Sequence record: NC_054906.1 | Length of the DNA: 64,000 nucleotides | Strand: one strand, 5' to 3' | From: Enterobacteria phage RB18 | In this document: positions 1 through 64,000 of the stretch, one piece after another | Layout: each line of letters opens with the position of its first letter | Numbering within the stretch: position 1 is the stretch's first letter | The notes under the pieces: generated by a model | Databases searched by the model: none | The model's input: the letters and a program-made list of their open reading frames with translations, nothing else | What the model was told of the DNA's origin: nothing | Program-made: the position numbers and the translations under genes

Positions 1-2178
1 TTAGGCCGCAAGGGCCTTCATAGTTTTAGCGATTTGGGAAACTTCATCATCACTTAAAGAACTGCGATATCCGATGAAGTCGGAAACAATACGGAATTTC
101 TTGGTAAACTCAGCAACCATTTTATCACTGTTTTTTGAAGCATTATTTGATAATACATCAAAAAGATTAGTTACTGTCCAGATGTCATGACCGATGGTAT
201 CTTTTCCACCATTAAAATATACACCGCGCAATGAACTAACTATATTAGCGAGTCGTGTATATTCTTCAGAAACTTCATCTGTACTGAAGTACTTCATCAT
301 AAAATCTAGTTCAGGATACTTGATAATTTTATCAATATATCGTTGAGCTGAACTTGAATAACCTACATACTTATCATAATCTACATCATCAAAAGCATCT
401 ACATATAAATCACGCAGAGTTTCAAAAATACATTGGCACTGACCGAGTTCTTTTACCTTTTTCTGCAAAAGCGGACGAATAACATAAAATTCATTAATGC
501 CAATAAGATTAGCCATACGAATCAAAATATTCATAGATGGATGACAAAGAGATGTAGTACCATCCATAGAGAAAATATCAGAACGATGCATATACGCTAC
601 ATACCCAGTAATTTCATCTGCTTCTGATGTGAGCGTAAATAATTCCTCTTTTTCCCAGCGCCCGTCTTTAATTTCAAACTTAAATGCTGTAGCAGCTTTA
701 GGACGAGGAGCTTTACTTTTAACTACCTTTGGAATATAGCTTTTAACTAAAGCTTCAATTTCTGACAAATAATGAATGTTAACTTCATCACTTTCAAACA
801 TCGCCATAATATCAGGAAGCAAATCAATCTGCGATTCTACTTCTGGATTAATAAACAGAAGGCGTTCGTTGTGATGAATATTCAAAGTGTTATTAAATTC
901 ACTATCATCTAACGCATGTGCTAATCCACGGACAATATTAACACGATTTTTAATATTATCAATAACGATATTAATTTTTGTTGCATTAATACCAAACAGA
1001 CGATAACTTGATGCAACGGCTGAAGTTTCATGACTTTGCTTAATGCGCTTCAGTCGAGGGTCAAGATTTACTTCATACACAACTCCTGCATTGCATAACT
1101 TACTATCAGGTTCAAACATGCTTTGCATCTTCTTATATGACAGATTTTTAGTCGTAAATTTGACTGAATTACTAATCATATAATCTCGAGCAGAATACCC
1201 CATCTTCATCAATTCACGATATGTATGACGGGGAGATGTGGATTCTTTAAATCGTTTTACATCTTCATTAAATGCTTTCTCACTGAGTTCTTTAACTCGT
1301 TCAATAATATTTTTACGAGTACGATCATCCAGTGAAAGAGCCTCGCGAGATGGAGCAATATCAAGTGAACCCATTGGAAACTTAATGTAATTCACTTCAT
1401 TGCGAATGCTTAGCCAGTTACGGTCTCTAATAACACCATCGATAGGATAAACAATACCGCCATAGATAGCATATAATCCACCACGATCTGGCCAGTATCT
1501 TTCTGGATTTACGCCATAATAATCATCAAAATCCGGAAAATAATCAATTTCGCGGTCAAGACCATTAATGATAGCCAAATCTTTGAACGGTCGCATGATA
1601 TAAGAAACTTCATAAGCAAAGTTTCTAAAGTCTTTTTCTTCAACTGGAACTACGATTTCAATACCAGTTTTATCATCTGGACCCATTTCTTTTACGAATG
1701 TAGGTTTAATCTGTGGGCCATCACCATCCATGTAAGCTACATAACCACGAATTTCACCTTTATGATACGAAGTAATACTAAACGTATCAGTATAACTAAA
1801 CGGAGATTTAGAACCTAAACCAAATCCGCCAATGAAATCGTTAGATTCAGCTTTAGATGAACTGAAGTATGAATTATACAGTCCAGGAGAATTATCATCA
1901 CCCTGAATATCAAAATCACTCATACCCGGACCAAAATCTCGACAAACAAATCGTGGATCTAATCGTCCTGGAACTTGAATGATAAATTTTTCAGGATTTC
2001 CATTAAGAGCATGGGCATCAATCATGTTGGTAATCAATTCACGGACCACTGCGCGAATCTTGTTTGTATACAAATCAGATGATAGAATTTTAAATACTTT
2101 AGGATTTGCTGCGATGCTAAATGCTTTTGATTTAGAACCATTGCCAAGAATTGTTTCTTTTTCAGTGGTGATAATCAT
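1..2178 (-). CDS. rIIA: RIIA membrane-associated protein (rapid-lysis / Rex-exclusion locus)
   Basis: 725-aa ORF, same length as T4 RIIA; N-terminus [16 protein letters not shown] as recalled for T4; map position next to gene 39. Confidence 0.85.
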
Positions 2179-2188
2179 AATTTCCTCA

Positions 2189-2392
2189 TTAATTCATATT
2201 ACGTTTAATAACTTCGGCAACTTCTAGTAGTTCATCTTTAGTTGCGGTATCGGATTGAATTTTATCTCTAATATCCTTAAAGCGGTTTTTAAATTCTTCG
2301 GCTTCTCCCATATCGAAAAAGCGTTGAATGATTCTATATTCTCGATGAACTGCTTTATCAAAAAGTTCTAAATTTACTTTATATGATTTCAT
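2189..2392 (-). CDS. small hypothetical protein at the rIIA.1 position
   Basis: 67-aa ORF directly upstream of rIIA, GAGG RBS, preceded by an early promoter. Confidence 0.5.
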
Positions 2393-2417
2393 TTCAATAT
2401 CCTCATTTGCCCAATTA

Positions 2418-2447
2418 ATTATACCACATCCTTGTGGTAAAGTAAAC
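2418..2447 (-). promoter_or_regulatory. early sigma70-type promoter (GTTTAC-18 nt-TATAAT)
   Basis: minus-strand GTTTAC and TATAAT with 18-nt spacer overlapping the stop of gene 39, upstream of rIIA.1. Confidence 0.55.
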
Positions 2448-4267
2448 TACTGGCTCATCCATTCTTTACGAAGGTCAGCATTATCTCCCATGAGCATTTC
2501 AAAAAGCTCTTTCCAGTTCTCAGGAAGTTTAACAACATCATATACTGGGTTTTGAATCATCTCACGATATTCAGATTTTTCCAAAGAGCCAAGTCCCTTA
2601 ATATAACGGATGCTATGTTTAGGTAGAGCATCTTTGGCACTCTCATATTCAGCGACTGTATAAAACCATTCTTGTTTTTTACCGACCTGAGCGATGATTA
2701 CAGGAGTTTTGACAAAGCGAATTCGTCCTTGCTCAAACAATTCTGGCCAATTACTAAAAAATCCGAGCAGAGAAGGATAAATGCTTCCTAGACCATCATG
2801 GTCAGCATCAGTCATAATAGCAATATTATGATAATTCAAGTTTTCAGCTTTTTCACCAAGAACTAATCCAGTGATTGCGCAAATATCAAATAGTTCTTTA
2901 TTTTTAAGCATATCAGCATATGACATACCCCAACTGTTGAGAACTTTACCACGCAATGGATAACCACCATGAAGTTCTTTATCACGAACATCAATAAGAT
3001 ATCCGATAGCAGAATCACCCTCAGTCAAGAAAAGAGTAGTATCAGCATCTTTACCGCAAAGATTCGCTTTGATATGTTTATGAACCTTAGCTTTAGAAGC
3101 CTTTTTAGCTGCTTTAGTTTCTGCTGCTTTTTCTGCCGCCAATTTACGAGCCAAAGCAGCTTCAATAATCGGCATTAGAATTGCTTCATTATTTAGAATA
3201 GCACGTGAAATCTTTTTAGCATCAAGTTGAATATGACTACGGATTTCACCAAATGGAGAAGTCAAACGCTCTTTAGTTTGAGAATCAAATCGCATGTTTT
3301 TCATATCACGAACAAACATAACGATAGTCAAACATTCTTTGACACGCGCTTTGGTTACATCAATTTTGAACTTACGTTTGATTTGTGGAATAAGGTCTTC
3401 ACAAATATCATCCATAACACAGTCAATGTGATGGCCACCATTCTTAGTATGAATGTTATTGACGTATGTTAATTGACGAAAACCATCTGGTGAACGACCA
3501 ACCGCAATAGAACAATTTTCTTGTTCTTGAACGATAGCATGTTCATCATACTGTCGTGCGTATTTCTTAAAATTACCCTGAACCTTTTTACCATTAAAGG
3601 TAAATTGAATATCAGGATAAACAACAGCAAGTGTCTGGAGACGATCCAGTGTAATGTCAAGATAAACTTGGGACAGCTCATTAGTTTCAAATGACATAAA
3701 ATCAGGAATGAAAGTAACACGAGTTCCTTTCCATTTTCCAGGAATATCTTCCCATGATTTATTTTCCATGCCATTTGAGCAACGAACTACAATATTATTT
3801 TGACCATCGCCAGTTTCACCGACAAACATCACAGAAAAAATGTTTGTCAAACTAGAACCAACACCGTTCATACCGCCAGTGACGCGTTCTTTATCATCAC
3901 CGAAGTTACCACCTGCTTTTGGAATAGTCCATGCGGCAACAGGACCAGGAATTTCTTCACCGGTAGGTGTTTTAACCATCGCTTGTGGAATACCGCGACC
4001 GTTATCTTCAACTGTTACTTGATTGTTTTTAATAGTAACATTAATTTTATTTGCGAATTTAAACTTAGTACGAATACCTTCATCTACTGAGTTATCGATA
4101 ATTTCATCAATAAGCTTAACAAGACCAGGTACATACTGAACACTTTCCCATTTACCAAACAGAAAGCGCTCATGCATTTCATTAGCAGAAGAGCCAATAT
4201 ACATGCCGCTACGCTTTTTGATATGTTCAATATCGCTCAGAATTTTAATTTCATTCTTAATCATCAC
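2447..4267 (-). CDS. 39: DNA topoisomerase II large subunit, unsplit T2-type gp39 (GHKL ATPase + TOPRIM)
   Basis: 606-aa ORF; no separate gene 60 between rIIA.1 and 39; conserved position. Confidence 0.9.
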   Translation of the reverse strand: MMIKNEIKILSDIEHIKKRSGMYIGSSANEMHERFLFGKWESVQYVPGLVKLIDEIIDNSVDEGIRTKFKFANKINVTIKNNQVTVEDNGRGIPQAMVKTPTGEEIPGPVAAWTIPKAGGNFGDDKERVTGGMNGVGSSLTNIFSVMFVGETGDGQNNIVVRCSNGMENKSWEDIPGKWKGTRVTFIPDFMSFETNELSQVYLDITLDRLQTLAVVYPDIQFTFNGKKVQGNFKKYARQYDEHAIVQEQENCSIAVGRSPDGFRQLTYVNNIHTKNGGHHIDCVMDDICEDLIPQIKRKFKIDVTKARVKECLTIVMFVRDMKNMRFDSQTKERLTSPFGEIRSHIQLDAKKISRAILNNEAILMPIIEAALARKLAAEKAAETKAAKKASKAKVHKHIKANLCGKDADTTLFLTEGDSAIGYLIDVRDKELHGGYPLRGKVLNSWGMSYADMLKNKELFDICAITGLVLGEKAENLNYHNIAIMTDADHDGLGSIYPSLLGFFSNWPELFEQGRIRFVKTPVIIAQVGKKQEWFYTVAEYESAKDALPKHSIRYIKGLGSLEKSEYREMIQNPVYDVVKLPENWKELFEMLMGDNADLRKEWMSQ

Positions 4268-4291
4268 TTATCCTCGTTTGGTTTCGGGAAT

Positions 4292-4316
4292 ATTATACTC
4301 CGGTAATCATAAAGCT
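4292..4316 (-). promoter_or_regulatory. candidate MotA-dependent middle promoter for gene 39
   Basis: minus strand reads AGCTTTA (MotA-box-like), 12 nt, TATAAT, about 25 nt before the gene 39 ATG. Confidence 0.3.
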
Positions 4317-4334
4317 AAAGGCCCGAAGGCCTTT
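4317..4334 (-). terminator. stem-loop with UUCG tetraloop (terminator / RNA stabiliser)
   Basis: aaaggcc-cgaa-ggccttt on plus strand; loop is UUCG in mRNA sense; immediately after stop of the 4334..4603 ORF. Confidence 0.45.
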
Positions 4335-4603
4335 TATTTAAAACGGATAGTCGAATCTTTGAAGAATAGACCAGAACATACTGTTCCTTCTACTTTCTGC
4401 CCGGTAGGTCCAACAGCACGAAATCCAGTATGTTGGAAATCATTTTCAGAACAACCGAACCAATTATATCCAGTGATTTCAATATTAGTAAAACCACTTG
4501 AAGACAAAACTTTGGTTGCATTATCAGCATCAGTACATCCTACTAAAGACACTGCTAATACTAATGCTGCAATAGAACGATTAATATATTTCATAATTTT
4601 CAC
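4334..4603 (-). CDS. predicted lipoprotein
   Basis: 89 aa; N-terminal signal peptide with lipobox LVGC. Confidence 0.55.
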   Translation of the reverse strand: MKIMKYINRSIAALVLAVSLVGCTDADNATKVLSSSGFTNIEITGYNWFGCSENDFQHTGFRAVGPTGQKVEGTVCSGLFFKDSTIRFK

Positions 4604-4971
4604 TTAAATTTAATGGCTTGAAGAAGACTAATAATTCTCAAGCGACTTCTTTCATCTTTAACTGTAAAAGAAAGAGGGTCACCAGATTTCATAGTAATAG
4701 TACATTCAAAATCAAAATCTTCGGAAACTTCTTTGAAGAAGTCAAATTCTTCATCATAAATTAGAACATTACTCTGACAACTATGAAGAATTTTTCCATC
4801 ATTTCCAGATGCTGTACTAATCATTGTAACATTATGACCTTTCATATCTTCAATGATAAATTCACTAGTCAATATTACAGCATTAATAGAACTATTCCTA
4901 TTACTAGCAGAAAGTAGATATTTCTGTTCTTCACCTTCACGAATGCAATATTTCTTACCGATTTTAAACAT
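4600..4971 (-). CDS. hypothetical protein
   Basis: 123-aa ORF, 4-nt overlap with downstream gene. Confidence 0.5.
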   Translation of the reverse strand: MFKIGKKYCIREGEEQKYLLSASNRNSSINAVILTSEFIIEDMKGHNVTMISTASGNDGKILHSCQSNVLIYDEEFDFFKEVSEDFDFECTITMKSGDPLSFTVKDERSRLRIISLLQAIKFK

Positions 4972-4973
4972 AA

Positions 4974-5150
4974 TTACCCTTTAAGTAAGTCGTAAAAACC
5001 ACCATTCACATGCTTAGGAGCAGAAGGCCGACGAGTAGACAAACGATGACATTTAGGGCAAACATCATTTTCTCGTTCAGAAATCTTTTTAATTTTTTCA
5101 TATTCATGCCCGCAATCTTCGGATTGGCATTTATAATCATACATTGGCAT
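4974..5150 (-). CDS. small zinc-ribbon protein (58 aa), absent from the ORF track
   Basis: ATG at 5150; translation MPMYDYKCQSEDCGHEYEKIKKISERENDVCPKCH... has two CxxC pairs; fills the gap between flanking genes exactly. Confidence 0.45.
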   Translation of the reverse strand: MPMYDYKCQSEDCGHEYEKIKKISERENDVCPKCHRLSTRRPSAPKHVNGGFYDLLKG

Positions 5151-5152
5151 AA

Positions 5153-5578
5153 TTATTCCTTAAAGTGTGCTTTCAGCATTTGATACAAGGACCATGCCTG
5201 TTCATTATTTTCAATAGTAACTTTCATGACAGGAAATTCTGTGAAATCTTCTATTTGTTCTTGCTCTTTCTCTTCCTGCTCTTGCTCTTCAGCTGCCTGA
5301 TATGGATTTTCCACTTCATCAAAGAACTCGGCTTCGTTAGTAGAGAGCCAGATAAAGTTTTCGTCAAGGATATCACCATGTGTTGCATATCCAATTGTGC
5401 CAGTAAATGACATAATTTTAGTAGGACGACCAAGATGGTCAACATCTAAAATTTTAAAAGGATGCATACCTAAACGTCGTGCATAAATTCCGTTATCAGT
5501 ATGGTCTTTAATAAAAGCTTCTTGAGCTTGTTTATTTTTAAATTGATACCATTTATTAACTTCAAATTTAATAGCCAT
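5153..5578 (-). CDS. hypothetical protein with acidic E/Q-rich segment
   Basis: 141-aa ORF. Confidence 0.5.
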
Positions 5579-5793
5579 TAATAAATTTCCTTCCAGTAAG
5601 TTGTGCCATCTTCAGTAATTTCACGAAATACACCGTAAATTGGTTGTTTATCACCAACCTTTTCATACACATAAACCGAAGTCAAGTGAGTAAACTTAAC
5701 GGTATGTTCCTTTTGAACCACTACCAAATCTGGATCAAATAATACATCTTCAAATTCGTCATTAGTGCAATTCTGAACAATTTTACGTTTCAT
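5578..5793 (-). CDS. hypothetical protein
   Basis: 71-aa ORF with overlapping stop/start. Confidence 0.45.
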
Positions 5794-5806
5794 TACAATT
5801 TCCTCA

Positions 5807-6088
5807 TTAATTAAACATTGGAGCGATACGTTTCAGAAGAGTAGCAGCACCTTTAGCGAATTTTACATCATGAAAAACAGTTTCTTCTTCTGTAACAACT
5901 CGAACTTTAATATTTTCACAATCCCAATTTTTACGAACAATCTTCAAAAGCTGCAGTAAATCTTTACATTCAGCAATATCGATAACACATCCACGAGAAT
6001 CTTCCATTATCGCACGATAACCGTAAGCCATACCATAATCGTTAAAAGATTGCTCGATGATAATTAAGTTTTCCATTTTATTCTCCAA
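5807..6088 (-). CDS. hypothetical protein
   Basis: 93-aa ORF with GGAG RBS. Confidence 0.5.
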   Translation of the reverse strand: MENKMENLIIIEQSFNDYGMAYGYRAIMEDSRGCVIDIAECKDLLQLLKIVRKNWDCENIKVRVVTEEETVFHDVKFAKGAATLLKRIAPMFN

Positions 6089-6105
6089 GTTGTTTTCTGT
6101 AACAG

Positions 6106-6141
6106 TAGTTGATATTGATATAGTACCATAATCAACTACTG
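6106..6141. repeat. 11-bp perfect inverted repeat (cagtagttgat / atcaactactg)
   Basis: read directly; 14-nt loop; lies in the leader of the 5807..6088 ORF. Confidence 0.5.
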
Positions 6142-6173
6142 ATGTATATAGTTTTATGAAAAAAATTTAAACT

Positions 6174-6665
6174 TTATGCATAGCGAGCTTTGCTGTAGTG
6201 TTTAATCCAACTTTCAGGAATGACTTTGTATGTTCCTAAAAATACCGTGTTGTACAGCTTAACACCGTCTTCTACCCACTGATCGGTAATGTATGCGCAC
6301 ATAGCACGAGTACGGTTAACAACCCCTTCCTCACCTTCAGTAAATTCAAACTCATAAGGAGCAACGAACTTGATAGCTTGACCGAGTTTCCACTTAAAAT
6401 CTACACCTACATGCGAAGTATCAATCGTTTCAATTCCTTTAGCGGGAACAGCTTTCAAAAACGCAGGCTCAAGAAATTTCCATCGAACATAACCAAACTG
6501 AGGTTTAGACATTCCATCTTTAGGAATGATACGCACTTTTACTTCAGAATCTTCATCTTTAACACCATGTTTAAGCTGAATGCTTACAACTTCAACCAAT
6601 TTTCCTGCTGCCTTAGAACGGGATTTATCAGATACACGAGCAATTTCACCGATATTAATATTCAT
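6174..6665 (-). CDS. motB: MotB-like modifier of transcription
   Basis: 163 aa (T4 MotB is 162); position between the cef/39 side and dexA. Confidence 0.65.
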   Translation of the reverse strand: MNINIGEIARVSDKSRSKAAGKLVEVVSIQLKHGVKDEDSEVKVRIIPKDGMSKPQFGYVRWKFLEPAFLKAVPAKGIETIDTSHVGVDFKWKLGQAIKFVAPYEFEFTEGEEGVVNRTRAMCAYITDQWVEDGVKLYNTVFLGTYKVIPESWIKHYSKARYA

Positions 6666-6709
6666 AATTATCTCTCACTTGTTAAAAAGATTTTATACTC
6701 CGCAGGACC

Positions 6710-6739
6710 ATTATACTCTGGTCCCAAGAGTTTGTAAAC
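6710..6739 (-). promoter_or_regulatory. early promoter (GTTTAC-18-TATAAT)
   Basis: consensus elements on minus strand upstream of motB; the -10 lies inside an inverted repeat ggacca...tggtcc. Confidence 0.5.
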
Positions 6740-7239
6740 TAGCTTACACGAACATTAATCACTGCGCTGCGAGGAACTACGGAGTACTCTCCAGCATGAA
6801 CTACATTAAGAAGTTCAACGCCATCTTCAATCCACTGGTCAGTTACCCAACCGCCAATCGGATTCGCGAATGGACGACGAATATAAACTGCCTTACACAA
6901 CAAATCAGTCGGGTCTTCAATTTTTTCAACTGGTGTTACATACATAGAAACTAAATCCATATCAATATGGGATTTTTCTTGTTCTTCTTTTTCAATTTCT
7001 GTCAATAAATTGAAATCTTCTTCATAGATGATGAATGATGATACCCTTCCATAATAGTTTCTAATTTCCATGTACACTGTACCAATGAGAATTCCGCTAT
7101 TAACACTAATAACAGTAAAAGGATATCCGCCAGTTGTACCAAGAAGTTCCCAAAACTTGCTATCAGTCGTATTCGACATTGTCTGGAAATCAATTTCAGA
7201 TGGTTTTTTCATTTGATACGTAGTATTAATTTTAATCAT
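6739..7239 (-). CDS. MotB paralog
   Basis: 166 aa; C-terminal VTDQWIEDGVELLNVV..YSVVP aligns with MotB ITDQWVEDGVKLYNTV..YKVIP. Confidence 0.55.
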   Translation of the reverse strand: MIKINTTYQMKKPSEIDFQTMSNTTDSKFWELLGTTGGYPFTVISVNSGILIGTVYMEIRNYYGRVSSFIIYEEDFNLLTEIEKEEQEKSHIDMDLVSMYVTPVEKIEDPTDLLCKAVYIRRPFANPIGGWVTDQWIEDGVELLNVVHAGEYSVVPRSAVINVRVS

Positions 7240-7248
7240 AATTTTCCT

Positions 7249-7761
7249 TTAATCTAAGGTAATAAAGCCTTTTAATTCGGCATGCGATTTGCGAAACATT
7301 ACTTGATGCCCACCAATGATAACTTGATCATCTGGCACTTCATAAATCGCAATGTACATTCCACGATCTTTTAAGTCTTCACGCTCTTCTCGAGTAAACC
7401 ATCTCATTATATCATATTCACTAGCGAAAGCAAAATGATATAATGCAATAAACCACAATGGAATATAATTTTCAATTCGTGAATAATCTTTATTCCATTT
7501 AGTTTTAATAGCATCATTAGCATTTTCAACTAATAACTTATCATCGTGTGGAATAGGAATACTTTCATGACTTTCATAATCATTGCTATGATGATGAAAT
7601 GATGATGAATTAATACCGCAAAATTTTAGCCAAGTTCGAGTTTTCATAGAATCAAATCCACGATAAGGAGTTGATTGAACACATAACTCTTGCCTAATTT
7701 TCATTATACCACTATCATCATTTAATGCGCTAAACGATGATTCAACACGATAAATTTTCAT
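7249..7761 (-). CDS. hypothetical protein (170 aa from internal ATG)
   Basis: the track ORF start at 7800 overlaps the promoter; ATG at 7761 has a GAGGA RBS. Confidence 0.5.
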   Translation of the reverse strand: MKIYRVESSFSALNDDSGIMKIRQELCVQSTPYRGFDSMKTRTWLKFCGINSSSFHHHSNDYESHESIPIPHDDKLLVENANDAIKTKWNKDYSRIENYIPLWFIALYHFAFASEYDIMRWFTREEREDLKDRGMYIAIYEVPDDQVIIGGHQVMFRKSHAELKGFITLD

Positions 7762-7788
7762 TTTATTATCCTCAGTAGCTATGGTGTT

Positions 7789-7818
7789 ATAATACCACAA
7801 CTAACCGAGGAAGTAAAC
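7789..7818 (-). promoter_or_regulatory. early promoter (GTTTAC-18-TATTAT)
   Basis: minus-strand consensus between dexA and the next ORF. Confidence 0.5.
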
Positions 7819-7824
7819 AACTTT

Positions 7825-8508
7825 TTATCGTTTAGTTGGAAGAGATAGAGGATCGCATTCTTCCTCTGACGGAGCATCTTCAAGACCCATAGCATATCGC
7901 AAAGCATACTTCATCATCAGGATGTCTTTCGCACAGTCATGAATAGAATCATGTGCAACGAATCCATCTAAAGTTCCCTTTGGAAGAGGACATGTGGTCA
8001 TATCACGAACAAGTAGAAGTGCTTCAATTCTGGTACGAATATCACGCTGATTCCAAAATTTACAAGGTTCTAACTTAAATGTATCAAGCTCATTCTCTGA
8101 AACGCCGTTAAGACGTTGAATATCGCGAATGAGATCGACTAAAATTGGAAAATCAAACGACATTCCACGGCACCAGCCTTGAGATTTCCAAGGATCGATA
8201 TTATGTGCATTGATGTAATCATTAAATTTTGCAATACCATCGATAGTGCTTACATCTTCATCGGATGGTGCAATATTTTTTCGAGCTTCAGGAGACTGAT
8301 TTTTCCACCATTCGATAGTGCTTTTAGTAAAAAGACGATGTCCTTTTTGGCTTTTTAAATCAAATTTGATTTTAATGCCGCGTGAAACTAATTCATCAAA
8401 TGTTTCAACGACTTCTGGATTAGGGTCAAAAGCAATTACAGCCAAATCAATAACAGCTGCTTTTTCACCGCTTCCCATTGTTTCAAAATCTATAATAAAA
8501 TCAAACAT
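7825..8508 (-). CDS. dexA: exonuclease A (DnaQ-like 3'-5' exonuclease)
   Basis: 227 aa, same length as T4 DexA; N-terminal DFETMG-type exonuclease motif. Confidence 0.8.
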   Translation of the reverse strand: MFDFIIDFETMGSGEKAAVIDLAVIAFDPNPEVVETFDELVSRGIKIKFDLKSQKGHRLFTKSTIEWWKNQSPEARKNIAPSDEDVSTIDGIAKFNDYINAHNIDPWKSQGWCRGMSFDFPILVDLIRDIQRLNGVSENELDTFKLEPCKFWNQRDIRTRIEALLLVRDMTTCPLPKGTLDGFVAHDSIHDCAKDILMMKYALRYAMGLEDAPSEEECDPLSLPTKR

Positions 8509-8783
8509 TAAACTTTCCTCGCTAAATCGCGAATTTGACCTACAGTATAATCTTGAATATAAACTTTATTAATAGGCTCATCCATAAATTTTGCCATAGA
8601 TTCAATATCTTTTTGCATCTCTTCAAGACTGTATACTATCTTTAAAGCTTTTTCGCGAATAGTAATATTTTCAGGACTAGAATTTTCCTCAATGACAGCT
8701 TTAACATTTGTCATAAGAGATTTAAACTGATGCAAACTTAATTCAATCATTAATAACCGCCTTATAAAGATGGCTAATTTCAC
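8508..8783 (-). CDS. hypothetical small protein
   Basis: 91-aa ORF. Confidence 0.45.
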   Translation of the reverse strand: MKLAIFIRRLLMIELSLHQFKSLMTNVKAVIEENSSPENITIREKALKIVYSLEEMQKDIESMAKFMDEPINKVYIQDYTVGQIRDLARKV

Positions 8784-9003
8784 CTAAAACATAATCACTG
8801 ATTGTGACAGTTTTCACTTCACCACAAAAGAATTCTAACGCAATCAAATCTCGTTCAATTTCTTCTAATTGAAGCATTAACTTGCCAGATTCAATTTTTA
8901 CATTTCTACGATTTTTACTATAAGCTATTTCATAAATTTCGCTCACTTTATCTTGAAGCAGATAAAACTGGTCTTTAGTTATTTCCACGAATAGCTTCCT
9001 CAA
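8743..9003 (-). CDS. hypothetical small protein
   Basis: 86-aa ORF; overlaps neighbour, real start may be internal. Confidence 0.4.
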   Translation of the reverse strand: MRKLFVEITKDQFYLLQDKVSEIYEIAYSKNRRNVKIESGKLMLQLEEIERDLIALEFFCGEVKTVTISDYVLGEISHLYKAVIND

Positions 9004-9235
9004 ATTTAATTAGTAATTTACAGACACTTTCATCTAGTGTAATTACCGTATCTGTATTACTGTGATATGATTGTTTTTCAATTCGTTTAATTGCTAATAT
9101 AGTATCACTTATAAGATAAAGCTTATGAAGGAGCTCAGCTCCTGTTACCATAACATCGAGATTATCTTGCTTATTAGTATGCTTCCTTATACCATCTATT
9201 AGACGATTTAAATATTTTGAATTGATGTTAATCAT
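8975..9235 (-). CDS. hypothetical small protein
   Basis: 86-aa ORF. Confidence 0.4.
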   Translation of the reverse strand: MININSKYLNRLIDGIRKHTNKQDNLDVMVTGAELLHKLYLISDTILAIKRIEKQSYHSNTDTVITLDESVCKLLIKFEEAIRGNN

Positions 9236-9241
9236 ATAGCC

Positions 9242-10561
9242 TCACACATAAAACACATCATAACGACCACGTGTTACACCAACATAAAGAAGCTGCTGAG
9301 CTAGTTCAGCATCTGCATAATGAATACAAGGCGTATAAATGAAAGCACGGTCTACAGACATACCCTGAGCTTTATGGAATGTTGATGCAGGAAGTGCTTT
9401 CACTTTACTAAACTGTGATTTAGCATCCCAAAAATCACTCCACGGAGCTTTTCCGCCTTTGTTCCAATTTTTATAAGTTTCTGCAGTTTTACCTAAAAAT
9501 AGGTTAAACTTATATAGCTCTTCATCAGATGAAATTATTTTAATCTTTTCACGATAATATTCATCATCGCCGTAAGTTTCTACTGTTAAATCCCAATGAC
9601 GAATTAAGTATTCTCCAGGAACACCACGGGCTTTAACAAACGTTGATGTATACTCTGCTTCTATAATACGAACTAATTGTCCGTTATTAAAAATAATTTC
9701 TGACACAGGCTTTCCATCAATTTTATATGTTTTAATTAATGGTTCCTGCATTACAATAATTTCACCGACAATAAAATCTTTATCAGTTTCAAAAATCTTT
9801 TTACGAATAATGCTATTTAACTTGTCAACAGATTTATTCGTAAATGCCATTACGCGATTTTCAAACAAATCATCTAATGATTTTACGATTGAAAAATAAT
9901 TTACCATAAAATCGCGTAAAGCGGTATCACCAGTAAATCCACGTACTCCATGCCCGTCAACAACTTTATCATAAATCCACTTACCATTGCGAACATCAGT
10001 AGCTACATCAATAATAGGAGCATTACTGCGTTTAACTTCAGTAAGTTCACACTGATAAAAATCTTTGTGTGTAAAGAATGGACTGATATAAGCAGTATTT
10101 TCTCCTGGATCAACAGGTCTAATTTGCTTATTATCACCTATTCCAATTATAGTACACCAAGGTGGAATAGTTGAAAGCAGAATTTTAAATAGCTTTCTAT
10201 CATACATTGACACTTCGTCGCAGATTAATACCCTGCATTTAGCTAAATCTGGTACTTCTTTTTGCTCAAAAAGAACGTTTTCTTCATACGTAACTGGATT
10301 AATTTTAAGAATACTATGAATAGTACTCGCTTCTTTCCCTGATAGTTTTGAAAGAATCTTTTTAGCTGCATGTGTAGGAGCTGCTAAAATAATGCCAGTT
10401 TCACCCGTAGATATTAAAGCTTCAATGATGAACTTAGTAAGAGTAGTCTTACCAGTACCAGCAGGTCCATTAATAGTTACATGATGTTTCTTTTCTTTAA
10501 TAGCCTTCATAACAATGTTAAAGGCATTTTTCTGGCCTTCGGTCAAATCATCAAATGTCAT
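9242..10561 (-). CDS. dda: Dda SF1 DNA helicase
   Basis: 439 aa as in T4 Dda; Walker A GPAGTGKTT. Confidence 0.9.
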   Translation of the reverse strand: MTFDDLTEGQKNAFNIVMKAIKEKKHHVTINGPAGTGKTTLTKFIIEALISTGETGIILAAPTHAAKKILSKLSGKEASTIHSILKINPVTYEENVLFEQKEVPDLAKCRVLICDEVSMYDRKLFKILLSTIPPWCTIIGIGDNKQIRPVDPGENTAYISPFFTHKDFYQCELTEVKRSNAPIIDVATDVRNGKWIYDKVVDGHGVRGFTGDTALRDFMVNYFSIVKSLDDLFENRVMAFTNKSVDKLNSIIRKKIFETDKDFIVGEIIVMQEPLIKTYKIDGKPVSEIIFNNGQLVRIIEAEYTSTFVKARGVPGEYLIRHWDLTVETYGDDEYYREKIKIISSDEELYKFNLFLGKTAETYKNWNKGGKAPWSDFWDAKSQFSKVKALPASTFHKAQGMSVDRAFIYTPCIHYADAELAQQLLYVGVTRGRYDVFYV

Positions 10562-10869
10562 CGTAAATTCCCTGCAATTGGTATACTAACAATACGCCCA
10601 GTATCTAAAATTCGCTGATATAATCTTTGTGTGTCTACGTCAGGCTTAACATGTTTAACTTCTATTTTATTAAACCAAAATTTACGTGGAGTCTCAACTA
10701 ATCTTGGAATTCCCTTACCTAAAGCTAGTTGATACTGCTCTTTAAGAGTGGTAAATACTTTATCAGCAATCTTCCATTCAAAAAATACAGCAGGACGATG
10801 TTCATCAAGCGGAACTGGCGCCGTAAATCCGTCTTTGTCTCGGTAAACTATCGCATATACATAAACCAT
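10558..10869 (-). CDS. hypothetical protein (dda.1 position)
   Basis: 103-aa ORF, ATGA overlap with dda. Confidence 0.5.
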   Translation of the reverse strand: MVYVYAIVYRDKDGFTAPVPLDEHRPAVFFEWKIADKVFTTLKEQYQLALGKGIPRLVETPRKFWFNKIEVKHVKPDVDTQRLYQRILDTGRIVSIPIAGNLR

Positions 10870-10870
10870 A

Positions 10871-11626
10871 TTATCCTCGGATAAGTTTAAAAATTGAACA
10901 ATTTAGCGGGTATCCTCTTTTCAGTTTAAGTTTATCAATAAAAGACAAGTTTTGATACCGCTCTACACCTTGAATAATTTTATCACACATATCATATTGC
11001 ATTTCTGCTTCTGACAACTTTTTCACAATTTTCCAATCCGAGCCTTTAAGAAGAACGTTCAGTTTAACAACTTCAGCGCCTTCTGCTATGCGAGAACCAT
11101 CAATACGAGCTTTAAGTGCTATAATCCTTAGCTTAATGTCAGAGGTCTGTTTTGATTTAGAAAGCTGAGAAATGTGTTCAATTCGATTTTCACGCTTTTT
11201 CTGTATAGCTTTAATTTGATTATAAGTCTTTTTGATTTTAGCCCATTTCTTTTCATCTAAATTTAGTTTATGAACTTTTTTCGCAGATGAACGACCAATT
11301 CGCAAAGCAAATAAATCCCGTTTTTCAATCAACTCTTCTAAAGTATAATCAGAACGAAATGTATTATACTTTTTCTTTACTGCAATAACATTCCCTTTAA
11401 TGTATCCAATGTTATTATCAAAACGTTCTAATGATAATTTCTCTCCTTCAATACGATTATCAAAAGGTTCTCCCGAGTAAGCACAAACTTTTTGATCTAA
11501 AATGTTCTTAATGTAATTGAAGTCTAAGTTAAAATCTTTAGAACGTCTTTTTGCAGATGCCTGAGTATGCTCTAAACGACGTTTAATTTTACGAATTTGA
11601 TTATTAGACATATTATGCAGTTTCAT
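10871..11626 (-). CDS. srd: Srd-like basic protein
   Basis: 251 aa, lysine/arginine-rich; position between dda and modA. Confidence 0.6.
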   Translation of the reverse strand: MKLHNMSNNQIRKIKRRLEHTQASAKRRSKDFNLDFNYIKNILDQKVCAYSGEPFDNRIEGEKLSLERFDNNIGYIKGNVIAVKKKYNTFRSDYTLEELIEKRDLFALRIGRSSAKKVHKLNLDEKKWAKIKKTYNQIKAIQKKRENRIEHISQLSKSKQTSDIKLRIIALKARIDGSRIAEGAEVVKLNVLLKGSDWKIVKKLSEAEMQYDMCDKIIQGVERYQNLSFIDKLKLKRGYPLNCSIFKLIRG

Positions 11627-11661
11627 ATTTTTCTCACATCTTACGGACGATTGACTACTAT

Positions 11662-11691
11662 ACTATAACATTTTTACTTTAACTTGTAAAC
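11662..11691 (-). promoter_or_regulatory. early promoter (GTTTAC-18-TATAGT)
   Basis: minus-strand consensus upstream of srd. Confidence 0.5.
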
Positions 11692-11749
11692 AACTTTATG
11701 TAAAAATGACTTTAAAAATTTCATGGTATAATGAATCTAAGTCCTTCCA

Positions 11750-12352
11750 TTATAGATTAAATCCTTCAAAATCAAGAGTATAGATAGTGTATGTTGAATA
11801 CTTTTTATACTCATATCTATCTGCAATTCTAAATACACTTCCAGCTGGTATCATTACTTCTTGTTCATCTGAAACTAATTCCATATTACGATAACGATGG
11901 CTATCCGGAAACTTAAAGTTTGGATTGTATTCTTTACAGCGTAGAGCTTTTATAGCATACTCCTGGAAATTGAATACCATAGGAGCTTTGAATTCAAAAA
12001 TAACTTGTGTGTTATACTCTAAACCGGAAGCAAAATGTAGAGCTATATTTTTATCATATGAAGCTGATACGACTTTATCAAATGTAATAATATCAATTCC
12101 TTGATTTAACACCTGCTTAGTCTCAGCTGGAACACCTCTCCAAAGAGGTTTATCGTTTGGAACCAAACGAGATTTGATTATTTCATTTAACCAAGTATGG
12201 TCATCTGGTTTGTTGGTAATACAATGAATTAAAAGTTCAATTTCAGATAAATTAAACCCTTCAGAAAGTAATTCTTCACGAATAGAAGCACGCACCGATG
12301 CATCCATTGATTTTATTTTAAAATCTTTTAGTTGCATTACTGAGTATTTCAT
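11750..12352 (-). CDS. modA: ModA ADP-ribosyltransferase
   Basis: 200 aa, same as T4 ModA; tandem with modB. Confidence 0.75.
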   Translation of the reverse strand: MKYSVMQLKDFKIKSMDASVRASIREELLSEGFNLSEIELLIHCITNKPDDHTWLNEIIKSRLVPNDKPLWRGVPAETKQVLNQGIDIITFDKVVSASYDKNIALHFASGLEYNTQVIFEFKAPMVFNFQEYAIKALRCKEYNPNFKFPDSHRYRNMELVSDEQEVMIPAGSVFRIADRYEYKKYSTYTIYTLDFEGFNL

Positions 12353-12972
12353 TCAACTACCTCAATATCATAAACTTTAAATGTTCCAAATGAATCGTGT
12401 AATTTTTCTTTTGAAATAGAAGTTATTTTATACTTTCCAATTGGAATCATCCATTCTTGTTCATGTACAATCATCATTAAGTTATCAGTACGCTCTGAAT
12501 CTAATCCATCAGTGTCTTCATACGTGTACTTAAACTCAGTATTAGGAGAAGAAAGTATAATATCGCTGATATGGTCAGAGTAATTAAAAGCTTTATCAGT
12601 TTTTAAACGAAGTATTGTTTCAGTGAAATATTCAGCATAAGAAAAAGAACACGCTGTATGCAAACTAGTAGTAAATGAATCTACCCTGTTCGTTGAAAAC
12701 ACTTCTCCAACTTGTAAATCTTTAATAAGTTCTTTTGTCGATTTTGATATACCACGATATAATTGATAAGGCGATTTAGTTAAATGCTTTTTAATGATTT
12801 TATTCAACTGTCTGTGAAGAGCTTCATTCTTTTTGGCTTCCATACATTGCCAAAGAACAGACTGCTCAAAGTCAGTAAATTTTTCACAGACTTTTTTATA
12901 CATATCATATTGAAAATCAACGCTTTCAGCTTTTATAGATAACTGTTCAACATCTGCAGGATTAATAATCAT
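12349..12972 (-). CDS. modB: ModB ADP-ribosyltransferase
   Basis: 207 aa, same as T4 ModB; 4-nt overlap with modA. Confidence 0.75.
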   Translation of the reverse strand: MIINPADVEQLSIKAESVDFQYDMYKKVCEKFTDFEQSVLWQCMEAKKNEALHRQLNKIIKKHLTKSPYQLYRGISKSTKELIKDLQVGEVFSTNRVDSFTTSLHTACSFSYAEYFTETILRLKTDKAFNYSDHISDIILSSPNTEFKYTYEDTDGLDSERTDNLMMIVHEQEWMIPIGKYKITSISKEKLHDSFGTFKVYDIEVVE

Positions 12973-12998
12973 GATAGCCTCCGTATACTTCAGAAGCT

Positions 12999-13028
12999 AT
13001 CATATCATCGTTAGAAAGGAAAGTAAAC
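12999..13028 (-). promoter_or_regulatory. early promoter (GTTTAC-18-TATGAT)
   Basis: minus-strand consensus 27 nt upstream of the modB ATG. Confidence 0.5.
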
Positions 13029-13039
13029 AACTTTTTGAA

Positions 13040-13222
13040 TTATTTTGCCCAGGGAGCCCAAGGCGGAGGGTCAAGATGGTATGAAGCTAGTTCTTCTAGA
13101 AGAGCATCTGGGGCTTCAATTCCATAATTCTGTAATACTATACGGTACTCTTTCTTATAATCACTAGAATCATTCTGGTTATTCGTAGAATGATTATCTT
13201 CTAACATCTCAAATAAATCCAT
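13040..13222 (-). CDS. hypothetical small protein
   Basis: 60-aa ORF. Confidence 0.4.
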   Translation of the reverse strand: MDLFEMLEDNHSTNNQNDSSDYKKEYRIVLQNYGIEAPDALLEELASYHLDPPPWAPWAK

Positions 13223-13230
13223 ATTAATTC

Positions 13231-13701
13231 CTAGCGATAAAAACCAAAGTGACGATTAGCTTCAATGATCTTTCTTTCTTCTTCGGACATTCTCCAGCGT
13301 AGTCCAACATCAAAATGAGCCCAGACCATCCTAACAAATGCATTTATATCTTTAATATCTTCAATAATGAATGTTTTACTTTTAGAAGGTTGACTCGCTA
13401 ATTTAACTTTATCGTCTTCAAACATGTCAAAAAGACCATATTCATGAGCTCTTTTATAGCCTTTAATAGTTAAAGCTTCAGAAGAAGAAAATGGTGAATC
13501 TGTATTCTGCAAAATATCTTCAGTATGCTTTATAATTAGAATAACATTTTCTGGATATTTTCTTTCTTTTATATCTTTAATTAAAATATCCGGATTTTCT
13601 GCTAAAGGAATAATTAACGAGCATTTTTTATCAAGTGTATTTACTGATTTACCTTCTTTAGACATAAATTCTATTGAATATAATTTTGCTACTTCAATCA
13701 T
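13231..13701 (-). CDS. hypothetical protein
   Basis: 156-aa ORF. Confidence 0.5.
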
Positions 13702-13858
13702 GTGATTTCCTTTTGCCTACTAATGGACCGTCAGGAATTTTGTTTTCCTGAATGTATTTCTCATTTTCTTCCATCATTTTACTACCGATTTTAAGAAGCA
13801 AATCTAAGGCTTCATTTGCTTTAGCTTTAGCCTCTTCTAACGTCATGTTCTTGTTCAT
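13694..13858 (-). CDS. small hypothetical protein (54 aa), absent from the ORF track
   Basis: ATG overlaps the upstream stop (ATGA); translation [21 protein letters not shown]...; fills the gap. Confidence 0.4.
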
Positions 13859-14058
13859 GATTTATCCCCATAGATATCTCTCATCAATTTAAGTGCTGAG
13901 CGTTCTAATTTCTTTTCTTTCTCAGCACTAATCATTGATTTCATCCATTCTTCCGATTCGTTCTGCATTTCTTTATTTGCCTGTTCAACCCAACCATCGT
14001 CAATATACATTGAGTTTGGTCTACTGAACCATTCAAGCATCTTCTTCAGAACTTTCAT
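13855..14058 (-). CDS. hypothetical small protein
   Basis: 67-aa ORF. Confidence 0.45.
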
Positions 14059-14530
14059 TTGTTTTACCTAAAACAATAGTAGGAGCATCGTCAAATTCAT
14101 GAATTTTTAGCAATTTTGGATTTAAATTATTCCATACATAATAAATAAAGTATGATAAAGCATCTTCACTCGCAATTATAAATTTATTTCCTTCATTTAT
14201 TTTCCAGTCATATACTGAATCGTACGAATAAAAAGATAAAGGATTACCATTATATTGTTCTGCGCTAACATTAATGTATTCGGATTTAGTAAATGCTTCA
14301 ATTGCTCTAAACGGACTATTTGGCACAGTTTCAATAATTCCGATCTTTTTAAGTTTTATTTCAACATCTTCTGGAACTGGCATTGAAACGAAATTTTCTA
14401 CGAGATACATAGGGTTACAATAACCCTTATCAATCACTACGGCTACAGTAATTGGAACATCTTTAGCAAACGACATGCTATTACTGCTAATATACATTTC
14501 AAACAAAATCGCTTCCATAATTTTCCTCAA
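14033..14530 (-). CDS. hypothetical protein
   Basis: 165-aa ORF. Confidence 0.5.
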
Positions 14531-14859
14531 TCACAAGATGTAGATGAACAACCAGAATCACAAGAACTTCCACATGAATCACCTGCCCATACATGAACAG
14601 GGACATTTGTATCATATAAATCAGAACTAGATTGTGCATTAGATGATGTAGTAGGTACTGACCAGCGCCAAGGATTTTTATAATATTCTTGGGCTTCTTC
14701 ATAAGTCATAGTAACTGCTTCTACTGTTCCATCTCCCATATAAACATATTCAACTACAGTTAAAGGAAGGTAGTCATTTGAAATAGGAACTACACCTTCT
14801 CCAGGAGTCGTAGAGAAAAAATCTGTAAAGAAACTTTTAAACCAATTAAAGATAAACAT
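14527..14859 (-). CDS. hypothetical protein with Cys/Ser-rich C-terminus
   Basis: 110 aa; C-terminal [15 protein letters not shown]. Confidence 0.5.
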
Positions 14860-15065
14860 TACAAAAAGCCTCTCTTAAATTCGACTTGCTTCTCGCCATA
14901 ATCATATCGAATCTCTGCATTAAATTCGACAGAACCATCTGCGTACATCATAAATGAATGCACAACAACTTCTGTAGACCATGGCTGTAGTTCATATTTC
15001 TTCATTACATGCCGTGAAATGATAATATCTAAATCTTCATTTGGTTTAATCCAGCGATTTAACAT
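14859..15065 (-). CDS. hypothetical small protein
   Basis: 68-aa ORF. Confidence 0.45.
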   Translation of the reverse strand: MLNRWIKPNEDLDIIISRHVMKKYELQPWSTEVVVHSFMMYADGSVEFNAEIRYDYGEKQVEFKRGFL

Positions 15066-15091
15066 AGTGCTCTCCTCTATAAGATAATTCT

Positions 15092-15121
15092 ATTATACCA
15101 TACTCATTTTGGAAAGTAAAC
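15092..15121 (-). promoter_or_regulatory. early promoter (GTTTAC-18-TATAAT)
   Basis: minus-strand consensus just after the soc terminator. Confidence 0.5.
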
Positions 15122-15135
15122 CATTTAAATGAAAA

Positions 15136-15157
15136 AAGGACTCCCGAAGGAGTCCTT
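15136..15157 (-). terminator. intrinsic terminator, UUCG hairpin plus U-tract
   Basis: aaggactcc-cgaa-ggagtcctt; minus strand follows with TTTTTTC; directly after soc. Confidence 0.6.
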
Positions 15158-15161
15158 GAAT

Positions 15162-15407
15162 TTATTCACCAGTTACTTTCCACAAATCTTCATTTGCAGC
15201 AATCCATTCAGTACGTTGATTTTCTTCATATACTGTAGAATATGCTGCTTTTTCTGAAGGGAATGTCTGATAATGAGCACCAGAAATTTTGTGAACGTCA
15301 GAATAAAGAGGGAAAGCTACAGAAATTTCCTTTCCTTCAATTTTCTTATTTCCATCTAATTTCTGCTCAAATGTTTTGATATTAACATAACCGCGAGTAC
15401 TAGCCAT
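15162..15407 (-). CDS. soc: small outer capsid protein Soc
   Basis: 81 aa; MASTRGYVNIKTFEQKLDGNKKIEGKEISVAFPLYSDVHKISGAHYQTFPSEK matches recalled T4 Soc. Confidence 0.9.
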   Translation of the reverse strand: MASTRGYVNIKTFEQKLDGNKKIEGKEISVAFPLYSDVHKISGAHYQTFPSEKAAYSTVYEENQRTEWIAANEDLWKVTGE

Positions 15408-15423
15408 GTAATTCTCCTTTTAT

Positions 15424-15633
15424 TTAAATTACATGATTATTTATAATAAATTCTCGCGGAACGTTAAAATACCCAATTTTAGTTAATATAACAATATCGC
15501 CGTTAATAATTACCGGAGAATAATCGGCTGGAGCATTAAATTTCCAATGGGCTCTAATATTATATCCATCAGAACCAAATGCTCGAATAGCCGGTCTCCC
15601 GGCTTTTTGCCATGCATAAAAATCAAATTTCAT
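15424..15633 (-). CDS. hypothetical small protein
   Basis: 69-aa ORF. Confidence 0.45.
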   Translation of the reverse strand: MKFDFYAWQKAGRPAIRAFGSDGYNIRAHWKFNAPADYSPVIINGDIVILTKIGYFNVPREFIINNHVI

Positions 15634-15833
15634 TTTGAATGCTCTATAATTAATTTTAAGGCTTCTTCACACACCAACTTGTCTAATGGTATATGCCCAG
15701 TTTTAATTGTGTAAGCTTTGTGGAGCTGATTAGATAAGAGCTCGTATGTGAGCTCTTTGTCATAATCTTTAAATAGCTGGTCAATACGTTTCTTGCGGGC
15801 TTTCTTAAGCTGGCGTTTATTTAAACGAGCCAT
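15630..15833 (-). CDS. hypothetical small basic protein
   Basis: 67-aa ORF. Confidence 0.45.
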   Translation of the reverse strand: MARLNKRQLKKARKKRIDQLFKDYDKELTYELLSNQLHKAYTIKTGHIPLDKLVCEEALKLIIEHSK

Positions 15834-16351
15834 TAATAGCCTCTGTCTTGACGAGCGAAGTTTTCAGCATTTTTCAGATAATAAAGTTTAAATATTTCTT
15901 CAGCTGACATTCCAAGAGCAATGAATTTATTCATGAAAAAGTGAAATTGATCAATCAGTTCAAATTTAATTTCAAGTTGATCTTCAGGAGATAAATCTTG
16001 AATTTTCTTGGATTGCATTTCAGAATAACGTTTCTTCCAAGGTTTCCATACAGCAGAAGCTTCTTTTTCACCATTACTCATACCACCAAGAGAAGTATAT
16101 AGCTCGCGAGTTTCGTCTGCGATATAATCGTCTTGGTTTCGCAGCCAAGCAAGAACTTCTCCTGCAGTTTCAAGTGAATCAGGATGACGATTTGTTTCTG
16201 GTTTATCATTAGCCAAACGAATCTGTAAATGCCGCTGCATATCAAGCATAACCTGCAGTGGGTCAATATTGTGCATAATATTCTCAGCATATGCACGATT
16301 TGCTTTATCAACACCTTCGATCAAATGAGCACATTCATTAAAGTAAGCCAT
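15833..16351 (-). CDS. 56: dCTP/dUTP pyrophosphatase gp56 (MazG-like)
   Basis: 172 aa from the internal ATG at 16351 (AGGAAA RBS), beginning MAYFNECAHLIEGVDKA like T4 gp56; the track N-terminal extension is rejected. Confidence 0.8.
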   Translation of the reverse strand: MAYFNECAHLIEGVDKANRAYAENIMHNIDPLQVMLDMQRHLQIRLANDKPETNRHPDSLETAGEVLAWLRNQDDYIADETRELYTSLGGMSNGEKEASAVWKPWKKRYSEMQSKKIQDLSPEDQLEIKFELIDQFHFFMNKFIALGMSAEEIFKLYYLKNAENFARQDRGY

Positions 16352-16385
16352 TATTTTTCCTTTCAATTCATGGGTTAGTAGATTA

Positions 16386-16410
16386 ATTATACAATAAATA
16401 TATAAAGCAA
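16386..16410 (-). promoter_or_regulatory. MotA-dependent middle promoter for gene 56
   Basis: minus strand reads TTGCTTTA, 11 nt, TATAAT. Confidence 0.45.
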
Positions 16411-16422
16411 TAAGGAGGACAT

Positions 16423-16623
16423 ATGATACAAAAATTAATGGCACTTGTTAATGCCATAAAAGGTAATAAGAAACGTATAGCTTTTACTATTTCTGCTATG
16501 GTAGGAATTTTACTCTGGAACTTTATTTTATCACCTGTTGCAATTGCACATGGTATTAATATTCCAGTAGTTACTCTTGATACATTCGTAGATTTAGCAT
16601 TTGCTTTAGTTGGGTTAATTTAA
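16423..16623 (+). CDS. candidate plus-strand small hydrophobic membrane protein
   Basis: 66-aa ORF in the 268-bp gap between 61 and 56; AAGGAGG SD 3-4 nt before the ATG; two predicted hydrophobic segments. Confidence 0.3.
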   Translation: MIQKLMALVNAIKGNKKRIAFTISAMVGILLWNFILSPVAIAHGINIPVVTLDTFVDLAFALVGLI

Positions 16624-17648
16624 ATCTTAGCATATTTAGATAACCGCATTTTAGCCATCAACCCCTGGGCAATATTATTTTTCATATATTCCATAATTTG
16701 TTCAGGGGTTGCACCTTCCTTTCTAATCATATCATTAACATCTTTTGATTTCCAGGGAGATTTATCCCAAAACATAACCCTTTCTCCTGCATCAACTAAT
16801 TTAGTCATTCGCTTAATAGTGTCAGGATGACGAGGTTCATTATCTAAAACCCACACACGTCTATCTTTAAATGGAACAACTTCTAGGTCTAATTGACCAC
16901 CCGTAATAGCTATACCATTTTCAATAAAAAGTGAATCTATAGGTCCTTCTAGAACATATACATCACCATCTTTAACTCGTTCGACTCCATAGATTTTTGT
17001 TGCTTCAGGATAAGCTTTGATGGTGATATATTTTTGGGGAGCATCTTTCTTTAATGCACGTCCTTGAAAAGACTCAGCTTTTCCATTAGCATTATAAATT
17101 GGAATAACAAGACGAGGCTCAGGTATTTCCTTTTTATATGTTCCCGGTGCTATGCTATTAACTAATTTAGGCCATTCAGTTGTAAACCAAAGATATTTCC
17201 ATTTATCCTTTGGAATACAACGAGCTTTTACATATTTTATAATTGCATGGTCTTCCGCCAGTTTATCTAATCGAACACATGACGGAAGAGATTTAATTAT
17301 TTTCTTCTCAGGTTGTTTAGGAAGTTCTTTAGGTTTTTCTACTGGACGACTTTTACCTTTTTCTTTTCTTATTTCAAAGATATACTCACGATATAAATCA
17401 GGTTCAAACTCCTTTAAATATATTCCGATTGGTGCATGATAGTTACAGTTATAACAATGAATATTTCCTTCATTATTATCACCATAATACCATCCACGAG
17501 CTTTATTCTGGTCGGTTTTTGAATCTCCACAAACAGGACATCTAAACCGTAATTTAAAAGTTGAACTATTATTTACTTGTGTGAATTTAGGTAAATGAGC
17601 TAATGCACGGTATGCAAACTCATTATCAATCCAAGGTATTGATGACAT
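16620..17648 (-). CDS. 61: DNA primase gp61 (zinc ribbon + TOPRIM)
   Basis: 342 aa as in T4; CPVCGDS...CYNC zinc ribbon. Confidence 0.9.
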   Translation of the reverse strand: MSSIPWIDNEFAYRALAHLPKFTQVNNSSTFKLRFRCPVCGDSKTDQNKARGWYYGDNNEGNIHCYNCNYHAPIGIYLKEFEPDLYREYIFEIRKEKGKSRPVEKPKELPKQPEKKIIKSLPSCVRLDKLAEDHAIIKYVKARCIPKDKWKYLWFTTEWPKLVNSIAPGTYKKEIPEPRLVIPIYNANGKAESFQGRALKKDAPQKYITIKAYPEATKIYGVERVKDGDVYVLEGPIDSLFIENGIAITGGQLDLEVVPFKDRRVWVLDNEPRHPDTIKRMTKLVDAGERVMFWDKSPWKSKDVNDMIRKEGATPEQIMEYMKNNIAQGLMAKMRLSKYAKI

Positions 17649-17650
17649 TT

Positions 17651-17815
17651 TTACTCTTCTTTTTCTTTAGATTCCTCTTTTTTCTTTTTAGGAATCTGTT
17701 CAGGGCCTTTATTTACTACAGCGCCTGACGTTGTTCCAGTAGAGATATTTTCAGGATTACCACCTGAATCTCCAGCGACCATATCTTCTTTGATAAATTC
17801 TTTATATGTTTTCAT
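17651..17815 (-). CDS. small protein with capsid-targeting-sequence-like N-terminus (54 aa), absent from the ORF track
   Basis: MKTYKEFIKEDMVAGDSGG... resembles the T4 internal-protein CTS MKTYQEFIAE; fills the gap between flanking genes exactly. Confidence 0.4.
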   Translation of the reverse strand: MKTYKEFIKEDMVAGDSGGNPENISTGTTSGAVVNKGPEQIPKKKKEESKEKEE

Positions 17816-17816
17816 A

Positions 17817-18173
17817 TTAACCTCTATTCATAAAAGCATTAAAAATTTGGTCATCAATAGATGGAATAGCAACCTTTTCGGCATCATTTAGCAAATCATT
17901 AATTTCATCAGATAGCATAACACATGTGCCTTTATTTCCTGTAATTGTTACTGCGCAATTACGAACGTTTTCTTTATCAAATTTTAGGTTAATATTTTCG
18001 TAGTGAAAATCCTTTAATGCCGAATATATCTTTAAAATGAAATTGTCTTTTACTACAATAAACCCAACTTCACTATTAAAACGTGGTTCATGGAAACTGT
18101 AATAAACCTTTTCATCTATGAAATCGTATGAAATTTTTTCCATTTTTAAATATGAAAATTCAGAACTATACAT
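17817..18173 (-). CDS. hypothetical protein sharing a C-terminal tail with the next gene
   Basis: 118 aa ending SIDDQIFNAFMNRG; 3' end lies inside a 45-nt direct repeat. Confidence 0.5.
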   Translation of the reverse strand: MYSSEFSYLKMEKISYDFIDEKVYYSFHEPRFNSEVGFIVVKDNFILKIYSALKDFHYENINLKFDKENVRNCAVTITGNKGTCVMLSDEINDLLNDAEKVAIPSIDDQIFNAFMNRG

Positions 18174-18174
18174 A

Positions 18175-18801
18175 TTAATCTCTATTCATAAAAGCATTAA
18201 AAATTTGGTCATCAATAGAAACATTTACTTTAGACTGTTTTTCAGATGGCAATTCATATCCACATATTACAATTTTATGATCAATATCAAAATACACAGA
18301 AGCAATATGATTAATGATATTTTCAGTGAAGTCTAAATCGACATCAATATCTTTTTGACCACAGCCCAAAGGATAAATAATGCGAGTAATTCGATTATCT
18401 TTAACAAATATTCCACCGACATACTCTGTACTGCGTTTAAAGTCTACACGCCGACGAAATGAAAAATATTCAGGCTCTTTATGAGCTCGGCTCATAGGAC
18501 ACAACGAATAACTAGAATAAGAGATGTCAAATCCTACGCCTTCGATATGAGCCAAAGTGTCATGATTAAACCAATTATAATCGTACGCCAAATCCATTAG
18601 ATTATAATATGTAAAAGGCACCGGATTAACATCATTAGTCACAAGCATGTAATTAGCAACTGCTATAATTTCATTGTTTTTAACGAATACAAACCGTGAT
18701 TGATGCGAATGACCTGGACCCGCGTTTTCACGATTAATGATATAACACTGGGCACCTTTATATTTGTATGTATCTTTGCACTTGTGCATTTGATAGAGCA
18801 T
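18175..18801 (-). CDS. hypothetical protein
   Basis: 208 aa ending SIDDQIFNAFMNRD; 3' end lies inside the same 45-nt direct repeat. Confidence 0.5.
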   Translation of the reverse strand: MLYQMHKCKDTYKYKGAQCYIINRENAGPGHSHQSRFVFVKNNEIIAVANYMLVTNDVNPVPFTYYNLMDLAYDYNWFNHDTLAHIEGVGFDISYSSYSLCPMSRAHKEPEYFSFRRRVDFKRSTEYVGGIFVKDNRITRIIYPLGCGQKDIDVDLDFTENIINHIASVYFDIDHKIVICGYELPSEKQSKVNVSIDDQIFNAFMNRD

Positions 18802-19094
18802 TATTCACCTACCACTTCAGCGATGATATTTTTGTTATTAAAGTTTTTATCGCAATACAGAACATAATTATACTGCATTACACCACCAGACTTAAGTTGT
18901 TTTTGCACTTCAGCTTTCATTTCAGGACGATCACGCTCAACGATATTCATAATATCCGCTTCAATTTGAGTTTCAACTTCAGTCTGATCCGCAGTCATAG
19001 ACCATTCGCACAAATCTTTATCATAACCTGCCATAGCAGGCTGAGCAGCGCAAGAAGCTAAAGCAAAAATTGTAGCAAAGATAAATTTTTTCAT
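18801..19094 (-). CDS. predicted lipoprotein
   Basis: 97 aa; signal peptide with lipobox LASC. Confidence 0.55.
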   Translation of the reverse strand: MKKFIFATIFALASCAAQPAMAGYDKDLCEWSMTADQTEVETQIEADIMNIVERDRPEMKAEVQKQLKSGGVMQYNYVLYCDKNFNNKNIIAEVVGE

Positions 19095-19122
19095 GATAAT
19101 CTCCTCAGTAGTTTATGTTTAT

Positions 19123-19152
19123 ATAGTATCTCAATTTCCAACAAAAGTAAAC
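19123..19152 (-). promoter_or_regulatory. early promoter (GTTTAC-18-TACTAT)
   Basis: minus-strand consensus upstream of the lipoprotein gene. Confidence 0.5.
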
Positions 19153-19154
19153 AG

Positions 19155-19454
19155 TTATTTTAAAATTTCTGCGTAATCACATGTTACAAACTGTTTCTCT
19201 AGCTTGACGATTTTACGAAAGTATCTTTTGCATTGGCGAATCTGCCTCTTCGTAGGGCGAACAGCAAACTTAATAAATTCCACTCGACCAAATGGAGGAC
19301 TTTCTTCTGCTGGAATATCTAACACCAATTCCCACGTATCTGCAATAAGTGCTTTGAATTGCGTATTTTTCCTGACGTTATACGGAGTAGGTTTAAATAA
19401 AACAATATGCATATTATCCTCGGCAATCCACTTCACATACTTTCTTGTCATCAA
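19155..19454 (-). CDS. hypothetical protein
   Basis: 99-aa ORF. Confidence 0.5.
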   Translation of the reverse strand: MMTRKYVKWIAEDNMHIVLFKPTPYNVRKNTQFKALIADTWELVLDIPAEESPPFGRVEFIKFAVRPTKRQIRQCKRYFRKIVKLEKQFVTCDYAEILK

Positions 19455-19596
19455 TGAAAGCTTTAACTAATGCTTTATTAACTTCAGCATATTGAGTAGT
19501 AGCCCATTGAACGTCATCTTTCATCATTGTGATTTCTTTAGTAAACATACTTTCGTTCTTAAACCACCCCATAAAAACTACTTTTACCAATTCCAT
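19414..19596 (-). CDS. hypothetical small protein
   Basis: 60-aa ORF overlapping its neighbour. Confidence 0.35.
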   Translation of the reverse strand: MELVKVVFMGWFKNESMFTKEITMMKDDVQWATTQYAEVNKALVKAFIDDKKVCEVDCRG

Positions 19597-19625
19597 AACA
19601 ATCTCCTCATTTAACCAACAAGACT

Positions 19626-19655
19626 ACTATACCATAGTCTTGTCAGCTTGTAAAC
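19626..19655 (-). promoter_or_regulatory. early promoter (GTTTAC-18-TATAGT)
   Basis: minus-strand consensus at the 3' end of gene 41; -10 lies inside the inverted repeat caagacta...tagtcttg. Confidence 0.5.
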
Positions 19656-21082
19656 TAAAATTTTAATTCATTTGCCAAAGCATCTAACTGAGCTCGAGTG
19701 GATTCATTTCTTTGATAGCGATTCTGCTCAGCTTGTATCTGTTGTGAACCTGCTACCTCACTCACTTCAGTTGGAGTAGAATCTTGTTCAATTTCTACCC
19801 ATTTCTGATTTCCTTTTTGAACACCCATCAAAAACTTATTCCATTTGTTCTTATCGCCATATCGTGATTTGATTTGCTTAATGAGTTGTTGTTCAGCAGC
19901 TGCTAGCTCCTCGGTTTCAATGACCGCAAGCATAAAATCGGCTGTTGCTGGAAGACCGGCAGATTCTGCAATATCGCTCATGTTAACATCAGAAGAATCC
20001 CAAGCTTGTTTACCAACCTGTGCTGCAGTCCAAAGAACAGTTTCGGTTTCAACAGCAAGAGCACGCAATTCCTCTGCAATAGCTTTAACAGTTGTGTAAC
20101 TATTTTCTGAATAAACTCTGATGCGACAAGATTTACAAATACCCAGATAGTCGACAATAATGATTGTTGGAACAAAATTCTTCTTGAGCTTCAATTCGTT
20201 TAAAAGTGATCGAAATGTATTAGCATCTGCTCCACCAGTAGGATACTGTTTAACGATTAAACGACCGAGAGTAGATTTCTCACGCCATTTTTCCATTTTT
20301 CCTTTATACTCAGCGTAAGAAATATGCCCATCATCAATGTCATCAAGAGAAACATCAAGCATATTAGCATCAATACGTTTAGCACAGACTTCTTCTGCCA
20401 TTTCCATGGAAATGTAAAGAACATTATGTCCGAGCTGTAAATAATCTGCTGCCAATGAACACAGACCTAATGACTTACCAACGTTAACGCCAGCCATTAA
20501 AACGTTCAGCGTTCCAGTTTCAGCTCCGCCTTTCGTAATTTTGTTTAGAATTCTGAGTTTAAATGGAACCTTACGAGCTTTATTCATATAAGATAGCCAA
20601 CGTGCTTCATAGTCATCCATCCAATCATGACCAACGTAACTATCAAATGAAATTGATAATGCTTGGCGCATGATGTCAGGAATAGCACCAACATCCGGCA
20701 TTTTCTTATTTCGTTTTTCCGGAGGAAGCTCAGCATTAGTTTGAATTTCAATTATTTTAGACGTAGCATTAAACATCGCCCTTTGCTGAACATATTTTTC
20801 TGTTTCTTTTACTAACCAGCTGTGGTCTTCCGGAGAATCGGCTAGTTTTGAAATAAGTGTTTTTACACCAGAATATTCTGTTTCAGTAAATGAACTATTT
20901 TCTAATGCAACATTTAACGCATTGATAGATGGAACGCTATGATACTCATTAACATGGGATTTAATTAATTTGAATGTATTTTTAGCTGGACCACTTTCAA
21001 AATATTCTGAATCCATATATGGCCAAACTTTTGAAAAATAAGCTTGATCAAATATGAGATGAGAAAGAATAATTTCTACCAC
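19655..21082 (-). CDS. 41: replicative DNA helicase gp41 (DnaB-like)
   Basis: 475 aa as in T4; RecA-fold ATPase; position. Confidence 0.9.
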   Translation of the reverse strand: MVEIILSHLIFDQAYFSKVWPYMDSEYFESGPAKNTFKLIKSHVNEYHSVPSINALNVALENSSFTETEYSGVKTLISKLADSPEDHSWLVKETEKYVQQRAMFNATSKIIEIQTNAELPPEKRNKKMPDVGAIPDIMRQALSISFDSYVGHDWMDDYEARWLSYMNKARKVPFKLRILNKITKGGAETGTLNVLMAGVNVGKSLGLCSLAADYLQLGHNVLYISMEMAEEVCAKRIDANMLDVSLDDIDDGHISYAEYKGKMEKWREKSTLGRLIVKQYPTGGADANTFRSLLNELKLKKNFVPTIIIVDYLGICKSCRIRVYSENSYTTVKAIAEELRALAVETETVLWTAAQVGKQAWDSSDVNMSDIAESAGLPATADFMLAVIETEELAAAEQQLIKQIKSRYGDKNKWNKFLMGVQKGNQKWVEIEQDSTPTEVSEVAGSQQIQAEQNRYQRNESTRAQLDALANELKF

Positions 21083-21091
21083 ACTTACTCC

Positions 21092-21454
21092 TTAAAAGAA
21101 TTTAAATTTTTTCTTTGACCTTTTATTAAATGCATCTTGTAGTTGCATTGTAATACATTTTTCTACATGAGGAGCTAACTCAGCTTTTCTTTCTTGGTCA
21201 AGAACAGCAAAGTCCATTACAACCTTTCCATCAACCCAATCTAATTTTGTCACATACACAATGTGTGTAGAACCGTCTTCTAGTTTAATGACAATCTCCT
21301 GGATAACATTTTCCATGGCAGATTTAATTATCTTAAGAGATTCATTAAAAAGACGTTCTTTTCTTTCTTCTTCCCCCTCCGAAGAGGGGGATTCATCGAT
21401 AATTTCTAGATCTAAATCTAAATCATCTTTATTCATTAAATTCTTCCATATCAC
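21092..21454 (-). CDS. 40: acidic protein at the gene 40 position (head vertex assembly chaperone)
   Basis: 120-aa ORF between uvsX and 41, as in T4 gene order. Confidence 0.5.
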   Translation of the reverse strand: MIWKNLMNKDDLDLDLEIIDESPSSEGEEERKERLFNESLKIIKSAMENVIQEIVIKLEDGSTHIVYVTKLDWVDGKVVMDFAVLDQERKAELAPHVEKCITMQLQDAFNKRSKKKFKFF

Positions 21455-22610
21455 TTAACTGCTCGAGGTCAGTTTCTAAATCAGCAGCTGATTTACTTTT
21501 ACTTTCTGGAGATTTAAATTTTTCAACCTTTGAGTTAATCAATTCATCAACTTCAGCTTCAACAATTTCATTACTATCAATAGCACCTAACTGATAAGCA
21601 CGTTTAATAGCATCTCGGAATGGTTGATGCTTAAATAAAGGACCCCAGAATGTAGTGCAGTTGGTATCTTTTGCACGCCAAGATTTTTCTTCGCGAACCA
21701 TCTCGCCGGTTTCTTCATCAAGAAATTCACGAGCATACCAGCCATTTTTAGGTTTTACCACGAATCCTAATTCTAGAGCCATATCTAACAATCCAGAATA
21801 AGGATCGATACCACCGTCAAATTTAACATCAATAAAGAATTTACTTTTTTCTTTAACGGTACGAGATTTTTCTACATTTAGAACAAATTGATACCCCTGA
21901 AGATCAGAACCATCTTTAATTTGACGTTTACCGATAATGAATACAGTATCAGCCGAATACATTACGCCTGTACCACCTGTCATCACGGTTTTACTAAACA
22001 TTTCAATGGTTTCAATTGTATGGTTAACCGCAACGCACGGAATATTTTTAATGCTAAAATAAGGAGTAACAATACGGAATAATGACTTCAGTGATTTAGC
22101 ACGAGTCATATCTGCCACAGATTTTTCATTCAAGGCATCTTCAGTTTCTTTCTTAGAAGCCATATTACCAATTGAGTCGATGAATACTATAACTTTTTCA
22201 CCACGCTCAATAGCTTCAAGCTGATTCACCATATCAATTTTCAGCTGTTCAACTGACTGGATTGGCGTATGAATTACTCGTTCCGGGTCAACTCCCATGG
22301 ATCGCAAATAAGCTGGAGTAATACCAAATTCGCTATCATAGAATAGACAAACCGCGTCAGGATATTTGTTCAAATATGCCGCAACCATAGTCAAAGACAT
22401 ATTTGATTTAAAGTGTTTAGAAGGCCCTGCGAAAATAGTTAAACCAGACTGCATACCGCCATCAATCGCACCAGAAATAGCGATATTAAGCATTGGGATT
22501 TTTGTACGGATTACATCCTTTTCATTAAAGAATTTAGATGTAGTCAGTTCAGCAGTCATTTTAGAAGTGGAAGCTTTAATCAAACGGGATTTTAAATCTG
22601 CAATAGACAT
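21429..22610 (-). CDS. uvsX: UvsX RecA-like recombinase
   Basis: 393 aa; DLKSRLIKASTSK...TAELT.SKFFNEKD matches recalled T4 UvsX. Confidence 0.9.
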   Translation of the reverse strand: MSIADLKSRLIKASTSKMTAELTTSKFFNEKDVIRTKIPMLNIAISGAIDGGMQSGLTIFAGPSKHFKSNMSLTMVAAYLNKYPDAVCLFYDSEFGITPAYLRSMGVDPERVIHTPIQSVEQLKIDMVNQLEAIERGEKVIVFIDSIGNMASKKETEDALNEKSVADMTRAKSLKSLFRIVTPYFSIKNIPCVAVNHTIETIEMFSKTVMTGGTGVMYSADTVFIIGKRQIKDGSDLQGYQFVLNVEKSRTVKEKSKFFIDVKFDGGIDPYSGLLDMALELGFVVKPKNGWYAREFLDEETGEMVREEKSWRAKDTNCTTFWGPLFKHQPFRDAIKRAYQLGAIDSNEIVEAEVDELINSKVEKFKSPESKSKSAADLETDLEQLSDMEEFNE

Positions 22611-22687
22611 TCATTTTTTCCATAGGCATCATTATATTTTCCTCACTGGTTAAAGATAGAGTAATTATAACACAATAAATTTAGGCA

Positions 22688-23536
22688 TTAATCAACTGCT
22701 ATCGGATGAATAGCATTAAACTTATGAAATGCTTCTGATTTTTCTTTGCGCGAAACACACATGCGAAGAACCTTTAATGGCTCGTCTTCTTCACCCAACG
22801 ATTTTCGTTTTTCAATATTAGAAGTTTTCCAACGAGCTTGCTCTGGAAACTCTCTATTGATTTGCTCAAGCGCTCTATTATGTTTAGAATTACTGCGAAT
22901 TGAACTGCACCCGCCAGGAGCTTGTGCTTTTCCAGATACAACTAGATATTTGAACAAGGCCAAATGCGGATAACCTTGATTAATTAAATTGAGAAATGCA
23001 TACATATCTTCGCATAAATCAATTTTTCCATACCCAATTTGTTCTGTAGTAAGTTTTCCGAGGTCATACCATGTATTCGTGAATCCATATGAATTTTCAC
23101 GATAATTACCCCAAGATGAAGTAATTTTAAAAATAGGTAGACGAGCATGGCCATGATAATACCCACAATCCATGGCATCCTCAACATATTGAATCAATTC
23201 ATAGAACTGTTCACGAGTCAATTGATTGACTTTATCTACACAACGACGATCATCTCTTTTTCGCATTGAACTCATACGAATAGTAGTATCATCGTCAATC
23301 ATCCAGATTCGTTGACCTGCATACGTATCAGTAATTGCTTTACGAGTACCGGCAATTCCGTTTACATCATCAGGAATAGTTATAATTTTAGCTCTAGACC
23401 CATAGACATCATAATAAGCTTTTTCTTCGTGTTCACGCACTACAATATGAGGTTCATAATCAGTCGGAAACATATCAAGGGCAGAAACTGCCCCGACACG
23501 CTGATAACTTGGAATTACGAATTGAATCATTTCCAC
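22688..23536 (-). CDS. GT-A glycosyltransferase at the beta-gt locus (possibly beta-glucosyl-HMC-alpha-glucosyltransferase type)
   Basis: 282 aa with DXD-type motif IWMIDDDTTI; sits where T4 has the 351-aa beta-gt. Confidence 0.5.
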   Translation of the reverse strand: MEMIQFVIPSYQRVGAVSALDMFPTDYEPHIVVREHEEKAYYDVYGSRAKIITIPDDVNGIAGTRKAITDTYAGQRIWMIDDDTTIRMSSMRKRDDRRCVDKVNQLTREQFYELIQYVEDAMDCGYYHGHARLPIFKITSSWGNYRENSYGFTNTWYDLGKLTTEQIGYGKIDLCEDMYAFLNLINQGYPHLALFKYLVVSGKAQAPGGCSSIRSNSKHNRALEQINREFPEQARWKTSNIEKRKSLGEEDEPLKVLRMCVSRKEKSEAFHKFNAIHPIAVD

Positions 23537-24268
23537 TCACCTTTATAGTCTTTTTTCACAATATGAGTTTCGCCAGTATTCCACCAATGATCAACCAAGT
23601 AAAAATGACGAGAATATACATGAAGACTTCCGACATTCCATATAATAGAACCTGCTTTATACTGACGAGTTGAATCGCCTGCATTCAAATCAGATACTAA
23701 TTTATCTAATACGTATTTTTGCCATGCATAATCATTGCGGAATCCGAAGACCACGTCATTTGAGCGCATGCTTACTACTGCATTGACTTTCTTATCACGA
23801 ATCAGGTACTGTACTGTATTAGTACACATGAAATCTGACATACCATCTTTATTGTAGTCAAACTGCATAGATGGACGAGTATAAATCATGATACCACGTC
23901 GAGAATCAGGATTTTGACCAAGTTCAGCTAAACACATATCATACTGGGCATAGTTATCTTCTGACCAGATAGCCCAACCATAATTCGAGTTAATTTCACC
24001 TTTAGAAGATGCTACTTGTTGCCAAATCTTCGGTGTTTCACCCGGAATATCTTTAACGAACAAGCTCTTAGATTTATACCATTCAAGTTCACGCTGAATG
24101 TATTCATCATTAAGAGCGCCAAAAATAAACGGTTCATCTGCTACAAATGATGCGCCAATAATTTCAATAGTTTTAACACCAGTTTTATCAACTACGAAAT
24201 CTTTTTCTTTTTAATGCAAGCCCCAAATGAAGACGGATTTCTTCAACTGTCATAGAGTCACTAATCAT
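23527..24268 (-). pseudogene. 42: dCMP hydroxymethylase gene 42 with apparent +1 frameshift
   Basis: ATG at 24268 reads MISDSMTVEEIRLHLGLALK then stops; the remaining 178 codons lie in another frame; the shift is in an A5-G-A5 run at about 24208..24212. Confidence 0.65.
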
Positions 24269-24275
24269 TTAAACC

Positions 24276-24425
24276 TCAATTGATACATTCATATTTAACT
24301 TGTAACAGTAATAAACCCCAACCTAAAATAATAGTTGGAATCATAAGAGGAACCGTTACACTATAGTATATACTTATTATAATCATCAAGATTAAAAGCA
24401 ATGCTGCTATAATTTTGCTTTTCAT
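24276..24425 (-). CDS. small hydrophobic membrane protein (49 aa), absent from the ORF track
   Basis: ATGA overlap with the imm stop; MKSKIIAALLLILMIIISIYYSVTVPLMIPTIILGWGLLLLQ. Confidence 0.4.
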   Translation of the reverse strand: MKSKIIAALLLILMIIISIYYSVTVPLMIPTIILGWGLLLLQVKYECIN

Positions 24426-24673
24426 TCCTTCTCTCTGATGATAATTACCTGATTTGGCTGCGCAGACTTTTTAGTTTCACCTGCAATTGACCAAATAAAT
24501 GTAATAAACCAACCAATAATTGACCAGTTAAACAGTAAAGACGTGAAAAAGATTCCTACTGTCGATTTTGACCCACGCATCAAGGCGATAAACCATGGAA
24601 GCATGTATATAATAATAGCCAACACGCCTGAAACTAAAACCATAAAAATTGAACCTGCTACTAAAGTTTCCAT
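24422..24673 (-). CDS. imm: Imm immunity (superinfection exclusion) membrane protein
   Basis: 83 aa as in T4; two transmembrane segments. Confidence 0.8.
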   Translation of the reverse strand: METLVAGSIFMVLVSGVLAIIIYMLPWFIALMRGSKSTVGIFFTSLLFNWSIIGWFITFIWSIAGETKKSAQPNQVIIIREKE

Positions 24674-24680
24674 GTTTTCC

Positions 24681-25061
24681 TCACTTAGTCAAATTTTTTA
24701 CACATGAATTATAAGAATTCACTACATACTCCATCGGAGCATTTTTACCTGTGCGCCATTGGTAATTATTAGCCCAATTTGCCCAAAGCACAGCGCAGTA
24801 GTTTTCAATTTTTTCTTCGCGTGTAATTACATCTGAATTACGATATGCTTGAGCAGATTCATCTGGACGAATAGCTTCGTCAAAATTCGCCTGCATTTGT
24901 TCTACTGTCTGTTTTGGAGCTTCTTTATAACACTTGACATTAGGATTATAAAACTTGCTTGAACAGTTTACAATTTTTCCTACATCAGACTGATTTACTA
25001 CCGGTCCTTGAGCTACACAACCAGTAAGACCTAATGCAATAACCAAAATAGCGATTTTCAT
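24681..25061 (-). CDS. predicted lipoprotein
   Basis: 126 aa; signal peptide with lipobox LTGC. Confidence 0.55.
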   Translation of the reverse strand: MKIAILVIALGLTGCVAQGPVVNQSDVGKIVNCSSKFYNPNVKCYKEAPKQTVEQMQANFDEAIRPDESAQAYRNSDVITREEKIENYCAVLWANWANNYQWRTGKNAPMEYVVNSYNSCVKNLTK

Positions 25062-25071
25062 AATAATTTCC

Positions 25072-25302
25072 TCAAATGCAAGTAGTAATTACTCCAGTAG
25101 TGCTTACACAGGTATTACCTAATTGAACACCCAGCGTTCCATTAGTATTCATATGAAGATTATCATCAATTTTTGTTGATACTTTACCATTCATGTGAAT
25201 AACAGTATTAGATTCAATCACATTCTGAGTATCATTTTCAATAAATGGAACAGTTGCTAATGCAACTAAACACACTGCTAAGCAACCATAAACAATTTTC
25301 AT
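25072..25302 (-). CDS. small secreted protein
   Basis: 76 aa from the internal ATG (GGAG RBS); signal peptide; leader is a copy of the repeated promoter cassette. Confidence 0.5.
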   Translation of the reverse strand: MKIVYGCLAVCLVALATVPFIENDTQNVIESNTVIHMNGKVSTKIDDNLHMNTNGTLGVQLGNTCVSTTGVITTCI

Positions 25303-25336
25303 TTTATTCTCCAAATCCGTATCAGTTGATAGTTGT

Positions 25337-25366
25337 ATAGTACCACAGAGGAACGGTCTTGTAAAC
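25337..25366 (-). promoter_or_regulatory. early promoter, repeated cassette copy A
   Basis: GTTTAC-18-TACTAT on minus strand with the conserved core gatagttgtatagtacca. Confidence 0.55.
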
Positions 25367-25450
25367 CGTTTTGTGAAAAATTTTTAATGAATCCAAAGGG
25401 TCCAGAATCATCTGTTTTTCATAAGTATAGATTTATATTACTTGTATGAA

Positions 25451-25472
25451 AAAGGGACCCGGAGGTCCCCAG
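25451..25472 (-). terminator. intrinsic terminator after gene 43
   Basis: gggacc-cgga-ggtccc hairpin; minus strand follows with TTTTTC. Confidence 0.6.
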
Positions 25473-25482
25473 ATTTATTCTA

Positions 25483-28179
25483 TCAGCCAAACAGGAAGTC
25501 TAACGAAGCTTTTTCTTCATAGTCCATACCAGCCGATTCACACATACCCGCAAGCGGTTTAACAAACGATTTTTGGAACAAAGTTGAGTAGTCAATCCAA
25601 GACAGTACGTCAGAACGAATTTCTTTTGGAAGTTCTGTGCCCGACGGCCAAGCAATACACTTGTCACCAAATGGATTTCCTTCACGTAATGGAAGAACCA
25701 TTACTTTATTTCCATCCAAAATTGGAGCTACACCCAGACCATTAACAGCTCGACGATAAGTTAGCACACCACGAATATGGAACGGGCATTTAAATCCTGG
25801 CCAACCTTTATCATCATATTTCGCTATATCGTTCGCAGTTTTTACTTCAGCAATAACTTTATAGTCAAGTTGACGATATTCTTTCTCGAAGTTCTTGTAG
25901 TATTCTTGGACAGACTCTTCACCTTCCTGAAGAATACGACGAATACTTTCTTCGAGAGCTTCTTGTACTGCTTTTGGTGTTGAACTCTGTTGAGTTTCCA
26001 TACCCATGATTTTTAGATGCGGTTCAGCAAATCGCTTATCTTCCATATCATAAACGTTCAGAGCATAACGCTTTTTCGCTTTCCAAAATCCACCAACGCC
26101 CTTTGAACCAAGTGGAGGACAAGAAATAGCTTCACGGTCCATATGCATCAGATGCTCGCGGTTATTCATATAATCACATAACTCACGATATGCAACATCA
26201 ATCATAGGTTCCATCTTTTTCTTACCGAACTGATTCATAAATTCAACTAAATCGTTCTGCTCTTTGAATCGGTCAAGACCAACTTTTTCAATAACTTTAT
26301 CTACACAAACATATACCGAATCAGTATCACCTGCTGCAATGAAATCTTCACCATTAGTTCCGCATACTTTATTCAGATATTCATTAATTTTACGAGCAAT
26401 CCACTGAATACCGACTTGGCCAAAAATTGTGATAGCAGTAGCATTTCGCAAATCATAGTAACGGAAATGAATATTACCAAGAGCACCATAAAGACTGTTA
26501 ATAAGAATTTTACGGTTCAGCTGATTTGTATTAGCAAGTGTAGCTGCTTTTTCACATTCTTCAATCAGACTATTGAGAACAGATTTAGTATAATTCGATA
26601 GTTCATTTAAGAAATCATCACTGAACTTAACATATCGTTCAACTTCTGGTTTAGTTGAACAAGACCCTGCGCCTTTCATAATAATCTTTTTAATAGCTTC
26701 GGCATTCATTTCTTCAGCGAACATTTTCTTTTTCCAGTCTTTACGCTGGAAAAATACTTTAGCGATTTCCTTTGGAATGATACCTTCTTGATGCTTATCA
26801 TACATCCATCCATTCGGAGAACAAGAATATTCATCACTCGGTTTAGGAGCTGTTCCTGCGATATATTCATGAATTGGATGAACTTTAAACTGACCACGAA
26901 TAGTCTCAGGACTAATGTTAACCTGACGAATAATGCTCGGATACAGAGACGTTAAGTCAAAACTCATAATATATCGACGAGCAATTGGTTTAGGTTCAAA
27001 TACAAATGCACCCGGAAAACTCTGTTTAACATGCGAACCTTGTTGAGGAATAACCTTATGTTCACCTTTCAATGAGTTAAAAATAATAGCATCCCAAGTT
27101 TTAATAGGACTCATTACACCAGAAAAAGGCATTTTAGCGTAATAAGACATACTTAAAACTAGATCGATAAACCCGCGAATTTTATCAATTGCTTGAACTG
27201 ATTCTACGTCAATGATGTTATAACTAATGTATCGTTGATGATTAGTCTCACGAAGTTTATTAATAGGACCATCATACGGTAATTTACCTTTTTTGGTTTC
27301 ATGTTGAGCAACTGATTCCAAAGAGAATGACGGCAAATTAGTAAAAGCGAATTTCTTGTACAAATCTAAATAATCAAGAATAGATACTCCATCAATAGAA
27401 TAAATTTCTTTGCTACCGTACATATTTTGAATTAGTTTAGATTTTACTCGACCGATTGGAGAGAAGCGTTTCATACTACGTTCACCGAGAACCATTTTAA
27501 CGCGATTCATGATATACGGAACGTCAAATCCCTCAATATTCCAACCAGTAAAAATAGCAGGTCGTTTCTGTTCCCAAAGATTGATATATTCCATGAGCAT
27601 ATCACGCTCGTTATCGAATGGCATATAAATTACTCGGTCAAGAATTTCTTGAGGAACTTCATCACCACCTTCACAGTCAAGCTTAGCAGCTAACTTTGCA
27701 TCCCATTTTGATACTGAACCGTACATTGAATTCAAAAGGTCGAAAACATAAAAACGGTCATCAATTGAATCGTAATGAGTGATAGCATCAATTTCATATT
27801 CAGCTTTCATTGGGTCAGGAAATTTATCACCAGTAACCTCAATGTCACAGTTAGCTACACGAACAAATTTTCGGTCATAAACAATTTCTGAACCATACGT
27901 ATCACTGATATAAGCGAGTTTAAAATCGTTCATACCGAGAGCTTCGAGACCGATGTCTTCCATTCGTTTCATCCAATCTCGAGCATCTTTCATTGATGGA
28001 AATTTTTGAGGAGCGCAGTTTTTACCATAGATGTCTTTGTACTTTGACTCTTCCTTACAATGCCTAAACATAGTCGGAAGATATTCTACTTCACGAGTAC
28101 GTTCCTTTCCGTTTTCATCAATATAACGTTCAACAATGTTATTTCCGACTGTTTCGATAGAGATATAAAATTCTTTCAT
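25483..28179 (-). CDS. 43: DNA polymerase gp43 (family B)
   Basis: 898 aa as in T4; exonuclease and polymerase motifs. Confidence 0.95.
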   Translation of the reverse strand: MKEFYISIETVGNNIVERYIDENGKERTREVEYLPTMFRHCKEESKYKDIYGKNCAPQKFPSMKDARDWMKRMEDIGLEALGMNDFKLAYISDTYGSEIVYDRKFVRVANCDIEVTGDKFPDPMKAEYEIDAITHYDSIDDRFYVFDLLNSMYGSVSKWDAKLAAKLDCEGGDEVPQEILDRVIYMPFDNERDMLMEYINLWEQKRPAIFTGWNIEGFDVPYIMNRVKMVLGERSMKRFSPIGRVKSKLIQNMYGSKEIYSIDGVSILDYLDLYKKFAFTNLPSFSLESVAQHETKKGKLPYDGPINKLRETNHQRYISYNIIDVESVQAIDKIRGFIDLVLSMSYYAKMPFSGVMSPIKTWDAIIFNSLKGEHKVIPQQGSHVKQSFPGAFVFEPKPIARRYIMSFDLTSLYPSIIRQVNISPETIRGQFKVHPIHEYIAGTAPKPSDEYSCSPNGWMYDKHQEGIIPKEIAKVFFQRKDWKKKMFAEEMNAEAIKKIIMKGAGSCSTKPEVERYVKFSDDFLNELSNYTKSVLNSLIEECEKAATLANTNQLNRKILINSLYGALGNIHFRYYDLRNATAITIFGQVGIQWIARKINEYLNKVCGTNGEDFIAAGDTDSVYVCVDKVIEKVGLDRFKEQNDLVEFMNQFGKKKMEPMIDVAYRELCDYMNNREHLMHMDREAISCPPLGSKGVGGFWKAKKRYALNVYDMEDKRFAEPHLKIMGMETQQSSTPKAVQEALEESIRRILQEGEESVQEYYKNFEKEYRQLDYKVIAEVKTANDIAKYDDKGWPGFKCPFHIRGVLTYRRAVNGLGVAPILDGNKVMVLPLREGNPFGDKCIAWPSGTELPKEIRSDVLSWIDYSTLFQKSFVKPLAGMCESAGMDYEEKASLDFLFG

Positions 28180-28237
28180 AGATATTCCTTAGTTTATAGC
28201 CCGAGTTATTAGGCTCTTGATATATTATACTCCAAAT

Positions 28238-28255
28238 AAGGGGCCGAAGCCCCTT
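28238..28255 (-). terminator. UUCG hairpin upstream of gene 43
   Basis: aaggggc-cgaa-gcccctt; a TATAAT follows on the minus strand. Confidence 0.4.
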
Positions 28256-28257
28256 GC

Positions 28258-28479
28258 TTAAATTAGTACTATTTGTCGGTGAAAAATTGTCATTCCATCT
28301 GCATTAATTGACTTAACGACTGCAGTAAAGTGTTTTTGTTCTGGATGAATTAATTTTTGAAATTCTACCTGAAATTTTAGTTGGAGGTTTTCTGGTAAAT
28401 CAAAAAGTGTTTCTGTTGCAGAAAGATTATATTTTTCTTTAAGAGACGCCATGTATTCTTGTGGAGTTATAGCAGTCAT
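28258..28479 (-). CDS. hypothetical protein
   Basis: 73 aa from the ATG overlapping the regA stop. Confidence 0.45.
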   Translation of the reverse strand: MTAITPQEYMASLKEKYNLSATETLFDLPENLQLKFQVEFQKLIHPEQKHFTAVVKSINADGMTIFHRQIVLI

Positions 28480-28480
28480 A

Positions 28481-28849
28481 TTAATTACCAATCGTATATT
28501 TAGGAACGAGTTTCCATTCATGTTTTTGTTTAAAAGAAATAACTCGGAAGTTATTAGTTAAATCTTTCATAAAAGTTCTTTGACCAGGGACGATTTCAAT
28601 CAGTCCCCAATCTTCTAATAGCCATGCAATCGAATCACGACGAACTTCATCTTCTTCTGTCATTTCAACCTGGCGACCATCCATACGAAGCATTTCTTTA
28701 AAATGAACGATATAGTATAGTCCTTTTTTCTGAAGAATATGACAGGACTGATACAGAACTTTATCTTTATTATTAGCAATTCCCATACGAGTCAAAGTTT
28801 CTTTTACTTTCAGAAAATCTTCAGGTTTTTTAAGAGTAATTTCAATCAT
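28481..28849 (-). CDS. regA: RegA translational repressor
   Basis: 122 aa as in T4; position between 62 and 43. Confidence 0.8.
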   Translation of the reverse strand: MIEITLKKPEDFLKVKETLTRMGIANNKDKVLYQSCHILQKKGLYYIVHFKEMLRMDGRQVEMTEEDEVRRDSIAWLLEDWGLIEIVPGQRTFMKDLTNNFRVISFKQKHEWKLVPKYTIGN

Positions 28850-28850
28850 T

Positions 28851-29414
28851 TTACCATTCCAATGCTAGTTTTTTGAGTTGTTTCTGTTCTTTTACGTTCT
28901 TAGTCACTTCTTTCAAAAAATCATCCGTGACTAAACCTTTTAGTTCTTTTAATACTAAAGGAAGTTTTCCATTTTTAGTAAGAATTGATTTATAGTTAAT
29001 TGCATCATTTGTATTAACTTGATACCGCTTAGCAAGTAACTTAATAATCAATACTTCGGTGGAATCTTCAACCAGTTTTGCCCATTTACCATATCTTTTA
29101 CCACGAGGAACTGCAGCCATTAGATAATTAAAATGAGCTTCATCACTTAAACCTGATCCAATTAAATTCATAGCATATACAGCTGGCATGCACTCTGGAA
29201 ATTGTGATAATGCATTTTCAACCATGAATTTTGAATAATCTTTTTGAGCAATAGAGCATTTAGTTTTATTATTGATAGCTCCAATTATTTCAAAAAATTC
29301 ATTTTCAGCTTTTTCTTTAAAAGAATCAGCAGCGGATTGGACAGCTGTCCAATCTTTTGAATACCAAGCAACTTGATGCTCGTTTAATTGAATATCATCT
29401 TCAAATAAGCTCAT
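28851..29414 (-). CDS. 62: clamp loader small subunit gp62
   Basis: 187 aa as in T4; adjacent to gene 44. Confidence 0.8.
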
Positions 29415-29415
29415 A

Positions 29416-30390
29416 TCACTTCCACTGCATTTCGCATGCTAATTGAATGAAAAGATAAACTAAATGTAATTCAGTGTTAGCTGCAATTCCATGATACTGA
29501 TTATTTTCACCAACAATTTCGTACATACGAATAATACTCTGTGGAGTTACACGTGAATAGATTTCTTCGGCAAGTTTACCAACAAACCAAGAATAATCTG
29601 CTGCATATTTTGGTGCTAAAGCTCTGAGTTGTTTAACATCTTTATTTTTGAGAGACTCAAGAACATCATCAATAGCACCACGATCGTTAGTAACCAGTGA
29701 TAAAATACCAGCATCCAAAACACCTTTAGATGAATAACTATCGAGCTCGCCAATAGTTTTACGAAAATCAGGAAAATTCTTTTTAACCAAAGCTGCTACA
29801 ACTTTCATATCAGCTATAGCAATTCCTTCATGCTTGCAGATTTCAGTCAATCGACGAATCATCTGCTTCATCATTTCAATTTTATCTTCATCAGTTGGTT
29901 GACCGAATGTAATAACTCGGCAGCGTGACTGAAGCGGTTTAATAATACCATCAATATTGTTAGCAGTAATAATAATACTACAGTTTGAACTATAAGCTTC
30001 CATAAAGGAACGAAGATGTCGCTGAGACTCTGCTAGCCCTGAACGGTCAAATTCATCAATAACGATTACTTTTTGACGACCATCAAATGAAGCTGCACTG
30101 GCAAAATTAGTCAAAGGACCGCGAACGAAATCAATTTTACAATCTGATCCATTCACAAACATCATATCAGCATTTACATCATGACACAATGCTTTCGCTA
30201 CAGTTGTTTTACCTGTTCCTGGAGAAGGAGAATGAAGAATAATATGTGGAATCTTACCTTTACTTGTAATAGATTTAAAGGTTTCTTTATCAAAGGCGGG
30301 AAGAATACATTCATCGATAGTAGATGGACGATATTTCTGTTCAAGAATGTGTTCTTTTTCATTTACTGTAATCATAATTTCCTCATTCAA
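29416..30390 (-). CDS. 44: clamp loader AAA+ ATPase gp44
   Basis: 324 aa; Walker [11 protein letters not shown]. Confidence 0.9.
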
Positions 30391-30409
30391 GTTTTAGTGT
30401 AAATTATAA

Positions 30410-30423
30410 AGGGCCGAAGCCCT
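30410..30423 (-). terminator. UUCG hairpin between genes 45 and 44
   Basis: agggc-cgaa-gccct; minus strand follows with TTTATAATTT. Confidence 0.4.
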
Positions 30424-30426
30424 CTA

Positions 30427-31113
30427 TTAAAAATCATGGGTAGAATCAGCTTCAAGAGCTACTACATAATTCGCGTGTTCACCTTCAAATTTAGCAGCAC
30501 CTTGTTTACCTTTTGCCCAGAGCAGAAGTTTATAATTTCCTGGTTGCATTTTCATATTTGCCATATTGATAATGAAATTAAATGTATTTTCACCATCATA
30601 ATCACCAAGAGTCAAAGAATATTTAACACGGGTCAGAGCAGAATCTTCTACTTTATTAAAACCGTTAATTACGATTTTACCTTCTTTTACCGTGATAGCA
30701 ATTGTATCAATCTGCAGACCACGAGATACACGCAACAGCTGTTGAAGGTCTTCAGCTTTAATTTCAGTAACAACAGATGCTACCGGGAATGGAATTGGTT
30801 TATTAGGAGCAACTACTGTACTCGGATCGGCTGCTGGCCAAAAAATTGTTGAACGAGCATCAGCAATTTTAATATTTCCATCTTCTGACTGGGAAATTTC
30901 TGCATCATCATTAACTAGAGACAGAATACCGAGAAAACCGTTCAAATCGTAAATTGCTACATCAAAATCAATAACGTCAGAAATATTTGCTTCCGCATAA
31001 GTTGTACCATTAACTGCGCGAGTCATAATAAATTGACCGGATTTAAGCATAATACCAGAGTTAATAGTAGCGAAATTTTTAAGCAGAGCAGTAGTATCTT
31101 TAGACAGTTTCAT
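30427..31113 (-). CDS. 45: sliding clamp gp45
   Basis: 228 aa as in T4; position. Confidence 0.9.
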   Translation of the reverse strand: MKLSKDTTALLKNFATINSGIMLKSGQFIMTRAVNGTTYAEANISDVIDFDVAIYDLNGFLGILSLVNDDAEISQSEDGNIKIADARSTIFWPAADPSTVVAPNKPIPFPVASVVTEIKAEDLQQLLRVSRGLQIDTIAITVKEGKIVINGFNKVEDSALTRVKYSLTLGDYDGENTFNFIINMANMKMQPGNYKLLLWAKGKQGAAKFEGEHANYVVALEADSTHDF

Positions 31114-31168
31114 GTAATTTCCTTCAATTCAAATGAGATTTAATTTTATAACTAATTTAATAAAGCAA

Positions 31169-31558
31169 TTAACGATTAAAATCAGCCGCAATTGTTTCGG
31201 CAACAATTTGAGCAGCAACAATCAGACGTTCATCTGCATTGCCGCAATATTCATCTTCAAGGCGTTCACCACATGAAGTCATAATAAATTTAGCACCAGC
31301 GTTTAGGGATTCTGTAGTATGTTTGCGCATTAGTTCAATCCATTTATTACTTACTTCACGATCGATAGCTTCATAATACGCATGACGAGCAGGTGCAGAT
31401 TTAATTTTGTTCTGAATAACTTCCATTGCGTTATCAGAAAGAGACAAAACCCATGCTCGACGAATTTTATTTTGGTTTTGTGGATTTGATTCAGAACGCA
31501 CGTGTTTTGGCTGAATATCTTTTACATCAACAGTATAATTCACAGTAATTTTAGTCAT
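31169..31558 (-). CDS. rpbA: RNA polymerase-binding protein RpbA
   Basis: 129 aa as in T4; position upstream of 45. Confidence 0.7.
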
Positions 31559-31567
31559 AATACACCT

Positions 31568-31756
31568 TTAGTCATAATAATCAGTAACAGTCCAAGCTTC
31601 ATTTCTATTGGACATTATTTTTGTATATTCTGCTTTAAATGCATTCCTAAGCATAGATTCAGTAACTATATGCTCTTCATTAGAAAAATTATTTCTCAGA
31701 ATATATCGTTTTATTTCAGGAATAGTTAATAGATGCTGTCCAGTTGAATATTCCAT
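31568..31756 (-). CDS. hypothetical small protein (45.2 position)
   Basis: 62-aa ORF. Confidence 0.45.
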   Translation of the reverse strand: MEYSTGQHLLTIPEIKRYILRNNFSNEEHIVTESMLRNAFKAEYTKIMSNRNEAWTVTDYYD

Positions 31757-31773
31757 GTTTTTCCTCCATAGAG

Positions 31774-31798
31774 ATTATACTCTAATAAATTAAAGCAT
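31774..31798 (-). promoter_or_regulatory. MotA-dependent middle promoter for the 45.2-rpbA-45 unit
   Basis: minus strand reads ATGCTTTA, 11 nt, TATAAT; flanked by a 9-bp inverted repeat. Confidence 0.45.
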
Positions 31799-31811
31799 AA
31801 TCTCTTATAAA

Positions 31812-33494
31812 TTAAACCATTACAGTAAATCGACCAACTTTCTTCATTTGAAGATGCTGACCGTATGCTTGCGGGTCATGGTCTCTATGTGAAATAACAA
31901 AAACATTAGTATTTTTTAAACTATCTAAAATAGTTGAAATAGCTTTTACACCTTCAACGTCGGTCGCTGAATCAAAAACTTCATCAAGAATTAGTGTGTT
32001 TATTTTAACACCTGAAACTTTTTCAGCAATATCACGCCAAGTAAATAAAAGAGCAATATCAATTCGTGCTTTTTCACCTTGACTGAATGAAGCATAACTA
32101 AAATCTTCACGACCACGGGATTTAATTGTCTCATTAAATTCTTCATCTAATGTAAACACATAATCCGCTTCCATTATTTTAAGATAATGGTTAATCTGCT
32201 TATTAAATAATGGAATGTACTTTTTAATAATAGCACCTTTAATACCAGAATCTTTGAGCATATCAGTCAAAATTCCTCGGTGGTATTTTTCCATTACTAA
32301 ATTAGTTTTTGTCTTAACAATTTTATCAAGTTCTTCTTGAAGCAGTGCTATTTCATCAGCATGGTCAATAAACTCAGAAGATGCTTTTTCTATAGCTGCT
32401 TTAACTTTTTTAGCTTTATCTACCGTCGTGATTAGAGATTGCTTTTTATTGCGAATATCATTTGCCAACGACTGTTGGGTTTTAATATTATCTCGGTATT
32501 CATCAACAAGAACTTTTAAATTATCACGATGTATTGAAAGCTGTTCAAACGAATGCGTACATTCAGAAACTTTATCTTTAATTTTAGAAACAACTTTATC
32601 ACCTGAACTTAATTGTGACAAGCAGGTTGGACATAATCCACCTTCGTGATACATATTAATGACTTTATTATACGAGTCAATTTTTGATTTAATTAAAACT
32701 GCTTCTTGACCGATTTTATTAAATGCATCAGTCGGGTCTTCATCCAAAACAATATTAACTAATCTTTCATTAGCTTCTTCTATTTCCGATTTTAACGTTC
32801 TAGCTTCTTTTGCCAAATCATCATACATATTTTGCAGACGAGTAAGGTTGTCACCCGTTAATTTTTTCTGGCGTTCAACGTTATCATTATATATTTTAAT
32901 TTGTTGGATAATACTATCTTTTTTAACATCAAGCACTTGGTTTTGTGAATTTAATTCGCGTATTAGTGCTTTATTAAGCTTATCCATTTCAGCTAATGTT
33001 CCTACCTCAAGCAAGTCTTCCACAAGCTTTCTTCGCGCAGGGGTCGACAAACCCATGAAAGGGGTATACCCTGCTGTACCAAGGACAACAATCTGCTTGA
33101 AACTGGCATATGACATTCCGATAAGCTGTTCAAATTCTGCTTGGAAATCTTTACTGCTGGCAGATTCATTAAGACGTGTACCGTTAACGGTGATTTCGAA
33201 AACGTTCGGTTTTTGTCCTCTTTTGATATAGTACTTTTTCTCATCATATTCCATCCACAGTTCAACTAAAAGTTCTTTCTTATTTGTGCTGTTTATTAAT
33301 TGACCTTTCTTTACATCACGAAATGGCTTGCCAAAAAGCCCAAATGTGATGGCTTCTAACATAGTAGACTTACCACCACCATTTCGTCCAGTAATAAGAG
33401 TTTTTTGAACCTTATCTAATTGAATGTCAATAGGATTTCCACCTACTGACATTATATTTTGGTACCTAACTCGGTTTAGTTTAAAATTCTTCAC
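31812..33494 (-). CDS. 46: recombination nuclease subunit gp46 (SbcC/Rad50-like)
   Basis: 560 aa as in T4; Walker A GRNGGGKST and coiled coil. Confidence 0.9.
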   Translation of the reverse strand: MKNFKLNRVRYQNIMSVGGNPIDIQLDKVQKTLITGRNGGGKSTMLEAITFGLFGKPFRDVKKGQLINSTNKKELLVELWMEYDEKKYYIKRGQKPNVFEITVNGTRLNESASSKDFQAEFEQLIGMSYASFKQIVVLGTAGYTPFMGLSTPARRKLVEDLLEVGTLAEMDKLNKALIRELNSQNQVLDVKKDSIIQQIKIYNDNVERQKKLTGDNLTRLQNMYDDLAKEARTLKSEIEEANERLVNIVLDEDPTDAFNKIGQEAVLIKSKIDSYNKVINMYHEGGLCPTCLSQLSSGDKVVSKIKDKVSECTHSFEQLSIHRDNLKVLVDEYRDNIKTQQSLANDIRNKKQSLITTVDKAKKVKAAIEKASSEFIDHADEIALLQEELDKIVKTKTNLVMEKYHRGILTDMLKDSGIKGAIIKKYIPLFNKQINHYLKIMEADYVFTLDEEFNETIKSRGREDFSYASFSQGEKARIDIALLFTWRDIAEKVSGVKINTLILDEVFDSATDVEGVKAISTILDSLKNTNVFVISHRDHDPQAYGQHLQMKKVGRFTVMV

Positions 33495-33754
33495 AAAAGA
33501 TTCCTTTTAATGTATCTTTTAGACCATTCTATCATATCATCATAATCTAAAAAGTATTCATCAAATTCAGCCATGCAAACAACACCTTGTGCTGTTTTTG
33601 ATGTAATATAAATTATTCCAACATATCTAGAATCTTCTTCGGTATAATCAATGTTTGCTATGAATTCATCATTAATGTCAAATGTCGAAAACTTCACAGT
33701 ATGCATCCTTAATACAAGATACGGCCATATCTCGCAATGATTTAGGTGTGTCAT
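33491..33754 (-). CDS. hypothetical small protein (46.1 position)
   Basis: 87-aa ORF; start may be internal. Confidence 0.4.
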   Translation of the reverse strand: MTHLNHCEIWPYLVLRMHTVKFSTFDINDEFIANIDYTEEDSRYVGIIYITSKTAQGVVCMAEFDEYFLDYDDMIEWSKRYIKRNLL

Positions 33755-33941
33755 TATCTAAAATGTTGAAGTTAAAAGATACAGCCCAATCTGTACAGAC
33801 CGTAACTTTTTTAATACAATTATCTTCAACCTCTAGCGGTTCAAACCAATATTCAATAATTTCTTTATGACCAATATCATCTTTTACTTCGCATTCAAAA
33901 TGCTGACTCATCATAACATTTTTAAATTCATCAAAAGTCAT
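33678..33941 (-). CDS. hypothetical small protein (46.2 position)
   Basis: 87-aa ORF. Confidence 0.4.
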   Translation of the reverse strand: MTFDEFKNVMMSQHFECEVKDDIGHKEIIEYWFEPLEVEDNCIKKVTVCTDWAVSFNFNILDNDTPKSLRDMAVSCIKDAYCEVFDI

Positions 33942-34957
33942 TGTGTTGCCTCTACATATAACTGATTTGCATATTGAATAAGTGCTTCGCGGTCAGAATC
34001 AGTGATGTCTGGAATTGCATTAATGTATTCTTCCATCAACGTCTGAAGAGATTGAACTTCAACTTCTTCACTGTCATCTGACTCGACAGAGTTATCAATC
34101 TTTGACACAACTCGTAACGAATGCACAACTTTTTCTAGTTCAGATTCGAACTTCGTTAGATTTTTGTCTACTTCAGTTACTATAACACGTACTGATAGAT
34201 TTGTAAAATCTTTATAGTCAATTTTTCCTTTAAATGGATAATGAATTCTACGATGCCAGGTAGTGTTGTTTGGAATAAATTCCATTCGTTCTGTTTCTGT
34301 ATCAAACATCCAGAACCCACGAGGGTCATTCTCGTCACCGGCAGTTAGTGTCCATGGTGTCCCAATATATCTGACATTAGCAGCCTCAGAAATAGTATGG
34401 AAGTGACCAGACCACACTTCTTTATAAGTCTTAAGGAAATCAGGTTCAAGACCGTGAGATTTCATTCCTTTATAAAAATAAAATCCATTCAGTTCCCAGT
34501 GACCAACACAAAAAGAAGCAGAAGAAGTTTTTATGTGCTCGAGAATTTCACCAGTATTTTCTTCACACATCCAAGGAATCAAATCAATCAAACACCCGTC
34601 AAAATCTACTGTAGTAGGCTTATCATATACTTTAACATTAGGATATTTAGCCAAAAGCTCAGTAGAAGCATTTGGAGTTAAAGTATTTTTAAAGTGCATA
34701 TCATGGTTTCCTACAACAGTATGCAGGGTAATACCAGCATCATCAAGCATTTGAACTATTTCACGAGCGAACTCCATAGTTTTATGCGTGATTGCTTTTC
34801 GCACATCAAAAATATCGCCGTATTGAATCCAGGTAGTAATTCCATTTTTCTTAGAATATTCTATCGCTTGCTTAATTCCATCCAACTGAATGGATTGAAC
34901 CCACTCATCATCGGCTTTAACGCCTAAATGCCAATCACCTAAATTTAAAATTTTCAT
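33938..34957 (-). CDS. 47: recombination nuclease subunit gp47 (Mre11/SbcD-like)
   Basis: 339 aa as in T4; calcineurin-like phosphoesterase motifs GDWH and GNHD. Confidence 0.9.
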   Translation of the reverse strand: MKILNLGDWHLGVKADDEWVQSIQLDGIKQAIEYSKKNGITTWIQYGDIFDVRKAITHKTMEFAREIVQMLDDAGITLHTVVGNHDMHFKNTLTPNASTELLAKYPNVKVYDKPTTVDFDGCLIDLIPWMCEENTGEILEHIKTSSASFCVGHWELNGFYFYKGMKSHGLEPDFLKTYKEVWSGHFHTISEAANVRYIGTPWTLTAGDENDPRGFWMFDTETERMEFIPNNTTWHRRIHYPFKGKIDYKDFTNLSVRVIVTEVDKNLTKFESELEKVVHSLRVVSKIDNSVESDDSEEVEVQSLQTLMEEYINAIPDITDSDREALIQYANQLYVEATQ

Positions 34958-35092
34958 ATATCAAGAACCGTCATTGAAATGCAAAATAAAATTATTGAAA
35001 TAAATCCATCTGGAGTGCTAAAGAACCCAATCCAGCACGCTCTAGTGAATAGATAAAATGCAAGAAAAAGTATCACATATCCAAGAAATATC

Positions 35093-35117
35093 ATTATATC
35101 AAACTCCGTATAAAGCT
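35093..35117 (-). promoter_or_regulatory. candidate MotA-dependent middle promoter for gene 47
   Basis: minus strand reads AGCTTTA, 12 nt, TATAAT right after the UUCG hairpin; same layout as upstream of gene 39. Confidence 0.3.
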
Positions 35118-35135
35118 AAAGGGCCGAAGCCCTTT
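35118..35135 (-). terminator. UUCG hairpin at the alpha-gt stop
   Basis: aaagggc-cgaa-gcccttt overlapping the stop codon. Confidence 0.45.
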
Positions 35136-36336
35136 ATTTTGTAATAATGTCAAACTGTTCTTTAAAGCAGAAGCTTGAATCTTGATGTTGATACAAAAAT
35201 TCATACGCTTTTTCTCGCTCACGGTCATAAAGAGCTCGGTCAGATGACAGTTCTTTAATACGCTCGAATGTTGATTCCATATCATTTTCATCAAACCAAA
35301 CGATACCGCTATCATGCGAAATTAGCGGAGTATTATCAACACGGAATTTTAAATTTTCGCCAGTAGATTTCCAAAATACCGGAATTGTTCCACATGCACC
35401 AAGCTCGAGATGAGTATATTCTAAAGAACGTTGTAAATATTTTTTGTCCAACTTACTCAGCTGATAACCAAATCCGGATTTACTCATGCGTTCAAGCATT
35501 TCGCTATTTACATAACGGTCAAGAATTTGCGTTGGCAAATTAGGAGCAATTTTAATTTGGTCTACTTGATGAAGACGATAATATTCATATGGAATTCCCT
35601 TTTCTTTAATAGGAATGAACGCTGGAGAACGTTCCAGACCTTCCATAATAGTACTTAGTCCTGCAGGTTTAAGATGTTTTTCATGAAAATCAAACATCTG
35701 ATAAAAACCTTTCCATGTAGTCGTACGACCAATCCAACGGTTGATATTCATGTTAATTTCAGAAACATCTTTCCAGTAGGTTGATCGAACCTTCGCAATA
35801 TCCATCGGAGGCTGAAAGTTATATACTGTCGGTGCTTCTTCAATATCATCAAACAGAGAAACAGTTTCTGGATACCACTCTTTCATCAGAACTTTATTAA
35901 AATCACCATTATCGGAATGGCTAAAAATAACATCAGCTCGACGAACAGTTTCTTCTAATCCCAAATTTCGGCGCAAAGAAAGAGAAGAATGGTCATGTTG
36001 ATAAACTACAACACGAACCGAAGGTTTAATGTTATCAATAATTTTTTTATAGTTATTAATAGTGTCTTCTTCAACTGAAGTAGCAGGAACTGAATTGATA
36101 ATTAGAATATCACAATCATTTACCAGCTTAAGTGTTTTATCGTATTCTTTTGCCAATAAAACCGGAATTGAAAATGATTTATAATCATGCGCACAATTAC
36201 GAGTAAATGATTTATCTTTAGCATAAACCAAAGTCACTTCATGACCATTTTTAATAAACCAATCACGTTGCTCGAGTGAGAATTTTGTTACACCACAACC
36301 TTCAAGACCTCGAGCCATAAAAATACATACTTTCAT
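35134..36336 (-). CDS. a-gt: DNA alpha-glucosyltransferase
   Basis: 400 aa; CIFMARGLEGCGVTKFSLEQRDWFIKNGHEVTLVYAKDKSFTR matches recalled T4 alpha-gt. Confidence 0.9.
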   Translation of the reverse strand: MKVCIFMARGLEGCGVTKFSLEQRDWFIKNGHEVTLVYAKDKSFTRNCAHDYKSFSIPVLLAKEYDKTLKLVNDCDILIINSVPATSVEEDTINNYKKIIDNIKPSVRVVVYQHDHSSLSLRRNLGLEETVRRADVIFSHSDNGDFNKVLMKEWYPETVSLFDDIEEAPTVYNFQPPMDIAKVRSTYWKDVSEINMNINRWIGRTTTWKGFYQMFDFHEKHLKPAGLSTIMEGLERSPAFIPIKEKGIPYEYYRLHQVDQIKIAPNLPTQILDRYVNSEMLERMSKSGFGYQLSKLDKKYLQRSLEYTHLELGACGTIPVFWKSTGENLKFRVDNTPLISHDSGIVWFDENDMESTFERIKELSSDRALYDREREKAYEFLYQHQDSSFCFKEQFDIITK

Positions 36337-36387
36337 TTAATATCCTCTTTGTTTTGGTTTATTTACCAAAAATTTATAAAGCAATAT

Positions 36388-36404
36388 AGGAGCCGAAGCT
36401 CCTA
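36388..36404 (-). promoter_or_regulatory. UUCG hairpin followed by a MotA-box-like element upstream of alpha-gt
   Basis: taggagc-cgaa-gctccta; minus strand then reads TTGCTTTA, 12 nt, TAAATA. Confidence 0.35.
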
Positions 36405-36578
36405 TCCACATAATACGCCATACAGAGGCTCGTTAGAACTTTTAAATTTTATGCGCTTATATGTTATAGTTCCTTCTGCTTTAGCTTTATCATGAGACTC
36501 TTTAAAGCGTCTCATCATTTCCTCTTTAGAGGAATGAATTTTATTATAATCTATTTCAGAAGTCTGGGTGTTCATCTT

Positions 36579-36785
36579 TCATAACTGCCACCATTTTTTG
36601 ACTTGATAAGAATCAACCCACACTTTCATATTAGGGTCTGCTCTTACAATAGGAGGATTAACTTCTTTAATTGAACTATCATGGTATTCTTTTTCAGAAA
36701 TTTTCACACAAAGATGACCATTCAAAGATTCAGTAAATCCTGCATTAATTTTAAGACGCTTGAATTTTACGTGTGTAAGCATCAA
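36579..36785 (-). CDS. hypothetical small protein
   Basis: 68-aa ORF. Confidence 0.45.
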   Translation of the reverse strand: MMLTHVKFKRLKINAGFTESLNGHLCVKISEKEYHDSSIKEVNPPIVRADPNMKVWVDSYQVKKWWQL

Positions 36786-37068
36786 TCATATCCTCAATCT
36801 GCGATCTAGTAGTCTTCCAAAGAATACTGATGAGTTCATCGTTATATGGCTGTTTTAGAATATCCCGACTTTTCTTGATAGCATATTCGTATTGAGCAAA
36901 ATTATTATTTTCAGCTGCAATCTGAGCGTGCTTATAAAGACGATTCAGTTCGCGTTTGTTTTTAGACAATAACTTATTTGCTTTTCTTTCTGCTTCAAGA
37001 CGGTTCTTTTCTTCAATAGAAGAAATAAGCTTTTCCACTTCATCATTAATTTCGGGTTTATCAGTCAT
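36751..37068 (-). CDS. hypothetical helical protein
   Basis: 105-aa ORF. Confidence 0.45.
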   Translation of the reverse strand: MTDKPEINDEVEKLISSIEEKNRLEAERKANKLLSKNKRELNRLYKHAQIAAENNNFAQYEYAIKKSRDILKQPYNDELISILWKTTRSQIEDMIDAYTRKIQAS

Positions 37069-37069
37069 A

Positions 37070-37288
37070 TTATTTCTCTAATATAAAATAAAAATCATCA
37101 TCTGTTAAATGATACCGATAGTTTAATTCTACACCATTAGATTTAAAAGCGGTATCATACGGATTTTCTGGATCAATATCAATGTCAAGAGCTAAAACTT
37201 CCCTGAGATACATTTTAAGTAAATAGGGAATAGCTTCAACTTCAGGTATTTCTTCCAAGAATCCGGAGAGGTTAATCGTTAGCCTCAT
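37070..37288 (-). CDS. hypothetical small protein
   Basis: 72-aa ORF. Confidence 0.45.
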
Positions 37289-37835
37289 ATAAAAAATCCA
37301 AACTAGGAGAATCGTCTACAACACTTTTCTTTTCAGCCCCTGGTGTTCTATAGGTTGATTCTTCGTAATGCGTCATTTTATCATAGATGTCTTGAATAAA
37401 AGTTTCATCTACTAACGCAACCATATCGTCGTCACGACTGTCATAGACATTGTGAACGAAGTAACTATATTTCTTTGCAACTTCCTTACGTTCTTTTTTA
37501 ATACGTTGGACGAATGCATTAAAACAAGCTTGAGTTATATACGCATGTGGGTTTTTATATTTCGTTTCATCAAAATTATGAAGCCCCTTAATAGAAGCTT
37601 CTATACCATCTGCAATCATTTCTTGTTTCCAAGACTGGGTGTATCCTGAAAAGTTGAAACGTTTAGATAAGCCTTCTGCAATAAGCATAATGGCTAATCC
37701 GATAGTATCATTCTGACGAACTACTTTATTTGGGTCTTTATTATTTGCTAATTCTGTTTTCCAATCAATAATAGCTTGTAAAAGCTCTTTATTGTTTACG
37801 TAATTATATTTAGGCTTAGTTTCTGACATTTTCAC
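37272..37835 (-). CDS. 55: late-transcription sigma factor gp55
   Basis: 187 aa (T4 gp55 is 185); position. Confidence 0.85.
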
Positions 37836-37907
37836 CTCTTAGCTCAATTCATAGATCTATTATATCATAATATTTGAAGATCTATCTTAAAGCATAGAGG
37901 ATATCAG

Positions 37908-38177
37908 TTATCTAAGTAAGCAGTATGCTTGGAACACTTTCTCCATCATCTTTTTAAATTCATGAATATCTATGTAATGACTAGTTAAATCAGCATGATA
38001 TAAAAAGTCTAAAAACTTTTCATGTGTACTAGCATATTCACTTTCATTTAATTCAGAAACATGACTTTCCCAATATCCAACACCAGTCTTATTTGGGAAA
38101 AATGAAATTTTCATGTATTGGTCAACATAGAAAATTCCATAATTTTCAATAGTAATAGAAATATTAATAAATTTCAT
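37908..38177 (-). CDS. hypothetical protein
   Basis: 89-aa ORF. Confidence 0.45.
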   Translation of the reverse strand: MKFINISITIENYGIFYVDQYMKISFFPNKTGVGYWESHVSELNESEYASTHEKFLDFLYHADLTSHYIDIHEFKKMMEKVFQAYCLLR

Positions 38178-38389
38178 GCATTCATCAACTTAGCCGCTTC
38201 AAGAGCTGCATCTAGTGAATCAAATTGGTCAACATATTCAATCAATTCGCCGTAATTGGCATATAACCACCATTGGCTAAATTCATACTCAAGGATGAAT
38301 CCATTTCCTTCAATTTGAGTTAAACCAATGCCATTTGTATTTACTTCATATCCAGCAAGACGCAAATCGTTAATAAGAGCTTCGTTCAT
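38174..38389 (-). CDS. hypothetical small protein
   Basis: 71-aa ORF. Confidence 0.45.
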   Translation of the reverse strand: MNEALINDLRLAGYEVNTNGIGLTQIEGNGFILEYEFSQWWLYANYGELIEYVDQFDSLDAALEAAKLMNA

Positions 38390-38391
38390 AA

Positions 38392-38718
38392 TTATACCTT
38401 AGTAATTTTCAGGTCTGCAAATTTTTTCTTGCGTTGATTTTTCATGCGACGAATAGTTTTATCGGAAATTTCATGCTTTTGATAAGCTTTAGATTCTACA
38501 CCAAAAGCTTTAACATCAAATTCTGACAAGATATATTGAACCAACAATTCACGGACAGTATTGCGTCCAATCTTCTGATCATTCTGTTTCATCGTCTGAT
38601 GAAGCTCTTTTTCCCATTTATCCAAAATTTGAGGAGTTACAATATCGCCTTTTTCTAACAAAGAAACTACTTTATCATATGCGTAAGAATTGATGGCGTT
38701 TTTAATTTGAATAGTCAT
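38392..38718 (-). CDS. hypothetical basic protein
   Basis: 108-aa ORF. Confidence 0.5.
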   Translation of the reverse strand: MTIQIKNAINSYAYDKVVSLLEKGDIVTPQILDKWEKELHQTMKQNDQKIGRNTVRELLVQYILSEFDVKAFGVESKAYQKHEISDKTIRRMKNQRKKKFADLKITKV

Positions 38719-38756
38719 ACATTATCCTCAATTACGTTAAAATTTTATTATCCAAA

Positions 38757-38772
38757 AAGGGCCGAAGCCCTT
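38757..38772 (-). terminator. intrinsic terminator, UUCG hairpin plus U-tract
   Basis: aagggc-cgaa-gccctt; minus strand follows with TTTTTGG. Confidence 0.55.
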
Positions 38773-38971
38773 AGCTAAACTTTTTGGCACCCTTCCAGCC
38801 TTCGTACATCATTGCGACTGACAATGACAAAGCTCCTTCACATGCTGCATACTTATTATTCCAGAACCAATTTAGAAAAACTTCATCCTCAATACCATTG
38901 TGTTTCATGTTCTGGAAAAATTTGGCGCGTTCTTCAGCAATTCGCTGCGATAATTTAGATTCAGGATTCAT
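38771..38971 (-). CDS. hypothetical small protein
   Basis: 66-aa ORF. Confidence 0.45.
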   Translation of the reverse strand: MNPESKLSQRIAEERAKFFQNMKHNGIEDEVFLNWFWNNKYAACEGALSLSVAMMYEGWKGAKKFS

Positions 38972-39187
38972 TTAAATTTCCCAATTGCCATTTTCATCAA
39001 TAAATTTAATCCAGTCATTTACTGACCACTTAGTTGTATCGCCTTTTGGAGCAACATTTAAAGTGTATAGCCATTGCTTAAAAAGCATTCGTTTGATATT
39101 CATATTTTCCTCAGCTATAACGATAACACTCGTTTGATTTACGTTTAGCAACTCGTTGAGAAGTATTATAATCAAAATCATCGTCAA
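38972..39187 (-). CDS. hypothetical small protein
   Basis: 71-aa ORF; true start may be internal. Confidence 0.35.
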   Translation of the reverse strand: MTMILIIILLNELLNVNQTSVIVIAEENMNIKRMLFKQWLYTLNVAPKGDTTKWSVNDWIKFIDENGNWEI

Positions 39188-39443
39188 TGTAAACTGATTT
39201 TTTCAACTTTCTTACTTCACCGCGTAATTGACGATTTAGCTCATCTTTAACTTCTGAATCAATGCCTTTCATTCTACGCCATTTATCTGAGCGAAAAATG
39301 TTTTCAACCATATCTTTATGACTTACACCGTCTGGAGCTTTACGCTTTCCGAAATAGTCATAATCACGCACTTTTAAGTCTTTACGACGATACGTTTTAC
39401 CCATGGAGTTTAATTTCCTTAGCAACTGAACTAAATGCAGCAC
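39111..39443 (-). CDS. hypothetical basic protein
   Basis: 110-aa ORF. Confidence 0.45.
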   Translation of the reverse strand: MLHLVQLLRKLNSMGKTYRRKDLKVRDYDYFGKRKAPDGVSHKDMVENIFRSDKWRRMKGIDSEVKDELNRQLRGEVRKLKKSVYIDDDFDYNTSQRVAKRKSNECYRYS

Positions 39444-39579
39444 GATCGCAAATCATGCGTTTATGTAACTTGAGTATAATATAGCAAACTTCAAAACTAT
39501 TTACATGAGTAACACGAACAGCATTACCATTAATGAGATAATACTGTCCCTTTTTAATTTCTTTATCAACCACAACCAT
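39397..39579 (-). CDS. hypothetical small protein
   Basis: 60-aa ORF. Confidence 0.35.
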   Translation of the reverse strand: MVVVDKEIKKGQYYLINGNAVRVTHVNSFEVCYIILKLHKRMICDRAAFSSVAKEIKLHG

Positions 39580-39609
39580 ATCAATTCCTCAAAGGTAATT
39601 CATATGTTA

Positions 39610-39639
39610 ATAATACCACGGTTTGAACTTGTTGTAAAC
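39610..39639 (-). promoter_or_regulatory. early promoter (GTTTAC-18-TATTAT)
   Basis: minus-strand consensus after the nrdH terminator. Confidence 0.5.
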
Positions 39640-39717
39640 AACTTTGTGAAAAATATTTTAGGGAATGATAAGAAAGGAATGATAGCTTAGAATGGTAATA
39701 TACAGAATGTGAGAAAG

Positions 39718-39736
39718 AAAGGCCCAGAGGGCCCGT
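39718..39736 (-). terminator. intrinsic terminator after nrdH
   Basis: ggccc-aga-gggcc hairpin; minus strand follows with TTTCTTTCTC. Confidence 0.5.
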
Positions 39737-39737
39737 C

Positions 39738-40046
39738 TTAATCTTCTATGATATCTCTATCATATCCAAGTGAAATGAGAGTTTCTTTGAAGTGTTTAAT
39801 GTTCTTTTGTCTAGAATCATTAATGAAAATGACTGGATAACGAATGTTAAGAGATGTGAATCCAGCGCGTTTAGCAAGAGATACAATCAGTGGACGATCA
39901 TACTCAATCTTACCGTTATTTGTAAGAACTTTATAGAAAGTAAAAGGAGCATTGAGCTCCTTTAGAAGTTTTGTAACTGATTGACATCCAGGACAACGAC
40001 CTACTTCATCTGGAATTCCATAGACTTCAATCTTATTTTGTTTCAC
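39738..40046 (-). CDS. nrdH: NrdH glutaredoxin-like protein
   Basis: 102 aa with CPGC redox motif; adjacent to nrdG/nrdD. Confidence 0.65.
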   Translation of the reverse strand: MKQNKIEVYGIPDEVGRCPGCQSVTKLLKELNAPFTFYKVLTNNGKIEYDRPLIVSLAKRAGFTSLNIRYPVIFINDSRQKNIKHFKETLISLGYDRDIIED

Positions 40047-40048
40047 AA

Positions 40049-40261
40049 CTATTCCTTACTAAGAGCAGCATTCAGCTTGTTAGTAATTTTATCCAGACGC
40101 TCATTGAACTCACTAGAAGATAAGCCCTTTTCTGGAGAAATCAAACTAATCACGAAAAATATAGCAATAAAAGGAATAAGGAAAATAGCTCCAACTGCCA
40201 TAAACAGAAAGAATGTTACAGTTGTAAGAAAATCAGCTAAACCTTTACGAAATTTATACAT
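40049..40261 (-). CDS. small membrane protein
   Basis: 70 aa with hydrophobic core. Confidence 0.45.
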   Translation of the reverse strand: MYKFRKGLADFLTTVTFFLFMAVGAIFLIPFIAIFFVISLISPEKGLSSSEFNERLDKITNKLNAALSKE

Positions 40262-40376
40262 ATTTTACCCTTAATTAATTAACCAAGCATTGATAAGCAC
40301 TAAACTATATTGGGAATAAAATTCTGGACCAAAATGAAAAATCATATCATTTATAGTATCCATAATATAATTCAAT

Positions 40377-40847
40377 TTAATCATGTTTCCACACCCCATC
40401 GGTATTTGACCAAAGCCGCTGATTATCTGATCCTCGCCACAGCTTTTTAGTCGGAAGATTTTTCTCATACTTCCCATCAATAATAACATCAACATATTTA
40501 AGCATTTCTAGTTGTTTAATATCTTCAAACTTATATCCTGTCCACAACCAAATGCTTTTATTGGGATAAAGATTTTTTACTGTTTGAACAATGCAATGAA
40601 TAACATCTCGGTTATCAGGATAAAGAGGGTCTCCTCCAGTTATAGTCAATCCTTCTATATAATCATTATTCAAACATTCAATTAATTGTTCTAGTGTTTC
40701 ACCAGTGAATGGAATACCATTTCTAGCATTCCATGTTGATTTATTATAACACCCTTCGCATTTATGCAAACAACCTGTAACGAAAAGAACGACCCTGCAA
40801 CCAGGGCCATTAACAAAATCGCAAGGATAAAATCTATCATAATTCAT
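40377..40847 (-). CDS. nrdG: anaerobic ribonucleotide reductase activase NrdG (radical SAM)
   Basis: 156 aa as in T4; Cys cluster CLHKCEGC. Confidence 0.85.
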   Translation of the reverse strand: MNYDRFYPCDFVNGPGCRVVLFVTGCLHKCEGCYNKSTWNARNGIPFTGETLEQLIECLNNDYIEGLTITGGDPLYPDNRDVIHCIVQTVKNLYPNKSIWLWTGYKFEDIKQLEMLKYVDVIIDGKYEKNLPTKKLWRGSDNQRLWSNTDGVWKHD

Positions 40848-42661
40848 TGGTGCTTAACCCTATGCATGATTTCTTTATTTTTACCGAGATTAAATCCGCG
40901 TTCGTTAGGATTTCCCAAATAACCACATGTTCTTCTTATTGTGTTCATCTTTTTAGGATCAGTTTCTCCACAAATAGAACAAACAAATCCGTTTTCAGTA
41001 GGAGTCATTTCATGGGTACTTCCACACGTAAAACATTTATCTACTGGCATATTAACACCAAAATAATCTAAATGTTGTGCAGCATAATCCCATACGGCCT
41101 CAAGGCCTTTCAAGTTATTTTTCATATCAGGAAGTTCAACATAAGAAATGTGACCACCTGTCGCAATGAAATGATATGGCGCTTCACGAGAAATCTTTTC
41201 AAACGGAGTAATATTTTCTTCTACTGAAACATGGAAACTGTTAGTGTACCAACCTTTATCGGTAACATCTTTTACGCTTCCATATTTTTCTGTATCGAGT
41301 TTACAGAAGCGATAACAAAGGTTTTCAGCAGGAGTCGAATATAAACTAAAAGCAAATCCAGTTCTTTCAGTCCACTGTTTAAGATGAGCATTCATTTTAG
41401 TTAAAATTTCTCGTCCAATATCACGACCGACAAGAATATTCAATTCGTGAATACCAATGTATCCTAAAGACACTGAACTTCTACCGTTTTTAAATAACTC
41501 AATTATGTCGTCATCAGGTTTAAGACGAACCCCGAATGCACCTTCTTGGTAAAGAATAGGAGCAACAGTAGCTTTAACTCCTTTTAAGGAACTAATTCTA
41601 CACATCAAAGCTTCAAAACATAAATCCATTCGTTCATTAAATAGCTCAACAAATTTCTGTTCATTGAATTGTGTTCCAATATAAGAATCTAACGCGATGC
41701 GAGGAAGATTCAGTGTTACAACACCAAGATTATTACGTCCATCAAGAATTTCATTACCAGTCGAATCTTTCCATACGCTCAAGAAACTACGGCAACCCAT
41801 TGGAGAAACAGGAACAGATGAACCAGTGATAGCTTTATTGTTCTTAGCTGAAATAATATCAGGATACATCCTTTTGCTTGCGCACTCTAGAGCAAGTTGC
41901 TTAATGTCGTAATTCGGATCGTCTTTATAAAGATTAACGCCTTCTTCAACGAACATAACAAGCTTAGGGAAAATAGGAGTTATTCCATCACGACCGAGAC
42001 CTTTAATACGATTTTTCAGAATTGCTTTCTGAATCATTCGTTCAGTCCAGTCAGTTCCCGTACCAAATGTAATTGTTACAAAAGGTGTTTGCCCGTTTGA
42101 ACTAAAGAGAGTATTTACTTCATATTCATAAGCTTGGAATGCATCGTATACGTCTTTTTCTGTTTTAGATTGAGCATAATTCAACGCATCAGCGATTTGC
42201 CATTTTTCTGCATCCTCAATATGTTTTGCATAGGTGCGTTTAACATAAGGAGAAAGTACTTTATCTACATTAGCAAAAGTCGTTCCGCCGTATTGATGGG
42301 AAGCAACCTGTGCAGTAATTTGTGCCATAATTGCAGTAGCAACACCGATTGATTTAGGAGTTTCAATCTGTGCATTACCAAGCTTAAATCCATTCTCAAG
42401 CATTCCTTTTAAATCTACTAAACAACAATTAGTAAATGGAAGAGCAGGGGAATAATCAATATCGTGGAAATGGATAATTCCGCTTTCATGCGCTTTCATA
42501 ATAAAAGACGGGACCATATTTTTGGCAATGTGTTTAGACACAATACCAGCCATAAGGTCCCGTTGAGTTGGAAAAACACGAGAATCTTTATTAGCATTCT
42601 CGTTTAAAAGGTCTTTATTAGTTTTATGAATCAATCCTTCAATTTCTTTTTCAATTGTCAT
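40844..42661 (-). CDS. nrdD: anaerobic ribonucleoside-triphosphate reductase NrdD (glycyl radical enzyme)
   Basis: uninterrupted 605-aa ORF with C-terminal Zn ribbon CFTCGSTHEM...CSICGE. Confidence 0.9.
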   Translation of the reverse strand: MTIEKEIEGLIHKTNKDLLNENANKDSRVFPTQRDLMAGIVSKHIAKNMVPSFIMKAHESGIIHFHDIDYSPALPFTNCCLVDLKGMLENGFKLGNAQIETPKSIGVATAIMAQITAQVASHQYGGTTFANVDKVLSPYVKRTYAKHIEDAEKWQIADALNYAQSKTEKDVYDAFQAYEYEVNTLFSSNGQTPFVTITFGTGTDWTERMIQKAILKNRIKGLGRDGITPIFPKLVMFVEEGVNLYKDDPNYDIKQLALECASKRMYPDIISAKNNKAITGSSVPVSPMGCRSFLSVWKDSTGNEILDGRNNLGVVTLNLPRIALDSYIGTQFNEQKFVELFNERMDLCFEALMCRISSLKGVKATVAPILYQEGAFGVRLKPDDDIIELFKNGRSSVSLGYIGIHELNILVGRDIGREILTKMNAHLKQWTERTGFAFSLYSTPAENLCYRFCKLDTEKYGSVKDVTDKGWYTNSFHVSVEENITPFEKISREAPYHFIATGGHISYVELPDMKNNLKGLEAVWDYAAQHLDYFGVNMPVDKCFTCGSTHEMTPTENGFVCSICGETDPKKMNTIRRTCGYLGNPNERGFNLGKNKEIMHRVKHQ

Positions 42662-43131
42662 TTTAAACTCTTTCTAAGCTGCTTCTTAAATGAAGCTATT
42701 AACTGTGTTTTAGTGTCAGATTCATTATATTCAAATCCTCTTTGAAGCATCTCAGCCATCATTTCCTCTTTTCCTAAACGAGAAAATTCCTTTGATTTAT
42801 CTCCAACGAAGTTAGGGTGAATATTATTTTGGGTGTAATCGGATTTTAAATAAGTAAGTAAATTTTCTAACCATTCAAGATAATCAACACCTTGCCCCTT
42901 TAAGCCAGAACGATTAAATTTATGTTTCATTTGACCTTCTGCGGCATTGCAGAGATTACAAAGCAATCCACGCACCTTTCCTGCTTTTGGTCCATTTAAT
43001 TCATGGTCATGATCAAGATGATTAGCTTGAACATCAGGATTTAGTTCTCGTTGGCAAATTAAGCATTTACCATTTTGTGCATCATAAAATTTCTGTTTTT
43101 CTTCTTTATATAATTTGCCAGTCAATAACAT
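42658..43131 (-). CDS. 49: endonuclease VII gp49 (Holliday junction resolvase)
   Basis: 157 aa as in T4; Cys/His zinc motifs. Confidence 0.85.
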   Translation of the reverse strand: MLLTGKLYKEEKQKFYDAQNGKCLICQRELNPDVQANHLDHDHELNGPKAGKVRGLLCNLCNAAEGQMKHKFNRSGLKGQGVDYLEWLENLLTYLKSDYTQNNIHPNFVGDKSKEFSRLGKEEMMAEMLQRGFEYNESDTKTQLIASFKKQLRKSLK

Positions 43132-43138
43132 AATAAAA

Positions 43139-43161
43139 CCCTTACCTTAAATAGATAAGGG
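43139..43161 (-). promoter_or_regulatory. hairpin including the presumed ribosome-binding site of gene 49
   Basis: ccctta...taaggg stem-loop ending 7 nt before the gene 49 ATG. Confidence 0.4.
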
Positions 43162-43173
43162 TATTTATTATTT

Positions 43174-43659
43174 TCAAGTATTGTAAAACATTTGATTCAA
43201 TCGCTTATATTGCCGAATCTTTTGGTCAGAAAAAGAAATTTGGGTTTCAAGCCATTCAATATATTCTGCCGCAGCTTGCATCAAATTTCCTTCATAGCCA
43301 TCGTTATTTTCTTGTGCAGCTAATTTAGCTAATGCATATGAAATACGTTCACCTTGAAAATCGGCTTTAGGCTTCTGAACAACTTGATTAGTTCGCTCTA
43401 CAACTTCTTCAATTTCGCCATTTTCGACTGATTCAGTATTCCACAAGCACCAATACGTAATTGGCTTATCATAGATGTTAATAATCTTTCCATCAGAAAG
43501 TTCAATTTCAATAATTCCAGTATCAGGTTCTATATCATCTTCACATTCTTTTGCAAGTTCACGAACTTTAAAGACAGTACCTGCACTAAGTTCCGGCCAG
43601 TAATTACACAGCCCTGTATCAGCACGATTAATTCTAAACCACTTATCTACTGTAATCAT
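43174..43659 (-). CDS. pin: Pin-position protein (161 aa from the first ATG)
   Basis: first ATG with GGAG RBS gives 161 aa, the T4 Pin length; position between 49.1 and 49. Confidence 0.5.
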   Translation of the reverse strand: MITVDKWFRINRADTGLCNYWPELSAGTVFKVRELAKECEDDIEPDTGIIEIELSDGKIINIYDKPITYWCLWNTESVENGEIEEVVERTNQVVQKPKADFQGERISYALAKLAAQENNDGYEGNLMQAAAEYIEWLETQISFSDQKIRQYKRLNQMFYNT

Positions 43660-43699
43660 GTCCCATCTCCATATCAATTAAGTCATTTATCGTTGGTTC

Positions 43700-43729
43700 A
43701 TTATATACTGTTTCTTCATCAGTGTAAAC
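43700..43729 (-). promoter_or_regulatory. early promoter (GTTTAC-18-TATAAT)
   Basis: minus-strand consensus upstream of pin. Confidence 0.5.
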
Positions 43730-43782
43730 CGGTTCTTCCGGCTCTGGCTCTACAGTTTCCCATCTAGCCGCCCACCAAGGTT

Positions 43783-44103
43783 TTATAGCGTAATCCATTC
43801 TCTTACTGTCTGAGTTACTACACGTTCTCGAAGCTCAACCAGTTCAACGGTAGGAACTGCATAATACCAGTCAGAATGGTAAGAACCTGAGCGAGATTCA
43901 TTTACAGCCACATGTACATTATGTTTTGGACTAAAATAAACACACTGACGATATTGGCATTTACCATCTTGCACCCAGTCTTCTATTTCGATAGGTTTAA
44001 GATAGTCGGAAAAATCGAAATCATAGTTTTCCGAAAATGCATCATGGTCTTCAATGATTTCGCTCAGAACTGCATCAACATCTAATTTATTTTCAATAGT
44101 CAT
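43783..44103 (-). CDS. hypothetical acidic protein
   Basis: 106-aa ORF. Confidence 0.5.
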   Translation of the reverse strand: MTIENKLDVDAVLSEIIEDHDAFSENYDFDFSDYLKPIEIEDWVQDGKCQYRQCVYFSPKHNVHVAVNESRSGSYHSDWYYAVPTVELVELRERVVTQTVREWITL

Positions 44104-44113
44104 TTTTCACCAA

Positions 44114-44284
44114 TTAATTTCGCAATTTATTAAGTTCTTCATCATCAATCCAGGATTCTAGTCCTGATGGCAGGTCACATTCAATTTCCCAAAGAAGTTC
44201 TTCAATTTTCTGAAGACGATCTAGTTCTTCGGCTGGAATAGTAACCATTGACGGAGCTCGTGATACATTAATATCGTAAATCAT
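44114..44284 (-). CDS. small hypothetical protein (56 aa), absent from the ORF track
   Basis: MIYDINVSRAPSMVTIPAEELDRLQKIEELLWEIE...; fills the gap exactly. Confidence 0.4.
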   Translation of the reverse strand: MIYDINVSRAPSMVTIPAEELDRLQKIEELLWEIECDLPSGLESWIDDEELNKLRN

Positions 44285-44286
44285 AT

Positions 44287-44502
44287 TTACCCCAATTTAA
44301 CCATACAATCGCCGTATTTCCACTTAGAAATAGACTTTTCACCATTAGAATAATAAACTTCGAGTTTAGCACGATTATTTTTAATTTGAATAACCTTGGC
44401 TGTCATCAAAGTTCCATACCCATAGTAAACTGCAACTTCATCACCTACATATATCGCGCTTCCGCGGTAATCATGGATATAGTCAGTTCCTTCGAGCATC
44501 AT
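44287..44502 (-). CDS. hypothetical small protein
   Basis: 71-aa ORF with ATGA overlap to nrdC. Confidence 0.45.
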   Translation of the reverse strand: MMLEGTDYIHDYRGSAIYVGDEVAVYYGYGTLMTAKVIQIKNNRAKLEVYYSNGEKSISKWKYGDCMVKLG

Positions 44503-44762
44503 TTAAAGTATTCCCGCAATTGGTCAAATCCACCAATATGACTTCCATCAGGAGCAAATACTTGAGGCATCGTCAGTCCAATTTGAGTATCACGACCTAG
44601 TTTCGTCAGAAGCTCAGCAATTTTCTCATCATCAAAAACACCTTTTTTCGGCATAATGTTGATAAATTCAAACGGCTGTTTCTTCACGGTCAAAAGACGT
44701 TTTGCATTATCGCAATACACACATTTATGGATGTTGCTATCATAACCATATACTTTAAACAT
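44499..44762 (-). CDS. nrdC: NrdC thioredoxin/glutaredoxin
   Basis: 87 aa as in T4; CVYC active site. Confidence 0.8.
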   Translation of the reverse strand: MFKVYGYDSNIHKCVYCDNAKRLLTVKKQPFEFINIMPKKGVFDDEKIAELLTKLGRDTQIGLTMPQVFAPDGSHIGGFDQLREYFK

Positions 44763-44763
44763 A

Positions 44764-45165
44764 TTATTCCTTAATTCCTAGTACTTGTTTAAAAGTCTCG
44801 TCGTAATCAAGACTTTGGCCCGTTTGTTCTTTATGTTTGTATATAATATCACTTACTTCTGATAGCATATTTTTATATGAACGAGTTAAAGCAGATTTAA
44901 GCACGCTGTATCTATCAGGAAATTTACCGTGTTCATTATAATAAGCTATTGCTAATTCACGGACTGCCTTTTCAGCAGTCTCCATATATTCTTTACGCTT
45001 TGTCATTTTCTTCTCGGTCAAATCGGTGTTTACAATGGCGACATTTATAACGAAGATTATTAGTCTGCCAATGGACCAATTGCACCTGTTCAGTTCCACA
45101 TTCAGGGCAATTAGGAACGTTTTTAGAAGCCCTTTCGCGACGTTTAACCATAGCCATAATGGCAT
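44764..45165 (-). CDS. hypothetical protein (start probably internal, near 45009)
   Basis: ORF overlaps its upstream neighbour extensively; internal [15 protein letters not shown] is the likely start. Confidence 0.4.
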
Positions 45166-45289
45166 CCCATGCTGGAGGTTTAAAATCTAAATCGTCAGTA
45201 ACTAGCAGTCCTTTATCAAACCCAACGCATGGAGTCCATTCAGGAAAATCTGAAGCTTCAGCAATATCTTCTAATAAACGCTTTTTCAT
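44993..45289 (-). CDS. zinc-ribbon protein
   Basis: 98 aa with CPEC...CRHC. Confidence 0.5.
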
Positions 45290-46212
45290 TTCAGTACCTC
45301 AATAGCATCACGTAAACCATTTGCTTTGGCGGTTAAAGCCTTAATAACTTTAGTATGCTCTTCAATCTGTTTTTCAACTTCAATCAAACGGGCACTGAGA
45401 TATTCGCGTTCTTCTTTCATAGTATCATTCCCATGATTGGGCTTTGGCGTAGGTTTAAATTTATTAGGGTCCTTTAACTTAATAACAACTTTAGTTTCAA
45501 ACAGTGAAAGACCATAATTCGTATTATCATCAAAGGATTCAACTACGTCCATTTTAGACAATAACGTACGAAGATTATAAGTCAAAGAACGAATCGTTTT
45601 ATTATGTTTATTAGCTTCACATGGTTTCATATATGGAAGATTTTTATATATTTCATGCGGAGCACAAACAATAATTGACAATTCAAATGGTCCATTCTGT
45701 GATGATGGAATGAATTTAGCCGTAACCCAATCTTTTACATTTACATTAATAGTACGATCATCGCCATGACAAAACAGTCTACGAGAATGCTTAAAAAGCA
45801 TATTCACATTATTATTAAATTCGTGTGAAAACTCACTGGCAAATTTTTCTTTACTATTTTTAGAAAACCATTCTTCTAAATAAGTTCTTTTCACGTCGTT
45901 AATAATATTAAATGTAACAACACTAGCATTTGATACATTAGTCTCAATGTAGCTTGGATACATAAATTTTTTAACATTATTAACAGCTATCACAGAAGAT
46001 AGTAATCGGGAACGTTTGAACCACTCGAGCAAAGAACCAAGAGAATGTGAATACGCATTTTGTGTATCTTTACAAATATGGTTTTCCCATCCAATATAGT
46101 CTAAAAAATCACGAAGAATATTATTGATTACTGCTCTGTGTCCGATCTGATAATTACGGTGTTTAGTAATAAGACTGTCAAAATAATCAATATAATGTTT
46201 ACGAGTTTTCAT
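45286..46212 (-). CDS. coiled-coil paralog family member 1
   Basis: 308 aa; divergent N-terminal domain plus C-terminal heptad coiled coil. Confidence 0.55.
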   Translation of the reverse strand: MKTRKHYIDYFDSLITKHRNYQIGHRAVINNILRDFLDYIGWENHICKDTQNAYSHSLGSLLEWFKRSRLLSSVIAVNNVKKFMYPSYIETNVSNASVVTFNIINDVKRTYLEEWFSKNSKEKFASEFSHEFNNNVNMLFKHSRRLFCHGDDRTINVNVKDWVTAKFIPSSQNGPFELSIIVCAPHEIYKNLPYMKPCEANKHNKTIRSLTYNLRTLLSKMDVVESFDDNTNYGLSLFETKVVIKLKDPNKFKPTPKPNHGNDTMKEEREYLSARLIEVEKQIEEHTKVIKALTAKANGLRDAIEVLK

Positions 46213-46264
46213 GTTCTTCTCACTTGGTTAATGATTTATACTCCGAGCCATCCTTGGCTTTAAA

Positions 46265-47266
46265 TTACTTAATTAACTGTAAAGCTTGTTCCAAACGATC
46301 AAGACGATTAACAGATTCTTCCCAAATCCTTTTAGCCTGCTCATATTCTTTCTGCGCTTTATTAGAAATTTCTAGAACTTCTTTATAAGCTTTTTCTAGT
46401 GCAATAACTTCTGGACGAATTTCTACAGGTTCAGGCGAATCATCAAGACATTCCATTAGTTCCTCAAGGGTAGTTTCTTCTTTAGGAGTATTCACAATTT
46501 CATCACATTTTTGTTGGTAAATTTCTTTACTAGTAAGTGAATAAGTACATTTCACTTCACGAAGACTAACTACAATTTTATATCCTTCCCAACCGCATAT
46601 ATTCTTAAAAGGATATGTATGAATATTTTCTACTGTTTCCATACAAAGTAATGCGGTCTCTAATTGACGAGTTATAGTGCTAGCAATTGAGAAAAATTTA
46701 TTAATGTTCTTTTGGTTAGTTTCTGGTGTAAAAAATCCATAATTCACAAAAATAGCTACTTTATTTTTATCAAGCTCATATTCTTTTATGATAATCATAT
46801 CAGAAGCCAAAGGATGAATTTGACGATAATCGCCATAGCATAATTTAGAAGCTGATTTTAAAATTTGCTTTTTGAAAAGTCTGAAATTACTAATCCAACG
46901 ACGAGTAAAAATATTCTCAGGGTCTTCTTTATTATTAAGATGATAAGAATTAACATCACCGAACCAATTATATCCTACTACATCTTTAGTTCGTTTAATT
47001 TCTTTCCCAAAATTACCAAGAATATCCCGATTTACCAAATATGAAAGAAGACGAGACTCTTTAAAAGTTTTCTTGATATTATCTTTATCTACACGGCTAG
47101 AAATTTTACGAATTTCATGAATAAATTTAGCAGAAGAAACAATACCTGCATCAACACTATTGAGCCATTGATTGATAATAGAAAGAACGCTATTTTGGCC
47201 AAACATCGGTATAGCTTTATCATCAATAACGCTATTGAATGATTTGATATATTCGTTACGAGTCAT
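46265..47266 (-). CDS. coiled-coil paralog family member 2
   Basis: 333 aa from the internal ATG at 47266 (GAGGAG RBS); C-terminal coiled coil. Confidence 0.55.
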   Translation of the reverse strand: MTRNEYIKSFNSVIDDKAIPMFGQNSVLSIINQWLNSVDAGIVSSAKFIHEIRKISSRVDKDNIKKTFKESRLLSYLVNRDILGNFGKEIKRTKDVVGYNWFGDVNSYHLNNKEDPENIFTRRWISNFRLFKKQILKSASKLCYGDYRQIHPLASDMIIIKEYELDKNKVAIFVNYGFFTPETNQKNINKFFSIASTITRQLETALLCMETVENIHTYPFKNICGWEGYKIVVSLREVKCTYSLTSKEIYQQKCDEIVNTPKEETTLEELMECLDDSPEPVEIRPEVIALEKAYKEVLEISNKAQKEYEQAKRIWEESVNRLDRLEQALQLIK

Positions 47267-47294
47267 AATAATCTCCTCAGTAGAAAGTAAGAAC

Positions 47295-47324
47295 ATTATA
47301 CCACATCCTTGTGGCAAAGTAAAC
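47295..47324 (-). promoter_or_regulatory. early promoter (GTTTAC-18-TATAAT)
   Basis: minus-strand consensus between paralogs 3 and 2. Confidence 0.5.
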
Positions 47325-48343
47325 TAGTTCAGTGCATTTAGTGCATTGTTCAATTTAGAACGTTGCTTCGTGAGATTTTTTACTTTTTCTTGAGCTTTTT
47401 CTAGCATCTTTTCAGCTTCTAACACTTCATTAGTTGCTTTAACGAGTTCATCATCTACTGCCTTGATAGACTTCTCAATCGCATCCGCGTGCCATTTTTC
47501 AACAGGTTTAAGACTCGGATTTTCAACAGGAAGAAAATTCACTTTATTGAATTTCCATGCATCATTATTACCTGAACTATACATCCAAAATTTAGGATCG
47601 TTTGATGAGTAATTAGATAAATTTAAGTTATCTTGCACTTCCTGCTTTTTCTCTTGTACAACTTCATCCTTTCTCAAAAAATCGTATTTAAATGAAACGA
47701 CCATATCAAGTTCATACGTTGTTGTGTCTAATTTAAATCGTTCGAAATGCTGTGAAATCTTAGAATGAACTGCGGCAACAACATCCATATACTTAAATGC
47801 TTCTGTCAACTGTGATTTAAGGCATTCACAAATTGAAAGAGAATTTTTTGTATTAGGTTTAAAGCTAATTCGTGCAGTTCTATTATTTTCTTTTACTGGT
47901 CTTACTTCCATCTGAAGAGTATAACCATCAAATTTCAGATTCTTTAAGTTAATATCAGAACCTTTTAATCGACTAGCCGTCGACAAAATTTGCTTTAATT
48001 GTTTACGGAATAGAGCAATAAATCTCCATTCAATACGATAATGATTTGGATTGAAAAATCCAGATGATAAATCGACCTTACTCTGACCAACACCTTGAAC
48101 AAATAGAGGATTTTTATAATCAATAGTTTTACAGAAATCGGTGAGCTGCTCACGAGCAGTCATTTGTGTAATATACCCCGCTTTACTAAAATGACGTAAC
48201 CATTCACTGCTATTCATATATTTAAAGTGAATATCACGATTAACTTTATCAGGGTCTAAATTATTTTGACACAAAAATGTCATAACATCACGAGTATAGC
48301 TGGCATTACGAACCATATCTTCAATTTGAGAACGAGTTTTCAT
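47324..48343 (-). CDS. coiled-coil paralog family member 3
   Basis: 339 aa; N-terminus MKTRSQIE resembles member 1 MKTRKHYI; C-terminal coiled coil. Confidence 0.55.
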   Translation of the reverse strand: MKTRSQIEDMVRNASYTRDVMTFLCQNNLDPDKVNRDIHFKYMNSSEWLRHFSKAGYITQMTAREQLTDFCKTIDYKNPLFVQGVGQSKVDLSSGFFNPNHYRIEWRFIALFRKQLKQILSTASRLKGSDINLKNLKFDGYTLQMEVRPVKENNRTARISFKPNTKNSLSICECLKSQLTEAFKYMDVVAAVHSKISQHFERFKLDTTTYELDMVVSFKYDFLRKDEVVQEKKQEVQDNLNLSNYSSNDPKFWMYSSGNNDAWKFNKVNFLPVENPSLKPVEKWHADAIEKSIKAVDDELVKATNEVLEAEKMLEKAQEKVKNLTKQRSKLNNALNALN

Positions 48344-48351
48344 GGTGTTCC

Positions 48352-49254
48352 TTAAGATTTAAGTAAATCAACAATTTTAATTAATTTTTCACGTTCAGAT
48401 TTAGCTTTACTACTCAGTCCAGATAGTCTGAAAATTTCATCGTCATATTGTTGAATAGAAATATTCAGCTCTTCAATTTGCTTATTAAAATAATCAATTT
48501 GTTCAGAATGTTTTTCGTTACTACGAACTGGTACAGGTTTTGTAGGCAATTTAGTTGAACTGGATTCATCCGGGCGATAAATTAAAATACAACTTGAACC
48601 AATAGGGCATTTAGCACCAGATGAATATTCTAACGTTCCAGCTTCTTTTAAAACTTCAAAAGCTAAACAGAGATGATGCCCCATATTAACATAATCTGTA
48701 GAGCGAGCTCTGATATAATAATCATCGCCGCGAATACTAAATTTAAAGCATTTAAGGTCTTCTGTATTATTGGTCTTAAAAATCATTTGTTTATCTAGAC
48801 CTTTAGCTAATCGAGCGCCTAATGCTAATAATCGTCGTTGATTTTCCCACAAATCCGCAATCATTTGATCGAATGATAATTTCGGCATTAGTCGACCATA
48901 AAGGTCATATCCTTTATTATAATTGCGAAGGATTTCACTCGCATTAATACGAGACAACGCTCCAATTTTATTAAGGGCTTTCATGATGCGATTAGATAAA
49001 CCCATTCCAGACCCGTTTGTTCGTTGTAAATGTTTATCTAATCCAAACCCAATATCAACTTTAAATTTATCTAAAATTTCAGCATGAACATCTCTGTCAA
49101 TAACATTCAAATCCAAAGTTGGGTTAAATCTATGAAAAAATTTATCTGGCTCTCCACGACGAAGTACAGTCCATTCATTCAATTTTTTATTAACTAAAGA
49201 TTTAATTACTGCATTGACATTATTAATTACTACTGACATATTTTCCTCACTCAA
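48352..49254 (-). CDS. coiled-coil paralog family member 4
   Basis: 300 aa; C-terminal coiled coil. Confidence 0.5.
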   Translation of the reverse strand: MSEENMSVVINNVNAVIKSLVNKKLNEWTVLRRGEPDKFFHRFNPTLDLNVIDRDVHAEILDKFKVDIGFGLDKHLQRTNGSGMGLSNRIMKALNKIGALSRINASEILRNYNKGYDLYGRLMPKLSFDQMIADLWENQRRLLALGARLAKGLDKQMIFKTNNTEDLKCFKFSIRGDDYYIRARSTDYVNMGHHLCLAFEVLKEAGTLEYSSGAKCPIGSSCILIYRPDESSSTKLPTKPVPVRSNEKHSEQIDYFNKQIEELNISIQQYDDEIFRLSGLSSKAKSEREKLIKIVDLLKS

Positions 49255-49655
49255 TTTTCAATTTTACTAAATACGCAGAATATGATGGAAAAGACTATAT
49301 AAACACCACACACAGATTGAACTAATACCATTCCAAAAAACCAAACAATATTATCAAACAATGTCTGTTTTACGTCGAAAGGACGTAAACTTACAGTAAT
49401 ATTATCGCCTTTTTCTATTGATGAATACATCTCTGGTGAAATATATTCGCTAAATCTATAACCGTCTTTGAGTTCATATACGGCAATAAACGATAAACTA
49501 GACCCCTTTCCTTGAGTTCCTGTAAAGGTATTAACTACAGTAACATCATAATCTTTATAATGCATATAATCATTAATTGCGTAATAACCATATGCAACTA
49601 CTACGCATAAACAACATATCAATAAATTCAATCTTTTAATTATCAACTGTTTCAT
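49251..49655 (-). CDS. membrane protein
   Basis: 134 aa with N- and C-terminal hydrophobic segments. Confidence 0.5.
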   Translation of the reverse strand: MKQLIIKRLNLLICCLCVVVAYGYYAINDYMHYKDYDVTVVNTFTGTQGKGSSLSFIAVYELKDGYRFSEYISPEMYSSIEKGDNITVSLRPFDVKQTLFDNIVWFFGMVLVQSVCGVYIVFSIIFCVFSKIEN

Positions 49656-49684
49656 AATAATCTCAATTAAAAGGGCTTAGAACC

Positions 49685-49709
49685 ATTATACCATCCTTGG
49701 TATAAAGCG
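49685..49709 (-). promoter_or_regulatory. candidate middle promoter
   Basis: minus strand reads CGCTTTA, 12 nt, TATAAT. Confidence 0.3.
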
Positions 49710-49710
49710 G

Positions 49711-50238
49711 TTATGCGAGTACCGTCTTTAACCGTTCTTCAAACTTCCGAAGAGTATTTTGGCGTTCAGCTCTTTGCTTTTTGTAAGTTTCAATACGCTC
49801 TGAAATGAGAGTGTATCGTTCATTTACTGATTCTTTCATAAAATCAGGAATTTCACGAGAAGCTTTAATCTCGTCAAATTTATCAATAACAGCTTGCTCT
49901 TCAGCAATTAAGTTATCATACATCAAAATATCTTTCTTGATGAACTCAATATCTTCTTGAGTTACACGAGATAATTTAGATGCTTTATCCTTTTTGTACT
50001 GTTCGTTAGTATCACGAGACCAGTGTAATGTACGATTTTTATTCGTATTCTTGTAAATTTCTACAATACCAATCCCATCGATAATAACGATCCAATTCCA
50101 ACGAGATTTGTAAATTTGTCCTCCGTCAACCGTGATTTCACCTCCGATTGAGATGTCATTAAAGAACTTGCTTTGTGCTTCTGATTTAAATTTACCATCG
50201 TTGTAATTTACCAGGTTGAAAATATCTTTAGCGTTCAT
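49711..50238 (-). CDS. hypothetical protein
   Basis: 175 aa; leader is a copy of the repeated promoter cassette. Confidence 0.5.
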   Translation of the reverse strand: MNAKDIFNLVNYNDGKFKSEAQSKFFNDISIGGEITVDGGQIYKSRWNWIVIIDGIGIVEIYKNTNKNRTLHWSRDTNEQYKKDKASKLSRVTQEDIEFIKKDILMYDNLIAEEQAVIDKFDEIKASREIPDFMKESVNERYTLISERIETYKKQRAERQNTLRKFEERLKTVLA

Positions 50239-50266
50239 TTTGTGTTCCTCCGTAGTTGATAGTTGT

Positions 50267-50296
50267 ATAGTACCACAAAGGAACAGTCTTGTAAAC
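50267..50296 (-). promoter_or_regulatory. early promoter, repeated cassette copy B
   Basis: GTTTAC-18-TACTAT with conserved core gatagttgtatagtacca. Confidence 0.55.
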
Positions 50297-50298
50297 CA

Positions 50299-50613
50299 CT
50301 AAAAGAAACTTCTTTCACAATTTTTTCCACTGAACCAAGCGCTCACTGCTTTCTTAGTCTCAGGAGCAGTGTTATCCATAAACCATTCAAAAGCAGCCTT
50401 TTTATGATTCTGGAGGGCTTCTCGGGCTTTAATCTGCTCACGGTCTATTAACACTAACATATGAGCCTTTCTTGTCACCAGGGGCTTCTTATGATTTTTT
50501 GAATATTCCCAATCATTTGTCCATCGCATCGTTGTTGCGAATTGAAGTACAGCTTCTTTAATCTTAGTTTCGTAAATTTCACGAGCCTTTGAGTATAACA
50601 TCATTACCTCCAT
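50299..50613 (-). CDS. hypothetical protein
   Basis: 104-aa ORF. Confidence 0.5.
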   Translation of the reverse strand: MEVMMLYSKAREIYETKIKEAVLQFATTMRWTNDWEYSKNHKKPLVTRKAHMLVLIDREQIKAREALQNHKKAAFEWFMDNTAPETKKAVSAWFSGKNCERSFF

Positions 50614-50702
50614 TTACTAGTTTAATTCTAGTCATCTTTTTGATGGCAGTCCATATAATCTATTTCTGAACTGCCTTTTTGTCTTAGAAGTCCTCTTATG
50701 AA

Positions 50703-51671
50703 TTATTTCAGAAGAGTAACCTCAGCGATTTCTTCCCAACCGTTTTTGTCGGTCATAATAAAGTCAGCAAGATAAAGCGCAGTACGCAGTGAAACATTGC
50801 GTAAACGATTAACATTGACTTTCATCCATGATAATGCTTTATAAGTTTCTTCATCAGAAAGACCGCGCTTTTGCATCATGTCAGTTGAAAGAATAACATC
50901 TTCAACCCTGACCATAATTTCTTCATTAGTGTGAACACCCAAATCCAAATAAACTGAGCGGGACACTAATGCTTGTAAATGTGGAGCAAGTTTAGTACCA
51001 CGGTCTAATTCGCGGTCAATGTCAACGTTTGTGATAAAAACAATCGTTCCTTTAAATTCAAACTCACGCTCAATGCCTTTTTCTTCTAAGTAAGAAGATG
51101 CAGTGCTCCAGCAGACTTTACGGGTCTCTCCAGTGTCCAGAGCAGCTTTCAAAAGATTAAGAATATCCATATCAGAGAAAACATCCACATCATCAATCAA
51201 AAGGACAGAATTCTCTTCACGATTATTCCAGAGCTGTTCATAAAGACCGATACCAGAGATTTTACCGTTAATGCTTTTATATTCAATGTATCCAATATCA
51301 TTTGCTTTATTTAAAGCTTTATCCAAAGAATACGTTTTACCAATACCTGCCGCACCAGAGATAATTAATGAACGAATGTTTCCGTTAATAATACCATTCG
51401 TCATCATTCCCATAACATTAAATCTTTTATTAATGCGGGTTTTCATATCTTCATATGATTCTTTAACTTCTTCAACTTTTACACCATCATATGAAATGTC
51501 TGATTTGTAAACCCAAACACCGCGACGTTTACCGTCAATTTCAACAAAAACTTTACCATCTCCTTGCGCATCTACTGGAGCATTATCAGGGAACCACTCA
51601 CCTAAGAGTTCAAAAGTTCCAGAGATTTCTTTGCCAAAGTAGATACCCTTATTGATAGTTACAGTTTTCAT
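50703..51671 (-). CDS. P-loop NTPase (AAA-like ATPase)
   Basis: 322 aa from the internal ATG (GGAG RBS); Walker A GAAGIGKT, Walker B VLLIDDVD. Confidence 0.6.
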   Translation of the reverse strand: MKTVTINKGIYFGKEISGTFELLGEWFPDNAPVDAQGDGKVFVEIDGKRRGVWVYKSDISYDGVKVEEVKESYEDMKTRINKRFNVMGMMTNGIINGNIRSLIISGAAGIGKTYSLDKALNKANDIGYIEYKSINGKISGIGLYEQLWNNREENSVLLIDDVDVFSDMDILNLLKAALDTGETRKVCWSTASSYLEEKGIEREFEFKGTIVFITNVDIDRELDRGTKLAPHLQALVSRSVYLDLGVHTNEEIMVRVEDVILSTDMMQKRGLSDEETYKALSWMKVNVNRLRNVSLRTALYLADFIMTDKNGWEEIAEVTLLK

Positions 51672-51705
51672 TTTATTCTCCAAATCCGCATCAGTTGATA
51701 GTTGT

Positions 51706-51735
51706 ATAGTACCATAAAGCTTTATGCTTGTAAAC
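51706..51735 (-). promoter_or_regulatory. early promoter, repeated cassette copy C
   Basis: GTTTAC-18-TACTAT; about 45 nt of leader identical to copy A. Confidence 0.55.
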
Positions 51736-51765
51736 AACTTTGTGAAAAATTTTTGAAATAAAAAA

Positions 51766-51783
51766 GGGAGCCCGAAGGCTCCC
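51766..51783 (-). terminator. intrinsic terminator, UUCG hairpin plus U-tract
   Basis: gggagcc-cgaa-ggctccc; minus strand follows with TTTTTT; right after the nucleotidyltransferase stop. Confidence 0.65.
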
Positions 51784-51785
51784 TA

Positions 51786-52799
51786 TCATTTATAATAACT
51801 TCGGTGGTTTTCAAGATAGACCTTCTCAAGGAAGTCATCCCAGAAACTCATGTCTACTTTTTGCTGCATACCGTTCTTAGAAGCTTCAGTAGATGCTGCT
51901 TCTACTTGATCAACCACATCTTCCAAAAACTCTTGAACCGTTTTAAATGGATGTTTACCCAACTTCACGTCGAGAATAAATGGAGCATCTTGAAGTGGAT
52001 AAACCAAGTCGCCAGTTTTGTAAATTTCCAATAGTTGGAGTCCACCACGACAAGCATGGCTCAGAGCTTTCCAGTCAATACCTTCATTGGCTTCAGCCTT
52101 ACGAGCACGTTCACCATATTCAGCATCTAATTTGTTCAGTGACTGCTTAAGCTCAATAAGAGAAAGCGTTGTCTGATATTTACGACCCAATACAGTGTAG
52201 AACGTTTGTGGACCTGTTTTCTCATGATTATGGAACACCCATTCACAGAATTCGTTTTCTGGAAGACGATGCTTAATATCTTCAACTTTAGTGCGACGCT
52301 GCTTAATAGAACCATCTTCTTGGTAATCAACCCATTGCTCAGGGATTTGATTAACTACTTTCAATACATCGCGTAATGCAGCCAAACGAGAACCCTTGAC
52401 ACCATATTTAGAAGCTTGCTTGCGAACATATCCTAAATAGGATTTCATGTTAGTCGTATAAAAACGAGAACGGTTGTCTTGAATAAACTTCCACACATCA
52501 GGCAAATCAGATTTAACCACTAGTTCAGGTGGAGTGTGAAGCATATCCAATGCTACAGTTTCACCATCTGCTGCTAATTTAAAGAAATATTTAAGACTGT
52601 ATAGTTCATGGTCAATATCATCTTTAGTGTTTTTAGATGATGTGTTGTTAGTGTTTTTACTCATGTGCTCTTTGACATTTCCGATAAGAATATCACGAGC
52701 AGGAGGAACAAAAATTTCTTTAAAATCTACATCAGATTCTGGGGTAGAAGTTCCATAAAGATGACTACCAAAATAGCTTTTCATTACTGTTTTCATCAT
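51786..52799 (-). CDS. predicted Pol-beta-superfamily nucleotidyltransferase
   Basis: 337 aa; N-terminal GSHLYGTSTPESDVDF (hG[GS]..D.D motif) with a third acidic residue near KDDIDHE. Confidence 0.55.
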   Translation of the reverse strand: MMKTVMKSYFGSHLYGTSTPESDVDFKEIFVPPARDILIGNVKEHMSKNTNNTSSKNTKDDIDHELYSLKYFFKLAADGETVALDMLHTPPELVVKSDLPDVWKFIQDNRSRFYTTNMKSYLGYVRKQASKYGVKGSRLAALRDVLKVVNQIPEQWVDYQEDGSIKQRRTKVEDIKHRLPENEFCEWVFHNHEKTGPQTFYTVLGRKYQTTLSLIELKQSLNKLDAEYGERARKAEANEGIDWKALSHACRGGLQLLEIYKTGDLVYPLQDAPFILDVKLGKHPFKTVQEFLEDVVDQVEAASTEASKNGMQQKVDMSFWDDFLEKVYLENHRSYYK

Positions 52800-53257
52800 T
52801 CAGCCTTATATTCAATAACAGGACATACTTTAGCTTTACGAGCTTTTAAAAATTCAACGATAATCGATTTCTTGGGTTGAATAGGAGGTAAACCTTTATA
52901 CGCCCTATCAATATTTTCTATGTGTAAAGCATAATCCTTTTTCCATTTATAATCTTTATATTTTTCATGCAAATGTGCAGGAATAACAAATGAACCGATA
53001 ATAAGTAAAACAACCAAAAGCGCAAGTATAAATGCTGATGGAAGAAGAGTCCATAAACTACCGAAAATAAGCCAACGTTGTAGGCTTTCTGCACAAATAA
53101 TTGTTAGCCCTACGAGTATAGCACATCCAAAAATAGAAACGAAAAATGTAGGAATGGCAATAGACCAAAAATATGCGCATAGTGTCTTAGGTCGTTGCCA
53201 TTCATCGTTAAACAATTTGAATAATTTATAGTGCCAAGAGTTTTCATTAATAATCAT
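52796..53257 (-). CDS. multi-pass membrane protein
   Basis: 153 aa with 3-4 hydrophobic segments; ATGA overlap with the nucleotidyltransferase gene. Confidence 0.5.
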   Translation of the reverse strand: MIINENSWHYKLFKLFNDEWQRPKTLCAYFWSIAIPTFFVSIFGCAILVGLTIICAESLQRWLIFGSLWTLLPSAFILALLVVLLIIGSFVIPAHLHEKYKDYKWKKDYALHIENIDRAYKGLPPIQPKKSIIVEFLKARKAKVCPVIEYKAE

Positions 53258-53259
53258 AA

Positions 53260-53781
53260 TTATCCTTTCATTGAAGGCGTAACAGTTGTTAAATACTTAA
53301 TCATAGCTTCAGCTTCTGATTTTGATAATGAAATTTCTCCATTGTTTTGACGAATAGAAATAAAATCCGGATGACGGTCACCACCAGCTTTTAAAACACA
53401 CATATAAGTATCAACTTCATCTTCAATATTTGAAATGATTGAAGCAGTTCCACATGAATGCGGTTTTTGATAAATCAATGCAGCTTTTCTTCCGCCATTT
53501 GACTGTTCATAAACTTTTAATACATCAAACAAATCACTTCTTTTATCAATAGCTAAAATGTTATTTTCATCTTCAATGTTAAATCCTTCGGATACTTCAT
53601 AAAGTGTCACCCATAAATCGCCAATATCAATAACAGCGTTCACTTTTCCATGACTTTCAAGAGCATGACAAATTTTCTTGATTTCGTCATAACTCATTTT
53701 AATAATATCATCTCCTTGAATAAGAAAGATGTCATTTTTAAATTCAACACGAATTAAACCACTTCCACTTGAAATAAACAT
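53260..53781 (-). CDS. hypothetical protein, paralog of the next gene
   Basis: 173 aa ending SKSEAEAMIKYLTTVTPSMKG. Confidence 0.5.
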   Translation of the reverse strand: MFISSGSGLIRVEFKNDIFLIQGDDIIKMSYDEIKKICHALESHGKVNAVIDIGDLWVTLYEVSEGFNIEDENNILAIDKRSDLFDVLKVYEQSNGGRKAALIYQKPHSCGTASIISNIEDEVDTYMCVLKAGGDRHPDFISIRQNNGEISLSKSEAEAMIKYLTTVTPSMKG

Positions 53782-53787
53782 ATTTCC

Positions 53788-54342
53788 TCACTTTGAAATC
53801 ATAGTTGGAATGACAGAATCAAGATAAGTCTTTAGCGCAATAGCTTCGTCTTTGGTAAATGTGACAATATGTGCTCGAGAATCATCATTTTGGCGAACAA
53901 GTACGACATCGCCATCTTCATAAGAAGTCTTGACATCCAAAGTCGTAGTATAGTTTGCAGCTACTGGATTAATAATGTTAGCACCGCGATCTTTAGCCCA
54001 TTGAAGTTTAGCCTTTTCGGGTGTTTCGGCTGTTTCAGATTCTAAGAATTCTTTCACCTTGGCAACGAATGTTGCCCAATTGTTGATAGAAAGACACATA
54101 AATTCAGTTTCAATATTACCGCCGTAAAGGCCACGATAAAAACGAACTTGGAGGTCACCTGTAATATTAGTTACACCGGTAACTCCTGAGGGAGCATAAG
54201 ATAAAATCGCAGCCAGTTCCATAGGAAGAATAGTAATACTATCGTCTTCCTGCGTCAGAACGTATACATTACCGCGTTTTTCGATAACTAGGTCACCGAA
54301 CAAATCAGTTGTTTCAATTACAGCTTTCATATTATTTACCAA
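53788..54342 (-). CDS. hypothetical protein, paralog of the previous gene
   Basis: 184 aa ending TKDEAIALKTYLDSVIPTMISK. Confidence 0.5.
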   Translation of the reverse strand: MVNNMKAVIETTDLFGDLVIEKRGNVYVLTQEDDSITILPMELAAILSYAPSGVTGVTNITGDLQVRFYRGLYGGNIETEFMCLSINNWATFVAKVKEFLESETAETPEKAKLQWAKDRGANIINPVAANYTTTLDVKTSYEDGDVVLVRQNDDSRAHIVTFTKDEAIALKTYLDSVIPTMISK

Positions 54343-54517
54343 TTAAAGTTTCAATATAAGAATCAAGATTTACTTTAGCTTCTTCCATAAGAGTTTTGTA
54401 TTTAATCTTGTTAGCATGTCCGGAGAAAGCTGATTCATCAATAATTGTTGATGTATGAACAGCTTTACTATACGTCTCAATTAATTCTCTTAATTTAAAA
54501 GCCTGCTCACTTGTCAT
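54332..54517 (-). CDS. hypothetical small protein
   Basis: 61-aa ORF. Confidence 0.4.
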   Translation of the reverse strand: MTSEQAFKLRELIETYSKAVHTSTIIDESAFSGHANKIKYKTLMEEAKVNLDSYIETLIGK

Positions 54518-54650
54518 TACATACTCCTCTGAATCATATCAATAATGTTGTTTACCAAATTATAAGTAAACATTGGGTAATTATATTGAATCATCACATA
54601 CACAACAAACAAAACTTTCATTCTCTTCTCCTTGGCAGTCGACAAGATTA

Positions 54651-54680
54651 CTATACCATAACCTTGCCAACTTGTAAACC
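54651..54680 (-). promoter_or_regulatory. early promoter (GTTTAC-18-TATAGT)
   Basis: minus-strand consensus upstream of the 54517 operon. Confidence 0.5.
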
Positions 54681-54844
54681 ATTAAATGACGTTTTCGATA
54701 AAATTCTGAAGCTTTGTATGAGCATCAACCATGATTTTCAATTCTTCTTTAGCGAAAGCCGTACCTCTTTCCCGAGCAGAATACTCATAGTCAGAAACTG
54801 CATTAGCATATTCTTCAATTAGCTTCATTAAAAACATCTGCTTT

Positions 54845-55039
54845 TCAGTTTTCATTATTCCACCTAATCATTTCAAGATATTGAACTAACTTAGCTTTGG
54901 ATTTATCCAAATCTCTTTTAGCTGCTTCTATACCGTCGTATGAATATCCTTCACAATGCTCAACTGCTAATTGGTATGAATCTATTTCAATATCACGTGC
55001 TAATTTAATGATTTTTTCAAACTGTTCACGTGTTAGCAT
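54845..55039 (-). CDS. hypothetical small protein
   Basis: 64-aa ORF. Confidence 0.45.
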   Translation of the reverse strand: MLTREQFEKIIKLARDIEIDSYQLAVEHCEGYSYDGIEAAKRDLDKSKAKLVQYLEMIRWNNEN

Positions 55040-55041
55040 AC

Positions 55042-55281
55042 TTAAACTCTCGTATTATGATCGATAATTTCATCAAGAAACATATCTAACGCTTCTAAAG
55101 CATTATCAACTTTAGCTTCAAGTTCATCAATGCCTTTATTTGCAATGCCTGACGAAAACCAAGCAAAGTCACTAAGTTCCTCGTCTGCTTTACGAATTAA
55201 AGCTACCAATTCTTTAATCTTATCCGCTTGTTCGATACTAATCATTATTCCACCACATATGAAAGAGAGAATATTGCACAC
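55042..55281 (-). CDS. hypothetical small protein
   Basis: 79-aa ORF. Confidence 0.45.
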
Positions 55282-55433
55282 GCCATGTGAGTTGCAACTT
55301 CATCACACATATTATAACGTTTCTTAAGAAGTTCTACAAGTTCTTCACTAGTAACTTCATCCATGTCGACGAAAAAATCACCATTAATGATGACGTAGAT
55401 ATTTCCTTCTTGATTGAGTGCTTCAATTTTCAT
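55245..55433 (-). CDS. hypothetical small protein
   Basis: 62 aa from the internal ATG (AAGAGGAG RBS). Confidence 0.45.
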
Positions 55434-55461
55434 GATGTTCTCCTCTTTATCCGATAGTTGT

Positions 55462-55491
55462 ATAGTACCACAGCTCAAACGGAAAGTAAAC
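55462..55491 (-). promoter_or_regulatory. early promoter, repeated cassette copy D
   Basis: GTTTAC-18-TACTAT with conserved core. Confidence 0.5.
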
Positions 55492-55506
55492 CGGTAAAAT
55501 GAAAAA

Positions 55507-55524
55507 AGTCTCCCGAAGGAGACT
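55507..55524 (-). terminator. intrinsic terminator, UUCG hairpin plus U-tract
   Basis: agtctcc-cgaa-ggagact; minus strand follows with TTTTTTC. Confidence 0.65.
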
Positions 55525-55528
55525 AATG

Positions 55529-55915
55529 TTATTCGAGGGAAAGAAGATATTTACTCTGGTAAAACATTCCAGTAATATCATCTATCGTGCTTTGGATGGC
55601 TGGAGGCATTTCTTTATAAATGCTGTTAGATTGGTCTAGTATGCGATCAATCATTTTAATTGTGTCGGTAGGAAGTTTACTGGCATCTGGAATTGAAGGT
55701 GTGTATTTTCTACCAGAATACCCCAAATATTGCTCACCAAATTTATCAATCAAATCTGGCAACTCGGAGAAAATAAAATCGTATGCTTTGTGTCTAGCAT
55801 AACTTTTAGTTTCAAAATGTGCAGAATGAAAATAAGCTTGTGCAGCCATTAATAAACCTAAGTATTCATCTGCCTTTGAAGGTTTTCCACTTTGTGAAAA
55901 GTCGCTGAATTTCAT
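55529..55915 (-). CDS. hypothetical protein (rI.-1 position)
   Basis: 128-aa ORF, ATGA overlap with rI. Confidence 0.5.
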
Positions 55916-56205
55916 TCAGTCTCCAATTTAATGTTCATAATTCTAGCGTATGATTGTGCCATCTCCGCGCCTCGTTCTATACATTCAAAATCAGAAGAGC
56001 ACGGGTCATTTTTATAGGTCGTTCTCATAAAACTATAGAATTGTTCAGACGATTCTACGCTTTTATTTTCAAAAAGCATATAAACGTGCCTAATACCAGA
56101 TTCCATAAATTTATCAAAATGAGGATCGACATTCGCTTCAATCGATGGAGATAAAACAAATGACAATCCTAGCATGGCAAAAAGTGCCGTTGCTTTTAAG
56201 GCCAT
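55912..56205 (-). CDS. rI: RI lysis-inhibition regulator (periplasmic antiholin)
   Basis: 97 aa; MALKATALFAMLGLSFVLSPSIEANVDPHFDKFMESGIRHVYMLF matches recalled T4 RI. Confidence 0.8.
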   Translation of the reverse strand: MALKATALFAMLGLSFVLSPSIEANVDPHFDKFMESGIRHVYMLFENKSVESSEQFYSFMRTTYKNDPCSSDFECIERGAEMAQSYARIMNIKLETE

Positions 56206-56217
56206 AAAGGCCTCCTA

Positions 56218-56430
56218 TCATTTTTGTCCTGTATTTACTTTATGCCGATGCACGGCCTTAACTTTATCAAGGTATTTTTCAAAATTTCGCAATCTAGTAT
56301 AGTCTGCCGGAGATTGGTTGAGTGATACTTCTCGACGCAAAGCTGAAATGATATTTCCAACTTCCCTACGAATTTCATCTAATTGAAGAACAGTAAGATT
56401 GCGAAGTTGCTTTTCAGTTAATTGTAGCAT
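56218..56430 (-). CDS. hypothetical small protein (rI.1 position)
   Basis: 70-aa ORF. Confidence 0.45.
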
Positions 56431-56472
56431 ATATACCCCTTTAGTTAGATAAACCTATTTATAACTTTTGCA

Positions 56473-57054
56473 CTAACCGAGCTTTTTAGTTAATTCATTC
56501 CAATGTTTTCTACACAAAGAAACATAAATTTCATCACCAATACAGATTTGATTACCTTCTTTAACTGGTGTTCCATCTTCCATTAATCGAGCTGTCATAA
56601 TCGCTTTTTTACCACAATGACAAACTGCCTTTAGTTCAATAAGTTTATCTGCAATCGCTAAAAGTTCTTTAGAACCTTCAAACAATTTTCCAGCGAAATC
56701 AGTCCTTAATCCATAAGCCATAACAGGAACATTATATGTATCAACAATTCGGCTCAATTGATGTACTTGTTCAGTTTTTAAAAATTGGGCTTCATCTACA
56801 AATACGCAATGAATATCTTTTTGTGCTTCAGCCCATTTATAGAACTCGAAAATATCCATATCATCTGTAATAATATTCGCTTCCTGTTTAATTCCAATGC
56901 GAGAAACAACTTCACAGACAGAATCGCGAGTATCAATAGCAGGCTTAAGAACTAATACACTCATTCCGCGTTCTTTATAATTATGTGCAGCAGTTAAAAG
57001 AGAAGCAGATTTTCCAGCATTCATTGCTGCATAAGTAAAAATTAAACTCGCCAT
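56473..57054 (-). CDS. tk: thymidine kinase
   Basis: 193 aa as in T4; P-loop YAAMNAGKS and zinc-binding cysteines. Confidence 0.9.
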   Translation of the reverse strand: MASLIFTYAAMNAGKSASLLTAAHNYKERGMSVLVLKPAIDTRDSVCEVVSRIGIKQEANIITDDMDIFEFYKWAEAQKDIHCVFVDEAQFLKTEQVHQLSRIVDTYNVPVMAYGLRTDFAGKLFEGSKELLAIADKLIELKAVCHCGKKAIMTARLMEDGTPVKEGNQICIGDEIYVSLCRKHWNELTKKLG

Positions 57055-57055
57055 T

Positions 57056-57244
57056 TTAGTCCTTAGTTAAATTTTCTAAATATGTTTCTAAATCATTTTC
57101 AGCTTTATCGATAGATTTTACTAATTCGTAATATGTTTCGGCATCTCCATAATCAGAAGATAATTCAAAAGACAAATCCTTTTCTAAACTAATAATTTCA
57201 CCAACTAAAAATAATATTTCGTTCTTTTGTTCGCGAGTAATCAT
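57056..57244 (-). CDS. hypothetical small protein
   Basis: 62-aa ORF. Confidence 0.45.
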   Translation of the reverse strand: MITREQKNEILFLVGEIISLEKDLSFELSSDYGDAETYYELVKSIDKAENDLETYLENLTKD

Positions 57245-57426
57245 AAAGAATTTATATAATCAATGAGTTCTTGTTCTTTATTATCGAATTCTTTAGAAAG
57301 TTCTTCGTACTCGTTTGCACTAAAAGGACCGCATTCATTACAAACTTTTTCCAATTCGCTATTTTTATCCATAACTTCGTGGATAAGAGAAAAGAGTTTG
57401 TCTTTTTGTTCTTTGCTTAGGCTCAT
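57241..57426 (-). CDS. hypothetical small protein
   Basis: 61 aa; similar architecture to the preceding ORF. Confidence 0.45.
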   Translation of the reverse strand: MSLSKEQKDKLFSLIHEVMDKNSELEKVCNECGPFSANEYEELSKEFDNKEQELIDYINSL

Positions 57427-57596
57427 ATATTAATTTCCAGAAGTTTTAAAATAATTCGCTTTTGCTTAAATATTTCCATAGTTAAATGATCAGTATCTTT
57501 TTGACCAATTCCAATGGCAAAACCTTTATTAGCAGCGAGTTCAATTAAATTATCAAGTTCACGTAACACTTCGTACTGTAACTCATAACTATTCAT
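57423..57596 (-). CDS. small hypothetical protein (57 aa), absent from the ORF track
   Basis: ATGA overlaps at both ends; MNSYELQYEVLRELDNLIELAANKGFAIGIGQKD... Confidence 0.45.
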   Translation of the reverse strand: MNSYELQYEVLRELDNLIELAANKGFAIGIGQKDTDHLTMEIFKQKRIILKLLEINI

Positions 57597-57805
57597 TTCG
57601 GTTTACCTTCTTTAACGAAATCTGGATAAGGATAAAATCCCGAATAAAATCCTTCACCTTTATGATTGATGCATCCTTTATTAGAACAATAGCACCAATA
57701 ATCGAAATCACAAGCCATTTCATCGTTGCATAAAGCAAAAACAACCGGCCATTTACACTTTTCACAGTGGGCATTTTTAAGAATACTAGTTTGGCTCATA
57801 ACCAT
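57593..57805 (-). CDS. Cys-rich small protein
   Basis: 70 aa with 9 cysteines. Confidence 0.5.
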   Translation of the reverse strand: MVMSQTSILKNAHCEKCKWPVVFALCNDEMACDFDYWCYCSNKGCINHKGEGFYSGFYPYPDFVKEGKPK

Positions 57806-58023
57806 GTCACCTTTAAGCAGTATTCTTCTACATGCTGTTTACGACCTTTCTTATCAATAAAGGTATATTCAACGAATGTTCCAATGTAGTCTTTATCTAC
57901 ATCATGTGGACTATTAATTGGACATTTAGTACGGCAAATGCGTTCCCATTGACGAATAATTACTGCCTTATTCTTTGGGTCATACGGATGTGGATAATGT
58001 ATATTCATAATAACGGTTCCCAA
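57796..58023 (-). CDS. hypothetical small protein
   Basis: 75-aa ORF. Confidence 0.45.
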   Translation of the reverse strand: MGTVIMNIHYPHPYDPKNKAVIIRQWERICRTKCPINSPHDVDKDYIGTFVEYTFIDKKGRKQHVEEYCLKVTWL

Positions 58024-58472
58024 TCAACAATCACAATTTCTAATTTAGAGGAATATGTATCTAAAATCCCCTCAATAATATCCCAGTTCCCTTTACCTAT
58101 GCCTGCACCAATCCTAGGCATATAGATTGTAGGTTTAATCAGTTTATTTTCACCAAACTCATTTAATTCTAACATACAATTCATTAAAGCGGAATACTCA
58201 AAATTTGGCCCTGGTTGAAATTGAGTATAAAGGTTGAAGCAATACGCTTTATGAGTCCTAAAGTATTTTTCATAGACTGAGTAAGAACCGAGTTTAGTTA
58301 CATCACCCCATTCAGTCTGTAATTTATCAGCTTCCAAAATTTTAGGGAAAGCTTTGGTTAATTGACCCGCTACGCCTGAACCCATAGTATGAAAACAATT
58401 GCATCCATGCGCAATATTTTTACCTTCAGCGAAAAGGGCGACAATATCGCCCTTGATATATTTTACAATCAT
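58005..58472 (-). CDS. macro domain protein (ADP-ribose binding/processing)
   Basis: 155 aa with macro-domain-like glycine motif GCNCFHTMGSGVAG. Confidence 0.55.
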   Translation of the reverse strand: MIVKYIKGDIVALFAEGKNIAHGCNCFHTMGSGVAGQLTKAFPKILEADKLQTEWGDVTKLGSYSVYEKYFRTHKAYCFNLYTQFQPGPNFEYSALMNCMLELNEFGENKLIKPTIYMPRIGAGIGKGNWDIIEGILDTYSSKLEIVIVDWEPLL

Positions 58473-58816
58473 CTAGTACTCAATCCTCGATTATAAGAAT
58501 CTACCAAACGGTCAACCATTGAATGACAAGCGGCTTTATCTTTCTCCTCCGCAACTGAACATTCTAAGGTATTCCACTTTTTAGCATATCGTTTTAATAA
58601 TGTATCGTTTTTGTATCTACTTGATTTATCTCTTTCTCCGTCTTTATATGCATATATTAATTTCTGTGCAAATTCAGCTTGACATGCTTTATTTTTCCCA
58701 CAATAATCTGCCGCAGTGCGGTTTACATATTCTCTAATTTCAGTATATGATGTATCTGCTGATGCAGAAGCAGAAAATGAAATTAATCCTATACATAAAA
58801 CCAAAATTTTAGTCAT
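58469..58816 (-). CDS. secreted Cys-containing protein
   Basis: 115 aa with signal peptide. Confidence 0.5.
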   Translation of the reverse strand: MTKILVLCIGLISFSASASADTSYTEIREYVNRTAADYCGKNKACQAEFAQKLIYAYKDGERDKSSRYKNDTLLKRYAKKWNTLECSVAEEKDKAACHSMVDRLVDSYNRGLSTR

Positions 58817-59354
58817 TTACTATTTCCAAAAGTTTATTATTTTTAAGGTAATTAGCCTTTTCTAGGACTTCAGAAGCATATTTAGAACCAGCTTTAACAT
58901 TCCATCCCGAATTATAAGAGGATATTGCTTTTCTTATATCGCCCTTATGTATATTTAACCAATAAGAAAGTTCAATGTACGCCCAGGAAGCTGAATTGGA
59001 TCGTTTATTCAACATTCTTTTTATTTCAGCATCGGTCATATTATAACCAAGTTCCTTAACTCTTGCTCGCATAGTAGGCAAATAATTTTGGAACATTCCG
59101 TAGGCGTGATGCTTTGGTTTAGATTTTAAATTAACTCCGCCAGAGCTTTCTTGCCATAAAATAGCAGCCATTATATGACCTAATCCGCTCTTGTGGATAT
59201 TTTTGTGTGTTTTATATTTTCCATCCTTAGAAAATTGTTCCCCGAATTGATACGCGTAACGCATGTTATCGAGTTGGACATTACTGAAAGTATGCTCGGA
59301 GCTATGTGCCATCATTGAAATGGCCAATAGACCAGCGAGTAGTGCTTTTCTCAT
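58809..59354 (-). CDS. secreted lytic-transglycosylase-like protein
   Basis: 181 aa with signal peptide; SLT-type catalytic motif AAILWQESSGG. Confidence 0.55.
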   Translation of the reverse strand: MRKALLAGLLAISMMAHSSEHTFSNVQLDNMRYAYQFGEQFSKDGKYKTHKNIHKSGLGHIMAAILWQESSGGVNLKSKPKHHAYGMFQNYLPTMRARVKELGYNMTDAEIKRMLNKRSNSASWAYIELSYWLNIHKGDIRKAISSYNSGWNVKAGSKYASEVLEKANYLKNNKLLEIVND

Positions 59355-59361
59355 GCTTACC

Positions 59362-59823
59362 TCATTGAGTTTTAATTACTGCTTTAGAAGCCTTTCCTGG
59401 TAAACGACGACTGTTGATAATTGCCATCCTACATTGAAGTGACGGGTTTTTGAACTTCTCATTAGGTTTACAAACCGTAAATCCAAGCCAAAGATTTCCA
59501 TCTGTAATTTCCAAACGCCCAGGACGATATTCAACCCCATCAATAAAATCCTCGTCAATGTCAGGACGCGGAGGCATACTCAGGAATTCATTAACTTCTA
59601 AAACATGGTCTTTTATTTTATGGAATAATTCAAAAACGTATGTCTCATCAATCTCCCGTTGAATTGCGCGATCAAGAAGATGCTGAGAATATTTTAGATG
59701 AAACGATGAGACTCCTGCTGCTTTTGATGCCTCACGAATCTCATTGTTAATTTGACGAAACTCCGACTCAAAGTGACGACGAAGCTTATTTCGACGGATA
59801 AAAACTTCTGTATTGATAGTCAT
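59362..59823 (-). CDS. regB: RegB site-specific endoribonuclease
   Basis: 153 aa as in T4; position. Confidence 0.8.
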   Translation of the reverse strand: MTINTEVFIRRNKLRRHFESEFRQINNEIREASKAAGVSSFHLKYSQHLLDRAIQREIDETYVFELFHKIKDHVLEVNEFLSMPPRPDIDEDFIDGVEYRPGRLEITDGNLWLGFTVCKPNEKFKNPSLQCRMAIINSRRLPGKASKAVIKTQ

Positions 59824-59850
59824 GTTATTCTCCTCTTAACTGATAGAAAA

Positions 59851-59880
59851 ATTATACCACAGTCAAGAGGAAAAGTAAAC
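59851..59880 (-). promoter_or_regulatory. early promoter (GTTTAC-18-TATAAT)
   Basis: minus-strand consensus about 28 nt upstream of the regB ATG. Confidence 0.55.
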
Positions 59881-59882
59881 AA

Positions 59883-60203
59883 TTATTCTTTAAATCTGAT
59901 TAATTTATTCATAGACTTTGAAACTTCTGCACGAACCTCATGTAAGTTTTTAAGCTGTTCAAGACGCTGTTCATAGTAAGCAATTTCATCTTCTTCGAGA
60001 CAGTCCTGTGAATCTTCTTTAAGATAACGTGCATAGTCCTGGAAAGCTTTACGGACTACTTCCTGGAAGTCATCAAGACTTTGAATTTTCTTAGGAGCGG
60101 CAGATACACGACGAGGGGCAGTATAATACTCATAACCAAACCCTGCACTTAATTGAGCCATTAGTATTTTTCCTCTGGTTGGAACACAGCACGGCAAGCC
60201 CAC
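59883..60203 (-). CDS. hypothetical protein
   Basis: 106-aa ORF. Confidence 0.45.
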
Positions 60204-60463
60204 ATACTTGCTTCTTTGAGTTTCGTTTTAGCAATAGTTAACTGATCGAGGCTTTCGGCGTAATTCTTCGCGAGTTCATCATCTTCACAGCTATCAAATG
60301 CTTCCCAAAATTCATCGTATAAAGCATCAAAGATAAGTCCTAAACGAACTTCAGCGTCTTTGATAGCATTCACTTTACCGATTTTCTCTTCAGTATGCGG
60401 CTTATAACCTTTAATGTCTTCAATCATATTTGACTTCCTCACCAGTACATAAATCATATTCAA
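60161..60463 (-). CDS. hypothetical acidic protein
   Basis: 100-aa ORF. Confidence 0.45.
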
Positions 60464-60641
60464 CTAAACGAATAGGTTCATGAATGCCATATCCCTGAAC
60501 AGAAATTTCTGTCGTAGGATAAATTCCATCAATATCACCCATATTCCACGCTTCGTTAAATTGCTGTTCGCCTGAATTACTAAACCACTCGGCGAAAGCA
60601 TTTAGCACATCTTTAGAACCTTCAATAATTATCTTTGCCAT
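60420..60641 (-). CDS. hypothetical small protein
   Basis: 73-aa ORF. Confidence 0.45.
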   Translation of the reverse strand: MAKIIIEGSKDVLNAFAEWFSNSGEQQFNEAWNMGDIDGIYPTTEISVQGYGIHEPIRLVEYDLCTGEEVKYD

Positions 60642-61003
60642 TATAAGCTCTCAGTAAAGGTACGAGCAATAACGTCGCGCTGCTGTTCCGGAGTCAGAGA
60701 GTTAAAGCGAACTGCATAACCGGATACACGGATGGTCAGCTGTGGATATTTTTCCGGATGCTTAACTGCATCTTCCAGAGTTTCACGACGCAGAACGTTA
60801 ACGTTCAGGTGTTGACCACCTTCAATTTTAACTGTAGGCTGTGGCTCAATTTCAATTTCACGAGCATGCAAACCGTAGAAAATTTCTGGGTCTACAAAAG
60901 AGTCCTCTTTAAAGGTTTTAGAGACAATAATTCGTGCTTGAATACCATCTTCAAAATAAATAGTACCTTTATGTGTGCCTTCAAGAATTTGATATGCTTT
61001 CAT
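60641..61003 (-). CDS. grcA: autonomous glycyl radical cofactor (GrcA/YfiD-like)
   Basis: 120 aa; C-terminal [60 protein letters not shown] carries the glycyl radical motif RVSGYAV; 3' half is GC-rich. Confidence 0.7.
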
Positions 61004-61010
61004 ATAAACC

Positions 61011-61391
61011 TCAATTAGAAAATAAATTTATCCAAGATTGTTCTTTAATTAAAAATGGCTCAGAATCATATGCCATTAAACTCTGTGTGATTAGTCCTTT
61101 AAAAGGTCCATCAATAAATTCCATGGTAAAATATGGAATTTTATTCATTAACTGTGCGTTAGGAGCAGTGCACAAAACTCTGCATCCTTTGAATACGCCT
61201 TTTTGTAATTTGTATTGCTTGGGATAAAATTCGCTTAAAATGTTGTTATTTGCCAAAATTTCAAAATGATTCACCAATTTATTTTTAATAGTTTTTGGCG
61301 AAAAATAAAGATATTCGAAAAGCTGTGTGTCTGTCATCATTGCATTCCGATTACGAAAAACTGTGGACGAGTAATACCACCAATACAACAT
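61011..61391 (-). CDS. hypothetical protein
   Basis: 126-aa ORF. Confidence 0.45.
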
Positions 61392-61876
61392 TTACTATTA
61401 CAGCAGTAGTGTACAGTCTCAATATGGACACTATAAATCTTATCCATATCAGGAGATTTGACAGGCTCATCAATTATATACAAAATTCGCGAAAGCGATA
61501 AACCTCTGAACTTGCTTCCTTTATTACCAATAAAACTGCGCACAGAATCAGTAAATAAACGAAAACGTATATCATCATTAGAATAACGCGAAAATTCCTT
61601 TTTAATGTTATTTGCAGAAATTTTAGCGTAAGCTGAAGTATTAGAAAGAACGATAACTGTTCCGCCATCATACAACCAATTAGCAGCAAAGTTAGTCACA
61701 GCAATTGATTTACCGGATTGACGTCCACCATCTAGTCGAAGTGTGCAATACTGTTTAAGTAATTCTTCAAATGGCGGGATATATTCGTTTTTACAAATTT
61801 CTTCTACTCTAGCATCAGAATGGTGTGTAAAAGCATTCATCAGGGATAGATAAGGACCAGTTAAAAATGTTCTCAT
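61337..61876 (-). CDS. P-loop NTPase of unknown function
   Basis: 179 aa from the internal ATG; Walker A GGRQSGKS, Walker B-like ILYIIDEP. Confidence 0.5.
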   Translation of the reverse strand: MRTFLTGPYLSLMNAFTHHSDARVEEICKNEYIPPFEELLKQYCTLRLDGGRQSGKSIAVTNFAANWLYDGGTVIVLSNTSAYAKISANNIKKEFSRYSNDDIRFRLFTDSVRSFIGNKGSKFRGLSLSRILYIIDEPVKSPDMDKIYSVHIETVHYCCNSKCCIGGITRPQFFVIGMQ

Positions 61877-62029
61877 TTTATTCTCTCTAGGTTTGGGCCA
61901 TTCCGTGGCGCATGAATTGTCCATTTCTGTATTTACCCATTACCGCACTTGGGCTCGACCTTATTACAGGTTGGCGGGAATCCCTCACAGAATCATGAGG
62001 TCCAGGTTGTTCCCATATTTCTTATTTGC

Positions 62030-62503
62030 TTATTTGAACGATTTAACGTACTGAATAGAACCTTTACTATTCACAAAGGCAATTTTACCATTTTTGTTAT
62101 ACATGGTAGCAGTACGTTGATAGCCATAAGTTTGTTTACCAGATTGATAACCAACTAATGCAAAATTATCTTCACCCATTTTATTCTGTTTAGCGCGAAT
62201 ACGTTCATGACCATGTGCCATAAGAACCTTAGCATCACCTGTTGCAATGGATCGACGAGTTTTTTCATCTTCAACTGTATTAACAAAGTCGTCAAATGAA
62301 TCAAATTTAGCATGAGATTTATTATACAGTTTTCCATCTACTGCATAATTATATCCCTGTACATCCATCTCAACTTCTGTACCATCATCCAGTACAGCAG
62401 TGATTTTCTGTCCTTTTTTAAATTTCAAAAGATCAGTAAAAGATTCAGCAATAATTTGAGAATTAATAGCTGCTTCAGTAATAAATTCTTGATATGTTTT
62501 CAT
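62030..62503 (-). CDS. internal (capsid-packaged) protein with CTS N-terminus
   Basis: 157 aa beginning MKTYQEFITEA, the T4 capsid targeting sequence; located upstream of e like ipIII. Confidence 0.6.
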   Translation of the reverse strand: MKTYQEFITEAAINSQIIAESFTDLLKFKKGQKITAVLDDGTEVEMDVQGYNYAVDGKLYNKSHAKFDSFDDFVNTVEDEKTRRSIATGDAKVLMAHGHERIRAKQNKMGEDNFALVGYQSGKQTYGYQRTATMYNKNGKIAFVNSKGSIQYVKSFK

Positions 62504-62563
62504 GTGTATCCTTTAAATGTAAATATTTTAATTAATAATTTATCTCTTCAAGTAACTGTGAAT

Positions 62564-62593
62564 ATACTATCACAATTCTAGGAAAAAGTAAAC
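62564..62593 (-). promoter_or_regulatory. early promoter (GTTTAC-18-TAGTAT)
   Basis: minus-strand consensus upstream of the internal protein gene. Confidence 0.45.
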
Positions 62594-62597
62594 AACT

Positions 62598-63566
<969 letters not shown>

Positions 63567-63585
<19 letters not shown>

Positions 63586-63965
63586 TCAGTGATAAAGTTA
63601 TTTAAATTTTGAGTATATTTCTTTTCATCAAAAATCTTTTGCTGTCTGCGTAACCGCCATGGCATTTCAATGAACGCGCACCATATCCCAGATAATATTG
63701 CTGCTGTCAAAATATTAACAAGCATAATTAAAAGAATCCAATCTCCTGTTCTGCCTATTGGACTTTCTCCAAAGAAGCAAAATACGAATGATGACACAGG
63801 AAGACTAATAATATACCACAGAATCATAATTTTATTTGTAAACCAATCAGCATTTGTTAACTTAGCGCGACCATTATGAATACACACGAATTTATCATCT
63901 GTTATAATAGATGGCTTAGCTGCTTGATATCCCATTCTAAACTCCCTAATCAACAAATTTTTCAT
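63567..63965 (-). CDS. membrane protein (e.2 position)
   Basis: 132 aa with two or three hydrophobic segments. Confidence 0.5.
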
Positions 63966-64000
63966 ATCTTCGGAACAACCATTCCAGTCAACTCTATCAA

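Follow-up and report, generated by a model that had tools for sequence, protein, structure and literature searches.

Enterobacteria phage RB18 very probably carries a T2/T6-type beta-glucosyl-HMC-alpha-glucosyltransferase between uvsX and gene 42, beside a one-base insertion in gene 42 that is probably a sequencing error

The minus-strand coding sequence at positions 22688..23530 very probably specifies the beta-glucosyl-HMC-alpha-glucosyltransferase of the T2/T6 type (ba-gt, also named g-gt, ggt or TAGT), and this allele is presumably active. It lies in the window, the whole 64-kb stretch of DNA analysed. This stretch is the opening part of a Tequatrovirus (T4-like) genome, its base 1 falling at the rIIA stop codon just as the record of T4 does, and it is 97-98.6% identical to its nearest records. 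The only Pfam match of the product was the TET-associated glycosyltransferase family (TAGT, PF20691), which scored 38.5 bits against a cutoff of 27.5 and covered profile positions 2-205 of 205, while the match in PHROGs was phrog_842, 'beta-glucosyl-HMC-alpha-glucosyltransferase' (E 1.2e-88). Moreover, the homology to the T2/T6 enzyme that the sequence-only reading had proposed as a check was found, as 276 of 280 residues were identical to the T2 protein (AP018813) and 274 of 280 to the T6 protein (MH550421). The enzymes of phages EH2 and KarlGJung were identical at 278 of 280 positions each, and the protein of a further T6 record (AP018814), one residue shorter, showed about 98% identity. A tblastn search detected ba-gt in 687 phage records (near full length in 683), mostly adjoining gene 42 and often annotated as ba-gt. 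The gene is an already known feature, a textbook gene that sits where expected in a T4-like coliphage.

The longest open reading frame at this locus, 22688..23536 on the minus strand, starts with GTG and has 282 codons for amino acids, two of them beyond an ATG at 23530. The GTG at 23536 was considered as the start and rejected on the grounds of Shine-Dalgarno spacing and of the start used in annotated homologues. The ATG at 23530, giving 280 aa plus stop, is the likely start because a GGTGAG read from the sequence about 8 nt upstream of it has suitable spacing and because all homologue annotations use it, those of T2 (AP018813), KarlGJung and Geo giving an 843-nt CDS of 280 aa from the same ATG. 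Thus, the open reading frame and its location between uvsX and gene 42, as originally described, were confirmed, while the length of 282 aa was probably two residues too long. Downstream, the gene is followed by the uvsX recombinase gene (21429..22610, minus strand; phrog_97, E 7e-110), and directly upstream lies gene 42, the 3' part of which matches the thymidylate-synthase/dCMP-hydroxymethylase family. The stop codon of gene 42 and the start codon of ba-gt overlap in an ATGA (23527..23530, minus strand), and the same 4-nt overlap appears in the annotated CDS coordinates of KarlGJung, T2 and Geo, which suggests translational coupling of the two genes. This placement, with uvsX on one side and the overlapping stop codon of gene 42 on the other, is that of the T2/T6 ba-gt locus, and the gene order around it is the same in T2, T6, KarlGJung and Geo. 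A promoter and terminator scan of positions 22400-24600 gave 13 promoter-like sites (9.6 expected) and two terminator-like sites (0.9 expected), nothing beyond chance.

When the window was compared by blastn with the T4 genome (NC_000866), homology stopped at 22598 and restarted at 23545, leaving a ba-gt-carrying segment of 946 bp (22599..23544) without DNA homology to T4. The T4 equivalent of this segment is 1941 bp long (NC_000866 23556-25496) and holds segA and beta-gt, and the breakpoints are sharp and lie inside the flanking genes, within a few codons of the start of uvsX and of the end of gene 42. Neither T4 beta-gt nor segA had a counterpart within the 64-kb window (best tblastn E 1.4 and 1.6, respectively). 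Furthermore, T4 beta-gt and the ba-gt protein showed no similarity to each other (best blastp E 1.4), and the T4 family PF09198 was absent from the Pfam result, which gave TAGT only. On the T4 side, a homing endonuclease gene, segA, stands beside beta-gt, and the arrangement hints at an endonuclease-linked exchange that moved the T4 cassette. The locus had been presented in the sequence-only reading as holding a different enzyme, a departure from T4; this has to be turned around, as alpha-gt plus TAGT is the norm in Tequatrovirus and T4 is the exception. The T4-type combination of alpha-gt and beta-gt was reported in six of 753 genomes, the usual state being alpha-gt (or beta-gt) together with TAGT (PMC13216743).

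The earlier description of a GT-A-type enzyme with a DDD motif was supported. The motif (GAC GAT GAT, 23288..23296 on the minus strand) occupies residues 79-81, directly after the predicted strand beta-4 (residues 74-77), and was invariant in an alignment of ten sequences reaching down to homologues of 32% identity; IPSY.R, GI.GTR, ED.Y and PGG.S..R were also conserved in this alignment. An AlphaFold2 model built from the same ten sequences had a mean pLDDT of 70 and a pTM of 0.72, in which residues 1-80 scored 84-95 and confidence was low for residues 126-150. In this model the N-terminal half is a Rossmann-like beta-alpha-beta arrangement in which strand 74-77 runs into the DDD, so that a GT-A fold with a DXD-type motif after beta-4 is predicted. 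The modelled structure supports the assignment of the product as a GT-A-fold, DXD-type glycosyltransferase, and the DDD is presumed to be the site that binds a divalent metal and the diphosphate of UDP-glucose. The fold class, together with the beta linkage in the known product, points to a mechanism that is presumably metal-dependent and inverting. No solved relative turned up when the PDB was searched by sequence, the best match (E 1.5) being an unrelated protein.

The acceptor-making partner is present in the same window. The gene for alpha-glucosyltransferase (alpha-gt) at 35134..36336 on the minus strand encodes 400 aa, matched phrog_2888 (E 4e-222), and is intact as had been claimed, with 396 of 400 residues identical to T2, 397 to EH2 and 365 to T6. 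It contains an in-frame tract of seven A at 36042..36048 (minus strand; coding nt 289-295). An in-frame tract of six A lies at about 35440-35445 (coding nt 892-897), and both tracts are as in T2. The T2 alpha-gt tract at nt 288-296 has been shown to be a reversible frameshift 'contingency locus' that turns glucosylation off and on (bioRxiv 10.1101/2025.10.21.683753), and switching alpha-gt off would also take away the acceptor of ba-gt.

In T2 and T6, the TAGT/ba-gt enzyme adds glucose to alpha-glucosyl-hmC to form gentiobiosyl-hmC (PMC13216743). T6 deleted for ba-gt is more sensitive to Brig1, which can degrade the DNA of the mutant (PMC11078745), and BapA frees glucose from the DNA of T6 lacking g-gt but not from wild-type T6 DNA (bioRxiv 10.64898/2026.02.25.707755); both changes are consistent with loss of gentiobiosyl-hmC. 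Moreover, LC-MS of Tequatrovirus phages with alpha-gt and TAGT detected hmdC, alpha-glucosyl-mdC and alpha-gentiobiosyl-mdC, with no beta-glucosyl-mdC (PMC13390438). On this basis, the proposed pathway would begin with gp42 making hm-dCMP, and hmC would be incorporated as the DNA is replicated. About three quarters of the hmC residues would then receive an alpha-linked glucose from alpha-gt, a GT-B enzyme. With UDP-glucose as donor, ba-gt would attach a further glucose to the first one through a beta-1,6 linkage, giving gentiobiosyl-hmC. The disaccharide would shield the DNA from the Brig1 glycosylase and the BapA glucosidase, readers of mono-alpha-glucosyl-hmC, while the unglucosylated hmC (about 25-33%) would stay open to hmC-specific enzymes. 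For the allele in the window, beta-1,6 transfer to alpha-glucosyl-hmC would be expected from what is known of the T2/T6 orthologues, in line with the LC-MS of its relatives.

The TAGT family is diverse and its specificity incompletely defined, and many phages carry a solitary TAGT without alpha-gt or beta-gt (PMC13216743), so the enzyme might in principle use a different sugar or acceptor, for instance hmC directly or a non-glucose sugar, as distant TAGT homologues may. However, the 98-99% identity to the T2, T6 and EH2 enzymes makes a change of specificity very unlikely, and both genetics in T6 and LC-MS of close relatives point to gentiobiose as the product of this orthologue; such a deviation is considered extremely improbable. 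The gentiobiosyl type of modification suggested in the sequence-only reading is thus supported by the identity of the enzyme, the intact alpha-gt, the absence of beta-gt and the literature on the gene pair, provided that a one-base insertion in gene 42 described below is a sequencing error. Likewise, the literature on this gene pair shows a changed sensitivity to defence enzymes, in agreement with the altered restriction sensitivity that had been anticipated (PMC11078745, PMC13390438, PMC13216743).

Gentiobiosyl-hmC accounts for about 5% of hmC in T2 and about 72% in T6, with near-identical enzymes (PMC11078745; bioRxiv 10.64898/2026.02.25.707755), and therefore the extent of modification is not readable from sequence. 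Among measured relatives, Geo, EL and BGP contained hmdC, alpha-glucosyl-mdC and alpha-gentiobiosyl-mdC at about 1:2:2, while EH2 and six others had about one third hmdC and about two thirds gentiobiosyl-mdC (PMC13390438). The enzyme pair of EH2 is the closest among the phages with measured DNA, and for this reason the modification in the window phage would be expected to be EH2-like, with about two thirds gentiobiosyl-hmC, or T6-like. The two ba-gt proteins differ at positions 42 and 69 only, and the alpha-gt of the window is a T2-type allele, as is that of EH2 (399 of 400 residues identical to T2). The notion that a T2-type alpha-gt allele predicts a T2-like low gentiobiosylation was rejected, since EH2 has the same allele and yet a high content of gentiobiosyl-hmC.

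The main uncertainty in this expectation is M69T. Two residues are private to the ba-gt of the window, namely V42 (A elsewhere) and T69, and through either or both of them the enzyme could be expressed as a weak allele, leaving a T2-like DNA with mostly mono-alpha-glucosyl-hmC and a few percent of gentiobiosyl-hmC. Position 69 is M in eight of the nine other aligned homologues, down to 47% identity, and T69 was absent from T2, T6, Geo, EH2, KarlGJung and all phage records searched (best tblastn identity 99.3%), nor was the exact 280-aa protein with V42 and T69 found in an assembly collection. The roughly 5% of gentiobiosyl-hmC in T2, which has a near-identical enzyme, also speaks for such an outcome. 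Nevertheless, replacing Met by Thr at a helix end is a moderate substitution, the catalytic motifs are intact in the alignment, and EH2, whose ba-gt shows no other differences and whose alpha-gt is nearly the same, contains about two thirds gentiobiosyl-hmC, which makes a weak allele unlikely and leaves EH2- or T6-like modification as the preferred expectation.

Both public T6 reference genomes were found to carry lesions in ba-gt, which is unexpected in the very phage that sets the standard of high gentiobiosylation. In MH550421 (segment positions 7138-7980), codon 10 is TAG and the annotated 'ggt' is a shortened product of 261 aa, while in AP018814 (segment positions 2135-2974) a contraction from (GAT)3 to (GAT)2 removes one Asp of the invariant DDD, leaving 279 aa. 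With regard to other modification genes, neither a dam methyltransferase nor a restriction-enzyme-like gene was present at about 16371-16620, between genes 56 and 61, and tblastn with the Dam protein of Geo detected no homologue in the 64 kb.

The source of hmC, gene 42 (dCMP hydroxymethylase; 23527..24268, minus strand, 742 nt), is interrupted in the sequence as written. From its ATG at 24268, the frame is lost after codon 20 and a product of 26 aa results, owing to an insertion in an A-run (24208..24212, minus strand) that has five A on the coding strand instead of the four in T2, T6, KarlGJung and Geo. This frameshift had been missed in the first reading of the window. Removal of one A restored a gp42 of 246 aa, of which 245 residues were identical to T2 gp42. 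Gene 42 is essential on normal hosts, as established by T4 genetics, because the dCTPase gp56 removes dCTP, and a gene 56 open reading frame is present in the window. Given that the gene is essential, that the rest of it is undecayed and that the change is a single homopolymer base, the extra A very probably arose in sequencing or consensus calling.

If the insertion were real, no hm-dCMP would be made, the DNA would contain plain cytosine or the variant would be non-viable, and both glucosyltransferases would be idle, ba-gt being an orthologue in a silent pathway. This reading draws on the fact that the insertion stands in the sequence and is the only coding indel found in the aligned regions that breaks a frame. 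The further differences of one or two bases that set the window apart from every comparator (at 25376, 28262, 36362 and 43135) are intergenic, so that homopolymer errors are not a general problem of the assembly. However, gene 42 is needed on normal hosts in a phage that has the gene 56 reading frame, and it is otherwise preserved without decay, as the near-complete identity to T2 after correction indicates. Moreover, the variant is private, being absent from the four relatives and from IMG/VR, where the string with five A had no match and the wild-type string had three, and one additional base in a homopolymer is typical of sequencing or consensus errors. A silent pathway is thus very unlikely. 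That the extra A is genuine, marking either a T-even phage null for dCMP hydroxymethylase, of natural or laboratory origin, or slippage at the A-run for the production of gp42, with a full but substrate-less module of alpha-gt and ba-gt, is likewise regarded as highly improbable. In such a phage neither transferase would have a substrate, so that the insertion affects both the annotation and any prediction of DNA modification, and it should be treated as a point of quality control before the genome is used.

The status of ba-gt decides between mono-glucosyl-hmC and diglucosyl (gentiobiosyl) hmC in a T-even phage. Sensitivity to Brig1-type glycosylases and to the BapA glucosidase follows from this sugar state, as may sensitivity to further defences that depend on modification, and the status of ba-gt is useful in the choice or engineering of phages.

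Among known systems, the inverting GT-A enzymes of family GT2 (for example BcsA, TarP and TarS) share only 7-18% sequence identity with the protein, and their acceptors are polysaccharides or teichoic acids rather than sugar-modified DNA. T4 beta-glucosyltransferase (351 aa, PF09198) occupies the same syntenic slot, and it likewise uses UDP-glucose as donor and forms a beta linkage on phage DNA. In contrast, its fold is GT-B instead of the GT-A of ba-gt, it glucosylates hmC directly while ba-gt extends alpha-glucosyl-hmC, and its neighbour in T4 is the homing endonuclease gene segA, for which the window has no counterpart. Much closer is Escherichia phage vB_Eco_EH2 (OZ034684), in which ba-gt (278/280) and alpha-gt (397/400) are nearly the same and, as in the window, no dam lies between genes 56 and 61. 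T2 carries a dam-like methylase gene in this interval, and Geo carries a dam gene as well as a restriction-enzyme-like gene, whereas the window resembles T6 and EH2. However, EH2 is a different isolate and its DNA was measured by LC-MS, whereas the modification of the window phage is predicted from genes. Finally, apart from the private A42V and M69T of this allele and the one-base insertion in the adjoining gene 42, the gene is that of T2 and T6, with the same length (280 aa), the same locus, the 4-nt overlap with gene 42, the DDD motif, the alpha-gt partner and 98-99% identity.

Follow-up and report, generated by a model that had tools for sequence, protein, structure and literature searches.

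Organization of the gene 42 locus

The window, by which we mean the whole 64-kb stretch of DNA analysed here, covers the left end of a T4-like (Tequatrovirus) genome. It begins with rIIA, which starts at position 1, and its genes are arranged as in phages RB27 and vB_Eco_Geo. Gene 42 lies on the minus strand in the location that it also has in T4, between imm/42.1 and a glucosyltransferase gene, and the features that bear on its reading are collected in Table 1. The two glucosyltransferase genes and gene 56 are intact, and gp43, 42.1 and imm are likewise full length. By T4 gene order, denB and alc presumably lie outside the 64-kb window.

Read from the ATG at 24268, gene 42 begins with 20 authentic gp42 codons (MISDSMTVEEIRLHLGLALK) in frame 0, which are followed in the same frame by six out-of-frame codons (RKRFRS) and a premature TGA at 24190..24188. 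The protein continues (EKDFVVDKTG...KGEWK*) in the +1 frame, between 24207 and the stop codon at 23529..23527, and the codons in the two frames add up to the normal length of the protein (20 + 226 = 246). As written, gene 42 is not a single uninterrupted ORF of ~246 codons, being broken after codon 20. The initial annotation had described a start at 24268 and 20 correct residues before a frame shift and a stop, and this agrees with the sequence. It had also let the gene continue for 178 codons in another frame; the continuation is real, while the number has to be revised, since 226 homologous codons follow the break and 178 is the length of the ORF that opens at the TTG at 24063.

The break falls at an A5-G-A5 run (local sequence TTAAAAAGAAAAAG), in which the G that separates the two A-runs is position 24207. 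Alignment with the two closest records, PhiZZ23 and fFiEco06, located the extra A in the first of the runs, where the window has A5 and these phages have A4 and A3G, respectively. An insertion of one base in the A5-G-A5 run, at about 24208..24212, had been proposed before, and the alignment bears this out.

Table 1. Features of the gene 42 locus and of the hydroxymethylcytosine (hmC) pathway in the window
Feature	Coordinates	Strand	Basis
Gene 42, 5' fragment (ATG, 20 gp42 codons, RKRFRS, premature TGA)	24188..24268	-	sequence and ORF list
First A-run, with the extra base: A5 here, against A4 in relatives and A3G in fFiEco06	24208..24212	-	alignment
Second A-run, A5, same in relatives	24202..24206	-	alignment
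Gene 42, remaining 226 codons and stop, with E60, C148 and D179	23527..24207	-	+1 frame relative to the ATG
178-codon ORF that opens at the first TTG (24063)	23527..24063	-	ORF list
Gene 56 (dCTPase), intact, 172 aa, 98% identical to the vB_Eco_Geo homologue	15836..16351	-	
beta-Glucosyl-HMC-alpha-glucosyltransferase, T2/T6 type, intact, 280 aa, downstream of gene 42	22688..23530	-	
alpha-Glucosyltransferase, intact, 400 aa	35134..36336	-	

The stop codon of gene 42 and the ATG of the beta-glucosyl-HMC-alpha-glucosyltransferase gene (23530..23528) overlap in an ATGA at 23527..23530, an arrangement that suggests translational coupling of the two genes. With a real frameshift, ribosomes would terminate ~660 nt upstream, and this glucosyltransferase might be translated less as well.

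The spacing between gene 56 and gene 61 is only ~270 nt in the window (16352..16619). At this locus vB_Eco_Geo has ~1.4 kb more, part of which is a gene for DNA adenine methyltransferase (dam) together with an adjacent ORF; dam is missing here from the window, as it is from RB27. Gene 39, encoding the topoisomerase large subunit, is a single 606-aa ORF in the window (2447..4267), and RB27 and vB_Eco_Geo have it in the same form; a separate gene 60 is absent, and with it the T4-style translational bypass segment.

The repaired protein and the constraint on gene 42

Removal of one A turns gene 42 into a 741-nt ORF with a 246-aa product. Records whose gp42 is 100% identical to this repaired protein include fFiEco06, PhiZZ23, ECO4, HP3 and A6-6; these isolates encode it in a single 741-nt ORF with A4 (or A3G) in the first run. 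At the DNA level, the window and these Tequatrovirus isolates are 98.4-98.9% identical over 1 kb, and the closest phage records to the window regions compared are 96-98.9% identical.

The initial identification of the gene as gene 42 (dCMP hydroxymethylase) was confirmed by comparison with the T4 enzyme. The repaired protein is homologous over its full length to T4 gp42 (deoxycytidylate 5-hydroxymethyltransferase; structures 1B49, 1B5D and 1B5E), a member of the thymidylate synthase superfamily (PF00303). Its residues 1-245 align with residues 1-245 of PDB 1B49 at 97% identity (E = 1.3e-165), and it matches PF00303 with 58 bits against a cut-off of 24.3. Glu60, Cys148 and Asp179, the catalytic residues of T4 dCMP hydroxymethylase, are all kept and are identical in the 1B49 alignment. 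What sets the window apart from T4 gene 42 is the one extra A that, as written, splits the ORF after codon 20.

Gene 42 of the window differs from that of fFiEco06 at seven nucleotides and from that of PhiZZ23 at seven, and in both comparisons all seven differences are synonymous. Only 20% of the possible single changes in the gene are synonymous, and the chance of drawing seven of seven is P ~1e-5. Both substitutions in gene 42 that are private to the window are synonymous as well, and a search for signs of a decaying pseudogene, in the form of non-synonymous changes or of further indels or stops relative to the two closest relatives, found none. Judging by this substitution pattern, the gene 42 lineage is under full purifying selection up to the present, and the frameshift would then be either extremely recent or not real.

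Absence of the A5 allele from the public sequences searched

The allele was searched for with an 81-nt query centred on the A-run. The stretch is covered by 412 phage records, none of which matches the A5 allele exactly; the best match is 80/81 with one gap. The A5-G-A5 version was also absent from exact-pattern scans of three contig collections (viral_contigs, metagenome_contigs and genome_contigs). With the repaired gp42 as the query, tblastn returned 770 phage records with a homologue, 767 of which cover at least 80% of the protein in one place and 205 of which are at least 99% identical to it. When homologue rows were sampled evenly, 60 of 60 were a single uninterrupted piece. Across the sequences searched, the split arrangement of gene 42 is private to the window sequence, and a literature search for frameshifted gene 42 in Tequatroviruses found nothing relevant.

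A Logan contig (L007, SRR27242132_11232) that matches the 178-aa ORF was considered as evidence of the frameshift and rejected, as it starts downstream of the A-runs and comes from a different phage. Positions 1..19 of this contig are the Nextera mosaic-end adapter (AGATGTGTATAAGAGACAG), an untrimmed adapter that persists in a public assembly, and its 178-aa gene 42 "product" is merely a 5'-truncated gene.

Quality of the remaining window

Split genes elsewhere in the window were looked for by tblastn of all minus-strand ORFs of at least 50 aa from vB_Eco_Geo (L003/L004) and RB27 (L005/L006) against the window. Gene 42 was the only conserved gene in the 64 kb found to be split between frames; the remaining cases flagged were ORFs extended upstream, overlapping ORFs that are spurious, and breaks of RB27's own (gene 49 and nrdC.7). 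DNA alignments with the two relatives contained other odd-length indels and gave no further split genes. Those indels that were checked by hand are intergenic, are compensated pairs in divergent stretches, or are again RB27's own breaks. With no other conserved ORF of at least 50 aa split, a generally error-prone assembly is ruled out, and a single homopolymer error left in 64 kb is nothing unusual.

Gene 49 (endonuclease VII) of RB27 (L005, KM607000.1; 42471..42943) is annotated as two abutting CDSs and has one C fewer than the window (at about window position 42968) and vB_Eco_Geo, in both of which gene 49 is a single 157-aa ORF (42658..43131 in the window). Single-base breaks in important genes do get into deposited T4-like genomes.

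At window position 51763 an A-run is one A shorter than in vB_Eco_Geo (L004, 4815..4964). The difference shifts the frame of a 49-aa hypothetical ORF that is annotated in vB_Eco_Geo and not in RB27, and this region is probably non-coding.

The possibility of a real mutation in gene 42

Phage DNA synthesis fails in T4 with an amber mutation in gene 42, as the dCTP pool is emptied by dCTPase while hm-dCTP is not formed (PMC6071114). Because the window encodes an intact dCTPase (gp56), complete loss of gene 42 function should kill the phage, and a propagated phage would not be expected to carry a real null allele. No second gp42-like gene was found in the 64-kb window.

Against this background we consider it unlikely that the insertion is a real and recent mutation, lethal or nearly so, that dominates the sequenced DNA and yet is not viable alone. 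A-runs are the classic sites of replication-slippage frameshifts in T-even phages, as in the Streisinger model, and the synonymous-only differences from the closest relatives are what an extremely recent inactivation would leave. A lethal allele, however, should not reach a consensus majority. A defective genome carried by wild-type helpers at high multiplicity, or a mutation that arose during amplification for the DNA preparation, would be examples of routes by which a non-viable allele might do so, and both are correspondingly doubtful.

Possible expression of a frameshifted gene 42 by slippage

If the insertion is real, the frame is restored only if ribosomes shift by +1 or if the mRNA lacks one of the As. 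RNA polymerase slippage was rejected as a source of such an mRNA, since the runs in gene 42 are A5 interrupted by G and are too short for it to be appreciable; bacterial RNA polymerase slips on runs of about nine or more. Transcriptional slippage is known from endosymbionts, at long poly(A) runs, and from potyviruses, at GAAAAAA (PMC5009743). A functional protein made by re-initiation or from another start codon was rejected as well, since the target frame has no ATG, GTG or TTG before L69 (24063) and a product that starts there lacks E60.

There remains the proposal that a few ribosomes slip +1 in the A-rich stretch and that full-length gp42 arises by unprogrammed, intrinsic suppression. Across the site, frame 0 reads UUA AAA AGA AAA AGA UUU CGU AGU UGA. 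tRNA-Lys can re-pair perfectly one base downstream on either AAA with AGA in the A site (two consecutive AAA_AGA), and P-site re-pairing is also allowed at UUU_C, so that the P-site re-pairing expected of a +1 shift site is available at AAA_A twice and at UUU_C within the productive window. A slip at the first AAA would give wild-type gp42, with the junction LALKEKDF and the peptide GLALKEKDFVVDK, and a slip at the second would give an E21R variant, with the junction LALKRKDF and the peptide GLALKRKDFVVDK. The productive window is, however, just seven codons long, bounded by a target-frame UAA directly 5' (CAU UAA AAA GAA) and by the frame-0 UGA downstream.

With AAA as a slippery P-site codon and, next to it, AGA as an A-site codon that may be slow to decode (AAA_AGA), the site is like the programmed +1 sites of prfB (CUU_UGA_C) and Ty1 (CUU_AGG_C), and there is a formal likeness to Ty1 in particular, in which a slow-to-decode Arg codon drives the +1 shift (PMC5009743). 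Unlike those sites, that of the window has neither conservation nor a correctly spaced Shine-Dalgarno-like stimulator, and AGA is common in this phage. The two-frame arrangement occurs in 0 of the 412 phage records and in none of the three contig collections, and every one of the 60 sampled homologues is in one frame. The distance from a GGGG to the first AAA downstream of it is 9 nt, against the ~3 nt typical of the prfB +1 stimulator, and no significant local RNA structure that might act as a stimulator was found (fold z = -0.93).

AGA is a rare codon in E. coli, but T-even phages encode a tRNA-Arg that reads it, in a tRNA cluster beyond the limits of the window, and AGA makes up 15.5% of the Arg codons in the window genes. 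In-frame AAA_AGA occurs 13 times in 89 window ORFs, where ~8.6 are expected; the phage does not avoid AAA_AGA, although avoidance would be expected if this motif shifted efficiently. We conclude that nothing supports programmed slippage at gene 42.

Unprogrammed suppression has precedents. In E. coli rpoB, a +1-nt frameshift in an essential gene is viable, with 5% spontaneous suppression (Huseby et al. 2020, PMC7022156), and broad unprogrammed frameshift suppression of ~4% has been reported (PMC10861913). Like the rpoB case and the G-run "savior indels" of HSV thymidine kinase (PMC5009743), the window has a one-base insertion in an essential gene near a +1 re-pairing site; those cases, however, were verified by resequencing and proteomics and have a selective rationale in drug resistance, whereas the window allele is known from the deposited sequence alone. 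At chance sites prone to shifting, typical levels are 0.1-1% (PMC7022156), probably too little for an enzyme of the dNTP-synthesis complex. The fact that the window is otherwise free of frame-breaking indels fits a real insertion of this kind; on balance, we nevertheless regard expression of gene 42 through such slippage as very improbable. In a variant of the same proposal, the insertion would perhaps act as a "savior indel", reducing the output of gp42 and hmC where a defence system that detects modified DNA exerts pressure.

It is scarcely credible that gene 42 is truly dead and that the phage DNA contains ordinary cytosine, like that of laboratory T4(C) strains: what speaks for this is the frameshift itself, whereas cytosine-DNA T4 requires the removal of alc, denB, 56 and 42 together (PMC11078745), gene 56 is not inactivated here as it is in a viable cytosine-DNA T-even mutant (42- 56- denB- alc-) and gp56 is instead full length and 98% identical to that of vB_Eco_Geo, both glucosyltransferases, useless without hmC, are intact, and the constraint on gene 42 has not been relaxed.

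A probable homopolymer error

Most probably, the extra base at 24208..24212 is a single-base homopolymer error of the deposited or assembled sequence, introduced in base calling, consensus polishing or assembly. A homopolymer error fits best because the allele is unique, because the gene is otherwise under perfect purifying selection, and because the surrounding hmC pathway is intact; it is further supported by the retention of the catalytic residues, by the lack of a second gp42-like gene in the window, by the fact that an uninterrupted gene 42 is the rule, and by the occurrence of single-base breaks in other deposited T4-like genomes. The main point against an error is that the rest of the window is clean; A5 is also short for such an error on most platforms. 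Of the three options offered in the initial annotation, sequencing error is the one that this analysis favours; recent inactivation loses ground since a null should be lethal with the dCTPase intact, and slippage-dependent expression does so for want of conservation and stimulators.

The error is one that we infer rather than observe. If it is an error, the extra base would not be in the virion DNA, and the real phage would carry gene 42 as one 246-codon ORF encoding a normal dCMP hydroxymethylase.

Were the allele real, it would be a natural case of an essential phage gene expressed via unprogrammed +1 frameshifting, a phage counterpart of the rpoB case, and it would matter for the question of how reliably the phenotype of a frameshifted gene can be predicted from genotype. 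If, as we think probable, the extra A is a homopolymer error, gene 42 in the record needs to be repaired, or to be flagged as disrupted by a probable sequencing error. A label of pseudogene or of two small ORFs would then be wrong, and a T-even phage without hmC should not be inferred from this sequence.

Follow-up and report, generated by a model that had tools for sequence, protein, structure and literature searches.

The early promoters of bacteriophage T4 are exceptionally strong promoters of the UP/-35/TGn/-10 type, which capture the host polymerase right after infection. Their published consensus combines GTTTAC at positions -36 to -31 with an A-rich UP element, a GT-rich or TGn stretch and a -10 element (Hinton 2010, PMC2988021). 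Early promoters also form part of a composite element, the PeSL (promoter-early stem-loop), in which a stem-loop terminator is followed by an early promoter, a Shine-Dalgarno (SD) sequence and a start codon (Arbiol 2010, PMC2839356; Comeau 2014, PMC4122927). PeSLs are repeated, are enriched in hyperplastic regions and are found at indels between close relatives (PMC2839356; PMC4122927). The model was extended to the T4/PST pair, for which the consensus TTTACW-N17-TAYWAT was given (Comeau 2014, PMC4122927), and T4 recombination works on patches of less than 50 bp (Arbiol 2010, PMC2839356). Repeated promoter-like elements that flank the internal-protein genes of T-even phages were described by Repoila et al. 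in 1994, according to the account given by Arbiol 2010 (PMC2839356). Finally, the RegB/S1 target in T4 is GGAGRAYARAA, with GGAGAAUAAAA as its optimum; the SD of T4 nrdC.8 was found to be moderately cleaved by RegB, and a reverse-transcriptase stop seen during T4 infection was assigned to the mobD.5 promoter (Durand et al. 2006, PMC1702504).

The window considered here is the whole stretch of DNA that was analysed, 64,000 nucleotides from Enterobacteria phage RB18 (NC_054906.1). It belongs to Tequatrovirus (T4-like) and is about 97-98% identical to slur07, G8 and G4498 over the stretches tested. Four repeated elements on its minus strand are very probably sigma-70-dependent early promoters of Tequatrovirus that would act as PeSL-type homology patches for recombination. 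Published work already covers these elements, the orthologues in T4 and the model of shuffling, also for T-even phages.

The repeated early promoter and its leader

The 64 kb window contains exactly four exact matches to the 18-nt core GATAGTTGTATAGTACCA, where chance would give 0.04, and five matches were reached in 0 of 100 shuffles; the invariant core that the sequence-only reading had reported at four loci is therefore real. Genes at all four copies lie on the minus strand. The copies, a fifth and diverged member of the family, and the features around them are as follows.

5807-6076: 89-aa ORF downstream of the fifth copy, between the motB and cef homologues
6076-6086, minus strand: GGAGAATAAAA in the leader of the fifth copy, which is of the same type as the leaders at 25.3 and 51.7 kb
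6076..6150, minus strand: fifth, diverged family member; core 6111-6128 with 3 mismatches, -35 degenerate (TATACA)
25072..25302, minus strand: 76-aa ORF, predicted to be driven by copy 1
25302-25312, minus strand: GGAGAATAAAA in the leader of copy 1; putative transcription start near 25330
25303..25375, minus strand: copy 1, predicted early promoter; -35 GTTTAC 25361-25366, TGG and -10 TACTAT 25337-25345, core 25328-25345
25453..25470, minus strand: predicted terminator hairpin after gene 43, GGGGACC-UCCG-GGUCCC and U-tract, -13.9 kcal/mol
50239..50300, minus strand: copy 2, predicted early promoter of nrdC.8; -35 50291-50296, -10 50267-50272, core 50258-50275, SD GGAGG 50247-50251
51671-51681, minus strand: GGAGAATAAAA in the leader of copy 3
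51672..51740, minus strand: copy 3, predicted early promoter of nrdC.10; -35 51730-51735, -10 51706-51711, core 51697-51714
51765..51784, minus strand: predicted terminator hairpin after nrdC.11, AGGGAGCC-UUCG-GGCUCCCU and U-tract, -17.7 kcal/mol, z -4.2
55434..55491, minus strand: copy 4, predicted early promoter of mobD.5; -35 55486-55491, -10 55462-55467, core 55453-55470, SD GGAG 55440-55443
55507..55524, minus strand: predicted terminator hairpin after rI.-1, AGUCUCC-UUCG-GGAGACU and U-tract, -10.8 kcal/mol

The make-up proposed for the elements, namely GTTTAC, 18 nt, TACTAT, a leader and a ribosome-binding site, is seen on the minus strand in all four copies, and the four intervals assigned to them accurately span the distance from the -35 hexamer to the base before the start codon. 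The -35 is an exact GTTTAC in each copy (in the T4 definition, positions -36 to -31 with T at -33). TACTAT follows after 18 nt and is directly preceded by TGG, forming an extended -10 (TGn and TAnnnT, 17 bp after TTTACA). Downstream come a leader, a GGAG ribosome-binding site and an ATG, the last located 34-38 nt past the -10 in every copy. With a start placed from the sequence about 7 nt after TACTAT, the transcribed leader would be about 28 nt long. The UP region upstream of the -35 is A/T-rich, being AAAAATTTTTCACAAA in the 25.3 and 51.7 kb copies, TTTTTTCATTTTACC in the 55.4 kb copy and GAAAGAAGTTTCTTTTAG in the 50.2 kb copy, where it lies within the end of nrdC.9, whose stop codon is 2 nt ahead of the -35. 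The assignment of the repeats as putative promoters is very well supported by this anatomy, from which we infer also the start sites and the promoter activity in RB18.

A generic sigma-70 scan gave no excess of sites over shuffled sequence; the search for promoters relied on the specific GTTTAC/TGn pattern. GTTTAC-N18-TAnnnT with a TGn-like motif is found at 16 minus-strand sites in the window, the four copies included, and every site examined has an ATG within about 40 nt and an SD-like sequence ahead of that ATG. Among these 16 early promoters only the four copies have TGGTACTATACAACTATC in common, and they use TACTAT rather than the commoner TATAAT/TATAGT. Their alignment extends far beyond the promoter hexamers: the stretch of 27 nt from TGG to ATC is identical in all four, and over the 9 nt that follow the -10 the four copies show 100% identity, compared with 34-39% among the other early promoters of the window.

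The genes that follow the copies are the 76-aa ORF (and then imm.1, imm and gene 42), nrdC.8, nrdC.10 and mobD.5, and three of the four copies are located within the nrdC-tk region. Between imm and gene 42 the window also has a 49-aa hydrophobic ORF (24276-24425), in a gap that is unannotated in T4 and carries ORF042 in PST. In T4 the element is present at each of the four orthologous intergenic positions, with the exact core at three and one mismatch at mobD.5, and again before motA, frd.3 and ndd.6; a diverged copy between its motB and cef, at about 6609, matches the fifth copy of the window. Eight exact cores are found in G8, and the sub-family sharing TGGTACTATACAACTATC has 3-8 copies per genome. 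The core plus leader, 50 nt in length, gave 2368 match places in 541 records, almost all of them Tequatrovirus. In the public record of fPS-90 the orthologue of the 25.3 kb copy is annotated as 'predicted early promoter', and a terminator upstream of this site is annotated both there and in the record of G8. The T4 GenBank record lists no promoter features, and no genome-wide map of T4 start sites was found in the literature searched.

The published optimal site for RegB/S1 cleavage lies within the leader that the copies at 25.3 and 51.7 kb have in common. The consensus GGAGRAYARAA has 3 matches in the 64 kb window, against 0.38 expected, located at 25302-25312, 51671-51681 and 6076-6086; all three are the exact optimum, and each is the ribosome-binding site right after a promoter of this sub-family. 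The copies at 50.2 and 55.4 kb depart from the consensus. Leaders of the four copies are unstructured and fold no better than shuffled sequence. A reading of the leaders as structured RNA elements was rejected on this ground and for want of any Rfam family reaching its gathering score anywhere in the window (1-64000).

A function as RegB/S1 site accounts, at least partly, for the block that these two copies share. Messages from the 25.3, 51.7 and 6.1 kb copies are expected, from their leader sequences, to be cleaved and silenced as the early period closes, so that the repeated unit would couple strong early firing to programmed message inactivation through the predicted RegB cleavage. This coupling of a promoter sub-family with an optimal RegB site is a small new detail and a modest addition to published work.

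Hairpins, shared blocks and gene content in relatives

A stable, terminator-like stem-loop with a U-tract is found upstream of three of the four copies, at distances from the -35 of 86 nt (25.3 kb), 29 nt (51.7 kb) and 15 nt (55.4 kb). The fold and the U-tract predict that these are intrinsic terminators. It had been proposed that three copies sit next to UUCG hairpins; three hairpins are indeed present, but only those at 51.7 and 55.4 kb have a UUCG loop, while that at 25.3 kb has UCCG and is the distant one. The 50.2 kb copy has no stem-loop (folding z-score +0.24). Predicted terminators are located within 100 nt upstream of 5 of the 16 early promoters of the window. The terminator-promoter arrangement is encountered also outside the family, for example at promoter 15121. 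These layouts support a PeSL architecture for three of the four copies, and the TTTACA-N17-TACTAT of the window fits the PST/T4 PeSL consensus. The four sites and the diverged fifth are predicted to mark the starts of transcription units, and the three hairpins unit ends, in an otherwise unannotated genome.

Copies of the element share different blocks with different partners. Between those at 25.3 and 51.7 kb, 34 of 35 nt agree downstream of the -10 (background 13.1 +/- 4.5), and upstream the agreement is 29 of 46 nt (background 15.8 +/- 3.5). The claim that they have about 45 nt of leader in common thus stands as to the sharing, but not as to the leader, since about 17 nt of the block lie upstream of the putative start. 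The copies at 25.3 and 50.2 kb have 13 of 15 spacer nt in common (background 5.2 +/- 2.3). Comparable combinations are found across genomes: the upstream half of the T4 frd.3 promoter is of the nrdC.10 type, the spacer of T4 nrdC.8 is that of the 25.3 kb copy of the window, and a metagenomic phage (L018) carries a motA-type upstream half ahead of another gene. Block mosaicism of this kind would be caused by recombination.

Sharing also reaches beyond the four copies. The 55.4 kb copy (promoter 55491) and promoter 15121 have a UUCG hairpin, a T-tract and the -35 flank in common (15092-15157; 55462-55524) and are otherwise unrelated. The spacers of promoters 2447 and 47324 agree in 14 of 15 nt (2418-2447; 47295-47324), and promoters 39639 and 51735 share a UP block (39610-39660; 51706-51760). 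Because pairwise block sharing is found among other early promoters, modular mosaicism appears to be general and not special to the four copies. In one relative (IMG/VR contig UViG_2974787500_000001), two family promoters (L016, 3284-3301, and L029, 2819-2836) are without T-tract, UP region and -35. In these deletions the upstream hairpin, intact in L016 and truncated in L029, is joined directly to TGGTACTAT, and the extended -10 alone remains of the promoter.

Flanking gene content varies among relatives at two of the four loci (25.3 and 51.7 kb), with junctions inside the element. At the other two, nrdC.9/nrdC.8 (50.2 kb) and rI.-1/mobD.5 (55.4 kb), no flank variation was found in about 497 Tequatrovirus genomes, and the expectation that flanking genes differ between related phages is borne out for one half of the loci and fails for the other.

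Of 523 records, 316 carry the 76-aa ORF at the 25.3 kb locus. It is missing from T4, T6, PST and others; in T4, T6 and PST the same promoter and leader abut imm.1 directly. The 8-bp repeat ATGAAAAT, located at the start codons, flanks this indel, and an ordinary microhomology deletion would also explain it. The ORF occurs a single time in each of 324 phage records; every row with comparable coordinates places it in the gene 43/imm.1 region, so that nothing points to a second locus. Its product (25072-25302) has a hydrophobic N-terminus and belongs to PHROG 4189, whose function is unassigned; protein identity among carriers is only about 80-98%, below that of the neighbouring genes.

At the 51.7 kb locus, no fewer than three kinds of insert separate the nrdC.11 terminator from nrdC.10 in relatives. 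The insert of ESh36 and G3F6 comprises a 49-aa ORF, a DUF4031 gene and an additional GTTTAC-N18-TACTAT promoter; that of G2133 brings a 161-aa ORF, a promoter for this ORF and a second terminator; and in Aplg8 there is an open frame, without annotation and about 60 codons long, which likewise has its own promoter. The sequence of G3F6 departs from the window right past ...ACAACTATCAA, and the same insert in ESh36 is joined at ATGAAAAT. Equivalents of the G2133 insert before nrdC.10 (L032, 791-1276) are encountered in HMD-9 and EP01, where they are annotated, in the records only, as RNA polymerase ADP-ribosylase or NAD-protein ADP-ribosyltransferase. If that annotation is true, an Alt/Mod-like gene would be riding in a promoter-terminator cassette.

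Under the PeSL model, recombination between copies would give deletions or mini-circles. The hybrid junction that a crossover of the neighbouring copies at 51.7 and 50.2 kb would leave after deletion was searched for in 50,697 phage records, with a query built from these two copies, and was found in 0 of 724 records. Taken together, the comparative evidence at two loci and the block mosaicism support a role of the elements in recombination, without demonstrating it. The original suggestion, that promoter plus stem-loop units of the T4 type serve as recombination substrates, is thus supported by three PeSL composites among the four copies and by differing gene content at two loci. The sites mark where the gene content of relatives most likely differs.

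According to the mechanism proposed, each repeat would be a ready-made expression cassette, consisting of UP region, -35 GTTTAC, TGn and TACTAT, a leader of about 28 nt, a GGAG SD and a start codon. Host RNA polymerase would fire from the four promoters right after infection, and at three copies the upstream intrinsic terminator would insulate the unit from the preceding gene. Where the RegB/S1 site doubles as ribosome-binding site (25.3, 51.7 and 6.1 kb), a burst of expression would be followed by inactivation of the message. Since the copies have blocks of 20-55 nt in common, they may serve as homology patches for the phage recombination system, by which blocks would be swapped between copies, and cassettes with their own promoter gained or lost at these sites.

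Alternative explanations

Part of the core could be held constant by selection alone, acting in favour of a very strong promoter and ribosome-binding site, and the elements would then have no part in recombination. The -35 and TGn/-10 are indeed common to all 16 early promoters of the window, the leader block shared by two copies coincides with the RegB/S1 site, and two loci are syntenically invariant, with the predicted deletion product not observed. Such selection is nevertheless unlikely to be the whole explanation: the core conserves TACTAT and the 9 nt after the -10, which the other early promoters do not; spacer and UP blocks that have no known sequence requirement are shared between pairs of copies and across loci in different genomes; and gene replacements in relatives begin at the end of the core.

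It was also considered that the TGGTACTATACAACTATC sub-family forms a distinct regulatory class, in which a factor reads the -10 and the first transcribed bases and which spreads together with the optimal RegB site. Such a factor might contribute to early-promoter shut-off or Alt-dependent stimulation, or influence which nucleotide initiates transcription. The class would then amount to a mobile module for expression in a burst followed by silence, a prospect to which we attach little probability.

A simpler form of the same idea takes the invariant core ACAACTATC, that is, the -10 hexamer and the first transcribed bases, as the site of a phage or host regulator, for example of one that shuts off early promoters, a mechanism described in a review as not completely understood (Hinton 2010, PMC2988021). 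Identity over 18-27 nt, seen at as many as 8 loci of one genome and in hundreds of genomes, speaks for such a site, as does the recurrence of CTATCAA after other -10 variants. Yet no protein is known to bind ACAACTATC, most early promoters of the same temporal class are without the motif, and the T4 mobD.5 copy has a mismatch inside it; common descent with gene conversion, moreover, accounts for the identity without a regulator, and the proposal is decidedly improbable.

Insertion of promoter-bearing cassettes at the same intergenic site in different relatives invites comparison with integrons, an analogy raised by Arbiol 2010 (PMC2839356), with the repeats as attachment sites of a site-specific system that has a dedicated recombinase. 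This is very improbable, as the positions of the junctions differ (core end, leader, ATGAAAAT), no dedicated recombinase was identified in either PeSL paper (PMC2839356; PMC4122927), and T4 recombination manages with patches shorter than 50 bp.

That the repeats, which are direct repeats in the same orientation ahead of ORFs, are remnants of segmental duplications in which genes were copied along with their upstream regions is scarcely credible, because the downstream proteins are unrelated (no BLASTP match below E = 0.1; different PHROG families) and similarity among the copies ends within 11 nt past the ATG. Gene duplication was rejected for the upstream proteins as well, which are likewise unrelated.

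Compared with the PeSL reading, explanations by constraint, a regulator, an integron-like system or duplication are less likely or add nothing. The value of the finding lies mainly in annotation, and it leaves the current understanding of T4 biology unchanged.

Comparison with described systems

The window copies have the same GTTTAC, TGn, TAnnnT, UP region and early-gene position as the early promoters of T4 (Liebig and Rueger; Wilkens and Rueger; Hinton 2010, PMC2988021), and they are the orthologues of the imm.1, nrdC.8, nrdC.10 and mobD.5 promoters. There is no essential difference between the two sets, the window copies representing a TACTAT sub-family with 9 further nucleotides in common. 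At the site of the T4 imm.1 promoter, the extra 76-aa ORF comes first in RB18.

As in the RegB/S1 sites of T4 early mRNAs, the exact 11-nt optimum is found as the SD region in the leaders at 25.3, 51.7 and 6.1 kb. RegB/S1 sites need single-stranded RNA, and the leaders of the window are likewise unstructured. The copies at 50.2 and 55.4 kb differ from the T4 consensus.

The elements of Repoila 1994, as far as they are summarized by Arbiol 2010, are likewise early promoters of the T4 type, accompanied by weak A/T-rich stem-loops and flanking highly variable small genes; that account places them at a different locus, the ip genes.

Comparison with PeSLs shows that not every copy fits the composite, as the 50.2 kb copy is without a stem-loop and 86 nt separate the 25.3 kb hairpin from the -35, and two loci of the window (50.2 and 55.4 kb) are without plasticity. 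The stems of RB49 PeSLs are polyG/polyC, whereas those of the window are of the T-even type, with UUCG or UCCG tetraloops. In common with PeSLs, three of the four copies have the composite layout; the element is repeated and concentrated in the nrdC to tk hyperplastic region, and at two loci it adjoins indels and gene replacements in relatives.

Follow-up and report, generated by a model that had tools for sequence, protein, structure and literature searches.

The 337-aa protein encoded at the end of an early transcription unit in phage RB18 is the catalogued T4 protein NrdC.11, whose family has already been described, as has a plausible role, and the unit is not a new signalling module. Judged by analogy with characterised relatives, NrdC.11, a divergent RlaP, probably adds nucleotides during RNA repair as an accessory to tRNA repair, and the genes upstream of it form a swappable cassette. 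The original prediction had held that a nucleotidyltransferase (NTase) with a membrane partner is foreign to the core genes of T-even phages, and that the module may be undescribed. The enzyme is instead encoded by T4 nrdC.11, was predicted to be an NTase in 2006 (PMC1524935), and occurs in 1,516 phage records, which extend over many Straboviridae genera and beyond, from Tequatrovirus to Vibrio and Sinorhizobium phages; a ubiquitous homologue of this kind in T4-like phages had been named beforehand as evidence against the prediction. All positions refer to the window, the whole stretch of RB18 DNA that was analysed (64,000 nucleotides, NC_054906.1).

Organization of the transcription unit

The region constitutes the early transcription unit running from mobD.2 to nrdC.11 of a T4-like phage (Tequatrovirus) (Table 1). 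As originally described, its genes are co-directional and tightly packed: all of them lie on the minus strand, with consecutive genes overlapping at stop and start codons or lying no more than 6 nt apart. The early promoter reported upstream of the unit is also present, slightly shifted, and is the top sigma-70 match within 50500..56300 (10/12). The T4 early-promoter pattern that it follows, GTTTAC-N18-TANNNT, has 19 matches in the window where 0.85 would be expected, and all of them are on the minus strand. A second early promoter is located at 55462..55491 and, since no terminator is present between it and position 54679, transcription starting there likely reads through into the mobD.2-nrdC.11 unit. 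At the opposite end, the unit is closed by a hairpin of sequence AGGGAGCC-UUCG-GGCUCCCU (51765..51784) followed by six U residues. Its folding energy of -17.7 kcal/mol (z = -4.4) agrees with the strong UUCG terminator that had been proposed, and a terminator is also annotated here in phage G4498. Rfam and tRNA scans of the entire window returned zero matches.

Table 1 Features of the mobD.2-nrdC.11 transcription unit of RB18
Feature	Position	Strand	Remarks
Early promoter, T4-type	54650..54679	-	GTTTAC-N18-TATAGT with extended -10 TG
34-aa MobD.2 homologue, first gene of the unit	54517..54621	-	97% identical to T4 mobD.2; phrog_3515
61-aa DUF7438 protein, in variable cassette	54332..54517	-	PF24219, E = 1.4e-15
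180-aa MobD.1-like (y05I family) protein, in variable cassette	53788..54330	-	PF24449, PF24448
173-aa second y05I-family paralog, in variable cassette	53260..53781	-	PF24449, PF24448
153-aa membrane protein, phrog_944	52796..53257	-	Two long hydrophobic helices; absent from T4 (mobD instead)
NrdC.11, Pol-beta nucleotidyltransferase, RlaP family	51786..52799	-	337 aa; 336 aa from second ATG (T4 annotation)
Intrinsic terminator	51758..51784	-	GC-rich 8-bp stem, UUCG loop, U6 tail
Variable cassette, 1.7 kb	52801..54505	.	T4 similarity ends past mobD.2 and restarts exactly at the nrdC.11 start codon

Although the five open reading frames of the proposed five-gene operon were all recovered, the count was one short, as it overlooked the 34-aa mobD.2 homologue. 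This sixth gene sits between the promoter and the 61-aa open reading frame, and is annotated in both G4498 and T4.

Comparison with T4 divides the unit into conserved ends and a variable middle part. The two loci share mobD.2, the upstream promoter, the position of the terminator and nrdC.10 downstream, and their flanks are collinear at 96% DNA identity. In a blastn comparison of the window with T4, this level of identity extends up to position 54506 and is regained from 52800 onward, and a 160-bp island at 88% is the sole T4 similarity in between. Where T4 carries mobD.1 and the HNH homing endonuclease mobD, RB18 encodes the DUF7438 protein, two y05I paralogs and the membrane protein. The 61-aa DUF7438 protein, which has no gene at the equivalent position of T4, has three paralogs close by, at 54682..54855, 54845..55039 and 55042..55245. 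The two y05I proteins had correctly been recognized as paralogs (29% identity, E about 1e-6, with the same two Pfam families in both), except that the first comprises 180 aa when counted from the ATG of related annotations, and 184 aa only if counted from an upstream TTG. It is just 47% identical to T4 MobD.1, while the flanking DNA is 96-97% identical, and the 173-aa paralog has no match in the T4 locus.

Nor do the cassette genes occur beside NrdC.11 in distant phages, or in any of the 80 bacterial and archaeal loci examined. Because T4 homology breaks off after mobD.2 and restarts at the nrdC.11 ATG, and because these genes are absent beside distant and cellular homologues, the y05I/MobD.1-family paralogs, the DUF7438 protein and the membrane protein represent an exchangeable cassette that has its promoter in common with nrdC.11 by position, not by function.

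NrdC.11 belongs to a divergent RlaP subfamily

The RB18 protein is 98.5% identical to T4 NrdC.11 (NP_049709, T4p095) over all 337 residues and 100% identical to its counterpart in RB27; the T4 gene is annotated as 'nrdC.11: nucleotidyltransferase'. Many phage records carry the label 'thioredoxin' for this protein, a widespread database mislabelling that the present analysis corrects.

The N-terminal part of NrdC.11 matches the RlaP family PF10127 (44.6 bits, cut-off 23, E = 1.8e-11), the match covering residues 7-135 only, and the protein matches phrog_388 'nucleotidyltransferase' with E = 6e-137. Profile-profile alignment with canonical RlaPs (hhalign) gave a probability of 91% and E = 9e-7 over residues 5-138, with the NrdC.11 motifs aligned to the canonical SGSRAWG, SDYDV and LDING; the C-terminal half, aligned separately, showed no significant similarity, and a short motif, K-x3-[Y/H]-x2-R, is all that it shares with them. 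Both groups have the hG[GS] motif, the DxD motif and a third Asp, as well as an N-terminal NTase domain followed by a C-terminal helical domain. However, NrdC.11 is about 80 residues longer and contains a β-rich insert (about residues 155-209) that does not align with RlaP, and its distinct C-terminal half carries an invariant K244-x3-H248-x2-R251 where canonical RlaPs have K-x3-Y-x2-R. On these sequence grounds, NrdC.11 is assigned to a divergent RlaP subfamily, corresponding to the separate 'cluster 5' of a published sequence network, in which the T4 protein was placed under the label T4NrdC.11 (PMC12776372, a 2025 preprint). The clade comprises 830 clusters at 50% identity with E ≤ 1e-30. 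The assayed Pseudomonas RlaPs fall into another RlaP cluster.

PDB sequences were searched with NrdC.11 both directly and by profile, and no meaningful match was found. A canonical RlaP query did not match any PDB sequence either, and therefore the PDB set searched holds no sequence-detectable RlaP chain. An AlphaFold2 model (pLDDT 94.2, pTM 0.82) confidently predicts an NTase domain and a helical domain. In the model, D25 lies on the strand formed by residues 24-31, with D23 just ahead of it, and D63 lies on the strand formed by residues 62-68. Across 59 diverse homologues with 34-54% identity to NrdC.11, these three aspartates do not vary, and neither do G11 and S12. With an intact triad and a match to PF10127, the assignment as a Pol-beta nucleotidyltransferase is borne out. 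The same combination of a Pol-beta NTase and a helical substrate-binding domain is found in kanamycin nucleotidyltransferase/ANT(4'), ANT(3'')(9) and LinB.

The membrane protein is not a conserved partner

The product of the gene preceding nrdC.11 has hydrophobic stretches at residues 25-60 and 62-98. Its AlphaFold2 model is a two-helix hairpin of low confidence (pLDDT 63, pTM 0.29), which suggests at least two membrane passes, and its conserved motifs are SWHY..PKxLCAYFW and KAxKxKVCPxIE. No match was found among PDB sequences or in Pfam. The stop codon of the gene overlaps the nrdC.11 start (ATGA), and the two genes adjoin in most non-T4 Tequatroviruses and in phage MX01. The membrane protein occurs in 897 phage records, compared to 1,516 for NrdC.11. 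In RB43 and in the Aeromonas, Vibrio, Sinorhizobium and KPN8 phages, its gene was not found within 4 kb of nrdC.11, nor was it found in any of the 80 cellular loci, and T4 lacks it while keeping nrdC.11 intact. The proposal of a dedicated membrane partner thus does not hold.

Two other candidate partners were rejected. Small downstream open reading frames overlap the NrdC.11 stop in many distant phages, but they are mutually non-homologous. NrdC.10, the AAA ATPase encoded downstream, has its own promoter past the terminator, neighbours NrdC.11 only in a subset of the Straboviridae, and does not occur in the cellular loci.

Cellular homologues reside in RNA-repair operons

A scan of cellular sequences confirmed 156 relatives, and 80 bacterial and archaeal loci were kept, many of them on Mb-sized chromosomal contigs. 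A full-length canonical RlaP (PF10127, E = 6e-81) is encoded directly downstream in 25 of the 80. The cellular NrdC.11-like gene usually accompanies canonical RlaP and does not replace it. Further repair genes in these loci encode RtcB (8 loci), Pnkp with kinase, phosphatase and T4-Rnl1-type ligase domains (7), Hen1 (5) and Ro/TROVE (5). RtcB or Pnkp is present in 15/80 loci and any of RlaP, RtcB, Pnkp, Hen1 or Ro in 34/80; the other 46 have none of these five labelled genes within 3.5 kb. The resulting operon maps include the arrangements Hen1-Pnkp-NrdC.11-like-RlaP and RtcB-NrdC.11-like-RlaP. A neighbourhood of RNA ligases or other RNA-repair genes, to which RlaP owes its name, is thus found at cellular loci of the clade, but in T4-like phages nrdC.11 does not adjoin a ligase gene. 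In RB18, no RNA ligase or kinase gene was found in the mobD.2-nrdC.11 operon or in the examined region of the window.

Alternative functions

An NTase encoded next to a membrane protein could represent a two-component, CD-NTase-like module that makes cyclic or linear oligonucleotide signals, serving in signalling or anti-defence. The overlap of the two genes, their adjacency in most non-T4 Tequatroviruses and MX01, and the intact catalytic triad are all compatible with such a module, which we nevertheless consider extremely unlikely, as T4 retains a nearly identical NrdC.11 without the membrane gene and the cellular context of the clade is RNA repair. The membrane protein is the sole candidate for a linked effector gene of the CD-NTase style and, being missing from T4, the five distant phages and the cellular loci, it is not a conserved one. 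Furthermore, the listed structural matches of NrdC.11, whose modelled fold is not CD-NTase-like, include none from cGAS, DncV, a CD-NTase or OAS, and NCBIfam and PADLOC gave no matches for six proteins (NrdC.10 and the products of the unit other than the 34-aa MobD.2 homologue). In a Hailong-like or anti-Hailong function, a HalB-type oligodeoxyadenylate would gate the membrane protein or keep the HalA channels of the host closed. HalB (PDB 9dbh) is the nearest solved structure to NrdC.11. The two share 16% identity, with no detectable sequence relationship, and a profile of the NrdC.11 family searched against PDB sequences did not match HalB even at E ≤ 10; their structural similarity is that expected among KNTase-like NTases generally. 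HalB, a 217-aa protein, makes oligo-dA and not RNA tails, and has HalA as an obligate partner, whereas the RB18 membrane gene is dispensable and exchangeable. The 153-aa protein was itself considered as a HalA-like effector and discarded, having no PDB or Pfam match and a model too poor for a fold search. As the pairing of NTase and membrane protein is not conserved and characterised RlaPs are inactive on DNA (PMC12776372), we attach very little weight to this possibility.

NrdC.11 might instead modify proteins, silencing a host HEPN-type RNase such as an anticodon nuclease by AMPylation, in the way MntA acts on HepT. This is quite improbable: the MNT family PF01909 scores 13.7 bits, below its cut-off of 21, and the cellular homologues adjoin ligases, kinases and Hen1, not HEPN toxins. 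No HEPN gene was found among the neighbours of NrdC.11 either, which also speaks against the toxin-antitoxin reading offered in the original prediction. In addition, E. coli proteins were no substrate for the assayed RlaPs (PMC12776372). Activity on other RNA 3' ends, such as repair of tRNA CCA ends or tailing of mRNA and sRNA, independently of Pnk and Rnl1, would fit the finding that the RlaPs tested accepted all four NTPs and labelled RNAs of rRNA, tRNA and fragment size (PMC12776372), and it would suit the lack of local ligase linkage in T4-like phages. It appears unlikely all the same, given that NrdC.11 matches no CCA-adding, poly(A) polymerase or TUTase family in Pfam, that the Foldseek probability for Cid1, one of the comparisons initially suggested, is only 0.04-0.08, and that the operons housing the cellular homologues are specifically repair operons that include a ligase.

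Predicted role in phage RNA repair

The reading that we favour, nucleotide addition in RNA repair, draws on work on canonical RlaPs. Two Pseudomonas enzymes, from P. fluorescens and P. aeruginosa, add 1-2 NMP to the 3'-OH of RNA and prefer a mimic of cleaved tRNA (PMC12776372). RlaP had been predicted to replace, before ligation, the nucleotides removed by RloC (PMC7824862), an anticodon nuclease proposed to defeat T4 repair by excising the wobble nucleotide (PMC2610378). By analogy to the Pseudomonas RlaPs, NrdC.11 would add one or two untemplated nucleotides to a broken RNA 3'-OH, and its likely substrate would be a tRNA whose anticodon loop an RloC-type anticodon nuclease of the host has cut and then trimmed. 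Resealing of some functional tRNA would then fall to T4 polynucleotide kinase (pseT) and RNA ligase 1 (rnlA), whose genes lie elsewhere in the genome. NrdC.11 would thereby assist the classical tRNA-repair pathway of T4 as a putative counter-defence accessory. The anti-defence function originally envisaged thus survives in a broad sense, with repair of nuclease-damaged RNA as its best reading, but not as a new signalling module.

The numbers of NrdC.11, Rnl1 and Pnk records nearly coincide in the phage groups compared (286/287/286 in Klebsiella, 83/83/83 in Shigella, 69/69/70 in Acinetobacter and 56/56/56 in Enterobacter phages), a co-occurrence that in T4-like phages may reflect shared descent only. 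It is possible, though only as a tentative extension, that NrdC.11-type enzymes form a functionally distinct RlaP subfamily: in bacteria they would be an obligate partner of canonical RlaP, possibly as a heterodimer, in Pnkp/Hen1 or RtcB operons, and in T4-like phages they would work alone with Pnk and Rnl1, reversing wobble-nucleotide excision of the RloC type.

Within its RlaP clade, T4 NrdC.11 is the member most amenable to experiment, and T4 brings the classical Pnk/Rnl1 tRNA-repair system, which makes it suited to asking if phages repair 'trimmed' tRNA lesions. Reversal of RloC excision by NrdC.11, if true, would answer a question dating from 2008, namely whether repair-competent phages can overcome RloC. 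The T4 block from nrdC.11 to mobD.3 can be lost with viability kept on laboratory hosts (PMC9825161).

Identity and distribution of NrdC.11

The 337-aa protein encoded at the end of the transcription unit is NrdC.11, the product of an already known and widely conserved T4 gene. It is 100% identical to a protein of phage RB27 and 98.5% identical to T4 NrdC.11 (NC_000866, T4p095), which is annotated as a nucleotidyltransferase (NTase). A megablast search of the 3-kb segment against phage records gave 719 matches with a best identity of 99.2%, nearly all of them to Tequatrovirus and relatives, and tblastn detected NrdC.11 in 1,516 phage records. Its range covers Tequatrovirus, Dhakavirus and Moonvirus, then Bragavirus, Lazarusvirus, Pseudotevenvirus, Angelvirus and Schizotequatrovirus, the outermost phages being Sinorhizobium Emdodecavirus and a 257-kb Klebsiella phage. 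Nolan et al. (2006) had matched nrdC.11 orthologues to nucleotidyltransferase COG3541 (PMC1524935). The original prediction was correct at the gene level; its suggestion of an undescribed module without a T-even counterpart does not hold for this T4 gene, and the ubiquitous homologue in T4-like phages that it had itself named as counterevidence was found. On laboratory hosts T4 can do without the block from nrdC.11 to mobD.3 (PMC9825161).

Canonical RlaPs, members of the Pol-beta NTase family PF10127, are present in 86 phage records, most of them from jumbo phages. As none of these is T4-like, T4-like phages carry the NrdC.11 type only. Many GenBank and UniRef records label NrdC.11 as 'thioredoxin', presumably taken over from the gene name nrdC. 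T4 MobD.4 (60 aa) is mislabelled as 'molybdopterin-guanine dinucleotide biosynthesis protein MobD' in RefSeq, a name-driven error.

Catalytic core and fold

PF10127 matches NrdC.11 with 44.6 bits (cut-off 23) over residues 7-135 only, and PHROGs assigns the protein to phrog_388, 'nucleotidyltransferase'. The family comprises 3,444 clusters at E <= 1e-3 in a 50%-clustered library, 830 of them at E <= 1e-30, mostly full-length proteins of ~320 aa. When 59 homologues sharing 34-54% identity with the NrdC.11 query were aligned, G11, S12, G16, S22, D23, D25, N57, D63, Y132, K244, H248, R251, P268 and K279 proved invariant. Since both the Pol-beta signature and the third acidic residue noticed at the outset (D63) are among them, they are genuine catalytic-site features. 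The confident AlphaFold2 model (pLDDT 94.2, pTM 0.82) comprises an N-terminal α/β NTase core, a β-rich insert (~155-209) and a C-terminal helical domain.

Using hhalign, NrdC.11 could be aligned with experimentally assayed RlaPs over its N-terminal ~135 residues only (91% probability, E = 9e-7), and its C-terminal half gave no alignment with canonical RlaP. Both share a K-x3-[H/Y]-x2-R pattern, invariant as K244/H248/R251 in NrdC.11 and present as KxYxYxxR in 17/17 canonical RlaPs, which is a motif-level resemblance only.

Organization of the transcription unit

Every gene between 50.5 and 56.3 kb lies on the minus strand. The T4 early-promoter pattern GTTTAC-N18-TANNNT matched 19 times in the whole window, always on the minus strand, against a chance expectation of 0.85; matches start, for example, at 2418, 6710, 15092, 19626, 47295, 50267, 51706, 54650, 55462 and 59851. 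The entire window is an early region with one transcription direction.

Features of the nrdC.11 transcription unit and its surroundings
Feature	Position	Strand	Remarks
Further early promoter, upstream	55462..55491	-	
DUF7438 paralog	55042..55245	-	
DUF7438 paralog	54845..55039	-	
DUF7438 paralog	54682..54855	-	
T4-type early promoter	54650..54679	-	GTTTAC-N18-TATAGT with TG extension; top sigma-70 match of the region
MobD.2 homologue, 34 aa	54517..54621	-	first ORF of the unit
DUF7438 protein, 61 aa	54332..54517	-	
MobD.1-like protein, 180 aa	53788..54330	-	PF24449, PF24448
173-aa protein	53260..53781	-	PF24449, PF24448
Membrane protein, 153 aa	52796..53257	-	two long hydrophobic stretches
NrdC.11, 337 aa	51786..52799	-	PF10127
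Terminator	51765..51784	-	8-bp GC stem, UUCG loop, U6 tail; -17.7 kcal/mol, z = -4.4
nrdC.10 early promoter	51706..51735	-	immediately past the nrdC.11 terminator
NrdC.10, P-loop ATPase, 329 aa	50703..51692	-	weak AAA_14, AAA_22 and nSTAND3 matches

These reconstructed features confirm the sequence-level observation with minor corrections. The early promoter ahead of the genes and the strong UUCG terminator behind them were both recovered; the genes are packed and co-directional as described, their number being six instead of five owing to the omitted MobD.2 homologue. The 180-aa and 173-aa y05I-family proteins, 29% identical and with common Pfam matches, are true paralogs as proposed. No terminator was found between the upstream promoter and position 54679, so that read-through into the nrdC.11 unit is likely. 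Downstream, nrdC.10 remains close to nrdC.11 in T4, MX01, Merlin and Acinetobacter PhaR5.

The four DUF7438 (PF24219) paralogs, 57-67 aa in length, are MobD.3/4-like genes. One is called 'helicase loader' in RefSeq via PHROG 4859, which for the 61-aa protein looks like over-annotation.

The upstream genes form an exchangeable cassette

Compared with T4 by blastn, the window shows 96% identity up to 54506, the end of mobD.2, and identity returns at 96.6% from 52800, exactly where the nrdC.11 start codon lies. The intervening 1.7 kb (52801..54505; 3633..4999 of the T4 locus) are unrelated to T4 except for a 160-bp island of 88% identity (53763..53922) at the 3' end of the mobD.1-like gene. The mosaic boundary is sharp, with breakpoints where mobD.2 ends and exactly at the nrdC.11 ATG. 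At this position T4 carries mobD.1, whose product is 47% identical to the 180-aa protein, and the HNH homing endonuclease gene mobD (PMC2988022). Its nrdC.11 is therefore intact although the membrane gene, the 173-aa paralog and the DUF7438 gene are all missing.

Among the phage loci compared, the membrane gene directly adjoins nrdC.11 only in Tequatrovirus and MX01. It is separated from it by one gene in Merlin, by one gene and an annotated terminator on the opposite strand in Acinetobacter PhaR5, and by 1.6 kb in Proteus Pm5461; within 4 kb of nrdC.11 it was undetectable in RB43, Aeromonas AsFcp_2, Vibrio XZ1, Sinorhizobium phiM19 and Klebsiella KPN8. The product of the membrane gene was detected in 897 phage records and NrdC.11 in 1,516. 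Neither the upstream genes nor nrdC.10 lie next to any of 80 bacterial and archaeal NrdC.11 homologues. The upstream 'operon partners' are an exchangeable cassette, and the distribution of the membrane gene argues against its product being a partner of the NTase. A conserved small partner at the NrdC.11 stop was also considered and rejected, as the overlapping small ORFs of distant phages are mutually non-homologous.

Cellular homologues lie among RNA-repair genes

Scanning one genome per species yielded 156 confirmed relatives. The 80 loci retained contain full-length homologues of 32-54% identity, and many of them come from chromosomal contigs in the Mb range belonging to Desulfobacterales, Nitrospirota, Alphaproteobacteria and archaea. 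Every ORF up to 3.5 kb away from a homologue was included in a clustering, and the cluster representatives were scanned against Pfam. A canonical 254-aa RlaP (PF10127, E = 6e-81, full length) lies directly downstream on the same strand at 25/80 loci, with a median gap of 33 nt. RtcB is nearby at eight loci, Pnkp with kinase, phosphatase and RNA_lig_T4_1 domains at seven, and Hen1 and Ro/TROVE at five each; at least one of the five occurs at 34/80 loci, and at 23/52 of those whose flanks both reach 2 kb or more. Such neighbours define the RlaP family, and they link the NrdC.11 clade in particular with the repair of RNA ends.

The NrdC.11-like/RlaP tandems sit inside Pnkp/Hen1 or RtcB/Ro operons, in the orders Hen1-Pnkp-NrdC.11-like-RlaP (loci L067 and L039), Pnkp-NrdC.11-like-RlaP (L079), RtcB-NrdC.11-like-RlaP (L087) and Ro-RtcB-NrdC.11-like-RlaP-Hen1 (L044). 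This suggests that the two different RlaP-type enzymes form a two-enzyme, possibly heterodimeric, unit; we found no description of the pairing in the literature cited here. The tandem was also seen at L085, L066 and L086, with the match at ~6001-6950 in most of these eight loci. In phiM19 (L008 1..709), a gene annotated as '2'-5' RNA ligase' ~3.3 kb upstream of the NrdC.11 homologue may be a trace of RNA-repair linkage outside Straboviridae.

Possible function of NrdC.11

According to a December 2025 preprint, two RlaPs from Pseudomonas extend RNA at its 3'-OH by one or two NMPs and act on neither DNA nor protein; they prefer Mn2+ and, in a cleaved-tRNA mimic, the 5' half, and they partly restore aminoacylation of a tRNA that lost one anticodon-loop nucleotide before ligation (PMC12776372). 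T4 NrdC.11 falls into a sequence cluster separate from these enzymes (PMC12776372). Davidov and Kaufmann proposed that wobble-nucleotide excision by RloC defeats T4 tRNA repair, and left the ability of phages to cope with it as a question (PMC2610378); Iyer et al. predicted that RlaP restores the nucleotides removed by RloC (PMC7824862). Because of this activity and these predictions, the best-supported reading is that NrdC.11 would refill trimmed tRNA 3' ends, which T4 Pnk and Rnl1, a ligase needing a 5'-phosphate and a 3'-OH, would then reseal. The analysis shows the orthology, the family membership, the catalytic residues, the fold and the RNA-repair setting of the cellular homologues; the substrate, how many nucleotides are added and the connection with RloC-type nucleases are inferred. 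The predicted role of the NrdC.11 clade against wobble-excising anticodon nucleases is directly testable in T4. Per-genus phage counts of NrdC.11/Rnl1/Pnk are near-identical (Klebsiella 286/287/286, Shigella 83/83/83, Acinetobacter 69/69/70, Enterobacter 56/56/56), which is compatible with cooperation and equally well explained by shared descent.

The NrdC.11 fold, the PADLOC result and the lack of conservation in the pairing of the NTase and membrane genes all contradict the original reading as a novel nucleotide-signalling module, in which a CD-NTase-like enzyme acts with a membrane effector. A Hailong-like pair deserves mention, since HalB was the top structural match of NrdC.11 and Hailong itself links an NTase with a membrane channel (PMC13434031). 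However, identity to HalB is 16%, with no sequence-level relationship, the pairing is dispensable, and the 153-aa membrane protein, whose model was unusable (pLDDT 63), has no detectable similarity to any solved structure. MntA-like AMPylation of a HEPN nuclease by NrdC.11 and other tailing of RNA 3' ends by it are both of low probability.

The membrane protein matches no Pfam family, and homologues of it were found solely in genomes of T-even-like phages or in unnamed contigs. The family has two strongly conserved cytoplasmic motifs, SWHY...PK(T/S)LCAYFW (N-terminal) and KA(R/K)KxKVCPxIE (C-terminal), whose conserved cysteines and Cys-Pro point to a site of specific interaction or of modification.

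Follow-up and report, generated by a model that had tools for sequence, protein, structure and literature searches.

DarTG systems stop phages by ADP-ribosylation of DNA, and the erasers encoded by phages decide which phages can grow on DarTG hosts; these erasers bear on host-range prediction and on the choice of phages for therapy. In T-even phages the NADAR factor AdfN (gene 30.3) is an orphan antitoxin-like hydrolase which reverses DNA ADP-ribosylation, as is proposed here for Tk.4; however, its fold is unrelated, it counters DarTG1 by acting on guanine-linked ADP-ribose and it gives no protection from DarTG2. Since T4 without AdfN is still resistant to DarTG2, the existence of a second factor was to be expected (PMC11825919). 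A preprint has reported that, when a T4 transposon library was grown on a DarTG2-expressing host (HIDEN-SEQ), tk.4 was the single significant hit, and that a clean tk.4 knockout makes T4 sensitive to DarTG2; its authors described Tk.4 as structurally similar to Mycobacterium tuberculosis DarG, named the gene adfM (anti-DarT factor Macrodomain) and, as to an enzymatic clearance of ADP-ribose from DNA, went no further than "seems likely" (bioRxiv 10.1101/2025.11.20.689424). The literature searched yielded no biochemical assay of Tk.4. The name AdfM has also been given to gp104 of phage PhiKZ, which removes DarT2-made ADP-ribose from DNA in vitro, with an activity lowered by the N23A substitution, and rescues DarT2 toxicity (Cell Rep 2026, PMC13309987).

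The cellular enzymes closest to these proteins differ in their catalytic residues. DarG (Thermus aquaticus, 5m31/5m3e; M. tuberculosis, 5m3i) has a catalytic Lys80, while human TARG1/OARD1, which removes thymine-linked ADP-ribose from DNA, has a Lys84/Asp125 dyad. Conversely, SCO6735 from Streptomyces coelicolor (5e3b) and BT1257 from Bacteroides (2fg1/2afc) are ALC1-like macrodomains of a Gln type which cleave thymidine-linked ADP-ribose on DNA. Indeed, SCO6735 lacks both Lys and Asp and is still active; the residues that matter for its catalysis are Asn27, Gln85 and Gly128, with Q85A abolishing the activity and N27S nearly so, and the mechanism proposed from mutagenesis and molecular dynamics, with no substrate-bound structure behind it, is that an Asn-locked Gln holds the distal ribose, while a water positioned by the backbone of Val25 begins the reaction (PMC9411070). 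In addition, SCO6735 uses a longer, Lys-bearing mobile loop for DNA binding (PMC9411070). Its activity on thymidine-ADP-ribose oligonucleotides was confirmed by an independent assay (PMC12879935) and extends to uracil-linked ADP-ribose in RNA (PMC13036486). SCO6735 is, however, a cellular, DNA-damage-inducible protein and not a phage counter-defence gene.

The window analysed here is a stretch of 64,000 nucleotides from Enterobacteria phage RB18 (NC_054906.1), which contains a tk.4 gene (Table 1). The encoded protein is identical to T4 "ORF 60.5" (X04567.1; 100% over 155/155 aa), and the corresponding ORF is annotated as tk.4 in RB14, between tk.3 and vs; thus, neither the protein nor its position differs from T4 AdfM. 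Conversely, the carrier is an RB14-like Tequatrovirus and not T4: the 3-kb flank matches Escherichia phage RB14 best (98.6%), with other Tequatrovirus genomes behaving likewise, and two extra small ORFs lie between tk.2 and tk.3. The RB14 gene run, all on one strand, is regB, vs.1, vs, tk.4, tk.3, the two small ORFs, tk.2, tk.1 and tk. The small ORFs are RB32ORF110c and RB32ORF111c in the RB14 annotation; the second one is Cys-rich, with a CxxC and five further Cys, a composition pointing to a small zinc-binding protein. An antisense ORF overlapping the end of tk.4 has no annotated counterpart in RB14.

Table 1. Features of the tk.4 region and of the modA/modB region in the RB18 window
Feature	Position	Strand	Basis
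tk.4 (adfM) CDS, 155 aa; lone macro domain, no additional domain	58005..58472	-	ATG-to-stop ORF
Loop 1 motif, H22-G-C-N25-C-F-H-T-M-G-S-G-V-A-G36	58365..58409	-	translation, alignments
N80-L-Y-T-Q84-F-Q-P-G88, end of central strand and start of next loop	58209..58235	-	translation, alignments
Loop 2, P119-R-I-G-A-G-I-G-K-G-N-W130, Gly-rich diphosphate-binding loop	58083..58118	-	translation, alignments
Putative ribosome-binding site, purine-rich GAGGATTGAG, upstream of tk.4 ATG	58479..58488	-	sequence
ATGA, vs stop / tk.4 start overlap	58469..58472	-	sequence
ATGA, tk.4 stop / tk.3 start overlap	58005..58008	-	sequence
Nearest strong sigma-70-like promoter, upstream of regB	59851..59879	-	TTTACT-17 nt-TATAAT, upstream TG
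vs	58469-58816	-	
vs.1	58809-59354	-	
First small ORF between tk.2 and tk.3, 57 aa	57423-57596	-	
Second small ORF between tk.2 and tk.3, 70 aa	57593-57805	-	
Antisense ORF	57832..58125	+	
modA/modB ORFs	11750..12352 and 12349..12972	-	

The sequence-only reading of this DNA had noted a macro-domain-like glycine motif in the ORF (GCNCFHTMGSGVAG, Tk.4 residues 23-36), and its observation is confirmed by Pfam, by phmmer and by an AlphaFold2 model; its interpretation of Tk.4 as a macrodomain with an anti-defence role is likewise supported. The finding is correct, yet already known, since the domain has been on record since 2006, when tk.4 orthologues were found to match the A1pp (macro) domain (PMC1524935), and the function became known in late 2025. 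The plating on DarTG-positive hosts that had been suggested has also been performed already, as a positive result is published in the preprint for the identical T4 protein (bioRxiv 10.1101/2025.11.20.689424). The novelty left is modest: an active site of the Gln type, two AdfM proteins that are not orthologous, and a "phosphatase" annotation that is probably misleading.

Tk.4 matches the Pfam Macro family (PF01661) with 27.7 bits (gathering cut-off 22 bits; E 2.9e-6) over profile positions 2-113 of 118. Among PDB sequences, phmmer places BT1257 first (E 1.3e-9), followed by Poa1p, SCO6735, DarG and TARG1. The AlphaFold2 model, obtained from an input of 42 homologues (pLDDT 96.0, pTM 0.91), displays an alpha/beta macro fold built around a mixed central sheet, and its top Foldseek match is human TARG1/OARD1 (4j5r/4j5s, E 9e-10). 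The closest structural neighbours are TARG1, DarG, Poa1p, BT1257 and SCO6735, and not macrodomains of the MacroD, PARG or macroH2A types. In the class comparison the figures were 18.2 for BT1257, 17.6 for Poa1p, 17.1 for M. tuberculosis DarG, 16.7 for Thermosipho DarTG and 16.4 for TARG1, while all the remaining macrodomains reached 13.8 or less; on this basis the modelled Tk.4 is placed in the ALC1-like (TARG1-like) macrodomain class. Two Gly-rich loops typical of the fold can be recognized, M30-G-S-G-V-A35 (the G-x-G after strand 2) and P119-R-I-G-A-G124 (the P-x-I-G-x-G of loop 2), and ADP-ribose is probably bound in the cleft that they line.

Although related in fold, Tk.4 is not a DarG. 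This identity was considered and ruled out by model scores far below the cut-off, by the lack of a C-terminal domain and of an adjoining darT, and by the absence of the catalytic Lys. On the NCBIfam DarG model (NF048014, cut-off 250 bits) Tk.4 scores 30.3 bits and matches only positions 2-146 of 338, which correspond to the macro part, and the PADLOC DarG model gives it 36 bits, where a genuine DarG reaches 454 bits. No darT (DUF4433) gene is found next to tk.4, whose neighbours are vs and tk.3. A search of plasmids did not reveal close relatives of Tk.4; it yielded a genuine Meiothermus darTG operon and a Streptomyces SCO6735 homolog, which served as controls and led on to the PDB sequences. 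In the former, a DUF4433/DarT gene is followed by a 346-aa DarG that reaches 465.6 bits on the NCBIfam model and through which the DarG macrodomains of Thermus and M. tuberculosis were retrieved. This darT-darG operon (1848-3541 of the locus from Meiothermus taiwanensis plasmid NZ_CP021131.1) is flanked by a DUF262 gene and a type I restriction S subunit and, on the other side, by an AAA ATPase/DUF4276 pair, surroundings that look like a defence island.

The active site was mapped with a Tk.4-family profile and with a MAFFT alignment, which are in agreement. Both put Q84 of Tk.4 (N80-L-Y-T-Q84) in the column taken by the catalytic Lys in DarG (N76-F-P-T-K80) and TARG1 (L-I-T-K84), and in register with Gln85 of SCO6735 (N-M-I-G-Q85). 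In loop 1, N25 corresponds to DarG N22, TARG1 S35 and SCO6735 N27, while in loop 2 G126 takes the column of TARG1 D125, occupied by Gly in DarG and by Ala in SCO6735. Therefore, neither the Lys of the TARG1/DarG type (K84/K80) nor the TARG1 Asp125 is present in Tk.4, which has Gln84 and Gly126 in those columns; conversely, the signature of SCO6735 and BT1257, a Gln in the column of the catalytic Lys combined with an Asn in loop 1, is found as Q84/N25. G23 and G124 of Tk.4 align with V25 and G128 of SCO6735, respectively. The pairwise phmmer alignment with BT1257 gives a different register at the active site and was set aside because it runs ungapped over the mobile loop, with a consequent register shift; the profile and the MAFFT alignment were preferred for their mutual agreement and since they match the difference in loop length published for SCO6735 (PMC9411070).

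Some differences from SCO6735 and BT1257 are nevertheless evident. The sequences are only about 28% identical, Tk.4 has a T-Q pair where these proteins have G-Q, and the mobile loop following the Gln is 5-7 residues shorter, both in Tk.4 and in 6/6 aligned phage homologs, thus resembling DarG and TARG1 in this respect; in the MAFFT alignment Tk.4 lacks the Lys-bearing segment of SCO6735 (K89, K94). Overall similarity gives no clear placement with SCO6735/BT1257, since the family profile scores BT1257 at 64 bits, TARG1 and SCO6735 at 55 bits each and DarG at 43-54 bits.

Conservation was evaluated on 119 full-length homologs, with identity down to about 35%. In loop 1, G33 and A35 are invariant (119/119), G23 and N25 are found in 118 of the 119 sequences and H22 in 114. 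At the strand end Q84 and Y82 are present in all, N80 in 118/119 and T83 in 116/119, while P119, I121, G122 and G124 of loop 2 never vary (119/119). The conservation of Q84, N25 and G124, together with the same arrangement in SCO6735 and BT1257, suggests that Tk.4 most likely uses a lysine-independent chemistry of the SCO6735 type.

Taken with the published finding that T4 needs tk.4 to grow on a DarTG2 host, these data support, with good confidence, an interpretation of Tk.4 as an enzyme that consists of a free-standing macro domain and serves as an orphan antitoxin to host DarTG2, most likely through the lysine-independent chemistry. During infection, host DarT2 ADP-ribosylates thymidines in single-stranded phage DNA, with a block of replication; Tk.4 would take up the ADP-ribose in the Gly-rich cleft and hydrolyze the N-glycosidic bond between thymine and ribose, restoring clean DNA. 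As proposed for SCO6735, Gln84, held by Asn25, would form a hydrogen bond with the ring oxygen of the distal ribose and position the substrate, and a backbone-held water would start the reaction, in contrast with the chemistry of Lys80 in DarG and Lys84 in TARG1. Thus, protection would be enzymatic, with thymidine-linked ADP-ribose on DNA as the substrate and a Gln-type mechanism. If the substrate breadth of SCO6735 (Glu/Asp-linked ADP-ribose on proteins, uracil-linked ADP-ribose on RNA) were shared, Tk.4 may also neutralize further ADP-ribosylating defences.

Among the alternatives, the one that survives best, improbable as we judge it, is a housekeeping function, in which Tk.4 would clear NAD-derived metabolites during infection as an ADP-ribose-1''-phosphate phosphatase similar to Poa1p or as an O-acetyl-ADP-ribose deacetylase. 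The structural closeness to Poa1p and the inherited domain names ("phosphatase" in RefSeq and PHROGs) point in this direction; however, these labels were inherited from the generic name of the A1pp domain, and a small-molecule enzyme would leave unexplained the DarTG2-specific phenotype, the sole one on record. At the residue level, of H23, S30 and F152, which were probed in the Poa1p structures, the first corresponds to H22 of Tk.4 and the second is replaced by T29 (shared motif H-x-C-N-C-...-G-x-G), while the C-terminal part aligns poorly; judging from the motif by visual inspection, with no formal alignment, Poa1p appears to carry a Ser at the position of Q84, whereas the invariant Gln/Asn pair matches that of a thymidine-ADP-ribose hydrolase. 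A side activity of Tk.4 on small molecules is possible.

Still less probable is a protection without catalysis, through inhibition of DarT2 by binding or through shielding or sequestration of ADP-ribosylated DNA or of NAD-derived ligands. Some macrodomains are indeed readers and not enzymes (PMC9503650), and phages do produce direct DarT inhibitors, AdfA and AdfB, the former being reported to inhibit DarT1 directly, according to the introduction of the PhiKZ study (PMC13309987). However, the 155 residues of Tk.4, which align only with the macro portion of the DarG profile, do not include the C-terminal DarT-binding domain of DarG, and the counterparts of the SCO6735 catalytic residues Asn27, Gln85 and Gly128 are invariant or nearly so in the 119 phage homologs, a pattern that would be predicted by selection on catalysis; together, these two features make non-catalytic inhibition of DarT2 unlikely.

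A last possibility concerns the ADP-ribosyltransferases of the phage itself. The presence of ModA and ModB, which the sequence-only reading had indicated, holds for the window: both ORFs match PHROG 832 ("RNA polymerase ADP-ribosylase") and adjoin srd, as in RB14, and the names were assigned through this match and the RB14 synteny because a Pfam search gave no match for either protein. ModA and ModB modify arginine. That Tk.4 tunes or erases the marks left by Alt, ModA and ModB, either arginine ADP-ribosylation or RNAylation of host proteins, is the least probable of these explanations. The window does encode ModA and ModB, and the fold alone would be compatible, Legionella MavL being an arginine-specific macrodomain (cited in the reference list of PMC13036486); however, the documented substrates of the TARG1/DarG/SCO6735 class are thymine- or uracil-linked and Glu/Asp-linked ADP-ribose (PMC9411070, PMC13036486), tk.4 is separated from modA and modB by about 45 kb and does not share a transcript with them, and the accessible part of the preprint gives only a DarTG2-specific depletion of tk.4 (bioRxiv 10.1101/2025.11.20.689424). 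Hence, of the idea that Tk.4 reverses ADP-ribosylation, the host-defence setting stands, through the DarTG2 phenotype of the identical T4 protein, whereas the framing around ModA and ModB finds no support.

An anti-DarTG2 role of Tk.4 also invites a comparison with PhiKZ gp104, the other stand-alone phage macrodomain that counters DarTG2. The translated gp104 construct contains a DarG-type FPTKDNW motif with the lysine and shares 30% identity with Taq DarG (E 5e-26), while BLASTP against Tk.4 gives only a local match of 23 residues. Thus, gp104 is Lys-type and DarG-like, Tk.4 is Gln-type, and the two are not close homologs, so that the name AdfM hides two different enzymes. Moreover, gp104 is imported into the phage nucleus, a compartment that T4 is not known to have. 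From these comparisons the T4-type and PhiKZ-type AdfM appear to have been recruited separately, each from its own branch of the class. The broader proposal, which joins two independent recruitments to a definition of the Tk.4 family as lysine-independent, SCO6735-like thymine-ADP-ribose glycohydrolases, and not as a captured DarG, is put forward tentatively, at somewhat less than an even chance.

As regards expression, for the putative ribosome-binding site preceding tk.4 the T4 record X04567.1 annotates a ribosome_binding_site feature under the match, and the ATGA overlap with vs suggests translational coupling from vs to tk.4. A search for a strict MotA-box middle promoter directly upstream of tk.4 found none. 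On sequence grounds, the sigma-70-like site upstream of regB may act as an early promoter from which regB, vs.1, vs and tk.4 are transcribed together; sites of this kind are not in excess between 56.4 and 60.3 kb (16, against 16.6 in shuffled sequence). Considering the ATGA overlaps, this promoter and the lack of a MotA box by tk.4, the gene would be expressed within a prereplicative polycistronic transcript. A terminator-like hairpin followed by a T-run at 58434-58454 (+), on the non-coding strand within the 5' end of tk.4, was rejected as a signal and is probably due to chance, since the three structures of this type found are within the expectation from shuffled sequence (2.3). Concerning the upstream neighbors, vs was the most depleted gene in minimal medium according to the HIDEN-SEQ preprint (bioRxiv 10.1101/2025.11.20.689424), while the N-terminus of vs.1 resembles a signal peptide and a match of vs.1 to an SLT transglycosylase domain has been reported (PMC1524935).

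The Tk.4-family profile gives exactly one match in the RB18 window, with 213.5 bits. By tblastn, relatives were found in 2,749 of 50,697 phage records, which include Tevenvirinae, Felixounavirus-like and Vequintavirinae-like phages, as well as phages of Pseudomonas, Acinetobacter, Campylobacter and Bacillus; metagenomic homologs are also numerous. Their annotation is not uniform: some GenBank records use "macro domain protein", while RefSeq and PHROGs use "phosphatase" (e.g. NC_012638.1 58325-58792; phrog_335). The latter label, derived from the old A1pp domain name, is probably misleading for the Tk.4 family, whose only demonstrated role is anti-DarTG2. A full-length Tk.4-like match with 27% identity is also found in Bacillus thuringiensis plasmids (H69-H76, e.g. 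NZ_CP013278.1 145437-145904), within a CDS annotated as "SLOG family protein", which suggests either a macro-SLOG fusion or a mis-annotation.

Phage T5 was used as the DarTG2-sensitive control in published work (bioRxiv 10.1101/2025.11.20.689424; PMC11825919). Among its 473 stop-to-stop ORFs the Tk.4-family profile found no match (best 8.4 bits), and tblastn with DarG, gp104, TARG1 and SCO6735 gave nothing significant; in this one genome, the absence of such a macrodomain is weakly consistent with the anti-DarTG2 role. In the same phage, T5.105 (7588-8094 of the T5 locus) is labelled "Sir2 (NAD-dependent deacetylase)", yet it begins with an N-terminal FLDIDGVLN typical of HAD-type phosphatases, and the label is probably a mis-annotation; the nearby T5.102 is likewise labelled Sir2.
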